Shown: piece after piece, positions 1 through 64,000 of the stretch
How positions within the stretch are numbered: the stretch's first letter is position 1
How the letters are laid out: the number at the start of each line of letters is the position of its first letter
DNA from: Oikopleura dioica
Taxonomy: Eukaryota; Animalia; Chordata
Reading direction: 5' to 3'
DNA length: 64,000 nucleotides
Assembly: GCA_907165135.1 (NCBI GenBank)
Contig: OU015568.1
Coordinates: forward strand, 8,308,001 to 8,372,000
The notes under the pieces: generated by a model
Databases searched by the model: none
What the model saw: only the letters and a program-made list of their open reading frames with translations
What the model was told of the DNA's origin: nothing
Made by a program: the position numbers and the translations under genes

Positions 1-196
1 CTTTATTATTTTTACGTGAAATTATTCAAGCCAACATAAGAAAAAAAAGAAAAAAAGAGCGCGAAAACTTCTGGCTCGAAGACTGGATGACTATCTCCGC
101 TCGACGGACGTCACGTGGGAGCCATCTTCTGAGGATCACGTCCTACTACTCTCCCGAGCGCGAATTCAAGATTGAGAGATTTATTTTTATATTTAC

Positions 197-268
197 TTAT
201 TTGGTGACTGAAGTTTTTATCTAAATATTTATTTATTTGGTGACTGAAGTTTTTATCTAAATATTTAT
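197..268. repeat. 36-bp direct tandem duplication
   Basis: TTATTTGGTGACTGAAGTTTTTATCTAAATATTTAT occurs at 197 and again at 233. Confidence 0.9.
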
Positions 269-331
269 TTGTTTATAATAAATTATATATTTTCACTTAT
301 AATAAAACAAGACTGATTTAAACCGGAAGTG

Positions 332-406
332 CACCGGAAGGTCACCGGATGTTATTCTTTTCCGGAAGTTTACCGGAAGAGAATAACATCCGGTGACCTT
401 CCGGTG
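332..406. repeat. Short foldback hairpin built from CCGGAAG/CCGG units
   Basis: 332-358 CACCGGAAGGTCACCGGATGTTATTCT is the exact reverse complement of 380-406. The stem extends to a 7-nt loop (366-372) with one mismatch. Confidence 0.85.
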
Positions 407-1609
407 TTTATATTAGTGTCCTAGTAGTCGGCTTAAATAGATAATTACGACGGACACCCTTAATTCATTTTTCCTACAGGTATCAGAAGCGTTCGTAAAG
501 TTGCCTCCAAGAAATTTACTTTTAAAATTGTCGATAAAACGCTAGAAAGCCGCCACATAATGGTCTATTTTGAGACTCGGAATCAAGATATTTTAGAGTT
601 AAATTGCTAATGACATAACATTACAGTAAGTTTGAGTCTCTAGCTAAGCGACTCTGCGAACAAAAAGTGCTAATACATCACGGGGCAAGACTTGATCAGG
701 TGTTAAAAGGTCTTCTTCTATCTATTTTGGGCTGGGCGCTCTTGACGAGTTTTGGGAGCTTTTGAGTTCATTTGAAGTACCAATTCAATAACCACTTTGT
801 AAAGCAGGATTCAACCAGCAGCTCCCCTAAGTGCATCGCAATTGCTACAATCGCCTCTTAAAAACATGGGAACCCAACATGCTATAACCAGAGCTAGGGT
901 AGCTACGCATTTATAAAGAAAAATAGCCGTGGAGAAGCTGACTTTCAAATACTTGTTATTTTTGACTGAACGACAAGATCAAGCTTTCTCATTACGTTTC
1001 ACAACAAGAAAGAGCGCTCCTACTCTCCCCGTCCCGTCTCACTTCCCCTGTCTCTCTCTTATTCGATTACGCGCAAACCATTCCATCATTTTTTGCCCAT
1101 TCATCAAGTTCTATATTTTTCTATTCCTCTTTCTCCGAGCAGTTCAAATTCCCTCCAGAGGAGGCATTTATTGAAAAGTTCAAAGCAAATCGAAGCTGTC
1201 AAAAGCCGTGAATATTTAATCCTGAAGGTTTGGCTCTGACCTTCGAAATAGGTGTCTTTTCTCCTGAGAAAACGACGGTTTTTTTGCGTCAGAGTCTTCT
1301 GAAACCCTGATTAGCTTTGGTAGAAAAATCTGAGGAAGAAACTGGGTTGAGAGCTGAAATTTTGGCGGAGTTCCAGACCAAGATTTGGAGCAAAAAAGTA
1401 AATGCTAATGCTGGCCACAAAGAGAATCGAGCACACTTATTTGAACTTTATTTTATAACAAACAAAATACGGTTTGCGCTTCGTTTCGCCGAATTCTTTG
1501 GTCACGTGACGGTTCAACCAGGAAGAGGTCGTGAAATCAGCGGTGCTCGACGAAACCAATTCATCAAATTCGCTGATTTTTTATGAATAATAAAATGTGC
1601 TCCATTGAC

Positions 1610-2207
1610 CATTGATGAATGAAAATGACATTCTCGGGACAAAATCCTGACCCCTATGTTTCTTATGCTTTTCTGAAAGCCGGTGATCTGGCGAGTCGAA
1701 TGGTATAAGTAAGGGGTCTTAGTCATCACAAATGACGTCATAGGTTCCCTGTTATTGGTTGAAACCGACCGGGACCTGTAACTTTTAATTTTGTATATAA
1801 AAGTATACTGATTTTAGGCTCATTTAAAAGAGCAGCTCGAGATCTATTTGCGGAGCACTTGCGGGTTGAAAAATTCCCAGGGAAGAAAATTCTAGAACCA
1901 CCTAACCACGTGCTGAAAAATTGAAAACCGGTTGGTTTGCCCAGATTTATAGATCCGCAAATAGATCTCGAGCAGCTCTTTTTAATGAGCCCAAAATCAG
2001 TATACTTTTATGTACACACTTAAAAGTTACAGGTCCCGGTCGGTTTACCCCATATGCCTCTTCAGTCACCCAGAATGACGTCATTTTCTATGACTCAGAC
2101 CCCAAAAAACATACCATTCGACTCCTCAGATCACGAGCTTTCTAATAAGCATGAGAAACCTGGGGGTTAGGATTTTGCCACGAGAATGTGATTTTACTTC
2201 ATCCATT
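1610..2207. mobile_element. Foldback/MITE-like element: ~245-bp imperfect inverted arms, ~100-bp spacer
   Basis: Left arm ...AAACCGACCGGGACCTGTAACTTTTAA...CTCGAGATCTATTTGCGGA (to 1854) pairs with right arm TCCGCAAATAGATCTCGAG...TTAAAAGTTACAGGTCCCGGTCGGTTT (from 1954). The outer parts pair less well. No TSD identified. Confidence 0.75.
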
Positions 2208-2539
2208 GTCGAAAATCTAAGGAAGTTCTGGAGAGAGGTTGATAAATAATAAAAACAGAAAAATCAAAGCTGAACAGATAGCATTATCGAGGTTTTTTAA
2301 ATAATTTGTCGAAAATTATTCCCGGAAAGCGCGCGCAATCAAGTTAGCCCTAATTGAAAGCGATAAGCCGGCTAACAAAAGAAATTAGGACGAGGTTATC
2401 GCCAAATAGGCTCAACGACTTGTTTTTGCTTTTCAAGCCGCTTAGGAACCCTATTTTTCATATAAAAACTGAACTCTATCGTCTCTAAGATCCGGTTATC
2501 CTCTTAAAGAGGAGAAAATTTCAAAATTCACTGAAAATA

Positions 2540-3010
2540 CAACTGTAGAACCGTTGTTTCTTCTAACATCCTAAGCAAACATCCTGCAAGATAAAGACAC
2601 AAGTACTTGTTACTTTTATGAGCATTTATTGGCAATAATTTTTTCGAGATTCGCCTTTGCGAGATCGACTTTGGAAGAGGTTTCGTAATAAGTAAAGATG
2701 TCGGTGTTCGGTCATTTTTGGTTCCGTGGTGTCGTACCAGGCAAACTTGATCCAGCCAACGGACATTCCGTTATCGTCTGCAGTTAGCTTCACTCAGTCG
2801 TCGGTATTCGCACACTTCAGTGCTCAAATTTTGTGCACTGCCCTCATTTCCTGGAAAAACTGAGTTAAAATACAGTATCTCTTTCTGAAAAGTAATCTCT
2901 GAAGTTAGTCTTACCTTCGTATTAGCTCGTTCGGACTATTTAAAATCCGTAGATTGACTTGTTGAAGATTTTGAGCCCTGACATCAACAAAAATTCTAGA
3001 GACAATTTGA
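2540..3010 (-). repeat. Dispersed paralogous segment, copy A (partner at 13484-13970)
   Basis: Shares CTCTAGA..TTTTTGTTGATGTCAGGGCTCAAA, GAAGGTAAGACT, TGGTACGA, ACGAAACCTCTTCC..GCGAATCTCGA.AAAATTATTG.CAATAAA and CTTGTGTCTTT..TTGCAGGATGTT.GCTTAG with copy B. Confidence 0.75.
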
Positions 3011-3554
3011 AAAATTCGCTAAACGGACAATTCGGCATCTAGAGATTTTCTGTCCATTTTCGCCAAGTGTGTTGCTGGCAGATTTCGACAGTGTCACGAC
3101 TGTTACGATTGTTCTTACATTGTTACGAAATGCAAGTCAAATCTCGTGTATCATAATTTTACGTAAATCTTAGTCAAAAGGAGTTAAATTAAGGGGGAGG
3201 AGGACTTAACAACCGTTCATTCAGAATGACTCATTTTTCAAAAGGTTTCAAGATGATACTATTCATCGTTGATATCAAAGAAGAGCCATTCATTCACACT
3301 TTGAAACGGTAATAAATTGGAACGAAAGCGACAGAAAGCATTTTCTATTTTTTGGCAATCTGAGAAACAATTATAAGTTCAAAGTTTTTACGAGACAAAG
3401 AAGAAGCGGATAAAGAGCAAGTCAAATACAAAAAGAAGAAATTATACGCGATAATTCGCCATTCTTAAAATAAAAACTCCTGCCATTGGTTATTTTTTCA
3501 AGTGGGACTTTGAGAGAAAGAGACAAGCAAAAATACAAAACCTAAAAATTGACT

Positions 3555-5486
3555 ATGGAAGTTGACGAGTGCAACAATCAGATTTCAGGTAAGTCAGCAT
3601 TATTTAGTCATAAATTATTTTATTGATCTGTGTAATGAAGCAAAAACGTCGTTAACTCGGTGTTTGGTAAATGATGTTATGAATAGACAAAGGAGCCTTT
3701 TTGTCGCCTCTAGTCTTCTATGATCGCAGAAAGAGATGTTGATTTTTGGTTGTCAGGTTTGAAGAAGGACAATGAGAAAATGACCAGTGAAGGTGATGGG
3801 AAATCGCCGAGATGGCAAATCGTTTTTACGAAGATTTATACAACAGGTACGTTTAATAATTTTGTAATTTCGGTTGAAACGACCGGAAATCTTGCGGACG
3901 ATCTTGACATCATTTTTCATTAGTCGGTGTCTTTTTCGGCTTGGGCTGGATCGGACTCGGTTGGTACATGAACCACGCGGACGTAGTCGAGCACTTCAAA
4001 GACGTAGAAGATGCACTACAAGAAACAAATGAGGTCCACGATGCTGCCATCATCGATGTGGACGATTTTCAACGAGTCAGTAAATATCTTGAAGCCCTTG
4101 GAACCGTCATCGTTATTTTTTCGTACGCCGAGTTTTTGGCTCATAGTTCCTTTAAGTTTTTTAGTTGCTTGGGACACGTGATGATTTTCATCAAGAACAA
4201 AGTTGGAATGGCACTTTTCTCGGCTTATCTTTGTTGCTCGCTTTTGTTTGTTACTGTAGTCGGAATCGGTAAGACATAAGGAGGACCTCTGGTCATCAGA
4301 GCTGTTTTAGTGTTGTTACAAAACGGCGAGAAAATAATGACAAAAGTGAAGCAGGACTCGATCCGTTTCTGGAAAATGTCTGTTCATCCTTTGAGCCCGA
4401 TCGACAAATATCTCCGGCGATACGAGGCCTCCCGCGGTTGCTGTGGCTGGAACAACGCCATAGATTATTGCGACCAAAAGGCAGTCGAAGATTTGATGGA
4501 GTCGGTGATTGATGAAGGAGTCACCGAAAATATCATCAAGGTTTCTAGCTTTTAGCCCATAAAATCCTAGTTGAATTTCAGTACGATCCGAGCCTCCGAG
4601 ATGCCAAAGAAGATGGCTCGTTTTCTGACGATTATGCCGGCTATTCAGACTACAGTTATGATGAATATGCAACAAGCTATAGTTCAAATGAAACAGACTC
4701 GTTGAAAGGCAGTACTCCTGATGATTCTTCTTTGTACAGTTTCGCTGATTCTGACTCGGAAATTGTCGATTGCAACGAAAATGATTCGTACAACGGCGAT
4801 GAATCGTGTATTTGCGCGACGATTGAGCAGTTTGCCGACAGCTCAGTATCGACCGGGCTTGAAAATCTCAAGCAAACAGTTTGTGTCCACGACACTCCTC
4901 TTTGCTATCATGATTCTTACGACGATGCTTGCTTCAGTCACAAGTACATATTTAAACTGATCAAAAGGGTTTAACAATTTTTAAGTTCGTCAGAGCCCTG
5001 GCGTTCTACAGGCGATATCAGAAGAGATGTTTACCTGGTAAACGTTTGCCATGAAAATACTTGCTTTTTGAATGGGTGCGGCGATTTGATTTCCTCGGAG
5101 TTCAGGAAGAATATTCTTGGATGGCTCGTCGCGCTCATGATTGACTAGGAGTTTTGAAACAATTATTCTGACTCTTTGCGAATTTAAAAAAGCTTCAAAA
5201 CCCCCTTGAAAGTGAGCACACTCTTCTACCTCTTCGGCTTGTCAATAAGCATCAAATTGACTCGTGATTTCTGGCAGTTGTCGCAGCGGGAAGAACTAGC
5301 TAAGGTTCAACTATTGTTTATAAAGTCAAAGTTTGGAATATTTTATGAACCCGAATGAAAGCAAAAGCCCGGGAAAAATTAATTCGAAGAAAGACTGTTG
5401 CAAAAAAGAATTGGAAAACTGCCCGGCGACAGATTTCTATGCGGCGTAAATTTCAAACAGGAGAAAATGTCCCGCTGAATCAATGA
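3555..5486 (+). CDS. Divergent tetraspanin-like protein A (multi-exon; ends approximate)
   Basis: Exons encode hydrophobic helices (LGWIGLGWY; LGTVIVIFSYA/FFSCLGH; FSAYLCCSLLFVTVVGIG; STLFYLFGLSISI), a CCG motif (RGCCGWNNAIDYCD) and a terminal NGC before the last helix, the layout of a tetraspanin EC2. It is paralogous to the gene at 5750. Confidence 0.65.
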
Positions 5487-5749
5487 AGAAGCAAATCATC
5501 CAGAGCTATAATTTCTGCCAATAAATAATTTCGCTACGAAGTTTAAATAATGAAAAGAATAAAATGTCATTGTCGTCAAAAATGGATAGAACTGCTGAGT
5601 TTCGTAATTGTAAGCGAGGCTGTGTGTATTTTAAGACAATATTTGAGCCCGTTTGTAAAGCGTAAATAGTGACTAGCTTGCTGAAGGGAAAGGAAAAAAA
5701 TTACATGCGATAGTGGATAAAATAAAGAGGAGAGAGAAAAAGAAAGAAA

Positions 5750-7367
5750 ATGGCGACGGAAAATGAAATAAAGTTTCCAGGGTGGGTGAAGAGAATATTT
5801 TGCATGGGTGGAACAGAAACAGCTAAAAGCAGGAGAGACAAGATTGATAATACTGAAAATTTCATCAAGATTTTCTGCTCCGTCGGGATTGTTACTGGAT
5901 TGTTGATAATTTGGGCGGGCATTTACTGTAGCAACGCCGATGTTATTCAGGAAAGGGTTTTGCAAGAAACAAGTCTCCGCAGTTGTCTCAGAAGGAAACC
6001 TTATGAAGGAATACGACGCATTACAAGAATCGGGCAATAATCGAGATGCAGCAATAATCGACGTCGAAGATTTTAAAAAACTCAGCGTAATCTTCATCTT
6101 CGTTGGATTTATTGTATCTTTTTTCTCGTAAGAAGAAATTTTCTGGGGAGGGTATTTCAAGTCTATTTCAGTTTATTTGGGTTAACTTGTGTTTTGAATC
6201 ACGAATACATGTTTTTTCGAAAGTCACTGCTAGTTTTTTCGTTTGGATATCTTCTTTTCTTCCAGATACTTCTTGTCGCCTCGATTTTAAGTAATGAAAA
6301 ATAATCAAATTCGGAAACAATCCTTTACTTTAGCTTTTGCGGTGAATGCTAAGGACATCAACGCGAAGATAAAACAGGACTCTGTCCGTTTCTGGAGAAT
6401 GGCGACTCATCCGGCCAGTCCTTTTGACAAGTTCCTTCGTCGCTACGAAATGGACAACAACTGCTGCGGCTGGAACAACGCGATTGATTACTGCGATCAA
6501 ACGGCACTGTATTCGTTGATGGAAACTGTCATAGATCAGAAAGCCACATTGAAGGCAATCAATGTAAGGGGGTTGACTAGAAGCCTTTTTAATGATAACA
6601 ACTTTCAGTACAATGCCGATGCAGAAACAGACTACAGCTCGTCGTTTTATCCCGAGTACAGTTCGAATGTGTACTCCGTTGACTACTCGAGCTCCTCAAA
6701 CGATGCTCTAAAGTCCGCTAGCGATTACGGCTACTGCTCAGACGAAGAAGAATATGATGGCGACGAAGCCTGCATATGCAATACTGTTGAGAGCTTTGGA
6801 AGTGCCGGAAACGGCTTTTTGGACCTAAAATATTTGACCTGTATCCACAACTCTGAAGTTTGCCACTTTTCAGAAAGCATCACTTGTGCTTCGGATAATC
6901 CCGAGTAGGACAATTTTAATCGAAATCGAATTTGATCATCCCTTTTAGAGAGGAGGAGTATCAGCCCTGGAGAACAACTGCTTTTCCTCAGAATATTTCT
7001 ATCAGTGAAGTTTGTGGCGCCGAAACATGCTTTATCAACGGCTGTGGTGATATTTTCTCGGACGACTTTTGGAAATACGGATTTACCAGGCCTGGTTCAA
7101 TTGAAGTTATTTACAAATAGCCCAGCTTTTTTCCACGATTGTTAAGAATTGTGTATTTTGAACCAAGTTTTTAGCATGCTCTTGGTTGCATTTGGAAGTA
7201 GTGCTTTCTTCACATTGGGTTTTTTCAAGACAATCCAGTTTACGATTCTCGTATGGAATAAAACAAAAATATCTCTTACAGAAAGTAATAGATTTTTGAG
7301 ACCTTTCTCCGATCTTTTCTCCGTAAAAAAAACAAGCACTAAAGCGGAACTTGAACCTCTTAATTGA
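5750..7367 (+). CDS. Divergent tetraspanin-like protein B
   Basis: TM1 FIKIFCSVGIVTGLLIIWAGIY, DAAIIDVEDF shared with gene A, NNCCGWNNAIDYCD, ETCFINGC, TM4 MLLVAFGSSAFFTLGFF. Confidence 0.7.
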
Positions 7368-7608
7368 TTAAAACTCTTCGTTCATTTTCACTCCTGACGA
7401 TCACGTTTTCCTGACTGCATAAATTGAACAAAATACTGCTTTATCTTTTATGAACGAAAATAAAGACTGTTGTTTTCTGTGAAGGCTACCGCTTTGACCT
7501 CTGTAATTCTAGACTCCCATGAGTCATGGCCCATGACCTTGATTCTTTGTTGCGCAAATAATTCGGGCATCGAAAGAGCTCGCATAAAGAAGTCATCATT
7601 TTCACAAA

Positions 7609-9598
7609 ATGGAAATTCTGTCAAAACTGCATACGATGATCCCGTATGAATTCCTGGTCGAAAGAGATAAATTGGCCGAATATTTAGAGACAGCTAAAGA
7701 ATATTTCAATGAAAGCAATAAAGAATCGACAGTTCGAAAGGCCTTTCTGGCGATTTCAGCGATCGTGACAGTGAAAACGACTTATTCGCTGCTGAAAATG
7801 ACAATATTCAATCCAATTCCAGCACATGATTATCCAAAAAGCAGAGACGAAAATGCAAAAGTCATGAGAAAAGCCATGCAAAATGGAACTTTACCGAAAG
7901 TTTATCGCGCGAATATTTTTCCCGGGTCAACACTAAGGAATCGAGTTTTTCCTTGATTTCTCGATAAATATTAGTTAAGAAAAAACTTAGCCAAGCAACA
8001 CGTTTGTCATCACAGATTTCGACCTAATGAAGGAGGCATTCTCTCGCCGGGAAATGTCGCATCGCGAAAATGGGGAAAATGTGAAAAAGGAATATCAAAA
8101 CATTGTTAAAAGAATAAAAATTGATCGAATTGCTGCGAGTATTCTTGGAGAAGATGACAAGATCTTTAAAAATGGCCCGGGTTTTTTCATGGGATTTGCT
8201 TCGGGGCCATTTGATGACTTTCATCGATCCGGCAGAACTGATTGGCATTCTACATTGAAGGTATTTTTCATAAAGAGATTCAACCACTTTTTTGTCTCTT
8301 TTAGAAACTTGTTGGGAAGAATCGTGTGGCCGAAGTCGTCAAAGAAAATTCTCAAAAGCTTGTTCAAAGACTCTTAGAAAAAGGAAATACGAAAGAGGGA
8401 ATCGACCCTAAAATAATTCTCATCAATACGGTATTGACAACAACAACGAGCTTTTCTTTCGGGAAGAATTACGAAGATGATGATCCAGAATTTCTCCAAG
8501 TGCGTGATTGGATTGACGAATATATCGATGGATTTCTTTACCTTGCTTTGAAATATACAACTCTTGATCTGTTCCCATCTTGGTTCGGCCAGTCTGATTT
8601 CTATTTCAATCTTTGGGCGAAATCGCCACTTCAAAAGCTCTACAAGGCAATGCCACACTTCATGACCTATATTTTCGAGCAGGTCAAAGAGGCGAGGAAG
8701 GGACTCGACAAAGAAAATCCCCGGCATTTTCTTGATATGCTCATAATACGAGCTGACGAAGAGCCTCGCTGGGGATACTTTCAGCTTGCAGCCACAATTA
8801 TCAACATTTACGCTGCTACGGGGGACACCCTTAGGTATAGGGCTCAGCAATCTATAGCGTCCGATTGACCTCCATTTTAGCAACACAATGCTTTGGTTGC
8901 TGATGACTCTCGCAGATAATCCAGAAATCCAAGAAAAGATGCATGAAGAAATCAAAGAAGCGCGAATGAAGGATCCTTATTTAAACCCTGCTGACATTCC
9001 ATACACACGATCGGTTCTTTTAGAAAACCAGCGAAGAAACCCAATCACTGACTCGCTTGCTCATATGGTCTCGGAAGAAACCGTCGTTCAAGGGGTCGTT
9101 TTTCCCAAAAACTCGACAGTCATTGGTTTGCAATTATCAGTATTCTTAGATTATAGATTCATTTAAGGTTCACTCACGTCGATTATGTTGAATCCAAAGT
9201 ATTTTCCAGAGTCTGAAAAATTTATTCCTGATCGTCAGAGTTAAAATTTCATGGCTTTAATTACATTTCATTAAATCAAATAGGACTATTTTTATAGAAA
9301 ATTATGAACTCTGCAAAAAGCTTCCTCAAAAACGGAAAATACCGGCCAGATCAAAAAGTCTGCCCATTCGGAGTTGGCCTTCGCGACTGCATTGGTAAAT
9401 CGCTCGCACTCGAAAAGTACATCGGCTTTGCGACAGAAATTGTGGAAAATATTAAAATAACCAGGTTTATAAATTAAAATATTCGGATATTCATTTTATT
9501 AACTAACATTCAGAATTGCTGGTGATCACTCGCTTGCTGCTCATGATATTTTGCACATCCCGAAATCTGATATTCGACTTCGATTTCAGCCGCGATAA
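7609..9598 (+). CDS. Cytochrome P450 (probably CYP2 clan), multi-exon
   Basis: Heme motif FGVGLRDCIG (~9368-9397), K-helix ENQR, PDR at the PERF position, I-helix NIYAATGDTL, N-terminal TM anchor; short GT-AG introns (e.g. 8836-8880, 9465-9513). Confidence 0.93.
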
Positions 9599-9862
9599 AG
9601 TAACATTTAATCATTGCTCATTCTTTCTGCTGAATACTCTCATCATTAAAATATCATGAAAGTAAATAATAAAAACTAATTTGCTGATAAATCGGTAATA
9701 GATTCGTTATTGAAAGACTGATGGGGTTAACACGGGTCGGGTCAGCAAGGGTCGTGGGTAAAACAACTATGGTGGTCAGACCACCCTTTGAGTTAATAAA
9801 AGGACAAAGAAATAGCCTGCCTATATAATCCGACTACTGACTCGGATCAAGCAATCTAAAAG

Positions 9863-10844
9863 ATGGCGAGAACCGTTATAATTACTGGGAGCTCTTGTGG
9901 AATCGGTGCAGCAGCAGCTCGACTTTTCGCCCAAAAAGGATACAACGTGGTCATTCATGGAAGAAACAAAGAGAAATTGAAACAAGTTCATGACGAGCTG
10001 AAAGAGATTGGACCGGGGGGAGTTCATGTGGTCGAGTTGGAGCTTTCAAATATATCTGGTAATTCTGATACATTTGGAGGTCCATACCAGTAGTATTAGA
10101 AATTCCGCGATTGGTAAAAGAAACAGTCGAAATCTTTGGCGGAATCGACGTTCTTGTCAACAATGCTGCCCTCCTCACTCAAGGAAACATCGACCAAGTA
10201 ACGGAGGAAGAAACGGACAATGTTTTTGCCGTCAATGTCAAAGCCAGGATCGCTATTTTTTCTCAGCAGAGCAATCACTCTTCGCTCAATTTTTGATAGA
10301 AAAAATAGATCCCTCGACTAAGCCCCAATGTTTCTGATTAAAGAAGCTCTTCCTTTTATCAAAAAAGCCAAAGGAGCTATTGTCAATGTCTCTTCTGTCG
10401 CCGGCATGCGTCCGACAAACAGTATAATTCTCGCCGGTTAAGACAAAGTTTTAAAATCATAAATAAGATAGTTTGATTTATGCAATGACGAAGGCGGCTC
10501 TAGATCACATGAGCATCACTCTCTCTGGAAATCTAGCGCTTGATGGGATCCGAGTCAATTCTGTCAACCCTGCTGTTGTTATGACTGATATTTGGAAGAA
10601 AACCTTCGATGTAACTGACGAGACAATGCCTGTTGTCATGGAAAAATTCAAAGAGATGCAGCCAATGGGAATTCTATCGGAGGAAGAATGTGCACACGTA
10701 TAATTATAAAAATTGTTCAATCAATGATCGTCTATTTAGCTTATTTGGACATGTGCTGACCCCGATCTTCCAAGTTTGACCGGGCAACGAATTGGTCTTA
10801 CTGCTGGTATCCATGTGAATAAACCTTGGATCGCTCCTTTTTGA
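9863..10844 (+). CDS. Short-chain dehydrogenase/reductase (classical SDR)
   Basis: TGSSCGIG (TGxxxGxG), NNAA, IVNVSSVAG, catalytic YAMTK, RVNSVNP; five exons. Confidence 0.93.
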
Positions 10845-10976
10845 ATCAAAAATTTTGATTCTTAATCACTGAAAACATAACTTAGCTGATCGTCAAGAAA
10901 ATAAATTACGCAATAGATATGTCTGCGAATGATTTTCAATCTTATGATCAATTATTTTATAATCGCAAATTGTGAT

Positions 10977-12043
10977 TCACAATATTTTATAAACAGCGTT
11001 TAATATCATAAGACTTCCAATCGGAAGATACATTTTTCTTCCTCCAGACTTCAAGACAGGCAATAGCTGTCTATCTTTCGTAGCAACGGCCAGATGGTAA
11101 ACAACTTCTTGGATCCAGTCTCGATATGCAGAAACTCTCGTGTAAACTCCCGGTTTTCCCGCGTCCCCACAAAGACGTCCTCCAAACGAAACGACTCCAG
11201 CGAGCAAAATCTTGTTTTCAACGTAGCAATAAAAAGGACCACCACTGTCGCCCTAAATTATTGTTAAAAAACGAGCGTCAAAGGGAAATGACCATGCAAC
11301 TGTCGCCATGAAGCTCTCCATCTGATTCTTTTCCAATCGCGCAAATTTGAGATTGAGTGTCGATTTGAGGCCATGCTCGTTTGCAAACGTTGTTTTCAAG
11401 AATTGTTAGGGGTACTTTATGCAGTGTTTCAGGCCTAGAACAAAGACATCTACGGTCAAATGTCTTAGAGAAACCTTGTTCTTTGATTATCAATCAATCC
11501 CCAGCCAGCAGCAAAGCATCTTTCCCAAGGCAAATGCTTCTCTCTCGGAAGCATAATAAACTCTTGAATCGTCGCAGTAGAATTGATCTCAAGCTGCAGA
11601 ATCGCCAAGTCGTCGAAAACTCGTTTCATCTGAAATCCAGGAAAGACGAAAATCTTCTCAATTCGAAATCGCTGCATTGAGCGGCCGCGACTCTGAAAGA
11701 CGGAGCTTTGTGTGCTTCCTATGATGACGGAAATTGCATCCAACGAGACTAGAGACAGGTCAGCTTCTGGTTCTTGCATTTGAGCTTCGAAGTTTTGGGA
11801 GACGAAACAGTGGGCAGCTTGAAAAGATTCAAAATATTTGGCCATGGAAAACTAACCTGAAATGACAAACTGCGGCGAAATGAGAGTTCCACCACACAAG
11901 TCCGTCCCATAATGATGCATAATATTTATCTGAACGGCCCATGGAACATTTTCGATAGTTTCAGGAGAGCCTCCAACGATTCTCTCAATCTGCTCGCAAG
12001 AAATTTCATGAAAAAATAAGCAGAAAAAATACCTAAGCATCAT
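10977..12043 (-). CDS. Secreted trypsin-like serine protease (S1A)
   Basis: Signal peptide, activation site R/IVGG, AAHC, DDLAIL, GDSCM/GDSGGP (Asp at the S1 pocket position) and PGVYTRVS. The last exon boundary is not fully certain. Confidence 0.93.
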
Positions 12044-12233
12044 TTTTAGGCACTGAGATTTGTTTCCTGTCTCCTTTGATTGCTGTCTGATTGTTTTTGA
12101 CTTTTAAATTATTGATTTTAAATAAATAACAAACACAATTAGTTTTACTAATTTATTTCATTGCAAAACTCTTCATAATTTTATCAACAATCAACGAAAA
12201 GATAATCTGCCAAAAAAGCGATCGAAAAAAGTT

Positions 12234-12319
12234 TCCGTCGAACCGGATTCGAACCAGTGACCTAGAGATAACTGCTGACCCTCTACAGTCTCCCGCTCTG
12301 CCAACTGAGCTATCGACGG
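12234..12319 (-). tRNA. tRNA-Tyr: tRNA-Tyr(GTA) with 13-nt intron (12270-12282)
   Basis: CCGTCGA/TCGACGG acceptor stem, A box, anticodon GTA (12284-12286), intron one base 3' of the anticodon, GGTTCGAATCC B box, T6 Pol III terminator just downstream. Confidence 0.96.
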
Positions 12320-12816
12320 CTGAAGTGGGTTCCAAAAATTGCGGATATATTGCAAGTACTTGCATTAAAAATTCTAGCGCTGAAAGAAATCGACAAAATC
12401 AAATTTGAGAGTCAAAAATTTTGAGATATTTTGCTTCGCCATTTCTTCAAAATATTTGGTTAAGCAATGTTTCTTGAACCTGTTTCTCAGATCACAGAGG
12501 ATTCCCTTGATCCTTCAGGTTCTCTCTCAGCACGAGTTCATTCATCCCGTCCCAGTTGAAAACGAATCCTTTAGGCAATTAGCGACTAATTTCCAGGAGC
12601 TTTTGATCATCGAACGCGAAACATGCTTTGCAACAGCTTGCACGCAGATGCCATCTGAATCTGATCGCTATTTCGCCTGATGCTTATCTCATCCCTTCTT
12701 TGAAACAATCCTTGTTAGTAATTTCCTCTGATCACAGCTGGATGCCATCCAAAAGAGGGCGCGCGCCTTAGGCGGATAAAAACCCGGCGCTCGGTCGCGA
12801 AAATAGAAAAAACACC

Positions 12817-13311
12817 ATGAATTTGATCCCGACAATCGTCTTCATTTTCGCCACTTTTTGCGACGCCTTCCCAGCTTTCAACCGCGCCAACACCCGACCA
12901 GTCCAACTCTACGCCCGAACAGGCCACTTCATGGACGTCAACGCGAAGGGAAAAGTCCGGCAGACCCACAAGCACAACCGACTCACATCGCTTCTTCATC
13001 TTGAACCAGCAGGTCGCGGCCATCGAATTCTCCTCCGCGCTCTCGCTTCTGGAAAGTACCTGACCATTACTCGCCGAGGCCGCGTCAGGGGAACAACGAA
13101 GAGAAACGAAGCGACTGAGTTCGTCGAAGAGCGAATCAAGGCGAACAACTTCCTGTCCTTTGGCCTTCCAAACACGAACTGCAAACTGATGGTTTCTCAA
13201 CGCGGCTACGAAATTTCCTGCAACAACTCGCGAGCTCAACGGAACAAGATCTCCTTTCTTGCGATGAGAAGCCACTTGCCAAGAGCTCTTTACGATTCCT
13301 TGAATCTCTGA
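12817..13311 (+). CDS. FGF: Intronless fibroblast growth factor with predicted signal peptide (164 aa)
   Basis: Hydrophobic leader MNLIPTIVFIFATFCDA. FGF core motifs QLYARTGHFMDVNAKGKV, LRALASGKYLTITRRGRVRG and EFVEERIKANNFLSF. AATAAA at ~13368. Subfamily not assignable by eye. Confidence 0.88.
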   Translation: MNLIPTIVFIFATFCDAFPAFNRANTRPVQLYARTGHFMDVNAKGKVRQTHKHNRLTSLLHLEPAGRGHRILLRALASGKYLTITRRGRVRGTTKRNEATEFVEERIKANNFLSFGLPNTNCKLMVSQRGYEISCNNSRAQRNKISFLAMRSHLPRALYDSLNL

Positions 13312-13483
13312 TTCTGTTTCTAGCCTTGCTTACTTATTTATCTATATATGATTATTCTATCTATTTTAATAAATTTTATAAAAGTAAATGAATCATTTTG
13401 AAATTTATCGAGGATAAGAACAACTGGGAGAAAAAGACAAAAATTTTATTACTGCGCTGTGGGATCGCGAAATGTTTGAATTT

Positions 13484-13970
13484 TTCTCTAGATTTTTTGT
13501 TGATGTCAGGGCTCAAAGATTTCAAATGGTCAATCTGCGGGTTTACACAAGTCCGAAAGAGCGAAAATGAAGGTAAGACTCGAATTTAGAGATGATTTTC
13601 AAGAGAAAATACTTTTGAAACATTAAATTTTCAGAAAAATGTCAAGTCGCCGAAGAAAGGGCGACTTCAATGCGAGAAGGGACCCGAAAATGGGTCCTTG
13701 CGAGGTTGAGGGCGATGGCTGCACGATCAAGATGCCTTCGAAGGAGTTCCAGAGCACTTGCCTGGGTTTTCGTTTGGTACGATAACACGGAGCCTAATCC
13801 TATGACAGGAGCAAGTCAACCTTAATTTCGACGAAACCTCTTCCGCAAGAGTTATCGCAATAGCGAATCTCGAGAAAATTATTGACAATAAAAGTCTTAA
13901 AATGTAACAATTCTTGTGTCTTTTCTTTGCAGGATGTTAGCTTAGAAAAAAAGTGGTTCAATACAGTTGT
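13484..13970 (+). repeat. Dispersed paralogous segment, copy B (partner at 2540-3010)
   Basis: Same conserved blocks as copy A, in the opposite orientation. Confidence 0.75.
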
Positions 13971-14037
13971 ATTGAAGGTGAAGTTTCAGTCATCAGTAGA
14001 AAAAGAAACCTGCGCATTTACAAAAATTCTAACAAAG

Positions 14038-16241
14038 TCAATGGTGAAATTCGTCAGTTAGATAGATCATGTAAGCTTGAGGAAGAAGATACCATTTGTT
14101 CGCCTCCATATTAATATTTTCATTGACCAGCCGCATAGATTCGTTGTTGTCTCCGAAATAAACGAACTCACCCAAATTCTGATCGTACTGGTGCTTTATA
14201 AAATCGTATCGAGCATAGTATGCATCTCTCTTTTTGATTTTTAAAAGTGATCCGCCAGCGTTGAACTGGGTATTTTGGAGGATGTATTCGTCGTTTTCAA
14301 TTCTGTCAAGGACCATTTGATGAAAGAAAACTTCGCCATCATCAAGCAAATACGCGCCAGTTACAGTCAACGGGCGTTCAAATGAATAATTTTCGTGAAG
14401 AAAGACTAAAAGTTTTTCGAGATTATAATATTATGCATTCTTTGATAGCATTTTAATTTGCTTAATAAAATTAACCTTTTTTATAATAAAACTTGGACCA
14501 AGGAGCACCGTTATTGTATCCCCTCATAATGCGCCATCCACTTCTACGAACAAACGTTCTTTGCTCCATTCTTTTGAGGAGAGTTTCTATCTGGCTTTCT
14601 TGAAATTCGCATTCAAGTTTGTTTGGATTCAAGTCGAGCCCAGCCATGCTTCGAGGATAAAGAATCATTGTCAAAATATTGAAGACATTCTCAAAACTGT
14701 AAACACCTTTTTTGTCTTCAAAATTCAAATCGCTTTTGACTGCATGGCAGATAAGAGTAGCAACAGAAATCGGGACGCAAAGATTTGATTCTTTTTGGTC
14801 GAGGACGTTTCTTGTTAAATTTTGAAAACCCATATTGAGGCATCGAGTGATTTTTGGCTTCAGAAATGACATTTGAAGAGATTTGGTGAGATTTGGATCG
14901 TCCAAGCAAAAATCTGGCATCGCATCTGGTAAACAAATAATCTTCGAGATTCTCTTTATAGCGTAAATTCTTTCTGATGTAATAGGACACCCATAGAAAA
15001 TATTACGTGCATCGCACTTCTTTCTTAAATTTCAGAAATAAATTCTTTTCATCAATTTACCTCCAATAGGTCTTCAATCAGTCTCATTTCGGCTAAATCA
15101 AGAGGTCTATAAAGCAGTGTCCATGCAGTTTTCCATTCAGAAAGTATGAATACGAAAATATCTAAATAGTTTTCCATCATGTGATGGTCACTGACTTGAT
15201 CCATTGAAGAAAATGCAGGAGATCCGAAGTCTTAAAAATTATTATTTCACTTCATTATTAAATCCTACATGTCTGTCTATGTCCCCAGCTATGATCCCAC
15301 TTTGCTCCTCGTCGGACGTATCCCATCTCTCTGTAGCTCTCCCGTCGATTCATTGAGAAAAGAACACCAAAGTCAATTATTTTTGGCTCATCATTTAGCA
15401 TCAAAATATTTTCCGGCTTTAGATCCAAGTGATGGATTCCAATTTCAGTTAAATACTCGTATCCTTCCATCACTCCAATAGCAATTTTTTTCCTCTCAGC
15501 CAAGGTAAGCTCATTAGATTTCAGATGTGTTCTCAAATTCGTCTGACATCGTTCCATTATTGTGATCCATCCAAGACAATCTTCTTTCTCAACATCCAGT
15601 CCATCGAAAATTTCGATATTTGCAAGATTTGAAATCACGTTTTTATGAACTGGAATACGGTTACCCCCATGATCGGCGTGATTGAGCGTTTCTACGCCCT
15701 CGGCCTTTTTGTAATCTATTTCTTTTATTGCTTATTATGAGATAAGTATTTTACCGTTTGAAAGATTGATTCTAAGGCCGTATTTTTTGCTTATTCTTGA
15801 ATCGGTAAAGAGCGCCGAATCAAATGCTTGAATTCTAACAGCAACATCTAATCCTCCTATTTTTTGCTCCAATACAATCGCTTCTCCTCCAGCAGAAATA
15901 ATATTTCCCAAAGCACAGTTTTCCCAGCTCCCTCTTTCCTCTGCTAACTCGCTCCTTTCGATGGTCCTCCCGAGTAACTCTGGATTTTCCTCAAGAATTT
16001 TTCGCTGAGTAAAGCTCAAATTCCATTCTTCTTTGGCTCCATTTTGACAGAAAGATGTTCCTTTTCCACCCTCAAATATGACGCTAAACCAGTTTTGAGT
16101 CGGGAAATTCATCCTTTCCATCGATAGAAGAAGCCTGTCCCTATCATTTCTAGTTGTTTTTCGTTTCAATTTCGGTAAGAACTCATCAAGCCATATCCCA
16201 ATAACTTCTCTTGTTAAATTCCCTTGGCATTCAGTGTTCAT
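14038..16241 (-). CDS. Protein kinase-like domain fused to a C-terminal papain-fold cysteine-protease-like domain (671 aa, 5 exons)
   Basis: Exons 16241-15755, 15715-15269, 15230-15061, 15019-14476 and 14405-14038, joined by GT-AG introns of 39/38/41/70 nt, give one open frame of 2016 nt. Kinase motifs: SAGGEAIV, VAVR, HKNV, HHLDLKPEN, DFG. Protease motifs: DQKESNLC, RPLTV, FHQMV, YILQNT. Confidence 0.85.
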
Positions 16242-16383
16242 ACTTCTGTCAATTCAGTTTCTAAGGCCAAACTGACTACGTCTGACCATGCAAATCATCA
16301 ATCAAATATTGTCTTTAACATTAATGCACCAAAAATAAACAAAACAAGGTCTTTAGACACCTTTATTGAGTAAAAACAACATT

Positions 16384-18785
16384 TCAGTTAATAGACAGCA
16401 GTTGAATATCGCTCGTTAAATCATCTTCAGCTCGCAGAAACGCCGGCAATTCCTTTTATAAAATTAAATCAACCGGAAAAACATATTTTAGTAAACTTAT
16501 TTGATCAAATAATCAAAGTGGACGGTGAGGATAATTGTGACAGAATCAAGAGTGGTGCGTTTTACATTACCTACCAAATTTGCTTTATCCAGCATGCCTC
16601 GTTGATTCTCAATCCGGCCACGTGATACAAGTAATTCTGCCAAAGAAATATCTTTTAGGACTTTCGATTCGTTCGTTTTTCAAGTCAAATTTAAAGTTGA
16701 AAAATTGAATAATCCTTTCCTTCTGAGCTTCTACTATTGGAACACCTTGTAACTGAAGATATTCTTACTGTATTTGTTTCTATATCTGATTGTTGCTCAG
16801 AAACTGAGTCTTTTTCGAAAATAAAAGAGCCGTTTCTTGAGCCATTCCTGCTACGACTTGACTTGTTTGAAGAGGCTTTCCATTGTCGTCCGTGATTTTC
16901 AACTGATCGAGTAATAATCCGACTGAAGTTCTGTGTCATTAATGATCTCAGTGAGAGATTCTTTGATTCCGAGCGCAAGTGCGCCGAACGACTTGCCTTG
17001 AAGTTTTTGGAGGACGTGCTGGATTACTTGGGATAAAATCTTATGCGGCTTGGCGCGCACTTCGATCATCTCCGATTCAAACAACACCTTATTATAGATT
17101 AGGACAATTGAACCTTTCAAAAGCGCAAGGATCCGAATTGCAGCAAGAAACAAGCAACAAGAGCCCCTTCCAAAAGTTCTGAACTAGAAATCGAATTGAT
17201 CAATTTCGAGTCGAAAACTTAAGGGGGGTCTCTGCTTATCGTTTATATTAAAAACTTCAGAAACTTACTTTTAAATTGACTCTCACTTCTCCAAAGACCT
17301 TGGCCCCGGCAAGAGTAGCAGTGCTCAATTGAAGCCAGTTCGCTGATAAAACATCTGTTCGGATGGAAGCGACAGAAAGTGACCACTGAACAGAGCAAGC
17401 TGGAGGCACATTTGAAAAGCACAAACGAAGAAGTGCATCAATTGTTCTAGTGTGACCGTCAGCTTCTATTGTGAATTCATCGCCGGTACTCAGCTGGACG
17501 TATACATGTGTTTCTGTCTATTTCAAGGATAATAATAGACCTCTATCAGTTCTATGAGAGACATAAATAAAGAACAAAACAATGAAAGAGATGTAAAAAT
17601 ACATTTTTAAAATTATCCTTGAGCGATTGACTACGAGCTACTTTTGAGCATTTTTCTTTCGATTCTTTGCCTAAATTTTTCATTATTATTTTTGGTGAGC
17701 TAAAAAAAGCTGAAACCTTTTGTAACATTCCGAATTAATTGAAGAGCGCTTCTTCTTCTTTTTGTCTTTTTTCGTATCGAAGCATCGCAAAAGGTGGAAT
17801 TTGAAGATCTTCGTCGATGCTCGAGGATTCGGAAGACTGTTTCTTGCTGTTTTATTGACTAGAATGGGAAGTTCTGAGGAGAATATAGAATTTTCACTTA
17901 CGGTCAGATTTTTGAAGGAACTGTCGAATATTTCGTTGTATAATGTTGACTTTTCATGGCTCGCAAAATTCAGCAAAAAGGACAAATATTCAAAATTCAA
18001 GTTTAATTGAGTCCGCTCCTTGAGAAATCGAGGATAAGAATCGTATCGCAGCATGTCCCTATTTCTAGTTTTTGAAGCTGAAATCATAGAAGAGAATTCT
18101 CTCAATTTAGTAGTTCCTTTTTGATGATTTGAAAGCTTCAGAACTAGTTCCTAATTGCGTCCTGTGCAGCGTCGAAGAGAGACGATTTGATTTCGCCGCG
18201 CTCAAAAGAACGGAAAATGCCAGTTTCGATTTCAGCCGACAGGTTCACCGGCGTTTCTGATTTATCGCCGATGAATCTGAGAATAACGTCCTCTGCTGAC
18301 TCTAAATGCAGGGCTCGTCGTTAACATTTCAAAAAGGAAAAACGCTGCCGAAGCGGCATTTTTGATTGATAAGGGATTTACTAGAGGGTCTTCCCAATCG
18401 ACTTACTTTTCTGCTCGACGAAATTCACTTGCTGCGAAAACCTTTTCGCTGCGAGAAGAAAATTCAAGTTCTCTGAAGCGAATTCATCTTGAAGAAAGGC
18501 AGCAAAGGCCAGTTTTCCAGCTGGATCTTCTATAAGATTCTCTAAGTTCTGCGACCAGCTCATTGTCTTTCTCGGAATGGCACAGGGCAAGGATCCACGA
18601 CGGCGACTGGTCGGGGTACTCGGTGCAGAACCGGATGATAAGTGGCGAGATTTGAAAGCTTCGACAAAGTCCGACACATCCCGCTGAGGTGTCAACGAAG
18701 GCGGGGTCACCAGGGATCGACGCCGATTGTGGCCAATCGACATCAATTTTGATACTTTTCTCGTTCCCTTCTCTCCTCCGATCAA
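16384..18785 (-). CDS. RGS12/14: RGS12/14-type regulator of G-protein signalling: RGS domain, two RBDs, GoLoco; 5' exons probably extend toward ~19750
   Basis: RGS: WSQNLENLIEDPAGKLAFAAFLQDEFASENLNFLLA...PVNLS...FDAAQ..I..ML..DSYPRFLK. RBD2: IEVRAKPHKILSQVIQHVLQK. GoLoco: RIENQRGMLDKANL/ELPAFLR. Confidence 0.88.
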
Positions 18786-21700
18786 TGGCAGCGTCTCATT
18801 TTCAATCTTTATTTCTGTCTTACCAGTATCTTAACATAAAAATTAGTGCGCACGAGAATATATAAATTAGTTTGTCTTTGCGGTACTAAAAGATTTTAAT
18901 GTTTCTCTAGCTCTCGAATTAGGAAATGGTTTCTTCGGGCAAATAATAAGGACAAGGTGATGTTCGGAGATCCATGTTGTTAGCTTCTACTTGTTTGATT
19001 ATTTCTTCTGGATTTTCCATTTGGACGATTATGAACATCTTCAGATGTGATCTTCCAAAATGCTCGTTCTACACAATGTCTCTTACTTTAAATAAAACAA
19101 TTAAAAGGGCGATTACAAATGTAAGTTTTCTTCAGTCAAAAGTAGAGTCGACTCTTCTGCGTGTGATCTTATAAAAGAGAAATGCGCCAGCGTCAGAATA
19201 TATACACTGCGAGCAATATTTGAAGAGCCCGTTCCGTCTTGCTTCGCAGTTCCGTATGGTGCCCAGACCGTTATGAGCTCCTATCGAAAAGATGCAAATG
19301 TCCTTTGGGGCCGCTTTATTGCTATAAAAATTCTCTGTTTCTTACAAATCTTACCCGAAAATTAAAGAAAAAAATGTCAAAGAGGAAAGTCAGGAAGTTT
19401 GTTTTTCAGGGTGACCGGGCAAGATGAATGCTATGGATTTCTGTTTATTCAGTTTTTATTCGTTTATAAATTTTAAGAGAAAAAAAATCGATTTTGAATA
19501 CAAAAAGAATGGAAAGATGCATTTCCACGAGCGAGTGCATCTTCCATAATTACGCCTGTCACTCGATCTTTCTAGCGTTTTTTGTCATTTTCGCTTCGCT
19601 CCGCTCATCAAAGAGACTGCCGCTCAGCAGAATAATGAGAAAATGGCATTCGAAATGTTCGATGTGTCTTAATGTATCAAATGTTACTGAGTCTGGTGCG
19701 CGTTTGATGATTTTCTCGCTTTGAATTTGCGCCCCGGTCCGGAACGACCTCACTCACCTGTGAAAATTAACTTCAGATTCTGAAATAACGATGCGCACAA
19801 GCAGCGCACATCAAAAATTCGTACACACTCATTAGACGCTCAAGGTCAGCTGCTGATTATTTGTGACTTTGTGGCAAATTCTACTGTAATTTTCAAAAAC
19901 AAATGCCGGTTTTTTTGTAAAACTCATGTCAAGTGATAAATATTCTTTATTCAAATTATCAATTTAAGCAATTTAAAGATGTTGACAAAAAAGATGCCTG
20001 CCGTACAAGTGGTCAAGATCAGAAAAGATTGTAGGTTTTGTATCGCTTTCATTTCATTTTAACAACTGATGAAATTTATTAATTGCAGCAATTATTTACC
20101 GGTCAAAGTAAATTTACTGATGCAGAAACCTTGGTCTTGAAAACACAGTTATACGATGGGTACCCCCCTAATTTTAAAGCTTTTTGGACTTTTTAGGGAG
20201 TCTACTTTGGTAAGGTAGGTATTTATCCGAGTAGGAAGTTGTGACTTTCGCCATGATGATTGATGTTTTGTTGCATTTCTTCCGGGCGATTTGTATCGGA
20301 CTTGTTCCGTCACGGTGTCCAGCGTTGATAAAAATCGGAAGTAGAGGAACCCTCCTTATCCCTACGGCCAATTAGTCTGATGTCCATTCATACTCTCGCC
20401 GTCCTGCCGCGCCATATGATCAAAGGCACTTCCGCCCATCTGATTATTGGTGATAACGTTTGAGAACCCTTGTTACGGGTCAATTCGCTCTTGCCCCTTG
20501 CGAAAAACATCATAGAACTTTGCGAATAAATGTACTGAAAAGAAAAATACCGGAAAAATGGACGACAGTTTTCTTTATTGAAGTGAAAGATTCGATAAAT
20601 TGTAATTATGTTTCAGATAGATCATTCATCAAAAATTGCCGACGAAGCAGAAAAGAATAGATTGAAAAGTGCGATCTATACATGATATCATCAGATAAAA
20701 AGAACCTAATGGATTGAGGGAAGAATATGATTAATTTTCTGATAACTTATCAGTGATAAGGAGAGTATAATGCCTGTAATTTTGTTCTTTGTTGGACCAT
20801 ATAGTATGAGAGGAAATTTTTGAAGCATCTACAAACTCTACAGAATACTCTAAGGTCGAAAAATATCCCCTTTTCAAAGCTCTCAAAAATTTGCACCGAA
20901 GAACAGGCTGAGGTAATTAATGGCTTGCGCCCTTTTTAGGTTTGTGTGAGCAGCATACCATCAGTGGCCGGGCGTTGACACCTTCCTCTCACGCTATAGG
21001 AACGCATCTGCGGTCATCCGTCATCGTTTTTACATTGTCGCAAAAGAAAATCTTTTCGAAAAGATTCCGCTCCCACGTAAATGCCTTCGCGCGTTTTACA
21101 TAATTCCTACTTCTTGAGTTTTTTGTATGCAGACTTGATTAATTGGCTTCCACTAATCCGTCACCACAATTAGCTTGTTTATTGCAATCTGTTTTGAGCA
21201 GCGAACCTTGAGCTCTGCTCAGGCCGGATCAAAAACGCGCCGCTCACTCTCTCACAACGACTCGCCAGGTAAACTGCTGAGACGTGAAGCTAGAAAACGA
21301 AAATCAGCAGAAATAGAAAAAAGGATTAACGGCGTAAAGTTTCGCTGGTGGGAACACCATTCTTGCGGCAAAAGCTATTAGAACTTCTGAGACGCTCATT
21401 GAGAGCAGCGGCTTTCAACCTGAAGAGTGACGTCTGTCTTGGATCATGGTCAACCGCGGTAATATTTGATGGTTCTTCTTCAAAAAATTCTTTTCAAGCA
21501 ACAACAAATTTTCTTCAAAAATGTTATTCAAACGTATATTTAAGGAGGCCTGTTTCGTAAGAATAAGAGTTATCTAAATTTGTCTTTTTACTTTTAAGAC
21601 AGTGATACCCTTATTTTATATTATCATCAAAACAGCAAGAGAGATCTTTATAAGGAAGTAAAAAACGGAGTTTCTTCGTTAAATCTACAATTATGATAAA

Positions 21701-23175
21701 CCCGTTTTTTGACTGAAATCAATGAACAGCGTCTACGCAATGATATGATCCAAAATAATCGAACAACAGGTAACAGCGTATCTAAATGAGGCAAAAACAA
21801 ATCAACTCCAAAAAAGAAAACCTCGTAAAAGTGCTCGCCACTTCCGTTCTCGCACGCTTTCATGCGTCGTTGACTCGTTTTTTCCCACCCGTGTTTTACG
21901 AAAAGTGTATATCTGATGGATCAGCGAAGAATACAAAGAGGAAGAATCCACAAATTACTGGTTATGGTTGTTTCGCGGAGATCGGCGACGTGTGAGACGC
22001 GCTGAGCCGCGGAGATTACCTCCAACACTTTCGCGCTGAGCCCTAGGACTAGAACATTTCAACGCGGATTTATGAAAAGACAATTGTCGACACTAGAAGT
22101 AAATCCATTCTCAGACTTTGAGTTAAGCCATTATTGATTGTTCAAAGGCGTCAAAACTCTCACGCCTTTTTCAATAATAATAACAGCTTTTCTATTGATC
22201 ATTTCCGGTGAAAATGAATTTTAGCGTCGTGACGCCCTTATTTTTTCAGTTGAAATGGTCGAGAATAGTTCAAGACTATCAAAAATAAGTCTCGAAAAAT
22301 TCTTGAGCCTGGGAACCGGGCGCTGGCGACAAAAAATGTCGAATTTCCGCCCGCTCGTCCGAGCCCACTCTCGAGCAGCACTTGTTTATCTTTCGTGATG
22401 CCGCCTTAGAGTGAGTCCTGTCTTTGATTTTCAACCCTCTTTCTTAAATTCGAGATTTTTGATAACGAATAATGCAATTTCTTTCCCACGAAAGACGACA
22501 ACAACTTCAGATTCCCTCAAAAAAGACACTTTTTCTCAAAGTAGAATAAGGGTGTTACTGCTTTAAATATGTTTTTCGGTGAAAAATTTATTTTGTGAAC
22601 TTTTATAGTCCCTTTCTTGAATAACAGAAATCTACTTAGAACTTCGCATCTTTCGGCATTATCCTTTTTAATCATCAATTGATTACCTTCTTTTATGTAA
22701 ATTTCATATATAAAGTATATTCGCATGAATGGATTTGGTAGTTATCGGAGTGTATCACCTCTCGCTCTCTCTATTAACATATATTTAAACACATCTAATA
22801 GAGAACTTCAAAAATAAGAATGAACCGTGGCCAGCTTATCGCTTCACTCCTCAAGTCAAAGGTAAACATGGAACTTCTATTTTTTTATCACTGAGATTGA
22901 TTCATATCCTTCCAAGTTAGTATAAACTTGCCTGTTTTGAGGAATAAAAATCTTTAAAAAAAATTATTTAAAAAATATTTTTAAAATTATTAAAAAAAAT
23001 AAAACCTGAAATTGGAACTTATCGACTTGAAGAAAAAAAGTTAACAGTCAAAAAAAGTGTGTTGAAGCGGATAATAGGTTTTTTGGCTTATCGCTTGTGA
23101 AAATATTTTTGCAAGGAAGTGCTCGGCCCATCGATCGCTCATTGTGCTCACTTCGTCTTCAGCAGGTCGCTAAGC

Positions 23176-23566
23176 TCAAGTGCACCTGCACCAAAAGCTC
23201 AACTTGGACTCGCTCATTTCCGATTTTACACTTGAGAATCGACAAGTGCTTATGCATTCGATTTCCATTAGTTCCGAGTCTCCAGGTTCGAGGCTTATTG
23301 TATTGAAATTTTCCAAGTGGAAAAAGTTCCGTTCAGTTTTTCCTTCTGCTATGAAATCAGGTAGAACGATGTCTACCCCCTTAATGATTTCATAAGTTTT
23401 AAAATTTACTATGTTTCCTTCAAAATTTAACATTGACCGCGTCGTTTACGGACTTCGCTTGGGAGAGCGGTGTCTGCCGGATCGTTAAGTTCCTTTGAAG
23501 CGCTGTCGACTTCCTCTCAAATCCGTTTTTGAAGAAGTCCTGGGAGTCGACGGAAGCGTCTGTCAT
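23176..23566 (-). CDS. Possible two-exon orphan ORF (~110 aa)
   Basis: A phase-0 GT-AG intron at 23437-23380 joins MTDASVDSQDFF...SVNDA to GVDIVLPDFIAEG...FWCRCT*. No recognisable motif. Confidence 0.35.
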
Positions 23567-25007
23567 CAGATGGCGCTAAATACCATTATCCGCAGCTATT
23601 AGTGTTGCCCAACTGGAGCGAGTGGAATCGTAATATATATTTTGCTCGATGGATTTATTCATTCTTAGTTTGTACTTTGAGCGCCGTTAATATGTATCAT
23701 TCGGCTCGTTTTGGAAGCCATAGTATCAATTATTCTCTGCACTAATTGAAATTTTTAACCCTCTGAAGTTAACATGAATTGGATGACTTTCTTTATATAA
23801 AAAAGAGACTTCCAATAAGGCGGCATTTTTATTTTAAAATTGAGATAAATATAACAAGTTGGTATTTATAGAACCAAACCTCTTTATCTAGTACCTGATG
23901 AATGATATTATCAAGCTTTTCAAAGCAATTATGTGTGTTTATCAATATATCGCAAGGTGTAACTTGTTTTATTCGGACCTTATCTGAAACAAGGAGCATC
24001 AATTTTTGAAACTACGAAGGCTAGTTTACCCCTTTAAAAAAGAATGACAGCTTTTACATTTGATTTTCTTGGAAACAATAATGCCAGGGAGGGTTGCATG
24101 ATCTTTTGCGCAAGAATTTCCGGTCGGAAGCAGCCGTGACTGTACGACAATTGACAGTTGTCAATGTCTAGTTCGCCCTAACCTCCGAAAAGGCGCTAGC
24201 TTAGCTGCGTTTAATGCAGCTAGCCAACGAAGGTAGCAATTTTCGTGCAGGTACGAATTAACTATCAACTTATCTAAGCTCCCTCTTCGGCTGCCGTCGC
24301 AAATTGGCACCTCGCGATCCCACCGAGAGTGCCCGCGGGCCTCCGAGTTCCTCTTCAGGAGCTCATCCGGATTCCACATAAAAACTAATGTTCCAATGCT
24401 TTTTAACTTATATTTGAGTACCCAATTAATAATGGCCCATTATTATTACTATACTGGCTGTATAAATACAATCGGTAAATTATTTTATTGGTAAACATTC
24501 AAGTGAAGCTTTATTGTTACTAACTTACCTTTATAGTTGTCCTTTGGTAGGATATAAAATTTAGTTGCTTTGAAGAAACGAATATATAAACTAACATAAA
24601 ATAGGGATCATCATCGAAAATAACATTGAAAACTCAAGAAATACAAAAAATGAACACAGATCTATCCGAAAATTCTTGAAAAACCTGAAAATATGGTTCA
24701 TTAATCATGGTAAAAATACTGATTATGTTATGATTAGCAATAATAGCATCGCTGCATGCGTTAATGTTTTACGGCTGCAGTTGGTGCTCAGCGAAAGTGG
24801 AGTAAAAGTGTGATAGGTGGCGCTGTGTGGTTGGGATCGGCGTCGTCCCGCTCCGGTCGCTCGGGCCGATTCGATTTCGCTGGGGCTGCTAGGGGGCGCT
24901 CGCACGCTGCCACTGTGGCGAACGTAATTCCCGGTTAGGGCAGCTCCGCCGCTCTCTCGGAGTAATTGTACCTGATAGAGAATGGTAGGTAGCACCCGCC
25001 AGCCGCA

Positions 25008-25013
25008 TATAAA
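25008..25013 (+). promoter_or_regulatory. TATA box upstream of Dlx first exon
   Basis: TATAAA about 150 nt upstream of the in-frame ATGs at 25163 and 25199. Confidence 0.5.
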
Positions 25014-25162
25014 CCCATAATTTACACCCCCATAATTTCGCCTTTAATTTTTCACTATCAACCCCTCCTCCAGCTAATAACGGTCTCGGAAGGCAGGAAT
25101 CATAGAGAAAAACGAAAGAAAGAGAACAGAAAGACACTCAGCGATAGCACCCTCCTTTAATT

Positions 25163-28100
25163 ATGGTTGTTCAGCTCGGTTCAAACGAGACAGCTGGAAT
25201 GAGCTACGGTTACACTGGCTATCCCGACTCGGCCTATGGAACAGCATCGCGAGGAAGCAATTACTACTCCGGCGTTTATAATAACTCCTCATCGTCGTAT
25301 CCTAGGAATGGGTCGAAATAAAAATAAACTCAGTCCAATTTTGCACCATCAGGAAGATTTTTCGAAACAAAGATAAAATTCTCCTTCAATTTTCGACCCT
25401 TGAAAAAGCTCGAGTCTTATCAATTCTTCCCCCACAGGAGGCCTCGCAGCTTCGTCACAGTATGCAGCTTTTGCCCAGTCTGGCTACCCGCCACTTGGAT
25501 TCACGGACAACCCATTCGGTAAGTCGTTTTTTCGGGATCGACGGGCAATAAATAGCACTAGAATACGGAGAGCGATAGTTGGCATCAGAGGGGCCATGCG
25601 CATTGGGCATAGTTGAGGGCATGCAAGGTGTTATATGGCTCGCCGCGGTGGGCATATTTGTGGCGGTTAGGCTTCATAAACCCTTCCCGTCACGAGGCAT
25701 GAGGTGAAAGAATTTCTCTCCTTCGATCTCCCCTACCCCAAGATAAAGTGAAAGAATTTTTATTTACGGGTAAATTAAAAGAGAGACTCGAGTTGAATTT
25801 TCTTCTTTATTTTTTGCCCGAACTTTTGCTTGGAAAACTAATTTTTGAACGATTTTTGGCGAGATTGAGTGAAGATTTCTTACAAAATTTATCTGGCGTA
25901 AAAATATCCGCCCGTGGAGCGATACCCGAGTTAAATTGCCCTGTCGCGCATAAGGATGTAAAGGGTCGTGGTGATGGCTCCATTCCAACGTAACTAGTAA
26001 CAGAAGATTTTATATACATTCATAGATATAAAGTGAGGTAGATTTTTTTTTGATAAAAAGAAGTACTAAACTTTGTGACTCTCTCTTTTTATTGGTGAGT
26101 GAGTGCTGCAGCGACTAGCTGGCTGCGATGATTCCTAATTTATCTTTGAAGCAACCTTGAAGCGACGTCGCAGGTGCCCAGTAAGCGACACTCTCTTCAA
26201 AGAGGCCCCTAGACTCATAAAATCACTTTTTTTTTTCTACCCAGTCCAGGCTCCCTTCCCACTCGTCCCTGTTTATTGCAAGCGCCCATAACTGTCCAAT
26301 CCGTACCGCTAATGTGTCGTAAAACGGGCGTAATTAACACCCTCCACCGCGAGATAAAAATAATAACGATCGGATAGATTGTGACAAGAAAGAACTTTAG
26401 AATCACTTTCAGATTCTAGCGTTTCTGGACCAAGTAAGCTAGAATATGCGTTTTATACACGGTGAGTGAGTAGTAAATTCCCAATAAATCATCGTCAAGC
26501 TCGGTAACGGGCATTCTAGTGCGGGTGGCTTTTCACGCTGGTCCGAGATGATCCGGCGTTGATCCGGCTGAGTGTTTTTGCCACGAGCGGCGTCCTCATT
26601 TACGGATAAAGCGGCTTTTGCAACAGTCGCCATAGATGCCTCTCCAAAGACGGGATCGAGTTGGGTTGAGTAGTATGCACAGGTCAAATGTGTTAATGAT
26701 AGATTATGAAATTGTCATATTCTGACAAAGTTCTGAGAAGGTCAAATCCGGAGGGTAATCGCGAGAATGACCCGAATGGATTAACCGAATCGCGATCGAG
26801 TAACTTTCGCGCGAAGAGATTACTGAACTTATAGGTACAGATACTGTATTTCTACGGCTACAGTAAACTTTTTTTCGACGGTCACGTGATCATCTAACTT
26901 TCCTAAACGTCAAAAAACGCGGTGATGATCACGAGTCTGTTTTTGAAAAGTTTTTCACCGGCCAAGTGGAAATTCTATTTTGGGCGCTTTCACTCACTCA
27001 GGTGGATCTCTTTTTCGCCGCGAGAGAGTCATGAGGGAAGAAGGGCTTGAAAGGGGAGTAGTCGCGCTGCAGTAGTGGAAGAGTCATCGGACACTGACGA
27101 AGGGCTCCGATATCGAGCTGATAAATTTAGAATCGAGGCGAGATAAATTTCTATTTTGTTTTTCGAAGATCGACAAATTGAGTACTCTTGATACGAAAAA
27201 GAGCTTTTATTCAATTTTCATGAATATGAACAGTTGAAATTTTTCCATTATTCAAAAGTTTGATGTTCTTGGAGAATATATTTTAAACGCTGGAAAAGTA
27301 TCAATTTGTGAATAAGCAAAGTTTAATTTTATCACTTTAACTTTTGAGTTTTTCTGAATCAGCGGCTGAAACCATCGGTAATATAATTTATATATCCTCC
27401 GATGATTCAACATCTGTCTGTCAAAAAGTCTACCCCTTCTTCTGTATTCATCAGCGGAGGAATAAACAACAAACAGAATCATGAGAAGAGCTAATGATTC
27501 CTAAAAGATGAAGCGTCGGAAGAAAAAATGACTTTTGGTCTTGCGTGAATAATGAAAAATGAATTAGAGCGGAAGATGAGACTCACTTCAAACGGCGCTA
27601 ACTTTTTGTGGTCAAGGTGCTATCTATCATTTAAAAAAGCATTTGCTCAAGCACCGGATAATGTTCCATCCTCCTTATCACCTCTAGAACTTCGCTAGAG
27701 GGGCGGCGGATTTTTACATGCGCAGAATTTTGGTTAATAGAAATTCTAGTGCAGGGTTAACGACAGAAGACGGTTAGGGTTAGGGTTCAAGATGAATTTT
27801 TAAAGATACTTCTTAAGAAAGTTTCCTTATTAAATTCTTCAGATAGTGGGCTCCTGCCAGACTCAAAGGGCAAAAAGAAGAAGATGCGAAAACCACGAAC
27901 GATTTACAGTTCACTTCAACTCCAGGAGCTGAACAAACGCTTCAATCAAACGCAATATCTGGCATTGCCGGAACGTGCTGAGCTGGCCGCTTCGCTCGGG
28001 CTCACACAGACACAGGTAATTTTTCCCTTGATTTTTTCAAAGGCCGTTGAACTCGAAAGATTAAAGTTCAGTAGAAGATATGATCCGCTTTTGTATGCGC

Positions 28101-31100
28101 GTTATTAGATAGCGGTATATCAATTAGCTTTAGGTAATTATTTTGACGCAAAAGGACATCATCGTGTAATTACTTTCGGACTCAAACAACCAGAAGACGG
28201 AAATGATTATGTTCATAAACCATCTCAGAGGGTATAATTTAGCTAACTGGCCAATTAGACACTTGTTTCCTTAATTTTTGCGTGAACGTGTTACATTGCC
28301 AATTACGCCGTAAATTTGCCATTCTGGACCAGCTAGAAAAACAAAGCCACTTGTACGCCCATTAATTCCATCTAACGGGGGCCCCCTGAAACACGGGGTT
28401 TTTTAAGAGGCCACAGATTTATTCTCAAACGGCGCGTTTTTTTCTCATAGTAAACTTGGAGCCATCAACTTGAGGCAGTAAATCTACAGGCCATGACGAC
28501 TTCATAAATGTCGACCATGCGTATTAACTTTCGTAACATTTTTTTATTAAATGCTTACTCTTGCATTTTCGATAATTAAAGAATTGAGGGTTTTGGAAAA
28601 TAACTAATTTTCAACCAAACTTTGAGCATAATTAACAATACCTACCTCTTCAATTTCTTCTCAGTATCAGTTTTTTTTCTTCTTCTTGCAGCAGGTGTGG
28701 GGCACAAGAGGAGTGCCTGCTTACTCAAATTCACTGCGAGATATCCGTGAGAGATTCATTCTAGCACCGGATAGATGAAAGCTCCGGTTCCGCGCTTTCA
28801 TACTTACAAATCTGAAAATTGCCCTCTCCGATTTCTAGTCTTGAAATTTTTCGCCAAAAGTTTGTTTACGGAATTTCGAATTTTTTAAGAAAAAGAGAAG
28901 CTCAGTAATCCGCCCATGAGGTCAGAAGCATTGATGGTTATTCCCAGAGCTTAGCATCTGATTCGGGTATTTACGACTTTCCCACTAGTTTTTAACACGA
29001 TCTGCATTCTTATTCACCGGCTAGAGGCATTAACTAAGACTCTCAACTTGAAATCAGCTTATGAAGGTCCAAGATTGTCAATCAAACTTCCGAATTTGCG
29101 CCGATTTCGGTGACAAATTTTCCAAAGTCAGATGAACAACCCAACTCCCAGAAAAGTCGAAAAGTCTAGTTGACAATCTTGGCGAGAGCTTCTCGTAAAT
29201 AGCAGACTCTCACAAGGACTTAAAACTCAAAACAAGATAACAAAAACAACGCGTGAGCGATGTAACTTCTGTGTTAAACAATTAAGTTATGTAGTGGTGG
29301 TTTTGTACCAAGTAGTAAGGTCTTACGAAAAAACTCCTTTCCGGATGCGGAAGTTTGTCGCGCGGCTAAAAAACAGCGGCGACCCACCATATCGACCAGA
29401 CGGAGCCGTACAGTAGTCGGTAGATTTTTTTTTCTCCGTTTTCGCGCTTTTTAAATTTAACGGCAGCGGGAATATTTACGACGGATGAAGATTTTTGCGA
29501 CAAGGATGCATTTTTATGCGTTTTTGAGTTCGTGCTCCGAGGTGAAGCGAGAGGGGGGCTTTGATTTTACGATCTCTCTATTCCAGATTTTCTCGTTTTC
29601 CTCTTTTCCCGCTGTTTGCCAATGTTGTATTGAAGATGGATGGGCGTATTAGTCCTACTCCATCATCGAGCTGTGTGAAAATAACCCTCAATAGACACTG
29701 TTCTCAATCATTCTCGGCCCTTTCTTCCTCGTTTTTTTGTGGTAGAGAATTTTGGAATACTGAATATTCTTGGATCATGATAAAATGAAATTATAATGCC
29801 AGTTGGCGGCTTTTTCTTCCTTGATTTCGACATAAAACTGAAATAAAATTCAGCAAGGAAGGTAGCGAGAAGCGTCGATTTCTTCGGAAGACAGATCTTC
29901 TTATAGAACCCCGATATTGTTCATTTTTGAATGAGAAGAACTCGCTGGCTCCAAATTTTTGAAGCATTCTTAGAAGTACTTTCGCAAAAAGCACTTGTCC
30001 ATTAATTAGAATCTTTCTCCGCGGTCAGCTTGCCACTTCCTGCTGGAACATAGCTCGATCACGTGACCCTTCCGCTCCGGTGGCACCAACCGGTCGCCTC
30101 GTGGGAAGAAATTTGTATTTTTCTATCGCGGGCGCGAGCGCTTCAAAGGCGCGCCGCCGACTTCCTTGGGCAAGTTATATTTGTTCATCCGGTGGCCCAT
30201 CTCCACCACCAAGCAACAAAAATGCCATGTGAAAAATAGCTTAGAGAAATTTTTCTAGAGATTCCACAAGCTTTATGAAAACAGAGATTTTGTTTTTGAA
30301 CGGGGGCGACTTTGATCTGCCGCCTTTCGCGCGGGCGAAACTTGATTAGGTATATATAAATATTTTCTGAAGAACTAAAATAAAAAGCCCCTTTACTTAG
30401 CCCTTTCCATATATTTCCACCTTATCAGCCCTTTTAAAGATGATTCTGAAGAGATTGAGTTCACCAAACCTAACCCTAACCTTAGACCATAAGGGTGTCA
30501 ATATCTTAATTCTTGGACCACAATCTAGTTGTAAATCTGACTCTAGGAAGGCTTAGCCCCTTAAATTCAATTCATTTCTGAGTAATTTTCAGTTGAGAAA
30601 GTTTAACGTGAACTGGGCAATTGAGGGAAGATGGCAATTTCGGTTCAACTAAATATAATAGTTGAAAATAATTTAAATGCGGCGATAAGGCCTGGGTTAG
30701 ATCACCAAAGTGCCACTCTCGGCTGGGTAATTGATACGCTATATGTAGGCTGCTCACAAATTGCGGCTCAGACTTGTAATTACTGTGAACGTGATCACGT
30801 GTCATTATTACATAGCTCTATAATTTTAGCCATTTTAGCGGCTTATCATATCTTCTACTTACTGACAACTGGCTCATTATGTGATGTAACGTGCCGAAAG
30901 GAATTAGCGAATTAGAGAATTTAACGTTCCTTTTCAGGTCAAAATCTGGTTTCAAAACAGACGATCCAAATACAAAAAGCTGATGAAGCAAGGAGGAGTT
31001 TCAGTCAAAGTCGAAAATGATGGTGGAAGTGGCGCTGGATCTGATAATGAAGGCGGACCTAATGGGTAAGTGAAAACCTTAACTGTATTGAAAATTTTAT

Positions 31101-31817
31101 CTGTTTGAGTTTTCAAGCAACTGTTGCTTTGATAAGCAAATTACAAACATTTTCAAGATGACATGAACGCCGCAGTCTTCTATTTCTAAATATACGTTCA
31201 GTGATGATGATGAGGAAGATCAGTCTGAACACTCCTCCCCCAACGCCTCTTCTCTTCTGAATCAATCCAACGGTCTCATGCCCCGCTCACCCGGCTCCAA
31301 CCTCGGCGTCCCGTCAATGCCCTCTGGATCACCAACAGCCGGTCTCCCTGGCCTGACAGCATCAGCAACAGCTTCTCGTTTGGAACAAGAAGCTCTCCAG
31401 CACCAAGTTCAATCAGAAGCTGTTTCTGCCAGTGTCGCCGGTGTTCTCGCCAATGGCTTGAGTTCCACGCACGTTCCTACCGTCACCTCTCCCGACAGTC
31501 ATGCCGACAACTCGCCTACCTATTCGGCTACAGCGGCTAGCACCGGCATCCCCACGCTTACTGGTAGCATCGCCAATCAAATCAGCGACTCTGGATTGAC
31601 CGGATCAGTTGCGGCTCTCCTGACGCATCGTCAATCGACTCAAAATCCTTCATCTCCACATCCGCCGCGCTCAACCCTGCCAGCCTCCTTCCCAGTTCCT
31701 ACACCTCCTCAGTGGACTTCTCCTCCCACGCGGTGGGCGGCCTCCCGACGAGTCTGTCCTGGGCGGCTGGCTGGCCCCAACAAGCTTATTACAAGCAATA
31801 AGAAGGAGCTACAATAA
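25163..31817 (+). CDS. Dlx: Distal-less/Dlx homeobox transcription factor
   Basis: Homeodomain [45 protein letters not shown] (exon 27843-28015) plus [17 protein letters not shown] (exon 30938-31065), split at the conserved Q/V position. Tyr/Ser-rich exons at ~25163-25300 and 25439-25518; last exon from 31202. Confidence 0.96.
28115..28370. promoter_or_regulatory. Cluster of homeodomain-type TAATT/AATTA sites in Dlx intron
   Basis: Eight sites counted in ~250 bp (28121, 28135, 28166, 28234, 28251, 28271, 28299, 28361). Confidence 0.5.
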
Positions 31818-34028
31818 TATGTATGGATTGCTATATAATTTCACGAATTCGCAAGAAGACAACATCACCAAAAAATACACACCAAATATTTTTCATTGCA
31901 AAAACTTGCATCTACTCTAGAATCTGTATTTCAAATATTTCCTACTACTCATCGCTGTACATTACTGAAGAAAACCGAAAATTTTCAACAACTTTTTTTT
32001 CCTGTTTATTTAAAACACCGGCACAAAAAAAAACGTCCAGAAAATATTGAAAATAAAAATCATAAAAATGCAAACATGCGTTGATCAATTCTAGCGGCAG
32101 AATTCCAGACATGACAGGAGACATTTCCGGCCGTGGTCGAGTTAGAGGCGGATAAGATTGAAACGGGGTGGTAGTAGTTGATGGTCATTAGAAAACCGAG
32201 GACTGACCGTATCAGCGGAGATAGCTGCCGAGCCAGTGATAAGATAGCTTTTCGGTTCACGAGTAATAATCACAGTAAGACAGGGCTACTTTTGAATCGA
32301 AATTGTACTCGGAAATGTTTGATTCTACGGTCTTAGTAAAATAGGCTTAGACTCGAATTGGAATGGTCTTCAAAAAAGTCAAGTTCTCCAAGTAGATTCG
32401 ACGGGAGCGCACATCTTCCTTCTCCAGAAAAGTGGTGCAGAAGAAGTGCGCTGTTTTGATTGCGCCGGTGGTGGTGGAGTGGCTGGCCTCTCGCTGGATC
32501 TCCTGTTGAGTATCGTTGATGCTTTAATAGGCAGTTTCGCCCGTGCGCCAGTCTTAGCGCGCAGCTAGACCAACAACAACACCAAGAGGCCAGCACCACC
32601 ATGTCGAGCAAATATTTTGTTTGCGTTGTTTGTACCTTCTTTAGAATAAATAAAAATTGTTTAGCCTAAATTTCTTCGAGCTCTGTAATTAAGCGATTTC
32701 TCGAGTTTCTCATTGAAGGTAAGGTGTTCTCTTATCCTAACATTTGCTCTTTGATAGGAAGCACTGTGCAACCAACAGTTGGTATCAAAGAAGTATGAAC
32801 AATTTCGATATAAACATATGTAAAAATATAATCATACCGGTATGCAATATTGTTTTCTATTTATCGTATCACTCAAATCGATAAGCTCCTTCTTCTGGAG
32901 TCTTGAGTTCTATTGAAGTATTGATGCTAAGAAAAAAAAATGTGGCGAAGATGTTTTGGCAAGATGATGCGTGGCGATTCGTGTTCCGTGAATTTTCGAA
33001 TTCGCGGCCTCGCACGGCTGCGAAATTATAGAGTTTGGGCCCGCGACGAATTGCAGAAGTAGACCGCATCAAAATTAGAAAACGCGCTCCCTTACCTTTG
33101 AGCCTCACCTTCTTTTTCGAGACTTAATTCAATCTGTCTCCCAGACACATCTAATCATCAGTCTCGTTTTTACGCCTCTTAAATTATTTGACGTTAAAAC
33201 ATAAAAAAAAATAAGATTTTCTTAGAAAGGCTTAAATTCTAAAAGCACTTTTTAAAAAAATTTAATCTCAAAAAAATAGTTTTTTCCGACTTAGAGAACA
33301 CCGAACTGCGACTGAACTTGACATCGACATTCATTAATTTTCTGGAATTTCTCCTCCCGCGCAAGCTTCTTTACTGGTAGCAGAGCAGCTACGCCGCGGT
33401 CGTCCCAGCTTTTTGGTCCGTAATTGGCACCTTCTCGCTGCAGCGATACCACCAAATCACCACCTCCAGAGAAATATTAGAGTCACAATAAACATCAGAA
33501 AATGCAGACCACCGCCTAGAGCTTTTGCTAATGAAGCTGCGCAGAATCGATGCTCCTTTTTCGAGCTCATTTTCCTTGCTCCACCGTTGTTTATAATTTC
33601 TAGCTGCCAAGTGGCTCTGAATGATACGTTCTCATCGAAAGCATCGAGCTGTCAGCAGGATCGCCCGTTTCCGGGAGGTAATGATATTTTAAATCCCCTA
33701 ATTTGTCGCTTCCCATGGTTTCTGAAGAGTCCCCATGCCGCCCATTAAAATTGTATTAGGCGACATCAAAGCAGCATTCTGGGGCGCGAGCGGCCGCGCT
33801 ACGTACCTATTACTGACATTGTTGCCAGATAAAACTGACCACACGCGCGTCCGGTCCATTCTCGGCCCGAGAATCTCGGGGAAGGCTACGGAATCTCGGT
33901 TGTCTTTGATTTGGATATCTGAAGAGTGGAAATTCACTGTCACCAACAGAGATGATTTATTAGTTCTTTATGCTCGATTTTTTAATACAATTGGTAGATT
34001 AAATTATGCTAATTTTAGGTCAGCACTG

Positions 34029-34150
34029 AAAATGTCACGAATTTCACGAAAGTCACGATAACATGTTTTTTTCGTGACATTTTCAGTAAAACTCTAGAGT
34101 TTTCGTGACATTCGTGACATTCGTTACATTCGTGACATTCGTGACATTTT
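34029..34150. mobile_element. ~122-bp MITE-like element with internal (TTCGTGACA)n repeats
   Basis: Inverted ends AAAATGTCACGAA / TTCGTGACATTTT, flanked by the 8-bp direct repeat CAGCACTG (34021-34028, 34151-34158). Confidence 0.7.
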
Positions 34151-35616
34151 CAGCACTGTCGTAATTTTATTATAGAAATCTGTTGTCTCTTATTTTATTG
34201 ATGGGAAGCAATGATTTTAATATCATTAATTAGATAAACTCTTCATTTCATAATCTACTGTGCTTAAAATGTCTATCCCCTGAATCCATATTCATTAATT
34301 TGAATAAATTTAGAATATTCGGTTCACTCTTGAATGAGGATAATTTCTTCGATTCTCATCTATTTCGCCATTCTCTCCCTGCGAGAAAGGCTCGAGGAAT
34401 GTTCAATGCCGTGATAATTACAGAGACAGTCGCGCATTTGAAATTTCCAACAAATTCTAAAAAAACCTTGAAACAACTGGTCACATCATTGGCGCTTGTT
34501 TTCGCAAATTCTACAAACAGACAGTTTAGTCTTATAATCTCAGTCGCTGGGTTTTCGATGGCGATTAGTATCTCGGATGTGGTTTGGTGGAGATATTGAT
34601 GGCACGGGGGACTGAGAGAGGGAGGATGTGGAAGAGGCGTACTTCCCCTTCGAGATTATCGTACAAATATGATAGTGTTCTAATTGGTCTAATTAGAGAT
34701 GTTAGCGGTTGTAAAATGCGGTTTCAGGCCTGCACTTGTCCTGATCCTGGGACTCTCTTGGACAATATTCACCTGAAAAAAGGGCGAAGTAAAACGATTT
34801 TTATTAAGAAAAAGTTTCGTAGTTTCGTTTTTATTCATCTATCATTCTACCTACTTCTCACTCCACCTGGGTTAAAAAAAAAGGACTTGAAAAAGGACGA
34901 GTCGAGTGCCAAGAGCCCACTGAAAAGAGTGATCTCAATTAATCAACGCCGAAATGGAATCTCTTGCGTCCTGGTGAGCACTCTTCACGGTGGAGCGACT
35001 GCCACCACTGTTGATTGATTTTCAACAAGTCAGTATCCAAGTCTTGCTACATATTTCATCTTGTAATTATTTAAACATATTTCTCCACATGACAATTTTA
35101 TCCCATGCTTAATCTGATCAAAGAACAAGAAACTAGAAAAATATATAAAGCGATTAATTGAATCTGTAATTGTGGTGTTGAGCATTTTCAGTTCTGCCGA
35201 ATCAGCGATAAAGTCGATGTCTACCAGACATTCTCTAGTCATCAGAGATTTCTGGAGAGCGCCCATCTTCGTTTGGTAATTTTCAATGAACACATTTCTA
35301 CACACAAGAAAATGAAGAAAAAAGCGTGAACCCTTGAGAGTAACGGCCAAAAAAGGGACTGAAAATTTACGACATTCCAACGTCGTGTTATCTCGGTAAG
35401 AGCACAGCTGAGCTCGGAATTCTTCTTTGGCAGCTTCCCCCTATCTCTTTTTCTTCTTCTTTAGCTTTGGATAACATCTTGAAGGGGAGATAAATTTAAG
35501 CACCTATCTATATCCAAAGATAAAGTAAGATTTATATCAAATAATGAAGATAATTTCAATCTATTTACGTCCAAAGATCATCGCTTTATTCAATCAAATA
35601 TAACGCTGAAATCGGG

Positions 35617-35848
35617 AACCTGTGTAGAAAAGCTGAGTCAGGAGTTGAAGAGCTATTAGCTTTTAAAAATGAAAAGCCGCGTAGCGGCTTTTTTGAAAAC
35701 GAAGCCGCAAAGCGGCTTCGCTGATATTTTGAAATATATAAGATTTATTTTGTCGCAAAGCCGTTATGCGGTTTTGTTTTCAAAAAAGCCGCTACGCGGC
35801 TTTTCATTTTAGCTCTTCAAAGCCTGATTCAGGTTTTCTACACAGGTT
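35617..35848. mobile_element. MITE-like foldback with nested AAGCCGC-NNN-GCGGCTT hairpins
   Basis: Outer arms AACCTGTGTAGAAAA..CTGA.TCAGG..TTGAAGAGCTA / TAGCTCTTCAA..CCTGA.TCAG.TTTTCTACACAGGTT; inner arms AAAATGAAAAGCCGCGTAGCGGCTTTTTTGAAAAC and its reverse complement. Confidence 0.75.
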
Positions 35849-35899
35849 GCCGAGCCCAGATATTACGAAACTTGGATCGAAAGAAGTGTCAGTAGCACT

Positions 35900-36652
35900 T
35901 CAAATACACAATCTCGTATTTCTTGTGGGGATGTGAGTCTCGGTATCCGCGGCTGGATTGTTCACGGGCTTGTCTCCCCATTCCGACAGAAATACCCGAG
36001 TACCTCCTTTTTCTCTGCAGATGGCGAAAAACTATGCTCGCCAAATAGTTTATGTACGATTATTCCGGGCTTGTTTTTTTTCACACCATTTTGAAAACTA
36101 CAATTTTGGTAAATTCCTGCAGGCTGCTGCAAAGTTGAATAATGAGGAAACGCAAATAGAACATGCATTTTTCAACGAAAAGTATGAAAATAACAAATTA
36201 AAATTATTTGCGAAAATGTTTATTCGACTGCCTACAAGTGATGGAGGTAGTAGATGTCGCTTCGATCTGGATCGTTTCCATCACCAGCGGGGACCATCCA
36301 CAAGTACTTCAGCAGCATTCTCGCTCGCTGGTCGTTTGTCCACTTTTGGGCCACGTGATCTTCCACTGGATTGCCAGTGACGCGCGCAGGGATGCGCTTC
36401 TCAGTCCAAAGGCTAAAGAATAGCTACTATAGATTTACTTCATTCGTTGATAACTTACATTCTTGCTGAACCAGGTTCGGTGCTAGCCATGGCGATGATG
36501 ATGGCTTTCACATTTACTTTACCGTCCCCGCCTTCCTTTCGGAGCTTGTAATCCTCGTTCTGCAGGTTGTATCCAAACACGTGGGGAGTTTGGTCGCGAA
36601 GAAGGAGATATCGTTGAGCACTCATCGTCGCTAATTCTCTCATTGAAGACAT
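35900..36652 (-). CDS. Three-exon leaderless orphan protein (161 aa)
   Basis: Exons 36652-36459, 36412-36236 and 36014-35900, joined by phase-2 GT-AG introns, give an open frame MSSMRELAT...ARILWTEKRIP...AQKWT...YLWMVPAGDG...YYLHHLEKGGTRVFLSEWGDKPV...LCI*. Confidence 0.7.
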
Positions 36653-36769
36653 TTTCCAGCTCTTGATATAATTGCGATAATTTTGGCCGTTGCGGGCTCT
36701 TTCAATAAATAAAACGAGTCGAAAATTTTGATTTTTATCTAATTTATTTCTGTGAGGACAACTTTTTAG

Positions 36770-37381
36770 TTAGAAAAGTTTTATCATCTGATCATCATTG
36801 AACGCGTTTCGGCAGGTCGGGCAGATCTTCTCTTCCATCAGATTTAGACAACCAAGACAGAATCGATGGCCACAGGGAATCGCGATCTCGATGTGGTCAG
36901 TGGCATTGTAGGCCTCGAAGCAAACTTCGCAGGAGAACTTGTTTTTAACATCTATAATCTTATTAGGAAGTGAATATTTTTTCAGTGAAGTACCTTTGCC
37001 ACAAATCTCAGTCGTAAGAGTCAGAAGCTCAACATTCGTTGTCAAAGATTCTTCCTCTAGATTTTTTCGCTCGATCTGTAGTTCCTCAAGCTTCTTTCCC
37101 ATTGCTTCAATTTCTGCGTCAAGTTTGCACTTTCGATTACAATTTTCGAATGCTTTCGATTGCAATTTTTTGAGCTTTTCGAACTTGTGCCCGTAAACAG
37201 GTTCTTCACAGCAGTTCATCTTGAAGAAATCATCGAACGTCAAATCTTTGTTACAATTTTTTCTGGGACAAGAAAAAATAGCATCTGTATCGTAATTTTT
37301 CATCCAATCACTTCTGCTTTTCTCGCAGTTATTGCAATGCGATCGTTCGTCTTCGTCGTTAAGCCATTGAGCCTTCTGCAT
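36770..37381 (-). CDS. Intronless coiled-coil plus C-terminal C3HC4 RING finger protein (203 aa)
   Basis: CEVCFEAY...IPCGHRFCLGCL...ICPTCR; heptad-rich LDAEIEAMGKKLEELQIERKNLEEE; extra N-terminal Cys cluster. Confidence 0.9.
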   Translation of the reverse strand: MQKAQWLNDEDERSHCNNCEKSRSDWMKNYDTDAIFSCPRKNCNKDLTFDDFFKMNCCEEPVYGHKFEKLKKLQSKAFENCNRKCKLDAEIEAMGKKLEELQIERKNLEEESLTTNVELLTLTTEICGKGTSLKKYSLPNKIIDVKNKFSCEVCFEAYNATDHIEIAIPCGHRFCLGCLNLMEEKICPTCRNAFNDDQMIKLF

Positions 37382-38655
37382 TGATGCTGTGAAACTAACA
37401 AAACTTTTTCTATGGAATTTAAAAAAGAAATTTACCCTCTACATGTGTAACAAGGCTTAACCTTCTTCACCGTTTTGATGAATGAGTTCTCTATTCGTTT
37501 ATAAGTTGTCATTTTTATGAAAAATGACGCAAAAATAATGTGTTGGAAACTGGGAACCTACTAAATACGAAATAAGCCGCTTTGCTTCTATCAGACTTTT
37601 CGCAATCGCGCTCGAAATCTTTCTCGACTGCTTTTGAGAATGAGCCGATCATAATTTTTGGAAAATAATGAAAAAGCAAGCGGAAGGCTTGAGTTTCTTC
37701 GGAAAAAGTGCATGGCTCTAGAATCGGTTGACCAGTGGCCAGCTGCGCCCGCTAAGCCGACAGGAGAGCTGACAGGCATTCACGATCCTGTGGCGGTGCG
37801 CGCCACCTTTCGTGTCCCGCCCGAAACACCCGACACCAGTAGCTCCAGGATTAAATGTCGCAAAATGATTGACGTTGTCGCCGATATTTCACTCGCTTGC
37901 CTTCAATTTCACTAAATCCCGTCCATTTGTCAGACCAAAGTGTTGACAATAAAAATAACGGACGAGAATATTAATATTCATTTATATACAGCTCACTGTA
38001 AAATTACAGGGCCGATTTACTCAATTTATCTTCAGAAAACTTTTGCTTTCATTTCTTATCAATCCTTAAAAATCAATAAAATCATCCAAATGAAAAGTTA
38101 TCAAGATGAAATCAAGGAAGAATCAAATTAAAATTATCCTATCTGGAAAGGCTTCATTTGGACTCCAAAAATTTTGGAGCAATAAAGAAGTAAAAAAGAG
38201 TGTTATTTCTAAAAATGAAATTTTATCAAGATAAAATGCCTTGTAAAATATCTCATCAAAGAATATTTTACAACTCATCTTCTTTAGAATATATTTATTG
38301 TGTTTTAAAAGTGCTTATGTTTCCATCTGAAATCAACCGTTACATGCTTTATTGCCCTTGTTCAACACAAGTTTCTACTATACAGAGGATAGTACAGTGT
38401 TTTGCACATGTAATTCTTTTCTGTCATTTTGTTATTTCATCAAATTATCAAAAATGCACGGATCAAACAGTGAAGATGCTTTCCCTCTTCTTCTGGTAGT
38501 ACAAGAGAGAAGCGTATCAAGCTATTGTTGCACTGTCCCAGTCCCCCGAGGGTCGGGCACCCGGCGATGGGATTACTCCGGGATTTGAGCATGTTCAGCC
38601 GATCTTCATTTCTTGTTCTCAATTTTAATTGCACAGTTACTAAAAGCAGTAAAAC

Positions 38656-40342
38656 ATGATCTTGTCCTCTTTTCTGTTATTTATAAAAGCAATTAAAGCA
38701 GCAGAGGATAATGTTCCAACCATAAGAGTAACGAAAATAGCCCATTTGGATATAACAGTCAATGGAGAGGCGCAGGAAAGAGGTTGAAAAATTAGCCGTG
38801 AAATTGATCTTGAGCTTCATGACTATGCCGTCAGGCAATTTTGATGTCTAGTAGACAATCTTTATCAACCTCTTGAAAGGGAACAGTAGACATAGGTCTT
38901 TTCGGCGACCAAGTTCCAAAAACCGTGAAAAACTTCGAGACACTTTGCCAAGGACTCAAACGAGAAGGCGACGAGCAAGTTTACTCTTACAACGGGACGC
39001 GGATTCACCGAGTCAACAAAAACTTCATGCTCCAAGCTGGCGACATCATAAACGGCGACGGGACGGGCTCAATTTCAATCTACGGCGATACTTTCGACGA
39101 TGAAAACTTCGACCTGAAACATTACGACGAGCAGTGGGTTTCAATGGCGAACAACGGGCCCAACACGAACGGATGCCAGTTTTTCGTGCTTTACGACGAG
39201 GCGAGATTCTTGGACAATGAACACGTCGTGTTTGCAAAGGAAACAGTTGCGCGATCTCGTATTTTTTCAATTAGGAAGCGAGTTTATCAAGGTTTTCGCT
39301 GACCATAGCCACGGAAAATCTCAAAACTCGCTCTCTTTCTCTTTCATTCTGTTTTTTTCAGGAGGCAAGATTTTTTATTCGATCGTGGATGACTTCATTC
39401 TGTTCTAGACGCAAGGACAAAATTAAGTCACCCCAATCTTAACGCTAGAAAAAAATGTAAACAGCTTCTTAAAATAACATCTTTATGGTTTTCTTTTCAT
39501 AAAAAAGAGTTAATAATAAGGGGATGATTGCAGTCAATTTTGGGATGTTTCATGCGAGTACTTCTTTTGTACTATTGTTTTAAAAATAGTCTGCTTTATG
39601 ATTTAAAAAAGACTCGATTGCTGGTTATGCTCAAGCTGGAAGCTCGTAAATAGACTGTAATTAAATATGCTGCGAGATTCTTCATCTGTAAACAGGTCGT
39701 TTACGGTTGGGATGTTCTTCTAAAATTACAGCTTCAAGAGACGACCGTAGACCCGGATTATGCAGAATACTTCGATGCTTTTCCAGGTTTAGCTCGATCA
39801 TCTTCAATCACACTTTATTCATCTTTTAAGAGGATTACGATGATGACGATTTCGACTACCCTGTCAATGATATCCGCATCGACGAGTGCTATCTTTCCAT
39901 TCCAGAAGGTATCGATCTCAAATTTGCTCTAGAAAACTCCTAAAAATGATCAGAACCAATCTACGTTCCTCTCAAACGACATACACCAGAGCCAGTGCCA
40001 ATGGAAGGTTACATGCCTGGCGAAGAAGATGAAGTCTTTGAGGACGAGTTGAAAAGAGATATCGATGAAGATGAAATAAGGAGACATGACGAGCTTGATT
40101 TTCCAGAGCTGTATCAGGAAGATGAGCCTGTCCAAGAAGGAACGGGTTTATGTAAGCTGATGGAACGATTCCAACATACAGATTACTAAATCTAGTAACA
40201 GTAGAATGATTACTAAAGTAATTATTCATAAATGCATTTTCCCACAACTTTACATAAACCAAACAAAGAACCGAAAACGCCCGAATCAGTGAAAATCGAA
40301 AAGAAAGACGAGGAAGAAGAAGCGCCAAAAGATGAGCTTTGA
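38656..40342 (+). CDS. ER-lumen cyclophilin (PPIB/C-like) with long acidic tail ending KDEL
   Basis: Leader MILSSFLLFIKAIKA; DITVNGEAQ/GTVDIGLFG; VPKTVKNF; IHRVNKNFMLQAGD; SMANNGPNTNGCQFF; HVVFAK/VVYGWDV; final exon ...EEEEAPKDEL*. Confidence 0.92.
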
Positions 40343-40602
40343 TCATTTTTTTAAATGAAAAACACTTCATTTCCCCTTCCATTATGCCTTCATCCCTTTC
40401 TTCTAACAACAAATAAACACACATATTTTCACGGAACAATTGAACTGAACAGATGGAGCAGTATTTGCTGAGTCTTTTTCCGGCCATCCGGTGCAGAACA
40501 AATACAAATATTATTACGCTTGGCGGCTATTATTAGGTTCACGTATAAAAATGACCGGGACGAAATTGAATTCATCATTCGAAGATTGAAAAAATTGAAG
40601 AA

Positions 40603-41318
40603 ATGCTTTTTATTTTCGTCCTCTTCCTCGCTTCATTGGCTAAAAGCTCTTCTGTTAAAAGAGATACAAGTAAGATATAGGATCATTAACGTGAATTAGA
40701 GGTCGTAACAATTGAAATCGATTCTGAAGAGCTTTATTTGAAAGTATTTGAAAGTATAAATTCATAAAAATGAATATTTATAGCGGACGGGGATACGCTT
40801 GATCTCGTATTGCTGGAGGAAAACGGGTTCTCAGAGGAAGGGTCTGGATACAACGAGGAAAAACAGCTGAAAACAATTTTTTGGAAGAAAGGAGAGATGG
40901 AATCAACAACGACTGCGTTTGAGGTCTCAAACAGGAGTCGGATTACGAATAAGTTTACGAAGGAATTTCATATTTTTTTCATGAGCAATTGAATTAATCC
41001 ATACAAGCAGCAATACCACCAACTTAACAACGACAGCCAAAACAACAACAACGACAACTTCCATCGAAACAACAACCGAGCCGTCAATACCCTGGATCCT
41101 CGAAGAAAGCTGCATGGTTGCGGGAGATAGCTTGCACAAAGTCATGATTGCTAATCCAGAAGAGGTAAAAACAAGCAAAAATTTGACATCTGACGCGAAA
41201 ATTTCAGTGCGATCGATTCGTCTGGTGCTGGAAAGGGCGAGCGTACGAGATTCAATGCAAAAATGGATTTAAATTCGACAAAGAAACGAAAAAATGCTCG
41301 ACTGAAATCACCTGCTAA
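40603..41318 (+). CDS. Secreted Thr-rich (mucin-like) protein with C-terminal CBM14/peritrophin-A chitin-binding domain
   Basis: Leader MLFIFVLFLASLAKS; TTTAKTTTTTTSIETTTEP; six Cys spaced 17-5-9-12-5 (SC...EE/CDRFVWCWKGRAYEIQCKNGFKFDKETKKCSTEITC*). One splice junction is ambiguous. Confidence 0.82.
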
Positions 41319-42667
41319 CTTTTTTTTGCTGCCTAAATACTCTTCTCTTGCTCGTTTTTACGCAAATAAAGCATTGAAAAATCGATCAACTTGTTCATTT
41401 TTTTCATAGAATTTTCTCCACATTCTATTGCGAAGATTCAAGTTATTTTGAGTTACAATTCAAAAAGCCGAACTTGATGATATCTGCAAAAGAGGTCGTT
41501 TATGGTTATCAATTATCGCGTGGAAAACGGTTTGTTTTCTCTTCAGGTTATCTCGGGTGGCGTCTGGTGCCTTGCTATACTCAGCTATTCTGCTTTGGTT
41601 GAAACTTCGGCCTGCTCCAGTGATTGGCGGCGCCGGGCGCAGCGTGTCGCCCCCAGCAGCACCTCCACCGCGCGCGAAGTTATTAGCCCCCACGAACCAA
41701 TTGATAAACACTTAGCCCTCAAATTAATTACAGTACGAAGAAATGGTCATTTCTACCATTGCTAATGAAATAAATTTATATCTTCGAAAATAGAGAAAAT
41801 CGCACAAGAAAAAAGAGAAAAATTTGACAAAACCTTTCAGAATTTAATTCAGAAGTATTATTTACGTCGGGAATTCCTAATCAAAAATCCATGAAAAAGA
41901 TCTGACCGTCTCTTTTAATCAAAGATCCAAAGCTCTTCAAAGCAGATGACCCCTCAAGTGTTTATTCTATTTATTAATGTTTAATTATGCAGCTCGCATT
42001 AAAATATTTCCGCGCAGATTTGTCCTGTCAGCTTTGTGAGTCAGATTTTTCAAGAGAGCCTTTTTTCACGCTCAGACTAAATTAGCACAGGAGCTCTTGA
42101 GATTTCCCTCTTCAACTTTTTGGTATACTTTTTGAGCTTCCTTCCTTTTTAACGGGAGATTTATAATTAAAAAGTCGATTTTTTTGCGGAGAAAAATGCG
42201 AAAAAGAGTCGATCTGGCCTTTCTTTCCGCATTTTTGCAGCATTTTAGCGGAATAAATAAATTCTTAACGTTGAAAAAACATACTAGCGGGAACAGCAGA
42301 AAACAAAGAGCAAAGAAAAACGCGAGCTCTCAGGCACGCTTGGCGTCACTGAACACACAATGGATTTTACGATGGAGGCTCTGGTGAATAACGCGTTAGA
42401 GAGAAAGACTTGAAATCGAGCTTGAAAGATGATCCTAGAGATAAATCGTCGACAGTCGAAGAAAATAAGAACTGAGTTAATTTTGGCGTCATTTTATTGA
42501 TGATTTTTTCAATCAGTTGTTCAGTAAGAGGCTAATCAAACAGAGAAGAGGGTCCTTTACGGTGTCAAAATGTCACTCAGTCAGTCATTTTTGGCCAGGC
42601 AGCTATTAGTTGAAATTCAAGCTCATGTTGAAGTCAGAATTCTTTTCAAATTCCAACTGTTTTAAGA

Positions 42668-43631
<964 letters not shown>

Positions 43632-44193
43632 CTCAACTACAGGCAGGAAGCTACTGTACTGTACTTATCTGTAATCTTCTCCCTGTTGATGGATATCTAT
43701 CATTATCTCTTCTCGCTCGATTTCGTTGTAAATAGCATCACCTGACGAAAATGAAAAAAGACCAAAAAGAAAAAGAAGAACCGTAATTATTGCAACAACA
43801 ACAACTACACCACCACCGCCGCACCAAAAAAAGACGCCATTACTCTTCCAACTTGTCACTTTGCTTCAATTTTCTACTTGAAACCAATAAAACAATATTA
43901 AATAATTCCATCATCATCCCTAATTTTTGATGATTTCTGCTTGGAAACCGCAAAAATTAGGGTCAAACATGACTTCCTGAGACTTTTCTGAAAGCAAATT
44001 TCTGAGAAAACTAATCACGCAGAAATTTCATAAGGCTTATCCTTTTATAATTGTCCCACTTCAATTGTAAAAACGGAGGTTTTCCATGGTTACGGCAAAC
44101 AAAAGGGCCTTCTGAATGTCTCGTCCATAATTGGGTCTGCGTTCACACTCAAACATGACATTTCTTCGAAAACGAGAGAAATAAGTTCAAAAG

Positions 44194-47100
44194 ATGTCCG
44201 ACGAAGAAGATTCAAGCAATAAATCGCCGAATCCTTTCGGCGTTGCAGCTCTGGCAGCGACGGCTTTTACAAAAGGAAGAAGAAAGCACAAACTTGCGAG
44301 CACAGTTTTTAAAGGAGCACTTGAAGATCTCAAGAATGATCCAGAGGTTGGTTGCTAAAGCTTAAATTTCCGATTTCAACAATTTTTGTAGAATATTTTT
44401 TGGAGCGGAAAGCAACATACTCTTTCTCGCGAAGTATCAAGAGTTGCAAAAACTCCTGAATTAGGCATCGGTCAATATTTTCTTCTGTAACTTCGCAGCA
44501 ATAACAGACCCCTCCCTTAAATGCCTAGTCAAAAAACGAAGGGTTGAACTGTGATCTTTCAAATTTTGAGGCGTTCTTTGTTTGACTAATTGGTCAGTTA
44601 GACACTAAGGGTACTCGTATGAACTGAAGGAAATCAACCGCGTTTGTTCCGCAAATACTCATTTTTTCTGAAACAAAGAGCTTTGCCTTCCGATCAAATA
44701 TTCACAAATTTTCTGACCGCGCTAAAAAGATCGACAGCTGCTTGAAATCTTCATCGAGGTGGACGATGAGTGGGACGAAGATGATGAGATCGACATTGAA
44801 AAAGTCTCCGAGCTCGTTGGAAAAGGAGCTTCCATCAACGCGCGGGGTAAGATTCCCACTTGTTAGAGAGCGAAACGCGAGACTTACTTTCTTTGTTGGT
44901 AGATATCTACGGACAAACGATTTTGCACGCGATCGCAAGAGAGTGGGATACTGACATTGCAAAATTTGTCATTCAACTCGGCGCCGATGTCAACGCGGTT
45001 GATCATTATGGACGGGCGCCGATACATTTGGCGGCGGCGCACGATTTTGTCGAAATGATTCATTTTCTTGCCTCTCAAGGAGCAGATGTCAACATGCCAG
45101 TTGTCCACAACCTCAAACTGTGCACTCAACTGGATCCAGAATGCGCTCCTCAGAACCAAACTCCGCTGCATATGGCCGCTGGAGCCGATGCTGCGGACGC
45201 TTGTGAAGCTCTCCTCGAACTTGGCGCTGACATCGAGGCACGTGACTATCACGACAGAACTCCTCTCTTTCTCGCGGCTGAGTTGGATAGATCTGTAAGC
45301 GCTCATGTCCTACTGGAGAAAAACGCTGATGCAACTACAAGAGATAAGTACGGAAATATTTGCCTAACCGTCATGGCATCCAAAATGCCGCAAGTAGCGT
45401 CGGAAGCGCTGAATCAATTGTGGACGTATAACAGAAGAAATCGCAATCAATACTTTTGGCTTGATAAACTCTTGCCTTCATCCGCTGAGCTTATTCGCGC
45501 TTCTAGAGCTAGAAACATCTTGGAAGTCATCGTGAACGAGAGAAAACTCGATCTTGTGACTCATAATATCATTCAAAAATTCATCGACATTCTTTGGGCA
45601 AAATACGGACAAATGGCGTTTTATAAAGAAGCACTTTTGACTTTTCTCTTCATCGGTCTTTGGACGACGATTGCTGTTTCAAAAGCTGCGGATGAAGCGT
45701 ACATCTACGAAGATGATGAGTGGTGGAGATGGCTTCTCCTGGTTCTAGCGATTGTCACCACTGGGCTTGTTATTGGCATTGAAATACGCGAGTACAAGAT
45801 TGGAAAATACAAGCTGCAAGAGTACAAGTCGTGGAGAATCGTCCAAGTCGAGGAGGACGCAAAATACTCTCATCCGATGAGAAAGCACGAGTCAAAGTTC
45901 ATCGAGTCCGAGAAAGAAAGTTTGGAGGCTGAGAAAATGTATTACTTCAGCAGTGGATGGAATTATTACGACTGGTTCTGTAACTTTCTTTTGCTCCTCG
46001 CGCTCAGCATTCATAGCGCAGCTGTGGGACTCTTCAATGCTCGAGAGATCGTTCCGATTGAAAATAATGATCCGGGTGTGACAATTTTGGAAGATAGCAC
46101 TGCTTGCTTTGGCAGATTAAATGTTGAAGACTGTGAGTTGGTTTCGTCGATTAATCGCGTGCACTACTCGCTTTTTGCTTTTACAATGGTTGTGCTTTAT
46201 GCGCGAGCTTTTAAATTGATGAGAGTGACGCTGTTCATGGGCCCATTTATTGTCATTATCCAGAAAATGATGTGGGATTTGTTGAAGTTTTGTGCGATGT
46301 GGTTGGTTCTGTATGGAGGCTACGCGATTGCGTTTTATCTCGTCTGGGGGCACTCTAATCAAGAAGATGAAATTCTAAGTAAAAATCAGTCTTCTGATCA
46401 TTGGATTAATAAAAAATTAAGGTGATACCGACGAAATGCTGTTCATGATCTACCGATTGATTCTTGTCGACGAATGGCCCTACGATGCCATGATGGAGAC
46501 CAACAAACCAATGACTTACATTCTTGTCGGAAGCTACCTGATGTTTTGCGCCATTCTCCTGTTGAATCTCTTCATCGCGCTGCTTTCTGATACTTTCCAG
46601 CGTATTTATGACAATGCCCATTCCAATGCAGTTATGCAAAGGCAACTCTTCGTCTGTCTTGCAATTTAACTCTCGGTTTCTAGGGCAATCTATTTGAAAG
46701 AACACCTTCACGAATTCAATGATGAGGAGAAAATTGAGCTGAGTAGATACTTCGAGACCAAATGCTCTCCTCTTCGGGAAGACTGGGATGATGATTCCCC
46801 GGAAACAGAACAGGTGAGCCAGTGATGTTGTTCAGTTGTTGAGGCCGATTTCAGACACAATTGAAGAAGATAACTCACCAGATTCATGCAAAACTGACGA
46901 AACTTGAGGAGTTTATTGAAGAACAAGCTGAAGAACTGTAAGATTCGTTTCCGGAATTGAGATTGAACCTTTTTTTAGTGAAAAACGAGAAGGCCGAGCT
47001 GGTCCAACAAACATGCCGCGTGGTCGAGGCGCTGTATCGCAGCTGGACGTCGAGGGCCTGAAACAAAGCATCAACAGACAAATGAAAGAGTTCACGCGAA

Positions 47101-47270
47101 AACAAGACGAAGCTCTGGAGAGGTTGGAAAATTTCGAAAGTTCCATGCGCGCTCGATTGGAAAAAATCGACAAGCGCCAAAAAATCAGAATTGAAAAAGG
47201 CCCAAAGTCAGAACTCAAATCAACCTTTCTTCCGCCAATGATACCAACTCAACAAACAGTTCAAACGTAA
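44194..47270 (+). CDS. Ankyrin-repeat TRP cation channel (TRPV/TRPA-like)
   Basis: About 5-6 ankyrin repeats (GQTILH, GRAPIHLAA, NQTPLHMAA, DRTPLFLAA), six TM helices, S6 LLLNLFIALLSDTF, C-terminal coiled coils. Confidence 0.9.
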
Positions 47271-47279
47271 ATCGCTTGC

Positions 47280-49265
47280 TTGAAAGTTTTTTGCATGCTT
47301 TTCCACTTTTCTTCTAAGTAAAATGTTTCTATGGACAAACGTCTTTTTTAGAATCAGCCAAGTTGAGAAGATCCAGCCAAAAGTGGATACCTGGAACGTT
47401 TTGCCATCAGTTGACAATCCAACATTTGCCACTCCTTCTTCCACTGAAAACAAGGAAGAGTCCGAAGCCTAACATTATCCCTGCTTAATTCATCTGCTGA
47501 AAGAGTGCGTTGCTTATTTTTACCTGCATTAATATATTTATTACACATAAAAACATAGCGAAGCTCATTTTAATCAATTGATTGCAGGGCAAAGAAAATG
47601 CAGCGCACAAGTAGTATCCTACTTGCTAGGTTTTGGAAAGTAGAGAAAGGCGCGTTCTTTCGCGCGCAAGAATTTACGACTAAAGAAATAAAAATATATC
47701 TGTGCTCCTGATGCAACCAAGACGAGTGTAATTGAAACCCAACTCGCCAGGGAAAAGTTAATGTCCGCGTCGTCTCTTGCAAGAATCGACCTAAACGTTT
47801 CATGCTTGCTTCAAGTTTATGAGCAAACCGGTAGAGAGGGTTATTGACGTAGTAGATGGGAAAGAATATGAATTTGACGGCGTACATCACAGGAATTATT
47901 CGAGGTGGGCTGAATTGATATAAAAACACAATGTACCAGTTATTCATAAAAGTCAGGTGAAGAATCCACAATATAAGAGCGAGTATTGAGTAGCCAGAAG
48001 ATGCAACTGGGATAGGAAACCATTGAATAAGAGTCATAGCAATGCCAAGAAGAGTGACGATGATTCCATTAGTAACAAGCCTGTTGAGCTAAAAACGAAA
48101 CTGAAAAAGAATGACCGAAAACTTGCTCACATTTTCCTTGAGCTGAGGAATCGGGTATGTCTTTGGATATCTGCTGACGTTCCATTTCAATTTGAGCATC
48201 ATTAAAATAGGAAGGACAGGCGACAAAACTTGAAGATAACCAAGACAATCCATCGTCCGTGATTTCAGCTGATGAATGTTCTCTTCGCATGTGGTGTTAC
48301 CTGCGCAATTGATGACATGGCTGTGAAAACCATGATTGAGCCAAGGCACCATCCAACCCAGAAAGGTGTAGTTGCGGAAGAAACCAAGGAAATCCCAAAT
48401 TGTCATTACAATGTTGATCGGGTGAAAAATGTAAGGAAGACATTCGCGCCATGTTGGGGCTTGAGATATTTCGGTTGTCTCTTTTTCACCTTCGATTTTG
48501 TTTCGAGCGAGTATTCTGCCGAAAAAAGAAGTTCGGAACATGCAGAAGTCGTCAGGAAGATCTTTGGGAATCGGTTGAGATGGAAAAAGGCAGAGGGTCC
48601 GGATGGTTATCAATATAGAAATGAACGCCAAAATGAAAATATACGAATCAAGGGGGTAGCCCGACTGGTAGGCAATTTTTCCATACCAAAAAGGAGCACC
48701 TTAATCCATTCATGCAAAAATTGATGAGCCGTGAGGCATTCACCTGAGGCAACAACCAGTGCCGACAAAAATAAGACCACATACGACGAGTTCTCCTTGA
48801 AAATCGGACCAACCATTGTGTTCAACGGAATCCACATGATTACCCCTGTCGAGCTAAGCATTGTTCCAACGAAGAATAAATACGGATTTGTTTGATATAA
48901 ACTTATGCAAAAGAGACCAGCGGTCATTAGAATTCCCATGATAAGGCGGAGGTAGGCAGCGCCGATTTTCAGATACAGAAAACCAAGAATAAATGTTCCA
49001 CCGTTGATTGAAATCAGCATTGAACTCTTGAAGGGCAATTCATTATCTCTAAAAATTCTTTTCTTACGTATATTTCACCAAAAACGGCCTTTGCTTCTTC
49101 GCAGTAAGCTCCTTGAAGAATATCCTCTTCGCTGCAAGTCTCATTCATAAATAACTTCTGCTCTTCAAAAATGAACTGGATCATTGGAAAACCTCGAGTT
49201 ATCAGAGGAAACAAAAATATTTCTATGGCACCTAAGGCGAGCGAAATATAATTGTAAAAACTCAT
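47280..49265 (-). CDS. MFS transporter, SLC43 (LAT3/4)-like; 3' end approximate
   Basis: Many TM segments; TM1 followed by a Cys-pair extracellular loop (NETC...YCEE); LGFLYLKIGAAYLRLI at the position of the SLC43/MFS loop-2 motif. Confidence 0.6.
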
Positions 49266-49925
49266 ATTTTTGTATTTTGAGGTAACTAAATCTGAAATGA
49301 TTCTCGGTTATAAAAGGCGTTAATGATGAATTAAGGTCATCGAGTTTTATTACTTTTGAGCTTTCGAGAAGGCTTACTACCAGAATAATGTAACCTAAAT
49401 AGGTAAATGTCTCTTGAAAAAATTTCTTCGTGATTTTATGATTCGTTTCTCGTATGAACTATCGAGTAACTTGCCCTAGATTAAATTTTTATCTGTCTAT
49501 TTCTGAGGAAACTTCAAGACTCAGCGAGAACGCCCAACAAAATGATGAAATAAGGACTCAAAAATATTCTCAGTCAATGAGCTCTTCTTTTCTGAAGCTT
49601 TCGCTTGAGCAGCTTTTCTTATGTTGCAGGGTTTATTTAAAAATTTGGTTATTTATTAGACATAAAAAAAAGCTGGGTTCGTTCTAGTGAGCTCGCAAAG
49701 ACAATCGGAGTAATTATAAATTCATGAGAAAATTGGGCAATGGAAGTGGTCAGAAATGAATTCATTTTCGAAAATTTCATAAAAATAACGATGGGAGGTG
49801 TTTTGCAGAGAAACAAGAAATCCAAGTTTTTAGAGCATACATGCCAGTCTCATGAGAGATCAGTCAATTGCTGCGCTATTGATAAGGTAAAGCCCAAAAG
49901 AACAAAGCCCCTTTCTTTTTTTTTA

Positions 49926-50241
49926 TTAAAGGGTAGGTAAATAATCCTCAGAGAAATCTGCTCTTTGCTTTTCGTCGTGTATATTCTCCTCGATTTCGAA
50001 TTCGTCTACGTATCTTTCGATATAGACCGAGAGAACTCTATCACAGTCTTTTTGAGCTTTAGCATAGTCAAATACATAGATATCCTTCGTACGCGTCTCC
50101 ATCAGAACTAAAGCAATTTGTCAGATCAATTTTGATTTTAACAATACTTTTCATGCAATCGAGTTGGAATTTTTGGAGGTCGCGGATCGTTAAAGCCCAA
50201 GAAAGAGTAAAAAGAAAGCTCAAGCTTTGTATCAACATCAT
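49926..50241 (-). CDS. Small secreted protein, tandem copy 1 (91 aa)
   Basis: Exons 50241-50148 and 50107-49926: MMLIQSLSFLFTLSWALTIRDLQKFQLDCMKILMETRTKDIYVFDYAKAQKDCDRVLSVYIERYVDEFEIEENIHDEKQRADFSEDYLPTL*; TATAAA at ~50270-50275. Confidence 0.85.
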
Positions 50242-50468
50242 TTTTGAGCATCGTCAAGAAAGCCTCATCTTTATACTCAAGCCATTTTTAATTATTGAGA
50301 GTCTCAAGACATTCCAATAATTATTCACACTGCTGGTTCTTACAACTTGTAAGAGTCATTAAGAGTCTAACAGCCAGTACACGTGAAGTTCACGCGACGC
50401 GAACCACTTATACTTATTACTTTTAGAAAAGTATATGATTTATTTATCCAAAAATTAACAGGCTTTTT

Positions 50469-50787
50469 CTATCCAAAAGGACTCAAATAATCTTTGGCAT
50501 AGTCTGGCGCTTCTTCTTCAACATCATGTTTTGCGTTTTTGAAATCGTCTTTGAATGTTTCGATGTAGATATTTAGTACTTTATCGCAGTTTCTCTCAGC
50601 TTTGAAATAGTCGAATCTGTACATATTCGTAGTAAGCTTTTTCATCTGAACTGAAAAATTTTTTTATTCTAAATTTCAATCTTTCTTCCGTACTTTTCAT
50701 GCAATCAAGACGAAATTTTTGAATATCTTCGATGGAAAAAGAAATCGCGGAGGTAAGAAAAAGACTAAGGATCTTTGCTAGCTTCAT
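50469..50787 (-). CDS. Small secreted protein, tandem copy 2 (91 aa)
   Basis: Exons 50787-50694 and 50650-50469: MKLAKILSLFLTSAISFSIEDIQKFRLDCMKIQMKKLTTNMYRFDYFKAERNCDKVLNIYIETFKDDFKNAKHDVEEEAPDYAKDYLSPFG*; TATAAA at ~50842-50847. Confidence 0.88.
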
Positions 50788-51242
50788 TATTGAACAAAAA
50801 AGTGATAATTGAGATGATCTTCTTTTAGAAAGGGCATCATCTTTATACTCTGCTAAATTCAAATTATTCATAGAATCAAATTATTACTATTCGTGATTAA
50901 TAACATCCTATTGCTGAGCATCCTTAGAATCTAATATTCATGAAGCAAACCGTGGCGAATTCTTCGATCTTTGCCGCAAGTATTTTTCTCAGAAACTAAT
51001 TTTTCTCAATTTTGATTGCTTTTATTCAAAGCCGTTGCACTAAATATTTCTACAGAGGGACCTCAATTTAAGCTCACCACCAGAAAGTCCACCGAATTTG
51101 AGGCCCATAACGTCCGGGTCTCCTTATGATCTGACCATGATTACAGGGAGTTACAGGCGTCGTAAGGTACTCCATGTCCAAAATGGACATTTTGGCCGAT
51201 GGAGGTTAACAATCATTCAAAAACTTTTCGTCGAGCTTTATT

Positions 51243-51591
51243 CTAACCAAATGGACTCAAATAGTCTTGTACATAGTCCGGCGCTTCTTCTTCAAGATTA
51301 TGTTCAGCATTTTTGAAGTCCTCTTTGTATCTATCGATGTAAATAGCTATTACTTTGTCGCAGTTTTTTTGGGCTTTGAAATAATCGAATCTGTAGAAAG
51401 TTTTTGTACGCATTTCCATCTGAACTTAAAAAAATATTTTAACATTCTTATTTTTTTAACACAAGATTTCATAAAATAAAAAATGTAGCGTTCTTACTTT
51501 TTATACAATCGAGCTGGAATTTTTGAAGTTCCTCAATAAAAAAACCGATTGCGAAAACAAAAAGAACGCTTAGACTTTTAAATATTTTCAT
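51243..51591 (-). CDS. Small secreted protein, tandem copy 3 (91 aa)
   Basis: Exons 51591-51498 and 51424-51243: MKIFKSLSVLFVFAIGFFIEELQKFQLDCIKIQMEMRTKTFYRFDYFKAQKNCDKVIAIYIDRYKEDFKNAEHNLEEEAPDYVQDYLSPFG*; TATAAAA at ~51638-51644. Confidence 0.88.
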
Positions 51592-51849
51592 TTTCGTAGT
51601 AATACTGAATTGATTGTTATTGAAGAAACGCTTTTCTTTTATACTCGAAAATTTGAATTATTCACTCGATCAAGTTAATATCATTTCTTATAAAAAATGT
51701 TTGCACACGTTCAGGTTGTTCCAAGCCGCCTTTCGCGGTTTAATATTAATAATGCGAGACGGAGCTTATGTTCTAGTATCCACCCTTTCTTCAGGGTTCA
51801 AGATAATAGCTGCTTATTTTATCCAGGATCCAGCCATCGCTTTCAAACC

Positions 51850-52347
51850 AGAGTTGCAAATTTGCTGAGCTGAGTGAGCTGAGCTGGCTGAGTGAGCTGA
51901 GCAGTCGCTCAGCTCAGCTCACTGATTTTCGAAAACGAATTTATCTGCTCAGTTCAGCTCAGCTCAGACAATAATCACTCAGCTCAGCTCATCTCAATTA
52001 TTCTCGAACATGATCTGTTCAGCTCAGCTCAGCTCAGACAAGTATCATTCAGCTCAGCTCAGCTCAATAATTCTAACACAATTTCACTACTAAAAAACAG
52101 TAAAAACAGCTCAACTCAGTTCACTCAGCTCAGCTCAGCTCAAATTAGGGTCTGCTCAGCTCAGCTCAGCTCAACGACCTTAAAAGAAGGTCTGCTCAGC
52201 TCAGCTCAGCTCAATGACCTCTGAAAATGGCCAGCTCAGCTCAGCTCAGCTCAGTGTGCTCCGAAATAGGTCAGCTCAGCTCAGAGAATTTCTCACACAG
52301 GGCAGCTCAGCTCAGCTTAACGAAAATAAAGCCAAATTCGCAACTCT
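51850..52347. mobile_element. ~500-bp non-autonomous TIR element filled with (GCTCA)n microsatellite
   Basis: TIR AGAGTTGCAAATTTG / CAAATTCGCAACTCT (1 mismatch), flanked by TTTCAAACC on both sides (9-10-bp TSD-like). The interior has TGAGC runs followed by many GCTCA runs. Confidence 0.75.
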
Positions 52348-52394
52348 TTTTCAAACCACTTTTAATTTATTGTTTATTCGTTGTAACAGCTTTT

Positions 52395-52713
52395 TTATCC
52401 AAAAAGAGGACTCAAGTAATCCTCTGCATAGTCTGGCGCTTCTTCTTCAAGATCATGATCTCCCTTTTCGAAATCGTCCTTATATTTATCGATATACGCA
52501 GTAAGAACTTTGTCACAGTCTCCTTGCGCTTTAAAATAGTCGAATCTGGCAATATCCCATTCCGTACGGCTCTCCATCAAAACTGAATAATTACTGTTTC
52601 GGAATTCTGCAATTATAAATACTTCTCATGCAATCTAGTTGGAATTTCTGAAGATCGGCAATCGAAAAACCCCAAGCAAGAGTAAAAAGAGAGCAAAGAT
52701 TCTTTAGCAACAT
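52395..52713 (-). CDS. Small secreted protein, tandem copy 4 (92 aa)
   Basis: Exons 52713-52623 and 52582-52395: MLLKNLCSLFTLAWGFSIADLQKFQLDCMRILMESRTEWDIARFDYFKAQGDCDKVLTAYIDKYKDDFEKGDHDLEEEAPDYAEDYLSPLFG*; TATAAA at ~52749-52754. Confidence 0.88.
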
Positions 52714-52982
52714 TATTTTTGCGAAGAAAAAAGATAGAACACACCATCTTTATACTAGTCTCAATCTTAATAATTCACAACGTCAAATTATCATCCAGGA
52801 ATTTGTGTTACTAGCAACGGGAAGCAAGATTGACTTGTTATTAAAATTTCTGTACAAGAGCCGGGGAATGACGTTCCTCTGATGACCTGAATCTCTCAAT
52901 CCATGAACTTTCCAATATGGCATTGTGGATTTAGGTCATTGGCAGACAGTAATATTAATACTGTATTTAACTATAAAAATAG

Positions 52983-54523
52983 ACTGGTGAACTTATCTTG
53001 ACTGGATCCGATGACCTGAAAGCAATCGTTTGGTCTGTTTCTACCGGAGAACCGAAGAGGATTTTGGAAGGCCACAAAGGATACATTTGCTGCTGCGATT
53101 TCTGGTTCAACAAAAAGAAGCAGGAAACCCAAGCAGTGACTGCCTCCGCTGATCGGACGATCAAAATATGGCGAATCGCGGATGGAGTTTGCCAGCTTTC
53201 AATCGAGCATCATTCTCATGTAATGACGAAAATTACAATAAACAACGATTTGATTTTCTCTTCTTCTTATGATAAAACTGTAGCGATGGCGAATCTGCGA
53301 ACTGGCTCTCTGTAAGTCTACGTTAAAAATCATAAATACTATTTATTATTTTTTAGCATACGAAAATTTGAAGGACACCAGCACTCGGTCACGTGCTTCA
53401 ATCTTCTATTTGACGATCCAGCAGAAACGGCGGAGAAGAACTTCTTGACAACTGAGACTTGTGGTGATTCTCGGGATTTTCTTATAACTGGATCGTCCGA
53501 TTGGACTGCGAGAATTTGGGCCATCAAAAGTGGAGGAAAGGGTCAATGATAGTAATGCATAATTATAAGGTAGAGATGAAATGAAGAGATGAAACATTGA
53601 CCCTTGAAAGTTTATCTTCGCACATTCCAAGGTCACACCGGGCCAGTAATTTGCATGGCGCTCGATGTCGCCAGTCGTTCTCTCTTCACCGGCTCTTCTG
53701 ATCACAGCATCAAGAAATGGGACATTTCTAGCGGCGAATTTATCCAGTCAATGAAGGGTCATTCTTCTTCTATCACTCAAATCGCTCTCAAGAATAAAAT
53801 TCTCTTGTCCACCAGTGCGGATTGGAGCGTTCGAGTTTGGTCCGCTGATTATGGAGATTTCATCAAAACGTTTGAAAATGGCCATGAACACATGGTCAGC
53901 ACGATGAAGATTTCTGATGGAGTTGTTGTCACTGGAGACGGAAATGGAGTCATAAAGGTACTAGAGAATAAAAAAATCCTAGAATTAAAACAACATTAGG
54001 TATTTGATCCACGAGTTCTTCACGCAAAAGCTACTCTTCTTGGACATAAATATGCAATCAACTGTCTTTACACTTTCCCTGGGGGCATCATCATCTCGGG
54101 CAGTTACGATTCTTCCGTTCGAATTTGGAACATCAAAACTGTGCTTGAAAAATTAGACCCTGTCGAAGCCGAAGATCCAAAACTGGCCTACGATGATGAC
54201 GAGGAATATTTCGATGGAAGCAGAAAAAATTCGCTCAGAACACCAAGGTAACAGACATCTTCGTGAATTTATAATTGAGTATTCTATTTAGCCCTCAATT
54301 TGATGATACCTACGACACAGACGAAGACGAATTCCTCCGCGTTCAAAACGAAAAAGAACAGATTCGCCGACGAAGTCAAGTTGACGATATGCTTCAATCG
54401 TCTGTCCGTCAAATTGTTGAATACAATCTCATCGACGAAATCACTGATACCGTTCTCAATCAAATCAAAAAGAAAGACTCGACGAAAAAGAAAGTTGAAG
54501 TCCTTCCTGAGCTACTTGAATAA
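52983..54523 (+). CDS. WDR86: WD40-repeat protein 86-like with acidic C-terminal extension (first exon unresolved)
   Basis: About eight GH...WD repeats. FSSSYDKT, GHTGPVICMALDVASRSLFTGSSD and GHKYAINC match the repeat pattern I recall for WDR86. Confidence 0.75.
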
Positions 54524-54959
54524 ATTGAATAGTCGAAAACATGAAAATGATTGTTTTTATTTTTTTGTACAAAAGCGTGGTAAAAAAACAAAGCGGCGCA
54601 AGTTTAAGATTTTCAAATTTCAGTGCTAGCGACTGCTTGAAGCTCAACTTCTTCGACTTCGACGGGAGCTTCTTCCGCGCTCGATTCTGGGTCAGTTTCC
54701 TTAGACTGTCACAATTTATGAAAGTGACGTGATTCTTGAGTACCTTTTTCTTCGCTTGGTATTTCTTTATCGATTCAAGAACAATTCCCAAGAAGATGAG
54801 AGTAAAGACAAAACCCCAAAGAATGAAGAAACCAATGGCGTCATTAGGGATTTCTTCTGTAGCTGCGTCAACTTGCTCGACCGTCTGATATTTTGCTTTA
54901 GAAAAATGATCACATTACTTACATTTTCTTAGCTAAAATTCAAAAAACAAATCCTGAAC

Positions 54960-55390
54960 TCGTTCGTCCATGCTTCCTGCTTGAAAATCTAACTCATTGA
55001 CGCTCTACAAGTAAATAGACACATCAGGATTCTAGAGAACCGCACACGATTCTTTGTTTAAAATTCTGATTTAGTTATTTTATGATTTATATTTTTCTTT
55101 GATAATTGTAACTAGACAATATCGACACCGACGAAGGATATCAAAGATCAATTTCGCGAGGGACGAGTAGAACTCGCAGTAAGCTAGTAGAACATGCATA
55201 AGCTGGTATTTTGATTCCTGCTTGAGAATATTAGCTTATTATAGCCTGCAAATAAATAGACAGACCAGGATTCAAGAAATACACTCCCAGAATCGATGAT
55301 TGAGATTTTCTATTTGATAATTTTATGATTTTTATTATTTTTGATAATTTGAACTGGGCGACATCGATGCCGACGTAGGATGCCCAACTC
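54960..55390. repeat. Diverged ~240-bp tandem duplication
   Basis: Blocks TAAATAGACA..CAGGATTC, TTTTATGATTT..TTTGATAATT..AACT and ATCGA..CCGACG.AGGAT recur at ~55015-55145 and ~55255-55385. Confidence 0.55.
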
Positions 55391-56089
55391 GTTTTTGTAA
55401 AGCCGTAATGGTGATCAGAGCGATATTCAATCGGTAGCACTAGAGTTGATGGCGTCAGGGACAAGTATTGGACACACAGAATTGGCCTAGATTTTCGGTT
55501 GAGGTTTCGCGCCCTCGGGGTGGGCAACCCTCTCTCCAGCGGCCGAAAATGAGAGGCAAAGAGCCGCTTTTTCCGACGCAGATAAGCTGGGGTGAGCGGC
55601 CTACTCGCGACGGCGCCATGTGCAGAAATAAATAAATAAGAAACACCTGGTAATGGAAGCTGCTTTCGCTTTTGCCTAACCGAATTTCGGCAAGCTGAGC
55701 TGAGCGTCCGAACCAGGATAGCGATAAATTACAGATGAAGATGAGAATGGTTATTTTTTCATTTTTTGGTGCACCGAGAAAGTCGCGAAGTCTGACACTG
55801 GGCAGAGAGCGAGAGGGACAGAATACTAGCGTTGGACATTTTACCTATATAAATTTATATCGTAAAAGGTCACGATTTTTATGAAATTTTGCTTTTTTCT
55901 GAAGGGTATTTAAAAATGAATGTCTAGAATGCGGGTGGCCGACGATGGTACCACGCTTGTGTTGGGGAGAAAGGTGCCAGAGGGGAAAAGAGAAGGAGCA
56001 CGAAGAGGTTACAGTTCATGTCCCAAATAATAAAAATTGAATCTCACTCTTCCGGTAATCGGAAGAGAATGGATCGTAACCTAGCTGGC

Positions 56090-58407
<2,318 letters not shown>

Positions 58408-58908
58408 TTAAACCTGTCTGAAAGAATTGTTTCAAGTTTCGAAGTGAACAATTTATTTTAATCGCAATAATAAAAATTATTTCAGATTGATGTTATAAGG
58501 TTTTTAAGAGACTTTTCAACGAAAAGTCACAATTGATTCTTTAATTTTGTCTCATAGACTGGCAGTCTGGTAGACAGAAGAGTGACCAAGGCCCTATTTC
58601 TGGGCACATTTTTTTTTTGAATTTTCACTGAAATGGGGCTTGAAATTTTTAACCTTGAATAACGATAAAATTGTAACGGATAGTAGAATGTTTAGTCGTT
58701 GATATAGAGAGATATAGAACTATCTCTCTTTCTGTAAATTGGGAAGGCGGATAAAGCACGAAATGGCACCAATAAATAGAAAATAAGAAGCAGTGGCGCG
58801 ATTATTCAAATTATCAAGAAACTTTTCTTTTGAGCAAAACTTGAAAACTTTGAGTTGAAAACGGATCAACAAAAAGAGAAAAATAAGAAAATCGCGCGTT
58901 AGAAATCG

Positions 58909-60956
58909 CTAGCGATTGTTGGAGTTAAGTTTGCGGTCAAGAGCATAGTAGTTGGTCCCGTTCTGGAGCTTGACATTTAGGTTTGGATTCAGCAAGCCCA
59001 TTGTCGAGCTGTGGAGCAGGGGTTGGAGCGTTTGATTCATGTTTGACATCATAGGTTGGGACATACGAAGCTGGTGCATCTGAACAACATCTCTTTTTAG
59101 CAAAAATGTAGCTTTTTCGAATGAAAAACACAAGTGCTCTAGAGAAATCGAGTACACATACCGGAGGGCGGAGCAGTTGTGAACTTTGATCTAGAGAACT
59201 GTGTAGAACGGATGCTCGATGGAGCTCGTGAGGATTCGGCGCTAGAATCGCCGCGCCACTCTGGTGCAAGGTGAATGCTTGAGGAAATTGCTAAAAAATG
59301 TGTTGTTTGCTAAGAAAACTGTTGATTCCCAGGGGCGACTTACCGTACTATGCGACATGGGAACAATTCTCATTGGCGCCTGACGCGGTTGTGGAATCGG
59401 CGAGAGCTGACGCAGTGAATGATGATCAGCCGCACCGAGTCGACCGGTGGGAGGCGTCACTTGTCCCCTTGAGTAACTAATTGGCAGGTCGAGAGAGGAG
59501 TGCGGAGTAGGCTTGGTGGACTGGCGCTGGTGTCCTACAGAGGAAGGCCGCGAGGAGGAAGCTACGGGACTTGGCTCTGGGCGCGTAGGCGTGCGCCTTG
59601 CCTCGGGTGTCCCCCCTACACGTGATGGAGCGATTTCGGGAAGAGTCTTTATGATCGAGCCACCAGCTGGTCGTGAAGCGACGGTATTAGGTAAAATGAC
59701 GGCGGTGCCTTTTGGCGCGATAGGCGGCCCACCACCTCCGCCCCCGAGAATGTCGTTCATCATGAAGGGCGTCGAAGGATTGCTCCGTCTTAGCGGCTGA
59801 ATAAAGCGCTCACGAGAAAGAAGGTAGAAAGATGGTTTACCTGTGTAACTGGCAGGGTAACGATAGTACAGCTTTGGGCGACCGGGGGCGACTGAATTAC
59901 CGACGTTGGCGCTCCTTTCGAGCTGGAGCAAGTGACTGGCACCGGAATTGCAAGAGGCGTTGCGGATTTGATGATGACAGAAGGAAGAGTTGAATTTTCA
60001 GATTTATCGGATTTGTGCGAAAGTCGACGGCCATTCTGCTGAATGATGATCGCACCAGTTGGAGGCTCTGTCTTGACAATGGTTGACAGCTGAACTGGCT
60101 CCGTCTTGGCTTCGACCTTTTCTTCCTTGACTTCGTCTTTTGACCGCGCTCGGTCGACGTTCAGCTGTTTCCGTAATCGTGACACAGCCTTCTTCACCTT
60201 CTGAGTGGACTTGTTCGGGCTGCGCTGAAATCTCTTGGGGAGTTTTCGATCGCGCTTGGGACGGATCGTGGGAACTTTGGCCTCGATGACCTCTTTGATG
60301 ACGATTTCACTTTTTCTTTTACGACCTGGCTTTGAACTGGAGGAATCAGGTTTCTCCTCGCCGATGCGGATCACTGTTCCTCCGGGGAGTTTTATCCGCG
60401 TTTCGTCGTTTGCCAGACTGAAAAGTATAAAGCTGAAAAAGATGCAGAAAAGTTATAATCTTACGGTTCGAAATTGCTCCTGATTGAAGGAATTTCGACA
60501 ACTGGCAAGTCGTTCGCGGCAGTATCTTCTTGAGGAAGAGGGACAGGGACTTTTGGCTTCATCCGCGTCTTTTCGATCTTCTTGAGAATGTCATCAGCGA
60601 GTTTGCGTTGAGCGATGGTCGCCATGCCAAACGGCTCGGTCGAAGCTGGCACGGTGCGGCGGACGCGACGAAGCCAAGCAGTCGAGGTGTCGCATCCGCG
60701 CACTTGCTGCTCGACTTTGCGCAGATCGCTGTTGGAACAAGCGCGGCGAACTTCAGCACAATGCCTCGGCTGAAAAAACATAATAGCAAAAACAGACAAG
60801 TTTGAAGGATAATACCTCTGAGATTTTGAAGGTCTTCTTCAAGGATTCAACCAATTGTTGAGCATTCGGACTGAGCGGATCACTCACACGGAGGGCATCA
60901 ATGGCCGCTGCGTAAGCTTTCAACTGAAGCGCCCGCAGTGCCAAGGAACCCTCCAT
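58909..60956 (-). CDS. EMSY: EMSY-like ENT-domain chromatin protein
   Basis: ENT domain LRALQLKAYAAAIDALRVSDPLS...FKISE/PRHCAEVRRA...W..RVRRTVP, followed by Lys-rich and Pro/Ser-rich low-complexity exons. Confidence 0.82.
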
Positions 60957-61044
60957 CGACACGACAATTTTTTACAGACACAATGAGAATCGCCCGATTT
61001 CTAAAATAAAAACCATCAAAATTCATGACTGAAGTCACAAAAGT

Positions 61045-61920
61045 CTAAATAGAAGTGAAGCCTTCTGCAGCAAGGGAGGCAACAGTCGGTTCAAAAGCAC
61101 AGCCCTTTCTTCTGATGAGGTAACTTTTTGCATCGAAATCGAGTTCTACTAAACGGTCAAAACATGACTAAAATAAAGTTGAAATCAAGGAAGAGAACCA
61201 CTTTTGACTTGTGAAAATAATCAACTTGAGGCGCGAAAATCTTAGAAAATTACTTTCTTAGTTAAAAAATATACGAAAATACATGAGATTATGTTCAATT
61301 GTCAGCAGTAAAACTTCTCGTAATTGAACAATTTCTACTTCTAGCTTTAATTGTTACGCAAAGCCGTGAAGCGAACAATGACTCCCTCGACAATCACTGT
61401 CAAAATATGCGCTGGAGTCACTCCTACACATAAAAATGGTTTGCTTTGTTCATGTTTGCTCGAGTCTTGGTTCGACCGTTTTCCTACTACAGTTGAGCCC
61501 GCGCGCGACATGCTCGTTGGAATGCCGAGCTCTGTTTCGACAATGGCGTCGAGCAGGGGATGGAGATCGGCAAAATCATTACGAGTGAGGGCCGATTTCG
61601 CCCCTGACTTATTGGCCGAGGTCAAACAGAGTGGCTCGCGGCGAGAGAGCAGTCGCGAAATCGTGTTGTCAGGAATGCGGATGCCAATCGTAGAGCAATC
61701 TGGATTGACATGAGCTGGAATAAGATGGCTTCGCGGGACCACAAGAGTTACTGCTCCAGGAAGTAGGCGACTGATAAGGGTCTTAGCCAAAGTGGAACTG
61801 ATAACTTACTGAAAACTAAATTATCACGTGGTAAATAGCATAATGCATAAAAGAGCAAACACAGTAACTTACAATTGCGTATCTTTCTGATACCTATATG
61901 AATATATATGCTGAACAATA
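61045..61920 (-). CDS. YRDC: YrdC/Sua5 threonylcarbamoyl-AMP synthase (C-terminal part; 5' exons not located)
   Basis: LLPGAVTLVV, NPDCSTIGIRIPD, PLCLTSANKSG, GSTVV/ELDFDAKSYLIRRKGCAFEPTVASL (last exon 61145-61045). Confidence 0.85.
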
Positions 61921-62020
61921 TGAAGGCTAGACATCTGTGCCTTATTATTGCCCATCTAAACGCATATAAGAATAAGTAAAAAGGGCAATTGTGAACAAGT
62001 AAATGAGAACACCGGATAAG

Positions 62021-63276
62021 TTTCGAAAAATGTTTTCAGGCCAAAAATCACTTTTTAACTGTTAGTGCCATCTTCACCGCCGTCTCAAACCGAGTCGAAC
62101 GGTATATGTCTGGCCTCGGAATCCTGTAAACAGGAACAGGGACAGGAACAGGGATTTTAGTTTTTGGCCCATTTGCAAAACAGGAAACAGGACAGGATAA
62201 AATACACAGGAACAGGTCCTGTTTTACAGGTTTCACAGGTTTTGCAGGCCTGTAAACTCAAATTTCAGGGTTTTAATTTTTCCTTGAAGAATCAAAATGA
62301 AGAATTTTTTCTCGTTATAATCATGTCTATAGACAGTTTCAACTATAAAAGGTTCTTTATAACATATTTGAAAGAAATTCCAAGAAAATTTTTACGAAAA
62401 ATACCTTATCTTCCGAATTTCTCGCCTGTTTTCCTGCAATTTTTTACAGGCCTGTTTCAATTTTACAGGGCTGTCCCTGTAAACAGGCGTGTTTTCATGT
62501 ATTTCCTGTATTTCCTGTTAACAGGCCTGTTTACAGGTTTATTTTGGTCTCGAAATGCAAGACAGGAAACAGGACAGGGTCCAAAAACAGGAAACAGGAC
62601 CTGTTTCAGGTTTTTAGACAGGTCAGAATTCCGAGGCCAGGTATATGTATCGCTTGAAAATTCTAGAGTTTCGTGTACTTCCGGTCGAATTTACGAAATT
62701 GTAGTATTCCACTGCCGTTTTTGATAAAGAAATGGTACTATTGCATATAGCATATCAAAATGACCGCTAGGACGTGAGGAGTGCAGGGTCTCAAAAAATA
62801 AGTACTTTTGCAAAGAAAAGTACCTACTAATAATTATTTTGTGATTTTTAGCACTAAAAATATCAATTATTGTTTTTTCGGGCAGAAAGCATGATGGATA
62901 ATCAAGTTATATCTCTTATAAATAAATCTACAAAGAAAACTACATTTAAATCGAAAATTTCTTGAAATTTGATATTTTTAGTGCTAAAAATCACAAAATA
63001 ATTATTTTTAGGTACTTTTCTTTGCAAAAGTACTTATTTTTGAGACCCCTGCACTCCTCACGTCCTAGCGGTCATTTTGATATGCTATATGCCATAGTAC
63101 CATTTCTGTATCAAAAACGGCAGTGGAATACTAGAATTTCGTAAATTTGACCGGAAATACACGAAACTCTAGAATTTTCAAGCGATACATATACCGTTCG
63201 ACTCGGTTTGAGACGGCGGTGAAGATGGCACTAACAGTTAAAAAGTGATTTTTTGGCCTGAAAATATTTTTCGAAA
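62021..63276. mobile_element. Large foldback element (~310-bp near-perfect inverted arms, ~100-bp spacer); left arm interrupted
   Basis: 62021-62109 plus 62641-62866 is the reverse complement of ~62969-63276, with only scattered mismatches. Confidence 0.88.
62110..62640. mobile_element. 531-bp MITE with 8-bp TSD (hAT-like) nested in the foldback arm
   Basis: TIR CTGGCCTCGGAAT / ATTCCGAGGCCAG. GTATATGT is duplicated at 62102-62109 and 62641-62648 but is single-copy in the intact right arm. The interior is rich in ACAGG/CCTGT. Confidence 0.9.
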
Positions 63277-64000
63277 ATCATCACCGGATTGCTTGAAATA
63301 TTCATCACGTGATTAATTATTCAAGCGCTAGTGAGATATTGCATTCCGCGATTATCATAGTTCTACAAAATAAGACCCGACTATTCTTCATTTAAAATTC
63401 ACATTAGTAAGTGTGCGCCTGGCAAAGGGTGTTTCGCCAAGTTCCGTGTTTATTTCGAACACAAGCACCTTTCGTCAACTGGAGTACAAAACCAAAAGAA
63501 AGAAATGTGTGGATTACGAAAGGTCGAATGCGTATTTCGGCGCGATAAGCTCGAGCAGCTTCAGTATAAATATTTGCCAAGGCCGTGCCTGAGTAGCTCT
63601 TTAAATCTGTCCAAATTCGGGAGGTAGTGAAGAACTTGGGCAATCGTGGAGAAACAAACCGCGACGGGTTTTGCCTCGCTACGACCTTTTTCAGGCTCAA
63701 TTTATAATTATAAGTACATTACGTATGTATCGATAATTTGGGTTCATAACTTTTAAAACCCATAAATTTTGAACTGTCGTCAATTTTGTTCTTGATTGAC
63801 TAACGACCATCTTCCTAGAGAGGATCAATAAAAGCCAAAAAGAAACATTTTCCTTTAGAAAAAAATTGAGCCAAGTTTCCTTTGATGTCATAAATGCGGC
63901 GATAGCCAATTTCGCTGGAGATTGAGGTGGCGATTCCGTAGAGCGTATCAGTTGGAAAAGCAATCACTCCATCCTCGCTGAAATTGGCTCCAAAAGTGTT

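What the first reader, a model, noticed from the sequence alone, without database searches (positions are those of the whole stretch)
14038..16241. Intact kinase + papain-fold cysteine protease fusion protein
Seen: five exons with canonical short introns splice into one 671-aa ORF. The N-terminal half is a protein kinase fold (HKNV, HHLDLKPEN, DFG). The C-terminal ~250 aa carry Gln (14795-97) and Cys (14777-79) six codons apart in VLDQKESNLCVPISVA, an RPLTV strand, and His (14320-22) and Asn (14272-74) sixteen codons apart in FHQMVLDRIENDEYILQNT. Established: papain has Q19/C25 and H159/N175 at exactly these spacings and order. There is no signal peptide or prodomain, so it would be cytosolic. 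Inference: a kinase-gated intracellular protease, possibly in signalling, immunity or cell death, or a deubiquitinase-like/transglutaminase-like enzyme. I do not know this architecture from other chordates.
Basis: partly seen in the sequence, partly recalled or inferred. Interest (0 to 1): 0.85.

Follow-up and report, generated by a model that had tools for sequence, protein, structure and literature searches.

The report
Kinase fused to papain-fold peptidase
This is an intact but divergent copy of a large, unstudied gene family, seen so far only in the tunicate Oikopleura dioica, in which one protein joins an unusual protein-kinase domain to a very divergent papain-type cysteine peptidase domain. 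Its function is untested, and I found no transcripts of this particular copy.

Summary
Five exons on the minus strand (16241-14038), with four GT-AG introns of 38-70 nt, give one 671-aa ORF.

- **Kinase part:** Exon 2 is a Pfam protein-kinase domain (1.4e-13).
- **C-terminal part:** The last ~270 aa match no Pfam, NCBIfam, PADLOC or PDB sequence.
- **Family:** The protein aligns end to end (43-47% identity) with many O. dioica paralogues. A profile search found 229 relatives, and every named one is O. dioica.
- **Catalytic residues:** Cys is kept in 139/143 members, His in 51/52 and Asn in about 95%.
- **Fold:** An AlphaFold model of a paralogue's C-terminal domain (core pLDDT above 90) matches only papain-like (clan CA) peptidases: Z 10.0 for ervatamin C and Z 9.2-9.5 for C39 domains. 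Its Gln aligns to papain Gln19.

Three caveats apply. The kinase has Arg in place of the beta3 lysine throughout the family. No RNA read matched this copy, although paralogues are transcribed. I could not fold the window's own spliced protein, because it has no reference, and I could not measure active-site distances.

The scan has already reported this family on other DNA of the same genome. The "kinase-gated protease" mechanism remains speculation.

The parts
15755..16241 (-). Exon 1 (aa 1-162 plus 1 nt): N-terminal region and kinase N-lobe. It holds the glycine-rich loop ISAGGEA (aa 114-120) and beta3 VAVRI, with Arg136 (15836-15834) where kinases have the catalytic Lys.
   Evidence: It aligns collinearly with the N-termini of 17 paralogues. 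Pfam finds nothing in this exon alone.
15716..15754 (-). Intron 1, 39 nt, GT-AG
15269..15715 (-). Exon 2 (aa 163-311): kinase core. It holds HKNV, the catalytic loop HHLDLKPEN (15434-15408) and DFG (15374-15366).
   Evidence: Pfam Pkinase 1.4e-13, 51.3 bits against a cut-off of 31.7. PDB sequence matches to TLK2, RIPK1, PknG and CDK7 at about 1e-5.
15231..15268 (-). Intron 2, 38 nt, GT-AG
15061..15230 (-). Exon 3 (aa 312-368): kinase C-lobe (GSPAF; SEWKTAWTLLYRP, where paralogues have CDWKT).
   Evidence: It matches the start of P0104, a single uninterrupted ORF that runs on through the peptidase domain.
15020..15060 (-). Intron 3, 41 nt, GT-AG. An alternative acceptor 3 nt downstream gives a 670-aa form.
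14476..15019 (-). Exon 4 (aa 369-549): linker with the conserved LDDPNLTKS motif (14905-14879) and the helical subdomain of the papain-fold domain, with Gln443 (14797-14795) and Cys449 (14779-14777).
   Evidence: 62 relatives in the representative search. Motif conservation. In the paralogue model the equivalent Cys sits at the N-terminus of a helix.
14406..14475 (-). Intron 4, 70 nt, GT-AG
14038..14405 (-). Exon 5 (aa 550-671 plus stop): beta-sheet subdomain of the papain-fold domain, with RPLTVTG, His578 (14322-14320), Asn594 (14274-14272) and the terminal WYLLPQAY strand.
   Evidence: In the paralogue model the equivalent His lies in a strand and the Asn just after the next strand of a hairpin.

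Best explanation
The locus is a real five-exon gene. It is a divergent, open-reading-frame-intact member of a large gene family, seen so far only in Oikopleura, whose single cytosolic protein has three parts: (1) an N-terminal region of about 110 aa; (2) an atypical eukaryotic-protein-kinase-fold domain; (3) a C-terminal domain of about 230 aa with the papain (clan CA) fold. The kinase domain keeps HxDxKxxN and DFG but has Arg for the beta3 Lys and is non-RD. The C-terminal domain is unrecognisable by sequence search but keeps the oxyanion Gln, a nucleophile Cys at a helix N-terminus, and a His-Asn pair on a beta hairpin. Shown here: the gene model, family membership, the fused architecture in relatives, conservation of the four residues, and the fold of a paralogue. 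Inferred: the C-terminal domain is an active thiol peptidase or isopeptidase working in the cytosol. Also inferred: the kinase-fold domain is either a weak or unconventional kinase, or a nucleotide-binding regulatory or scaffold module. The substrate and any coupling between the two domains are unknown.
For: - **Gene model:**
- **Kinase:** Pkinase hit on exon 2.
- **Family alignment:** full-length collinear alignment at 43-47% identity to P0078, P0064, P0067 and P0076.
- **Family size:** 44 O. dioica full-length-type paralogues and 229 profile hits, all named ones O. dioica.
- **Fusion without a splicing model:** single uninterrupted ORFs on environmental contigs run from DFG or the kinase C-lobe through the peptidase end (P0057 and P0104).
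- **Residue conservation:** Gln, Cys and His are invariant in 20/20 complete domains. More widely, Cys is kept in 139/143, His in 51/52 and Asn in about 95%.
- **Peptidase fold model:** the AF2 model of P0100:85-380 has core pLDDT above 90, with C66 opening helix 66-81, H199 in strand 196-207 and N215 just after strand 210-214.
- **Peptidase fold matches:** all 50 top rows of the unbiased VIA search are papain-like enzymes, with Z 9.5 for xylellain, PCAT1-C39 and Der f 1. The second look gives Z 10.0 for ervatamin C.
- **Gln equivalence:** several C1 alignments start at model Q60 opposite residue 19 (cathepsins S and K) or 126 of pro-papain, which is papain Gln19 by standard numbering.
- **Weaker agreement:** ESM-Atlas shape hits are C39 and C1 clusters. 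Foldseek's non-significant top rows are also largely clan CA.
- **Kinase fold model:** pLDDT 84, with Foldseek E of 5e-7 to DAPK1, TTK, PKR and IRAK4, and VIA Z 11.5 to SOBIR1 and IRAK1.
- **Selection (inference):** the frame stays open over 671 codons on a terminal branch of 1.24 changes per site, which argues for selection on the reading frame.
Against: - No RNA read from three oligo-dT libraries and one single-cell library matched this copy at 90% or more. Only short paralogue-derived pieces did.
- The copy has changed 30 of 174 near-invariant family positions, mostly conservatively, against 0-10% for most paralogues.
- No sequence method links the C-terminal domain to any peptidase family.
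- Structural Z scores of 9-10 are only a little above the 7-8 that unmatched models typically reach. The case rests on the uniformity of the hit list.
- The fold was predicted for a paralogue, not for the window's protein.
- Coordinates are not exposed, so the Cys-His distance was not measured.
- Arg in place of the beta3 Lys is a classic kinase-inactivating change.
Confidence: 0.75

Rival explanations
1. The papain-fold domain is not a general endopeptidase. It would instead be a specialised thiol enzyme: a ubiquitin or ubiquitin-like isopeptidase, a leader-peptide or Gly-Gly-type processing peptidase like C39, or an amidase or acyltransferase. This refines the best explanation rather than excluding it.
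For: C39 Gly-Gly leader peptidases align best in rmsd (2.8-3.0 A over 126-128 residues, nearly their whole domain). UfSP, ZUFSP and ATG4 appear at Z 6.6-7.6. The protein is cytosolic, with no signal peptide or prodomain, as such enzymes are. An earlier scan note (s1-354859) reports a paralogue with a UBA tail; I did not test that here.
Against: C1 endopeptidases score as high or higher (Z 9.3-10.0). The third residue is Asn, as in C1, whereas from memory C39 has Asp. There is no ubiquitin-binding element in this copy, which ends right after the domain.
Confidence: 0.3
2. This particular copy is a silent or decaying paralogue with an open frame but no function, while the family as a whole is functional.
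For: No reads on it in four RNA libraries, although reads of paralogues were caught. It retains the family's near-invariant columns less well than most rows (83%). It sits on a long terminal branch and has no close relative in any database. It has E for the conserved Asp of the CDWKT motif.
Against: There are no stops or frameshifts in 2016 nt, and all four introns are canonical. All catalytic-type residues of both domains are kept. Most substitutions are conservative. The RNA libraries may come from another O. dioica lineage or from stages where the gene is off.
Confidence: 0.2
3. The kinase and peptidase parts are two adjacent genes that the gene model wrongly joined.
For: No transcript evidence exists for this copy. 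The Bergen reference annotates one paralogue as two gene models, a 343-aa kinase and the 297-aa P0110.
Against: That split comes from a one-base frame shift inside the conserved LLYRP segment, not from a gene boundary. P0057 and P0104 carry both parts in one uninterrupted ORF. More than nine annotated paralogues are collinear over the full length. Intron 3 is 41 nt, with no room for a terminator and promoter.
Confidence: 0.04
4. The Gln/Cys and His/Asn spacings are coincidental and the C-terminal domain is not papain-like.
For: There is no sequence-level match to any peptidase family. Foldseek finds no significant PDB hit (best E 0.035).
Against: The residues are nearly invariant in a family that has diverged to about 30% identity. 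Every one of the top 50 structural neighbours among 48,161 chains is papain-like, and several alignments begin at the Gln.
Confidence: 0.04

Closest known systems
Papain family (MEROPS C1: papain, ervatamin C, cathepsins S/K/B, Der f 1, xylellain)
   Same: Two-subdomain fold. Gln six residues before a Cys at a helix N-terminus, and His then Asn 16 residues apart on a hairpin. Best structural scores: Z 10.0, 3.4 A over 155 residues for ervatamin C, and Z 9.5 for xylellain.
   Different: No Pfam PF00112 match. Sequence identity in the structural alignments is 8-16%. It has no signal peptide, prodomain or conserved disulphide pattern, and it is fused behind a kinase domain in a cytosolic protein.
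C39 bacteriocin-processing peptidase domains (PCAT1, ComA, LahT)
   Same: Compact papain-like core. Almost the whole C39 domain superposes (126-128 residues at 2.8-3.0 A, Z 8.7-9.5). Like C39 domains, it is fused to a larger protein rather than made as a secreted zymogen. ESM-Atlas shape hits are mostly C39 clusters.
   Different: No PF03412 or PF13529 match. The domain here is about 100 residues larger. The third residue is Asn, whereas from memory C39 has Asp. This is eukaryotic, with a kinase rather than an ABC transporter as partner.
Eukaryotic protein kinases (structural neighbours SOBIR1, IRAK1/4, RIPK, DAPK1, TTK, PKR)
   Same: Pkinase Pfam hit. Catalytic loop HxDxKxxN and DFG are kept. 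Bilobal fold in the paralogue model.
   Different: Arg replaces the beta3 Lys in all members, and the kinase is non-RD. The paralogue model predicts no helix between beta3 and beta4, where alphaC should be. No kinase family stands out, since Z values of 9.5-11.5 are all tied.
Other copies of the same Oikopleura kinase-peptidase family already reported by this scan (s1-371357, s1-400277, s1-409161, s1-346149, s1-354859, s1-343559, s1-330356, s1-331762, s1-386991)
   Same: Same domain order and motifs, and the same conclusion that the fold is papain-like and the family undescribed.
   Different: This copy is a singleton. It has no paralogue in the window, lies on its own long branch, has no UBA tail and no match for an ankyrin-like region, and is not broken.

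Membership tests
Eukaryotic protein kinase superfamily (Pfam PF00069) | Profile match above the curated cut-off | tested here: met
   Exon 2 alone scores 51.3 bits against a cut-off of 31.7, E 1.4e-13.
Eukaryotic protein kinase superfamily (Pfam PF00069) | Catalytic loop Asp and Asn (HRDLKxxN) and the DFG Asp | tested here: met
   HHLDLKPEN (D260, K262, N265) and D277-F-G are present in the window and across paralogues, as HxDxKxxN and DFG. The family is non-RD.
Eukaryotic protein kinase superfamily (Pfam PF00069) | Beta3 (VAIK) catalytic lysine | tested here: not met
   The window has VAVRI with Arg136. Arg holds this position in all 18 aligned members.
Eukaryotic protein kinase superfamily (Pfam PF00069) | AlphaC helix with the Glu that pairs with the beta3 Lys | tested here: inconclusive
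   The paralogue model has no helix between strands 149-157 and 201-209. No conserved Glu is obvious. No coordinates were available to see what fills the site.
Papain-like fold (MEROPS clan CA) | Fold: a helical subdomain carrying the nucleophile at a helix N-terminus, plus a beta-sheet subdomain carrying His | tested here: met
   Tested on paralogue P0100:85-380, which is 46% identical to the window. Core pLDDT is above 90, C66 opens helix 66-81 and H199 lies in strand 196-207. All top 50 VIA rows are papain-like, with Z up to 9.5-10.0.
Papain-like fold (MEROPS clan CA) | Order Gln...Cys...His...Asn/Asp, with conservation | tested here: met
   The window has Q443, C449, H578 and N594. Cys is kept in 139/143 and His in 51/52. 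Asn is kept in about 95%. Q, C and H are invariant in 20/20 complete domains.
Papain-like fold (MEROPS clan CA) | Cys, His and Asn side chains meeting in one cleft | not testable with these tools
   The tools return no coordinates or residue-level superposition. Indirect support only: several alignments to cathepsins K and S and to pro-papain start at model Q60 opposite Gln19.
Papain family C1 (Pfam PF00112) | Profile match, secreted zymogen with prodomain | tested here: not met
   No PF00112 hit for the window exons or for 51 family members. One member gives a sub-threshold PF03051 hit at 0.0036. There is no hydrophobic N-terminus.
Peptidase C39 (Pfam PF03412/PF13529) | Profile match | tested here: not met
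   No hit. The similarity is structural only.
Oikopleura kinase-peptidase fusion family (unnamed) | Full-length collinear similarity to annotated members, including the N-terminal region, kinase, LDDPNLTKS linker and peptidase domain | tested here: met
   43-47% identity over residues 11-668 to P0078, P0064, P0067 and P0076. Motif-by-motif alignment.

The most novel reading that the evidence does not exclude
The family is an Oikopleura-specific, rapidly diversifying cytosolic sensor-effector system. Nucleotide binding or phosphorylation by the Arg-for-Lys kinase-fold domain would switch on the attached papain-fold peptidase. This might work through the strictly conserved but predicted-disordered LDDPNLTKS linker, acting as a phospho-site, pseudosubstrate or self-cleavage site. 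The system would act in immunity, cell death or genetic conflict. It would be a single-chain kinase-protease switch with no counterpart described in animals.
Probability: 0.12. Interest if true: 0.85.

Novelty: new variant of a known kind. Interest (0 to 1): 0.6.

Why it matters
Both folds are well known. I found no description of a protein-kinase-fold domain joined in one chain to a papain-fold peptidase, expanded to dozens of copies in a chordate with a very compact genome. Five full-text searches turned up nothing. The peptidase domain is invisible to every profile library tried, so these genes are annotated only as "protein kinase domain-containing" or "uncharacterized". If the peptidase is active, this is a new peptidase family and a new signalling architecture. 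The expansion, the long branches and the restriction to Oikopleura dioica (all named relatives) fit fast-evolving defence or conflict genes. Oikopleura lacks much of the vertebrate-type immune toolkit; that last point comes from my own background knowledge and was not tested here. This copy adds one intact, deeply diverged member but no new functional information.

Tried and rejected
1. **Direct fold of the window's protein.** This was not possible. The spliced 671-aa sequence has no reference and I did not type it in. I folded paralogue segments instead (P0100:85-380 and P0067:1-395), with the window's exons as alignment rows.
2. **Sequence links of the C-terminal domain to known families.** None were found in Pfam (window exons and 51 members), NCBIfam, PADLOC, PDB by phmmer, or a PDB profile search. 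The only profile hit was a chance EsaI match at E 0.077.
3. **ESM-Atlas feature search of exon 4.** Only sub-threshold leads appeared (0.75-0.77), two of them to clan CA families from memory (PF09778, PF12385). I did not use them as evidence.
4. **Finding the window's own protein in the databases.** It is absent. The best hits are 61% identity on a fragment and 47% over the full length.
6. **Viral origin.** A virus-like element lies upstream of the window start (earlier notes s1-363086 and others). I rejected a link. The gene's neighbours are ordinary animal genes (FGF, trypsin-like, RGS). The family is genome-wide. The residue order Cys-then-His is papain-like, whereas from memory adenain-type proteases have the other order.
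7. **Stand-alone peptidase genes as evidence for separate genes.** The test case, P0110, proved to be a frameshift-split fusion.
8. **An extra upstream coding exon.** I looked by eye for one matching the MLTEF...LAALT start of the paralogues. No in-frame donor-acceptor pair lies in 16242-16400, and a stop sits 15 nt upstream of the ATG in frame.
Full report
**Observation**

I read 13800-16500 on the minus strand. I then searched all combinations of GT..AG introns of 35-130 nt for an open reading from the ATG at 16241 to the stop at 14040-14038.

- Exons: 16241-15755, 15715-15269, 15230-15061, 15019-14476 and 14405-14038.
- Introns: 39, 38, 41 and 70 nt, all GT-AG.
- A 670-aa variant uses an acceptor 3 nt further on.
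- Kinase motifs: HKNV, HHLDLKPEN (aa 257-265) and DFG (aa 277-279) are all present.

A tblastn of the model against the whole window finds only the gene itself, so there is no paralogue nearby.

**Domains by sequence**

Pfam recognises only exon 2, as Pkinase (1.4e-13, 51.3 bits against a cut-off of 31.7). The closest solved kinases by sequence (TLK2, RIPK1, PknG, CDK7) all score about 1e-5, so no kinase family can be named.

I tried:

- Pfam;
- PDB sequences;
- NCBIfam and PADLOC;
- a PDB profile search and Pfam scans of 51 family members.

**The family**

A search with exon 4 against 1.84 billion representative proteins gave 62 relatives. A search with the 664-aa hit P0003 gave 44 Oikopleura dioica proteins of 367-795 aa, named only "unnamed protein product" or "protein kinase domain-containing protein".

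The window's protein aligns with them end to end, for example residues 17-668 to P0078 at 43% and 11-599 to P0067 at 47%. None is its own product or a close orthologue. The best match anywhere is 61% on a fragment.

A profile of the C-terminal domain found 229 proteins. Every named one is from O. dioica. The rest are short marine metagenome ORFs. Even the most distant branches contain O. dioica accessions (CBY31442.1, CBY24129.1). I saw no member from any other named organism.

In a maximum-likelihood tree the window copy sits alone on a long branch (1.24 changes per site) outside the well-supported young subfamilies.

**Is it one gene?**

I have no transcript for this copy. The fusion is nevertheless shown without any splicing model in relatives.

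- P0057 (Tara Oceans contig L002) is one uninterrupted 449-aa ORF running from the DFG motif through the whole C-terminal domain.
- P0104 (JGI contig L001) is one ORF running from the kinase C-lobe motif CDWKTAW to the family's C-terminal WYLLPQAY strand. A Pkinase ORF lies 82 nt upstream on the same strand.
- The one apparent "peptidase-only" gene that I checked, P0110 in the Bergen reference, lies 38 nt behind a 343-aa kinase gene model. The two are separated by a one-base frame shift inside the conserved LLYRP segment. That is a broken or mis-sequenced fusion, not a separate gene.

**Catalytic-type residues**

- In 20 complete C-terminal domains, Gln, Cys and His are invariant.
- Over all retrieved sequences, Cys is present in 139 of 143 (three Ser, one Arg) and His in 51 of 52.
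- Asn lies at +15 to +18 of His in 59 of 65 motif matches. Of the six misses, two carry the Asn after a longer insert and one is a spurious match, which leaves three real exceptions.

A family that has diverged to about 30% identity has kept exactly these residues, so the pattern is not chance.

**Fold of the C-terminal domain**

The spliced window protein has no reference, so I could not submit it. Instead I folded P0100:85-380, a paralogue 46% identical to the window over this region. The alignment had 51 rows and included the window's exons 4 and 5.

The model has mean pLDDT 79, and most of the core (residues 62-290) is above 90. In it:

- Cys66 opens helix 66-81;
- His199 lies in strand 196-207;
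- Asn215 sits immediately after the next strand, 210-214.

The structure searches gave these results:

| Search | Result |
|---|---|
| Foldseek against PDB | Nothing significant (best E 0.035), but the top rows are mostly C39, staphopain, AvrPphB, cathepsin S and phytochelatin synthase |
| Foldseek-independent VIA search of 48,161 chains | Papain-like enzymes in all 50 top rows; Z 9.5 for xylellain, PCAT1-C39 and Der f 1; 18 chains at Z 8 or more |
| VIA second look | Z 10.0 for ervatamin C (3.4 A over 155 residues); 2.8-3.0 A over 126-128 residues for ComA and PCAT1 C39 domains |
| ESM-Atlas shape search | C39 and C1 clusters; TM 0.38-0.44 by query, up to 0.59 by target |

Several alignments begin at model residue 60, the Gln. 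They pair it with residue 19 of cathepsins K and S and residue 126 of pro-papain. By the standard papain numbering (Gln19, Cys25; my own knowledge), that is the oxyanion-hole Gln.

The Z values are only moderately above the 7-8 that unmatched models typically reach. The weight lies in the complete uniformity of the hit list and in the register of the alignments. I could not measure the Cys-His distance because no coordinates are returned.

**The kinase part**

Across 18 aligned members the beta3 "VAIK" lysine is Arg (window VAVRI, Arg136). HxDxKxxN and DFG are kept, and the family is non-RD. The window has E where paralogues have the Asp of CDWKT.

A model of P0067:1-395 has pLDDT 84 and pTM 0.84. 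It is recognised as a protein kinase:

- Foldseek E of 5e-7 to DAPK1, TTK, PKMYT1, PKR and IRAK4;
- VIA Z 11.5 to SOBIR1, 11.4 to IRAK1, and ties down to 9.5.

The model shows no helix between beta3 and beta4, where alphaC should be. Whether this domain phosphorylates anything is therefore open. The strict conservation of the catalytic-loop and DFG residues argues that it still binds nucleotide.

**State of this copy**

The frame is open over 2016 nt and all splice sites are canonical. Against that, the copy keeps only 144 of 174 (83%) family columns that are 90% or more conserved. Most paralogues keep 90-100%. Most of the changes are conservative.

Four RNA libraries with the same species label were laid on 13900-16400 at 90% or more: three oligo-dT bulk libraries and one single-cell library. 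No read lay fully on the gene. Only partial reads matched a 35-nt conserved stretch (15552-15587). Their overhangs translate to peptides of other paralogues, such as EIFDSGDEE of P0071 and P0079, IELFHKKDLK of P0075-77 and KCDGNLREK of P0070.

So paralogues are transcribed, while expression of this copy is unshown. The libraries may also come from another O. dioica lineage.

**Surroundings**

The neighbours are ordinary animal genes: an FGF-domain ORF (12817-13311, plus strand), a trypsin-like exon (11465-11845, minus strand) and an RGS exon (18381-18785, minus strand). The virus-like element that earlier notes place upstream of the window start is more than 17 kb away. I see no link to it.

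By hydropathy the protein has no signal-peptide-like or transmembrane segment.

**Interpretation**

The best-supported reading is a cytosolic protein that joins an atypical kinase-fold module to a thiol peptidase or isopeptidase of the papain fold, in a family seen so far only in Oikopleura. Peptidase activity, the substrate and any control by the kinase domain are all inference.

The linker motif LDDPNLTKS (aa 407-415) is strongly conserved, yet the model predicts it without structure. It is a candidate regulatory or processing site, but nothing tests this.

**Literature and earlier notes**

Five full-text searches found no paper describing this fusion. The scan itself has reported the family at least nine times on other DNA of this genome, with the same conclusion. 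I treated those notes as leads and re-derived the fold, the conservation and the distribution independently.

Noticed in passing
window 12817-13311 (+): A 164-aa ORF with a clear FGF domain (Pfam PF00167, 1.1e-14), lying about 730 nt beyond the 3' end of the kinase-peptidase gene on the opposite strand, so the two genes converge. Appendicularian FGFs are the subject of PMC11733497, which turned up.
   Followed up: no
window 11465-11845 (-) and 18381-18785 (-): A trypsin-like exon (PF00089, 1.9e-6) and an RGS-domain exon (PF00615, 8.9e-7) flank the locus. They are ordinary host genes.
   Followed up: no
L003:2815-4932 (O. dioica reference FN653015.1, 2271473-2280404): A paralogue is annotated as two genes, a 343-aa kinase and the 297-aa P0110. 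This is either a pseudogene or an assembly error.
   Followed up: partly
model of P0067:1-395; window aa 136-200 (about 15836-15605): The AlphaFold model of the kinase part predicts strands but no helix between beta3 and beta4, so there is no alphaC in sequence order. A conserved N-terminal helical region (FLPKL.R.STR.EKCRL) precedes the N-lobe. Whether an N-terminal helix takes alphaC's place could not be checked without coordinates.
   Followed up: partly
window 14879-14905 (-), aa 407-415: The linker motif LDDPNLTKS (family consensus FCLDDPNLTKSxQMSxLK) is among the best conserved stretches. It lies in the low-confidence linker of the model, where most blocks have mean pLDDT of 36-53. Its role is unexplained.
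   Followed up: no
family members P0003, P0038, P0130 (Ser) and P0178 (Arg): Four of 143 members have lost the nucleophile Cys. P0003 also has an unrelated C-terminal tail that suggests a frame shift. The family therefore includes dead or pseudo-enzyme copies.
   Followed up: no
window 15552-15587: The only RNA reads that touch the locus match this 35-nt stretch, which encodes EDCLGWITIME. They continue into sequences of other paralogues, so cross-mapping of paralogue reads is a risk for any expression estimate in this family.
   Followed up: yes
window 16242-16400 (-): Most paralogues start 10-30 residues earlier (MLTEF..LAALT; some have a longer hydrophobic stretch, ILAILATCIAGMIQIA). The window copy starts at the position of their LNEDER, with an in-frame stop 15 nt upstream and no usable upstream exon found by eye. 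I did not test whether the hydrophobic N-termini of some paralogues are signal or anchor sequences.
   Followed up: partly

Follow-up and report, generated by a model that had tools for sequence, protein, structure and literature searches.

The locus raises two questions: what is encoded at positions 49926 to 52713 of the window, the whole 64-kb stretch of DNA that was analysed, and what might the products do? An initial annotation had claimed four co-oriented two-exon genes, each split by a phase-1 intron at the same codon. Segment recurrence and local translation located all four on the minus strand, in the transcription order g4, g3, g2, g1. They encode related proteins of 92 aa (g4) and 91 aa (g3, g2 and g1), and all four introns are GT-AG introns in phase 1, placed two codons past the first Cys. 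Exon 1 of g4 (52623 to 52713) encodes a 15-aa signal peptide and helix 1 with Cys1, and exon 2 (52395 to 52582) encodes a loop, helix 2 with Cys2 and an acidic tail that ends in YLSPLFG before the stop; the 40-nt intron between them (52583 to 52622) is 40, 46 or 50 nt long in orthologues. The exons of g3 (51498 to 51591 and 51243 to 51424) flank a 73-nt intron (51425 to 51497; 67 nt in the orthologous contig L003) and those of g2 (50694 to 50787 and 50469 to 50650) flank a 43-nt intron (50651 to 50693; 41 nt in L001 and L075), and exon 2 of both genes ends in YLSPFG and a stop. The exons of g1 (50148 to 50241 and 49926 to 50107) flank a 40-nt intron (50108 to 50147; 49 nt in L007), and exon 2 ends in YLPTL, without a terminal Gly. 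The acidic, Gly-ended tails that had been claimed for copies 2 to 4 are therefore present in g2, g3 and g4.

The mature chains of g1 to g4 are about 75 aa long and have exactly two Cys each, separated by 24 to 25 residues, and the conserved core motif described in the annotation is found in all four. They are acidic (pI 4.2 to 5.3), have no cationic stretch and contain no N-glycosylation sequon. A signal peptide of about 15 to 16 aa had also been proposed and is present in each protein: the N-terminus has a hydrophobic core, follows the -3/-1 rule in all complete copies and diverges fast.

Profiles built from exon 2 retrieved nine unnamed proteins, all on marine metagenome contigs in ENA. The orthologous contigs have 75 to 95% DNA identity to the window overall and the same gene order, with the g4-g3 and g2-g1 arrangements retained. 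L001, L002, L007 and L075 are 91 to 95% identical to the window where measured, and a more distant lineage is represented by L003 to L006, L076 and L077, with L003 to L006 at 75 to 78% identity. The comparison omitted two pattern matches labelled as human-gut metagenome (L035 and L058). Two extra paralogues, g5 and g6, lie in tandem on L009 (8 to 313 and 539 to 856), giving six in total; neither is present in the 64-kb window. The g5 gene is also found on L008, L010 and L011, and its product ends in K-Y-L-S-P-F-G and lacks the A-P-D-Y part of the tail. In g6, also found in L012 and P0011, the signal peptide, both Cys and the intron are retained, and the tail is basic and has no Gly.

Comparison of the members, g5 and g6 included, shows that the features common to the family are the signal peptide, helix 1 with a Cys, the loop, and helix 2 with Cys-Asp-x-Val. 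On these alignments the variable part of the family is the tail. Since g6 has a basic tail without Gly and g1 also lacks the Gly, an acidic tail with a terminal Gly is no defining feature of the family, which weakens its standing as a hallmark in the annotation.

Some further observations concern the gene models of these relatives. In one lineage the introns of g5 (48 nt) and g6 (42 nt) contain no stop and are a multiple of three in length, which would let an unspliced transcript be translated through them in frame; the g5 intron is 46 nt in L011. A 3n+1 rule for intron length was rejected because introns of 41, 42, 48 and 50 nt were found. P0012 was considered as a read-through allele and rejected as a gene-calling artefact, the contig showing TAG after the Gly. 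P0016 (L013 to L015), placed in the cluster of P0006 (g5), is an unrelated bacterial alcohol dehydrogenase, and its placement is a database clustering artefact.

The joined spliced models were used locally, for translation, dN/dS, the tree and tblastn against contig DNA. Protein identity among the window copies is 45 to 64%, with synonymous sites nearly saturated. The annotation had proposed dN/dS among the copies as a check and we ran it on six orthologous pairs (dS up to 1.2): the ratio is 0.07 to 0.18 for the whole CDS and 0.03 to 0.12 for the mature part. In three window-versus-contig pairs, intron identity is 59 to 71% and exon identity is 78 to 95%. Intron lengths shift by non-multiples of three (43 versus 41 nt; 48 versus 46 nt) and the joined frame is unaffected. 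Changes fall on 30% of sites in the signal peptide and on 4 to 12% in each of helix 1, the loop, helix 2 and the tail; at 8.8%, the tail is conserved on a par with the core. The low dN/dS, the changed intron lengths and the fast-drifting signal peptides in orthologues indicate real genes; the likeness of the copies and these ratios far exceed what chance would give. In the tree, orthologues cluster by paralogue, and this grouping, with paralogues only 45 to 64% identical, suggests that each paralogue is conserved separately.

It might be argued that the array consists of non-genes, such as repeat remnants or pseudogenes, because coverage of g1 to g4 is zero in the RNA runs and the searched collections hold no annotated protein. 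However, those runs stem from another lineage (reads over the WD40 gene carry many substitutions and most reads are less than 90% alike), dN/dS is far below 1, frames are intact in every lineage, and splice sites and promoters are conserved. We regard this explanation as scarcely credible. Judged from these comparisons, the four array members are real genes under purifying selection.

All four window genes have a TATA box 34 to 60 nt before the ATG, and a near-palindrome, TnAATwATTnA, sits 9 to 11 nt upstream of the TATA box. In g4 the promoter (52749 to 52777, minus strand) comprises the palindromic TGAATTATTAA (52767 to 52777) and a TATA box at 52749 to 52754, and in g3 (51638 to 51664, minus strand) the perfect palindrome TGAATAATTCA (51654 to 51664) and a TATA box at 51638 to 51643. 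The g2 promoter (50842 to 50870, minus strand) has a palindrome copy with one mismatch (50860 to 50870) and a TATA box at 50842 to 50847; the g1 promoter (50270 to 50298, minus strand) has TCAATAATTAA (50288 to 50298) and a TATA box at 50270 to 50275. Both elements are also present upstream of g5, in two lineages, and the region upstream of g6 gives no clear match, so that the composite occurs in five of the six paralogues. In its strict form it occurs three times in the 64-kb window, always within the array, and not at all in 60 simulated windows. The composite is partly a matter of shared descent, yet it has outlasted the near-saturation of synonymous sites.

The palindrome resembles a homeodomain-dimer site of the HNF1 type, as found in endodermal secretory genes; a literature search on such a site in O. 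dioica found no paper. In O. dioica, promoters with a TATA box are for the most part adult-specific and of the sharp type (PMC6389100). From this adult usage and the shared TATA and palindrome promoter we infer co-expression: the four genes would be active together in a single type of secretory cell, differentiated and post-metamorphic. In addition, non-coding DNA upstream of g3 (51592 to 51822) aligns at about 75% to L003, L004 and L005, which exceeds the introns, and is probably a conserved regulatory region.

Could the proteins be structural or accessory parts of the house, the feeding mucus or a gland secretion, made in bulk like the oikosins, with the Gly perhaps merely ending a turn motif? 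An adult TATA promoter with a homeodomain-type palindrome would suit such a role, since the oikoplastic epithelium is patterned by homeobox factors, and TATA-driven tandem arrays are also compatible with bulk secretory products. Many oikosins have signal peptides of 14 to 17 aa, similar to those of the array proteins. For about 44% of oikosins no homologue is known, and duplication gave rise to a third of them (PMC3390340). Against this, N-glycosylation sequons, repeats and known matrix modules are all missing from the array proteins, and a strictly terminal Gly is unusual for a matrix protein. The searches for relatives also bear on this point. No named or annotated relative was found by word-index searches (which cover only proteins 0.55 to 1.75 times the query length), by an HMMER scan or by a cluster look-up, and deposited oikosins are assumed to be in those collections. 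We consider a house, mucus or gland role possible and somewhat unlikely.

These external searches, and the folding, were run with pieces of exons or with database proteins. A HMMER scan of 1.84 billion representatives returned only two family members and two chance matches, one of them a TPR protein and the other a long surface protein of bacterial origin. Pfam searches with exon pieces and read-through ORFs gave only sub-threshold noise (DUF7718, E 0.02 to 0.04), the PDB sequence search found no relative (best E 0.45), and neither a peptide pattern nor a tail DNA pattern recovered a relative from the JGI metagenomes. ESM Atlas, searched by features and by structure, gave nothing usable. The family motifs were not found in the supplements of PMC3390340, which contain no protein sequences, and the literature searched holds no description of the family and almost nothing on larvacean peptide ligands. 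Secretoglobin, osteocalcin/MGP and Ciona PEP51 were dropped as candidates because Cys spacing, intron position or sequence did not fit. Every homologue recovered by the BLAST/HMM-type check is thus an unnamed metagenome protein, and the claim of an undescribed family stands for the protein collections and literature searched. We take the family as new and lineage-restricted, and as belonging to a familiar kind: secreted disulfide proteins of small size, encoded in tandem.

AlphaFold2 modelled exon 2 as two helices, at residues 14 to 38 and 43 to 54 (mean pLDDT 75); the first, of 25 residues, holds Cys2 and the second, of 12 residues, spans the acidic tail. When a database ORF that retains the in-frame intron of g5 was modelled, both Cys lay in helices (mean pLDDT 55). 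All three helices are amphipathic, and both tail Tyr residues lie on the hydrophobic face of the modelled tail helix. The helical two-Cys core proposed for the family is supported. A single disulfide is predicted from the Cys count and the near-symmetric position of the Cys about the loop. Helix 1 and helix 2 would then form an antiparallel hairpin stapled by this disulfide, on which the amphipathic tail helix may pack. A fold search had been suggested as a further check and revealed no structural relative: Foldseek found no match in PDB, and VIA-align with a low-confidence model found generic helical bundles at best (Z 6.5).

Amphipathic helices could also bind lipid, a small ligand or microbes, as in secreted binding or defence proteins of the gut or surface. 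Amidation is common among defence peptides, and the HNF1-type dimer site that the palindrome resembles belongs to endodermal secretory genes. The acidity of the mature chains and the lack of a cationic stretch argue against such a function, as does selection that is purifying, not diversifying, and it seems to us distinctly unlikely.

The tail was compared across the family. Every g2 to g5 sequence has Gly immediately before the stop, with GGA, GGG and GGT as codons and TAA and TAG as stops. The residue ahead of it varies (F, V or D), with insertions and substitutions giving L-F-G, F-D-G and V-G, so that the tails end in YLSPFG, YLSPLFG, YLSPVG (P0014, L076 and L077) or YLSPFDG (L003). In g1 the last residues drift (PTL, PPF, ATL). 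The pattern suggests that the terminal Gly of g2 to g5 is under selection and fits amidation, not an F-amide pharmacophore. Of the F-amide end that the annotation proposed, the Gly is kept and the Phe is not fixed. Precursors with a bare Gly-stop, such as those of melittin and cecropin, are known PAM substrates. On this model, PHM/PAL would act on the terminal Gly of g2 to g5 and leave the entire protein amidated at its C-terminus, without cleavage by a convertase; a literature search on PHM/PAL in O. dioica found no paper. We consider it slightly more likely than not that g2 to g5 are C-terminally amidated. Sulfation of the tail Tyr is predicted to be unlikely. The proposed sulfotyrosine context is weakened by three features: Phe replaces the first tail Tyr in g1, in g5 and in the g2 allele P0001, a Lys precedes the invariant Tyr in g5, and both Tyr positions face the hydrophobic side of the modelled tail helix. 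The modelling of the tail as an amphipathic helix itself also weakens the reading given in the annotation.

These tails invite comparison with classical prohormones that free a short sulfated, amidated C-terminal peptide of the CCK, gastrin or sulfakinin kind. In g2 to g4 an acidic run is followed by D-Y-x-x-D-Y and an aromatic residue before the terminal Gly, and tail and core are conserved to the same degree. However, there is no conserved dibasic site (a single KK occurs, in the g2 loop), and the N-terminal core is conserved beyond expectation for a disposable pro-region. Neither G-W-M-D-F nor G-H-M-R-F occurs in any tail, in agreement with the annotation, which had excluded orthology to CCK, gastrin and cionin. 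The invariant Tyr lies five residues from the would-be amide, compared with seven in CCK and cionin, and the inconstancy of the first Tyr, the Lys of g5 and the variable penultimate residue also count against release of such a peptide, which we consider very improbable.

Our tentative preference is that the proteins act as intact secreted ligands, of the hormone, paracrine or pheromone type, in a larvacean-restricted family, and we rank this as likelier than parts of the house or mucus. It is favoured by the low dN/dS of the mature part, the fast signal peptides, the kept Gly-stop and the shared promoter composite, and by the absence of N-glycan sequons, oikosins being described as highly glycosylated. 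Against it, the would-be amidated residue varies, unlike typical GPCR pharmacophores, and g1 and g6 have no Gly, yet g1 is equally conserved. If the proteins are ligands, the paralogues would have diverged long ago, each being conserved singly, as expected with distinct partners or receptors. A more specific version is improbable, namely that Oikopleura evolved folded and amidated (possibly Tyr-sulfated) protein hormones of its own, which keep a gastrin/CCK-like tail attached to a helical domain stapled by the disulfide, act on an orphan or CCK-type receptor, and come from a single type of endocrine cell governed by a common promoter code.

The window resembles O. dioica DNA in its roughly 40% GC, its 40-nt introns and its dense animal genes, including an FGF and a WD40 gene. 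The FGF gene is an intronless ORF of 164 aa (12817 to 13311, plus strand), whose start resembles a signal peptide and which contains a complete FGF domain (E 1e-14). The WD40-repeat gene (about 52900 to 54000, plus strand) is divergent from g4 and is covered by reads of the other lineage's RNA runs. In the distant lineage, the DNA upstream of g4 (L004 1 to 445) has no match to the WD40 gene that lies in the window above 52780, which suggests either rapid drift or the breakpoint of a rearrangement next to the array. Downstream of g1 is a multi-exon membrane-protein gene (about 48089 to 49265, minus strand) that looks transporter-like by eye; two pieces gave no Pfam match. Between g4 and g3 lies a Mutator-like MITE (51841 to 52357); its inverted ends are 15 bp long, the target duplication (TTTCAAACC) is 9 bp, and CTCAG repeats lie inside. 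The element is absent from the orthologous L002, and RNA reads from the other lineage contain related repeats.

The gene order of the array is stable between lineages in spite of the extreme genome scrambling for which the species is known (PMC11067885). Larvaceans are abundant plankton and close relatives of vertebrates, and their peptide ligands are barely covered in the literature searched. With six paralogues, a promoter signature and a testable modification, this well-supported and apparently unannotated family offers specific candidates for peptidomics, for single-cell mapping and for the de-orphanising of receptors. Should it turn out to be a further house or mucus protein, the gain would lie chiefly in annotation.

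How, finally, do the array proteins compare with known systems? They resemble the oikosins in being larvacean-specific orphans with short signal peptides and paralogue families (PMC3390340). They differ from them in that no sequence match to a named protein was found and that modules and N-glycosylation sequons are missing. Shared local regulation is described as absent at oikosin loci (PMC3390340), whereas the array genes share a promoter site. The precursors of CCK, gastrin, cionin and sulfakinin are likewise secreted and combine an acidic stretch with a Tyr close to a C-terminal aromatic residue that Gly follows. In contrast, the array tails have no (Y)xGWMDF or YGHMRF motif, their Tyr spacing is five, not seven, the penultimate residue is variable, the Gly stands directly before the stop, no basic cleavage site lies behind it or ahead of the peptide, and the proteins hold a conserved disulfide core of about 50 aa. 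Asterosap, attractin, ALKAL and augurin/ECRG4 are also helical ligands that are small and secreted; the one disulfide of asterosap joins Cys at a similar spacing, and augurin has acidic sulfated Tyr. This likeness is one of analogy only, with no Pfam, PDB-sequence or structural match; the Pfam augurin model gave no match at E up to 1-10, and the conserved basic (furin) site is absent from the array proteins. Like PAM substrates, the array proteins have a signal peptide and, in g2 to g5, a C-terminal Gly conserved in all lineages seen. Promelittin and the cecropins share the precursor that ends in a bare Gly-stop, which is sufficient for amidation without a convertase, but they are cationic, membrane-lytic and free of disulfides, whereas the array encodes acidic 75-aa chains with two Cys.
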